Part shown: piece after piece, positions 1-7,169 of the stretch
Numbering within the stretch: the stretch's first letter is position 1
How the letters are laid out: each line of letters opens with the position of its first letter
NCBI GenBank assembly: GCA_000388065.2
Contig: KB932212.1
From: Fonticula alba ATCC 38817
Taxonomy: Eukaryota > Protista > Nucleariida
Length of the DNA stretch: 7,169 nt
Direction: 5' to 3' (one strand)
Program-made: the position numbers and the translations under genes
The notes under the pieces: generated by a model
What the model saw: the letters and a program-made list of their open reading frames with translations, nothing else
Databases searched by the model: none
Told to the model about the DNA's origin: nothing

Positions 1-936
1 CCCCCCCCCACCGCGAGGCGGGATTCCGGCGAAGAGCCCGATCCGCGCACAACCCACGCCTTTTCGCCGGTATCGCCGGCGCCCTCCCTGGAAAGGCGGC
101 CCCTCGCCGCCGACCCGGCAAGGAGCTGGGCATTGTCCGTTGCCCGTCCCCTCTGCCGGGCCGCCTCCCCCTGCCCCCTCCCCCACGGGGAGAAAGGGGC
201 CAGAAGGCCGGGATCTCGAGTGACGAGATATTGCCCTACAGGGAGAGAGGGCGCGGGCGAATGGGCGCGGGGGGCGGCGGCAGGGGGGAAAGGGACCAAG
301 ATTACTTCCCCCCCCCCCTCCCCCCTGGGCGCCCCTTCTTCTCGCAAGCTTTCAAGGGGGAAGGGCGAACGTGTATTTGCCTCCCCTTCTTCTGGGGGAG
401 GCGTCGCATCGGTGGCCGATGCAGGAGCCCACTCAGCAGCGGGCATGTGTGGCTCTCCCTCCTGCTGTGGCTGCCTCCTTCTCGGCCTCCGCCGCCGGCG
501 AAACGGGCCAGCGGCGGCGGCGGCGGCGAGGGGGCCGGGCGGCACAGCAGGATGGGAGATTGCTCGGAGGGGGCTTTTTTCTTTTACTCAAGGACAGGGA
601 GGGGGGCTGCGCGCGCTTGGACACGGCCGCCTGACGAGCGGCGGCCCGACACACCCAGGGGGGGGGACTACATCGGGCACGGGCGGCCGCCAGCAAGTCA
701 GGCGCGCAGCGCAGCCTACCGGGCGCGTGGCGGTGGCGGTAGCACCATAGCCACACCGGAGGGCAGGCGGGGGGAGGCGAGGCCAGGGGACAGGGGCCGA
801 AGGGGCAGCAGCCAAAGGACGGGGGGTGCGCGCGCGCGCGAGCAAGGGCAGGAGGGGGGGGGCGCGCGCGCGCGGAAGGGCGGCGGGCTGCACACGGAAA
901 GGACCGGGTCTCCGAGGGGGTGGGGGGGGGGGACGA

Positions 937-3056
937 TCAGTCATCGCGCGAGAGCACCCGCGGCACCCGGCCCAGGCTGGACTTGGCCAGGGACTGGTCG
1001 ACCAGCATGGACAGGATGGAGGACTCGCGGTCGCGCTTGGCGCGCAGGTACTTGCGGCCCTCGGCGGCCGAGGCCCCGCGCAGGGCGATCACCGCATTGT
1101 TCTGGCCCAGGGACACGATTTGGGAGATGGGCCGGTCCGGGGAGGCGGCGGCGCCGCGCTCGCCCAGCCGCACCGGCGGCTTGTGCTTCTCCAGGCGGCA
1201 GATATTCCGCGCGATGGTGACCCCATGCGAGGCGGCCGTCAGGGCCAGCTTCTCGCAGGTGAGGTTGCACGCGTCGCCGCCGCTGAAGATCTGCTGGTGG
1301 CCCTCCACCTGCAGGGTGGCCTGCACCCGGATGAAGCCCGCATCGTCCAGGATCTCCGGCATGGACCGGCGGAGGAACTGCGTCTGCGGCACCATGCCCA
1401 CGGCCACGATGTACTTGTCGCAGGGCAGCAGCAGGCCGTCGGCCGTCTGGAGAACCGTCCCATCGACATCGACCCCGACCACGCGCTGGCCCAGCAGCAC
1501 GCTGACCCCGAGGCGCTCGAGGTTGCGCGAGGCGATCTGGTGCGCCTTGCGCGGCAGGCGCTTCAGCAGGCAGTGGCTCGAGGAGACCAGCGTGATGCGC
1601 TTGTCCGGGAAGCGCTCGGCAAAGTCGCAGGCCAGCTGCACGCCGACCGCCCCGCCGCCGATGATCACCAGCGACCCGGCCTCGGTGATGTCCCGGCCCT
1701 CGCTGGCCAGCTTCTTCAGCCGGAAGGCGATGGTGCTGTTGTCGCTCTTGATCGGGGTGTTGTGCAGGGACCCGCACCCGAGGATCAGGTAGTCATACGG
1801 CACGTCGGCATTGTTGACGCGCACCGCGCCGCGCTGCACCTCGCAGCAGTACCCCTGCACCACCCGGCCCCGGTGGATGTACCGCGAGTGGGGGAAGCGG
1901 AAGCGCTCGGCCGTGGCCGGGTCGCCCCAGGCCTGCGCGATGCCGGGCGTGAACTCGAAGTAGTTCTTGTTGTCGATCAGCGTCACGTGGAAGCGCGGCA
2001 TCTGGTCCAGCACCATGGCCGCATAGGCGCCCACCATGCCGCCCCCGACGACGACCACCCGGCGCACGCCCTCCGGCAGGGTGCTGTGCAGGTGTTGGCA
2101 GGGGGGGGGGGGCGGAGGGGGCGGAGGGGCACCGATGCCGAAGTGGGCGGCGACAGGCGAGCCGGGAGCGCGTGTGCGCGCGCATCGGTCAAAAAAGGCC
2201 GGCCGGTGTGGAGGGGGGCATTTTTTTTTTCGCACACAGGTTAGAGGCAACATCGAAAAGGGACACGGGTCGGGCGGTGTGTCGTGGCTCCCCCGGCCCC
2301 GGGCGCGCGCACGGTGGTGGACGTACGGCGAAATGTGGTACGGCGAGTCGAGGTACATCTTCAAGAAGCGCGGGTAGATGGACACCTCGATCAGGCGGAG
2401 GACCTCATCGAGGGCGGCGTCGAAGACGCGCAGCTCCTCCTCACGGTCGGACGAGTCTTCCCGCGGGTGGTGCCCGGCGCCGGCCAGCTGCAGGTCCGTG
2501 CTGGTGGTCAGGCTGCCGGCCGAGGCCGACCCGGGCCCCGGGCCGTCCAGCAGCAGGTCCTGCCCGCCGATCAGGCTGGTCAGGGACTGCGTCCACCGGT
2601 CGGTGATGCCGTCGGCCGCGGCGGCGGCGGCGGCGGCGGCGACGGCGGCGGCCCTATCCAGCGCGCCGCCCGGCGGGGGGGTCGGGCTGCCGCCGGGCGA
2701 TCGACTGGTCGACGAGAGGGACGCCGTGTCGTACAGGTGCCCGGAGCAGCTGGACACCGGGTAGCAGTCGCCCGGCAGGGAGGTGGGCGAGGCCGGCGCC
2801 CCGGGCGACCAGCCGCCCTCTGGCGTGAAGTACTCCCCGGCCGAGCCGCCGAACCAGGCCCCGGTGCGAGAGTGGCAGCTGCCGGGCCCGGCCGCCGGGC
2901 AGGCGTTCATGGGCGCCAGCCCGGGGCTCGGGCGTGCCGGCAGCGTCAGCAACCCGGGGCAGGAGTGCGACTGCTCGATCGGCTGGCCATGCTGGTGGTG
3001 GTGGTGGTGGTGGTAGTGGCCCTGCTGCGGGTGGTGGGGGGAGGCGCTGCTGCTGC

Positions 3057-3087
<31 letters not shown>

Positions 3088-4143
3088 GAGGTCGGCCACC
3101 GACGCGGAGTACCCCACCGGCAGGGGGGACAGCCGGTGCGGAGCGGCCCCGGGCACGGGCGACGGCCCATTGGCGGCGTCGAACCACTGGGTGCCGGAGC
3201 CGGTCCAGCCATCCGGCACAAAGGCCCCGGCGCTCTCGGCCGCCGACAGGGCCATGTCCGCGTGGCTGAGGGCCGCCAGGTCTTCGCACTCGGTGGACCG
3301 CGACGAGGACACCGACGTCGACCGGGGCCGGTTGCCGCCCAGGAAGAAGTTCTTGATGCTGGAGGCACGCGCGCTGGTCGGGGTGGCCGGCCGGCCGGTG
3401 CTGGCCGACCCGGCCGAGGACACCGACGCCAGGGAGCTCATGGATGTGGCCGGGCCCAGGGGCGACCCGGGGGCGGCGGTGGGGCCCGGGTCCGCGGCCG
3501 GTGGCTCGGCGCTGGACCCGCCACGGAAGAGACGCCCGGGCGAGAGCTTGGACAGGCGCCCGGCCGGCGAGGCCAGGCGCTCGACCGGGCCACTCGTCGG
3601 GGCGTCCTCGGCGGCCCCGGCCCCGGCCCCGGCCCCCGGGCAGCCACTTGCGGAGCAGGCGGAGCCCGACCCGGGCCCGGAGTCGGACCCGGTGGCCGGC
3701 AGGGCCAGCGACGAGTGCGATGACCCGGCCGACTCGGAGGGGTGGCTGGCGGCCGAGAGGCGCGACCCGCGGGCCCCGGCCTGGATGAGGTACTTCTGGC
3801 TGGCGGCCAGGGTTTGGATGCGGGTCTTGTGCGGCAGATTGAGGGACATCGGCGAGTCGGGCAGGATGTAATCGTGCACGATGCCGGAGATGGAGGCGCT
3901 ATTGCGATTTTGCTTGAAGTTGAGGACCGTCTCCACGAAGATGATGTTCTCCTCGGCGAACTCCTGCCCGGCGAAGGCGCACAGGGCACTGCGCAGGTCG
4001 GTGTTCATGATGACATCCACCAGGGAGAAGGTGTTGTTGGTGGAGTCGTCGATGATCTTGGACCGGTCGGTGCGGCCGTGGAAAATCGGGTCATGCCGGC
4101 GGAGCTTGTCGTGCAGCTTCACCATGCGGATGCCGTGTGCCGT
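937..4143 (-). CDS. Spliced gene for an RGS domain + AIFM2/FSP1-like FAD-dependent NAD(P)H oxidoreductase fusion protein. Exons 4143 (or ATG 4125)-2327 and 2083-937; possibly 5'-incomplete.
   Basis: Frame open from 4323 to TGA at 937-939. Recognisable RGS motifs (FAEENIIF, YILPDSPMSLNL, FDAALDEV..IYPRFL) and two Rossmann GxGxxG motifs plus a GD motif. Codons are overwhelmingly G/C-ending. GT-AG intron at 2326-2084 preserves frame (...YHISP|TLPEGVRRVVVVGGG). Confidence 0.92.
940..2064 (-). other. AIFM2/FSP1/AMID-like pyridine nucleotide-disulfide oxidoreductase domain (Pyr_redox_2, NDH-2 superfamily)
   Basis: FAD-binding RRVVVVGGGMVG (GGGMVG at 2029-2046), VTLIDNKNYFEF, YDYLILGCGS, NAD(P)H-binding LVIIGGGAVGVQLA, FIRVQATLQVEGHQQIFSGGDAC, KLALTAASHG and IVSLG..A. 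All are collinear with human FSP1 as I recall it. Confidence 0.9.
2084..2326 (-). other. GT-AG spliceosomal intron, 243 nt, phase 2
   Basis: Donor CC|GTACGT at 2326 and acceptor CACAG| at 2084 after a C-rich tract. CTAAC branch-like motif at 2240-2244. Contains A/T homopolymers and non-coding composition. Donor and acceptor phases match. Confidence 0.85.
2353..2433 (-). other. RGS domain, C-terminal part (approx. helices 7-9)
   Basis: LRVFDAALDEVLRLIEVSIYPRFLKMY matches the RGS C-terminal consensus FDxAQxxIxxLMExDSYPRFLxS. Confidence 0.85.
2618..2641 (-). repeat. Coding (GCG)8 tract, poly-Ala
   Basis: Direct reading; encodes part of AAAVAAAAAAAA. Confidence 0.9.
2989..3087 (-). repeat. Coding trinucleotide repeat cluster: (GGC)9 Gly9, (AGC)5 Ser5, (CAC)6 His6
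   Basis: Plus strand has (gcc)9 at 3061-3087, (gct)5 at 3046-3060 and (gtg)6 at 2995-3012. Confidence 0.9.
3784..4029 (-). other. RGS domain, N-terminal part (approx. helices 1-6)
   Basis: FSLVDVIMNTDLRSALCAFAGQEFAEENIIFVETVLNFK...IVHDYILPDSPMSLNLPHKTR matches the RGS consensus (F..EFSEENxxFW; IY..YI...AP.EVNI...R) by eye. Confidence 0.85.
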
Positions 4144-4466
4144 CTGGTATGTCGGGAGTGAGTAGTCCGATGAGGAGCGCCGGCGAAGGGAGGGCGCCGC
4201 CCGTGGCAGTGCCGGGCCGGCGTTCGGGGGCGTGCCGCTGACCCGGGAGGGGCTATCTCCCCCGGACCCCAGGGGGAGATCGGTGCGCGAGGGGGCTGTG
4301 CGAGGGTGCGCGTGCCGACCGGGTCAGCAGGGGGATGGCCCAGGAGCGAGGGGGCGGCGGTGTGGGAGGGGGCGTACCGCTGCGGAGCATCTGGGACCGA
4401 GGAGGTGCGCGCTAGGCGTGGTGGGCGGGGCGAGGCGGGATGTCGGCGTGGGTGTCGATGATGGAC
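4144..4466 (-). other. 3' part of a probable upstream intron (donor not visible, probably in the gap)
   Basis: Pyrimidine tract, TACTCAC branch-like motif (4158-4164) and ACCAG| acceptor at 4144 in phase 0 with the CDS. In-frame TGA at 4324-4326 shows this stretch is not coding. C-rich on the sense strand, like the other intron. Confidence 0.65.
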
Positions 4467-5401
4467 NNNNNNNNNNNNNNNNNNNNNNNNNNNNNNNNNN
4501 NNNNNNNNNNNNNNNNNNNNNNNNNNNNNNNNNNNNNNNNNNNNNNNNNNNNNNNNNNNNNNNNNNNNNNNNNNNNNNNNNNNNNNNNNNNNNNNNNNNN
4601 NNNNNNNNNNNNNNNNNNNNNNNNNNNNNNNNNNNNNNNNNNNNNNNNNNNNNNNNNNNNNNNNNNNNNNNNNNNNNNNNNNNNNNNNNNNNNNNNNNNN
4701 NNNNNNNNNNNNNNNNNNNNNNNNNNNNNNNNNNNNNNNNNNNNNNNNNNNNNNNNNNNNNNNNNNNNNNNNNNNNNNNNNNNNNNNNNNNNNNNNNNNN
4801 NNNNNNNNNNNNNNNNNNNNNNNNNNNNNNNNNNNNNNNNNNNNNNNNNNNNNNNNNNNNNNNNNNNNNNNNNNNNNNNNNNNNNNNNNNNNNNNNNNNN
4901 NNNNNNNNNNNNNNNNNNNNNNNNNNNNNNNNNNNNNNNNNNNNNNNNNNNNNNNNNNNNNNNNNNNNNNNNNNNNNNNNNNNNNNNNNNNNNNNNNNNN
5001 NNNNNNNNNNNNNNNNNNNNNNNNNNNNNNNNNNNNNNNNNNNNNNNNNNNNNNNNNNNNNNNNNNNNNNNNNNNNNNNNNNNNNNNNNNNNNNNNNNNN
5101 NNNNNNNNNNNNNNNNNNNNNNNNNNNNNNNNNNNNNNNNNNNNNNNNNNNNNNNNNNNNNNNNNNNNNNNNNNNNNNNNNNNNNNNNNNNNNNNNNNNN
5201 NNNNNNNNNNNNNNNNNNNNNNNNNNNNNNNNNNNNNNNNNNNNNNNNNNNNNNNNNNNNNNNNNNNNNNNNNNNNNNNNNNNNNNNNNNNNNNNNNNNN
5301 NNNNNNNNNNNNNNNNNNNNNNNNNNNNNNNNNNNNNNNNNNNNNNNNNNNNNNNNNNNNNNNNNNNNNNNNNNNNNNNNNNNNNNNNNNNNNNNNNNNN
5401 N
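4467..5401. other. Assembly gap, 935 N
   Basis: Run of N. Confidence 1.
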
Positions 5402-5776
5402 GGGGGGGGGGGCACAAGCGTGGGCACGGCCTGACTAGCCTCAGGGAATGGGGGGGAGTGGGGGCGGTGGCGTGCGCGCCGCCCGGCGCCCAGGCTGCAT
5501 GTGCCCGGCTGGGTGCCCGGACACCGGCCGAGGGTCCGGGGTGTGTGTGCGACTTCCCGTGCACCAATAAGTGCCGCGTCGGCGGCCCGCACCGCATGCA
5601 CCTTTCCCGGAAGGGTGGCCGAAAAACCAAGGAAACGCCCTCCGGCGCGGCTGACTTTCGCCGGGATCCCGCAGTGCGCAGATGTGTATGCGCGCGCGCA
5701 TTCGCGCCGGGCGCGGGTTTACCGGGCGCGTCGCGCCCCACGCGCGCACGCCGCGGAGGGCCCCGCCCCACCGGGG

Positions 5777-5797
5777 CTCTCTCTCTCTTTCTCTCTC
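5777..5797 (+). repeat. 21-nt pure pyrimidine (CT)n / GAGA tract
   Basis: ctctctctctctttctctctc-type run read directly. Confidence 0.8.
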
Positions 5798-5896
5798 GCC
5801 CCCTGTGGCGGTCTCGCCGCCCTCTTTCCGGAGCCGGGGCCGGCGGCCGATCTGCCCACCCAAGAGGCACCGATGCCTGGGGCGCGGCTGGGGCGG

Positions 5897-5909
5897 AATA
5901 AAAAAAAAA
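5897..5909 (+). promoter_or_regulatory. AAT(A)10 poly(dA:dT) tract in a GC-rich background; possible nucleosome-disfavouring element
   Basis: The tract is read directly; its function is inferred. Confidence 0.3.
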
Positions 5910-6105
5910 GCCCACCACAAAGGAGCCCAGCGCGGCGGGACCCATGGCCGACGGGTGTTTCAGTGTACACTGGCGCCGGCCGGCCGGCCAGCCGCCACGG
6001 CGAGGCCCCTCCCCCGCGCGCGCGCGCGCCCCTGCGGCGCCAGCACGAACCCTCTGGCCGGCTCGGTGCGGCACACCGGCATCCGGCGCCGGGCTCCCAC
6101 CCCCC

Positions 6106-6529
6106 TCGGCTCCGACCGGGCGGGGATGGTCTCGGCGCATCGCCGGCCTGCATGGCGGCGTTTCACCGCGCACGCGCCAGCCCGCACAGTCGGCGGTCTG
6201 TGCGCGCGCGCGCGCGCGAACGCGCCGGCTCCGGCGCCTCCTGTGATGGGCCGACTTCCCGGCGGCCCCCGCGCCTGGTGTGGCTTTCACGGGCACGATT
6301 ACAAGGNNNNNNNNNNNNNNNNNNNNNNNNNNNNNNNNNTCGGCTCCGACCGGGCGGGGATGGTCTCGGCGCATCGCCGGCCTGCATGGCGGCGTTTCAC
6401 CGCGCACGCGCCAGCCCGCACAGTCGGCGGTCTGTGCGCGCGCGCGCGCGCGAACGCGCCGGCTCCGGCGCCTCCTGTGATGGGCCGACTTCCCGGCGGC
6501 CCCCGCGCCTGGTGTGGCTTTCACGGGCA
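6106..6529 (+). repeat. 190-nt exact direct repeat (6106-6295 = 6340-6529) flanking the 33-N gap; probably unmerged overlapping contig ends
   Basis: The copies look identical, including the (CG)8 length. The second copy starts exactly at the first base after the gap. Confidence 0.9.
6307..6339. other. Assembly gap, 33 N
   Basis: Run of N. Confidence 1.
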
Positions 6530-6558
6530 GGCCGGCCGGGCCCCGGCCCTCCGGTCAA

Positions 6559-6641
6559 CCCCGCCCCGCCTGCCAATCGGGCACGCCCCGCCCGGCGGCC
6601 AGCTCGAGGCCCACCCCTTCCGAGGCCAGCCGGCCGATTGG
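6559..6641. promoter_or_regulatory. Candidate TATA-less promoter: GC boxes plus two oppositely oriented CCAATCGG boxes
   Basis: CCAATCGG at 6573-6580 (+) and at 6634-6641 (-). CCGCCC boxes at about 6560-6570 and 6588-6593. Confidence 0.45.
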
Positions 6642-6698
6642 TGCCCCCGACCGCGCGCGCACGCGCTTCCCAGCCCCGCGTCGTCCTGTCTCGGGCGG

Positions 6699-7001
6699 GT
6701 GAGTAACGCGCCGACGAAAGAGGAAGGCCCCCCGCCCCCCCGGCGGCGGCGGCGGCGGCGGCCTTGCCCGGCGGCGGCCATGTGTGGCAGCGGCCGCGGG
6801 TCCGCCAGCGCCTCGGGCGCGCGCGTTCCCGGCGGCCGGCGCGGCGGCCGCGACCACGGGCGGCGCCCCCTCCCGGTCCTGGACGGACGCCGCCGCCGCC
6901 GCCCTCCCAACACTGCACCGACAGCATGGTCCCCCCCCCCCCTCCTCCCCACACACCCCCCGGCGCCCCCGGGCCCGGGGCGCTGACTAATTGGCGGTCA
7001 G
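6699..7001 (+). other. Probable GT-AG intron (303 nt) of a divergent plus-strand transcript
   Basis: Donor GG|GTGAGT at 6699, C-rich tract at about 6929-6970, branch-like GCTGACTAAT at 6982-6991 and TCAG| at 7001, with no AG between 6925 and 6999. Confidence 0.5.
6741..6761 (+). repeat. (CGG)7 microsatellite in non-coding DNA
   Basis: Direct reading. Confidence 0.85.
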
Positions 7002-7169
7002 CCTTGAGTAAGAATCCCCCCCGGCCGGCTGGCCAGCCGGCGCGGTGAGACCCGGTGCTGGGGAGTTCGCCAGCCTGAGCGCGCTGTTGGCGCAACCATC
7101 GCGAGCCCGCACAGCTAGCACCTCACTTGAGGAGCCGAGAACGAGCTGCGAGAGAGGCCCCACCGGGCC

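Follow-up and report, generated by a model that had tools for sequence, protein, structure and literature searches.

H696_05598 of Fonticula alba ATCC 38817 is one expressed gene, whose single spliced transcript encodes both an RGS domain and an FSP1-type oxidoreductase. The gene lies on the minus strand of a stretch of 7,169 nucleotides from contig KB932212.1 (the window), and the product deduced from the window is 100% identical to the annotated protein of 1042 amino acids (CDS 4390..4378, 4295..2327 and 2083..937). Both kinds of domain are well known; their conserved union is unstudied, and the sequences suggest that the proteins sharing it may link G-protein signaling to membrane redox chemistry.

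Gene structure and expression

RNA contigs extend to position 4466, defining a 5′ UTR (4391..4466) that reaches up to an assembly gap, and the ATG at 4390 follows an in-frame TAG. Coding exon 1 (4378..4390) specifies residues 1-4 and ends with the first base of codon 5, the N-terminus being MLRSAP, and is followed by an 82-nt GT..AG intron (intron 1, 4296..4377), whose joint 4295/4378 was present in three RNA runs. The earlier note had placed the gene at 937-4143; the gene begins upstream of this, and the true start together with the additional intron adds 61 N-terminal residues. Exon 2 (2327..4295, residues 5-661) encodes a disordered N-terminus, both halves of the RGS domain with a long insert between them, and the start of the linker. 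It is covered by RNA contigs at 2327-2603, 2657-2982, 3098-3601 and 3645-4295; the low-complexity insert is tiled without splice joints and with gaps only at three simple repeats, and no contig crosses it whole. Exon 3 (937..2083, residues 661-1042) contains the end of the linker, the FSP1-like oxidoreductase and a C-terminal domain, with the stop codon at 937-939, and it is contiguous with a probable 3′ UTR (357..936; RNA contigs 357-501, 541-883 and 854 onward).

Exons 2 and 3, and with them the two domains, are separated by intron 2 (2084..2326, 243 nt, GT..AG on the minus strand). This intron is in frame and lacks stop codons, so the entire stretch can be read as a single ORF, the stop-free frame being 937..4125 on the minus strand (1062 codons). 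Such a frame could also have arisen as an artefact, by the merging of two adjacent genes or by misassembly, in DNA of 72% G+C where stops are rare; chance ORFs of 470-480 codons do occur in other frames of the window, and N gaps of the assembly lie nearby. However, intron 2 was skipped in 4/4 RNA runs, with a contig depth of 0 inside it, and one spliced contig (854-2083 plus 2327-2603) runs from the last RGS helices through the entire flavoenzyme domain. The same architecture was also found in about 90 proteins of many genera, uninterrupted paralogs included. The spliced contigs and the family-wide architecture thus refute a two-gene or misassembly origin, to which we assign practically no probability, and bear out the earlier proposal of a single transcript across 2327/2083.

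A split RGS domain joined to an FSP1-like flavoenzyme

The RGS domain had been described as split but complete, and several lines of evidence agree with this. Its N-half (residues ~91-183, helices 1-6; 3760..4038; pLDDT 83-95 in the RGS-only model) matches Pfam PF00615 with 31.8 bits against a cut-off of 23.9, over profile positions 4-81 and thus for this half only. The C-half (residues ~621-656, helices 7-9, ending in ...IYPRFLKMYLDS; 2341..2448) aligns to the C-half of the RGS domains of the family and packs with the N-half. Between them, in the α6-α7 loop, lies an insert of ~440 residues (residues ~184-620; 2449..3759; pLDDT <50) that is predicted to be disordered, is of low complexity and is not present in paralogs or orthologs. 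An AF2 model spanning residues 88-662, trimmed of its low-pLDDT stretches before VIA-align, matches RGS8 with both halves (Z 12.1, rmsd 2.0 Å), 108/116 RGS8 residues being aligned over the model range 8..568. Foldseek searches with the RGS-plus-insert model returned RGS domains for all of the top 50 matches, with weak E-values (about 1e-2) and a high rmsd in alignments crossing the insert. In the model, then, the two halves form a canonical nine-helix RGS domain. In untrimmed MAFFT alignments the long low-complexity tails misplaced the RGS N-half, and the alignments used here are of trimmed relatives.

When a compact paralog was compared with PDB sequences, RGS16, RGS8 and RGS2 were its best matches, RGS16 being matched over the whole domain. 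Alignment to RGS16 via this paralog identified E120/N121 (3946-3951) and N157 (3838-3840) as the equivalents of RGS4 E87/N88/N128; R647 is also present, and the equivalent of RGS4 D163 is Ser643. We take RGS4 E87, N88, N128, D163 and R167 to be the contacts with the Gα switches, from the RGS4-Giα1 complex. Across the family, the equivalents of E87, N88 and N128 are retained in 72/77, 65/77 and 61/77 members, respectively, although the last RGS helices are more divergent in Mucorales, which counts against a Gα-binding role. Identity is 25-28% to R4-class domains (RGS8, 16, 4, 1 and 2), as compared with 14-17% to those of SNX proteins. The RGS-like domains of Axin and SNX25, which are not GAPs, also align to the model, with Z about 11. 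From sequence, the domain appears to be of the R4 type with the three Gα contacts kept, and a GAP role is predicted.

After splicing, the linker reads LDSPYHISPTLPEGV, ~15 residues as in the earlier reading, and the distance from the last RGS helix to the first Rossmann glycine is 22-27 residues in 21/21 aligned members, in line with a tight coupling of the two domains.

The second domain was correctly recognized in the earlier note as FSP1/AIFM2-like. Its Pyr_redox_2 core (1234..2061) scores 114 bits in Pfam, with the FAD GxGxxG motif at 2029-2046 and that for NAD(P)H at 1642-1659 (GGGMVG and GGGAVG). Human FSP1 was the top match both by sequence, with phmmer against the PDB (E 1.4e-23, near full length), and by fold, with Foldseek (E 3e-23, TM 0.72); the latter search, made with the full-length model, returned only flavoenzymes and no RGS matches. 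The equivalents of FSP1 K118, D285 and K293 are kept, K773 and K939 being conserved. However, to call this oxidoreductase complete, as had been done, overstates the case for H696_05598, because alignment to 8jsc/8wik places Gln810 (CAG, 1636..1638) where FSP1 (E156 in the human enzyme) and NDH-2 have their catalytic Glu. The E156A mutant of human FSP1 is inactive, and residues needed for the activity of cFSP1 include K117, K292/M293/Y295 and R53 (PMC10516921). Glutamate occupies the E156 position in 86/90 fused members and 128/128 unfused relatives, and Gln was found only in H696_05598 and two other members (P0002 and P0027). Furthermore, the Y296 equivalent is Leu (Tyr in 69/90 members) and that of R54 is Gln (Lys or Arg in 72/90). 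At the position of FSP1 H174, where an acidic residue makes NDH-2 and Ndi1 prefer NADH (PMC10516921), 81/90 fused members have Asp or Glu and the Fonticula copies have Ser. Given Gln810 and the disordered loop of 440 residues within the RGS domain, the H696_05598 oxidoreductase is probably slow or inactive; the protein may be only weakly active as an enzyme, or may serve as a redox sensor or NAD(P)H/FAD-binding regulatory module. Its paralog H696_04656 retains the canonical Glu.

The C-terminal region, of ~90 residues, carries invariant motifs specific to the family (ARNICRxEK and G[RK]xPxxL). The phmmer alignment to FSP1 stops at residue 344, so that the C-terminal dimerization and quinone-pocket region could not be aligned by sequence, and residues 976-1002 have low pLDDT in the model. 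We detected no C-terminal membrane-anchor helices of the NDH-2 type, and in H696_05598 we identified no N-terminal helix that is amphipathic or palmitoylated. No Met-Gly start occurs among the ~90 family members, including H696_05598 with its upstream in-frame stop, indicating that the myristoyl anchor of FSP1 is missing. This upholds the premise on which the earlier note had based recruitment of the enzyme by Gα.

Family origin and possible function

The earlier note did not know this architecture from model organisms. It is indeed absent from the classical ones and from the literature searched, but it is catalogued, as a widespread holomycotan family with constant domain order. Members occur in nucleariids, Blastocladiomycota, Chytridiomycota, Zoopagomycota and Mucoromycota, and F. 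alba has three such paralogs, including H696_05598. Database entries label these proteins "RGS domain-containing protein", and we found no description of the fusion in the literature searched, a survey of GPCR systems (PMC3971589) treating lineage-specific RGS architectures in a general way only. A Pyxidicula protein (P0244) was rejected as a member, its weak family-HMM match to RGS falling inside the oxidoreductase domain and with no Pfam RGS match. In another protein (P0153), the fusion includes an MTC6 TIM barrel, possibly from a merged gene model.

All fused holomycotan members form one clade (SH-aLRT 98), whose topology follows the species tree, suggesting that the fusion happened once, long ago, no later than in the holomycotan stem. 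The nearer relatives of the oxidoreductase are eukaryotic proteins fused to signaling domains and ~345-aa proteins from DPANN archaeal MAGs; the RGS-fused oxidoreductase is probably not an FSP1 ortholog. In other relatives of the same oxidoreductase clade the fusion partner is RasGAP or a protein kinase, and the clade may be a reusable redox output or sensor for GTPase and kinase signaling.

We consider it fairly probable that H696_05598 represents an expressed fusion of RGS to an FSP1/NDH-2-type enzyme, of single old origin, in which docking to Gα couples receptor activity to membrane redox. The RGS domain would dock on GTP-bound Gα, itself lipid-anchored at the membrane; docking would accelerate GTP hydrolysis and would place the flavoprotein at the membrane, the site of its quinone substrates. 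Reduction of quinones or lipid radicals, or ROS output, would thereby be tied to receptor activity, with H696_05598 possibly acting as a regulatory module, as compared with H696_04656 and its canonical Glu. A bolder version, which we put forward only tentatively, is that the family comprises membrane reductases addressed by Gα: activated Gα would recruit or allosterically switch on the flavoenzyme, the RGS domain, in terminating the Gα signal, would set how long the pulse lasts, and the oxidoreductase clade would serve as a reusable redox module.

The coupling might also run the other way, with the flavoprotein as a sensor whose NAD(P)H/flavin state switches the access of RGS to Gα through the short linker, so that metabolic redox state would tune G-protein signaling and not the reverse. 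We regard such redox gating of a GAP as rather unlikely, although it would agree with the fixed length of the linker (22-27 aa) and with the state of H696_05598 and its sister paralog, with Gln in place of the catalytic Glu but the two GxGxxG motifs and the remaining cofactor residues intact. AIF dimerizes upon NADH binding, a behavior that would also suit a sensor. The same can be said of FSP1, which is reported to form a functional homodimer, linked to NADH, through its C-terminal domain (PMC10516921). Nevertheless, the catalytic Glu is kept in 86/90 members, which suggests real turnover in most of them, and redox gating is compatible with recruitment by Gα, not exclusive of it.

Less probable still, in our opinion, is that the RGS fold is a non-GAP docking or scaffold module, as in Axin, SNX13/14/25 and GRKs, and that the proteins are FSP1-like enzymes with a helical targeting domain and no link to G proteins. 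The RGS-homology domains of Axin, SNX25, SNX13 and GRK align to the model at Z 10-11.5, D163 of RGS4 has no conserved counterpart and Mucorales members are divergent in the last helices, all of which would fit such a role; moreover, GAP activity has been lost in some RGS domains (PMC3971589). Against it, the best matches in both sequence and structure are R4-class GAPs crystallized with Gα (RGS8, 16, 4, 1 and 2), and the equivalents of the switch contacts E87, N88 and N128 are conserved family-wide.

Should Gα docking indeed couple receptors to membrane redox, heterotrimeric G-protein signaling would gain a direct enzymatic route to flavin and quinone redox chemistry, and the FSP1 field a natural case in which a lipid membrane anchor was swapped for a signaling domain. 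The Glu-type and Gln-type paralogs of F. alba, side by side, allow a natural comparison of a likely enzyme with a likely sensor. Mucorales, which contain several copies of the family, include agents of mucormycosis and genetically tractable species of Mucor and Phycomyces, making the family testable by ordinary knock-outs and biochemistry.

Comparison with known systems

The oxidoreductase domain resembles vertebrate FSP1/AIFM2 in its two Rossmann GxGxxG motifs, in the equivalents of K118/D285/K293 and in its size, about 375 aa with a C-terminal domain. Conversely, the domain of H696_05598 is only ~25% identical to it and lacks both the catalytic E156, replaced by Gln, and R54; the C-terminal domain of the fused family is unalignable and has invariant motifs of its own; and an RGS domain stands where FSP1 has its Met-Gly myristoylation signal. 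NDH-2 and yeast Ndi1 were the second-best structural class (Foldseek, E about 1e-20), and the acidic residue for NADH preference has its counterpart in the Asp or Glu of the 81/90 fused members, unlike the Ser of the Fonticula copies; similarity in sequence is below that to FSP1. With R4-class proteins (RGS4, RGS8, RGS16 and RGS2), the RGS domain shares the nine-helix fold (Z 12, rmsd 2.0-2.8 Å, 108-120 residues), the FxEEN motif and the asparagine of the xxNL/I loop, which correspond to Gα switch contacts. It differs from them in the ~440-aa insert, in the Ser at the D163 position and in the C-terminal flavoenzyme.

It is common for RGS domains to be paired with effector or targeting modules, in repertoires that are particular to each of many lineages (PMC3971589). 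The family thus resembles 7TM-RGS, RGS-RhoGEF, the RGS-kinase GRKs and SNX-RGS proteins in combining RGS with such a module, but a redox flavoenzyme is not among the partners discussed in that survey. The RGS-oxidoreductase architecture belongs not to one species but to several fungal phyla and the nucleariids.

Gene structure and transcripts

The window has a G+C content of 72% and consists of eukaryotic DNA containing assembly gaps. A stop-free frame of 1062 codons runs on its minus strand from 4125 to 937, and protein searches matched its product, with 100% identity, to H696_05598 (1042 aa) from Fonticula alba, an entry with no name beyond 'hypothetical protein / RGS domain-containing protein'. 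The organism, an amoeba, is one of the nucleariids, in the sister lineage of Fungi.

To obtain transcript evidence, Logan contigs from four small RNA runs of two samples were aligned to the window. They place the coding sequence on the minus strand at join(4390..4378, 4295..2327, 2083..937), with 1042 codons plus the stop. Intron 2 (2084-2326, minus strand, 243 nt, GT..AG) was skipped in all four runs, with zero contig depth between 2083 and 2327, and one contig of around 1.5 kb, composed of 854-2083 and 2327-2603, joins the whole oxidoreductase domain to the final RGS helices. The spliced RNA and the occurrence of this architecture in around 90 proteins exclude that the fusion is an artefact. 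The gene shows a single long ORF because intron 2 is in frame and lacks stop codons; its retention would lengthen the linker by 81 residues, leaving the fusion intact, and no retained form was found among the RNA contigs. Both the splice and the linker, LDSPYHISPTLPEGV, proposed in an earlier note from the sequence alone were correct according to the RNA contigs and the spliced coding sequence. Its upper coordinate, 4143, left out 61 N-terminal residues, since the ATG is at 4390: a further minus-strand intron (4296-4377, 82 nt), spliced in three RNA runs, separates a first coding exon of 13 nt, with an in-frame TAG upstream of its ATG.

In the low-complexity middle of the gene, contigs cover 2657-2982, 3098-3601 and 3645-4295. 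They contain no splice joints in this region, and the assembler breaks off at three simple repeats and nowhere else. The most economical interpretation is thus one continuous transcript, which the contigs tile rather than span. At window position 4210, contigs of sample S1 differ from the genome by a G in place of T (plus strand), a synonymous change of GCA to GCC at Ala33 in the coding strand, due either to variation between strains or to an error in the consensus.

Two other features lie outside the gene. A perfect 190-nt direct repeat (6106-6295 and 6340-6529) flanks a short N run and looks like a scaffold gap-closure duplication, not biology. Additionally, RNA contigs of three runs match only about 100 nt, at 5695-5797, and extend 255 nt beyond it in both directions with sequence absent from the window; the matched piece probably represents one exon of an adjacent gene, with the remaining exons in or past the N gaps.

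A split RGS domain and an FSP1-like oxidoreductase

The Pfam RGS match (31.8 bits; cut-off, 23.9) spans only profile positions 4-81 of 117, because an insert of around 440 residues (about residues 184-620), missing from the paralogues and orthologues compared, interrupts the domain after helix 6. In the F. alba paralogue P0003, the entire domain can be matched to RGS16, RGS8 and RGS2 (E 8.7e-7). We predicted the structure of residues 88-662, comprising both RGS halves and the insert without the flavodomain, using the family alignment as input. The halves were modelled with pLDDT values of 83-95 and 75-95, and the insert below 50. All 50 best Foldseek matches to this model were RGS domains and, once the disordered stretch was trimmed, VIA-align superposed 108 of 116 RGS8 residues at 2.0 Å (Z 12.1), over a model range (8..568) indicating that both halves participate; its list was headed by R4-class RGS proteins crystallised with Gα. 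The split domain claimed in the earlier note is thus borne out by the profile match and by the predicted structure.

Residues E120, N121 and N157 occupy the RGS4 positions that touch the Gα switch regions, roles that we take from the 1AGR complex, and are conserved in, respectively, 72, 65 and 61 of 77 fused members; R647 matches R167, and the D163 equivalent is Ser. Long insertions in the same helix 6-7 loop also split the RGS domain of P0161 (Blastocladiella emersonii) and of the family members P0157, P0215 and P0250, indicating that this loop is a tolerated insertion site and that the split arose repeatedly.

The oxidoreductase domain (Pyr_redox_2, 114 bits) has human FSP1 entries as its best solved sequence relatives (E 1.4e-23, residues 4-337 of 381 aligned), with AIF1 next and far below. 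The full-length AF2 model has pLDDT values of 84-94 across most of this domain, and its best fold match is also human FSP1 (E 3e-23, TM 0.72), followed by bacterial NDH-2. Both GxGxxG motifs are present and the equivalents of FSP1 K118, D285 and K293 are kept; that of R54 is Gln. None of the fused family members examined starts with Met-Gly, so that the myristoyl anchor of FSP1 is missing. In H696_05598, Gln810 replaces the Glu after the second GxGxxG, the position of E156 in human FSP1, whose Ala mutant is inactive and which corresponds to the proton-transfer Glu172 of Staphylococcus aureus NDH-2 (PMC10516921). Glu occupies this position in 86 of 90 fused proteins and in all 128 unfused relatives; Gln is confined to H696_05598, the sister paralogue P0002 and a single protein from Syncephalis. 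At the equivalent of H174, which sets NADH versus NADPH preference (PMC10516921), 81 of 90 family members have an acidic residue, Asp or Glu, and the copies from Fonticula have Ser.

Distribution and origin of the fusion

Word-indexed searches, an exhaustive HMMER search of 1.84 billion representatives, a family RGS HMM, Pfam scans and cluster look-ups together retrieved around 90 RGS-oxidoreductase proteins. They occur in nucleariids (three in F. alba, one in Nuclearia), Mucoromycota (many in Mucorales, often at least two per species, and Jimgerdemannia of the Endogonales), Zoopagomycota (Syncephalis, Piptocephalis), Blastocladiomycota (Allomyces, Blastocladiella, Catenaria, Paraphysoderma, Sorochytrium) and Chytridiomycota (Cladochytrium), as well as in some metagenomic sequences. 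One protein, P0265 (Pfam RGS 38.8 bits, plus Pyr_redox_2), is outside Holomycota by its label, a MAG assigned to Cercozoa sp. M6MM. There was no fusion from Dikarya, animals or plants among the matches that these searches retrieved. These proteins and their domains are already catalogued in public databases, including an ESM Atlas cluster of 59 Mucoromycota members with both Pfam domains annotated. We found no study of the fusion in the published full-text literature searched, and it goes unmentioned in the text of the main survey of RGS architectures (PMC3971589).

In quick maximum-likelihood trees built from the oxidoreductase domain of the fused proteins and of relatives other than bona fide animal FSP1, the fused proteins of nucleariids and fungi formed one clade (SH-aLRT 96-98), with nucleariids apart from fungi and the fungal phyla roughly in species-tree order, indicating, from sequence comparison, a single ancient fusion that was vertically inherited. 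Duplications specific to this lineage produced the three F. alba genes, and H696_05598 has the longest branch. P0265 branched just outside the clade, a position that could be explained by an older fusion, by gene transfer or by a bin with the wrong label.

Most of the proteins that form sister groups to the fused clade in the tree are long and eukaryotic. P0197 has a RasGAP domain immediately upstream of the oxidoreductase, and two proteins from Archamoebae, P0234 (Pelomyxa schiedti) and P0264 (Mastigella eilhardi), a Ser/Thr-Tyr protein kinase downstream, suggesting that oxidoreductases of this FSP1-like clade have repeatedly been paired with signalling domains. The closest short unfused relatives in the word-indexed search, P0110-P0147 (around 345 aa, 35-40% identity), come from metagenomes and DPANN archaeal MAGs (Pacearchaeota, Nanoarchaeota); vertebrate FSP1 is less close, with around 25% identity to the fused domain.

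Proposed coupling of the two domains

In each of the 21 members aligned, the first Rossmann glycine follows the last conserved residue of the RGS helices at a distance of 22-27 residues, whereas the termini and the RGS loop differ in length by hundreds of residues, suggesting from the alignment that the two domains are a geometrically constrained pair. Starting from one gene with a spliced mRNA, two well-formed domains with conserved Gα-contact and cofactor residues, a linker of fixed length and a missing lipid-anchor signal, we propose that the RGS domain would bind activated Gα, itself membrane-anchored, terminating its signal, and that this docking would also bring the flavoprotein to the membrane, the site of quinones.

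Coupling might instead operate in reverse, with NAD(P)H or the flavin state controlling the RGS domain; this is a live rival to recruitment by Gα, and is especially plausible for H696_05598, a Gln-type copy. That the RGS fold serves as a scaffold devoid of GAP activity is less likely, because the R4-like residues are kept.

Compared with FSP1, the fused family is not alignable in the C-terminal dimerisation and quinone-pocket region, and has invariant C-terminal motifs of its own, ARNICRxEK and G[RK]xPxxL. FSP1 also carries a myristoyl anchor, whereas the fused family is without such a signal.
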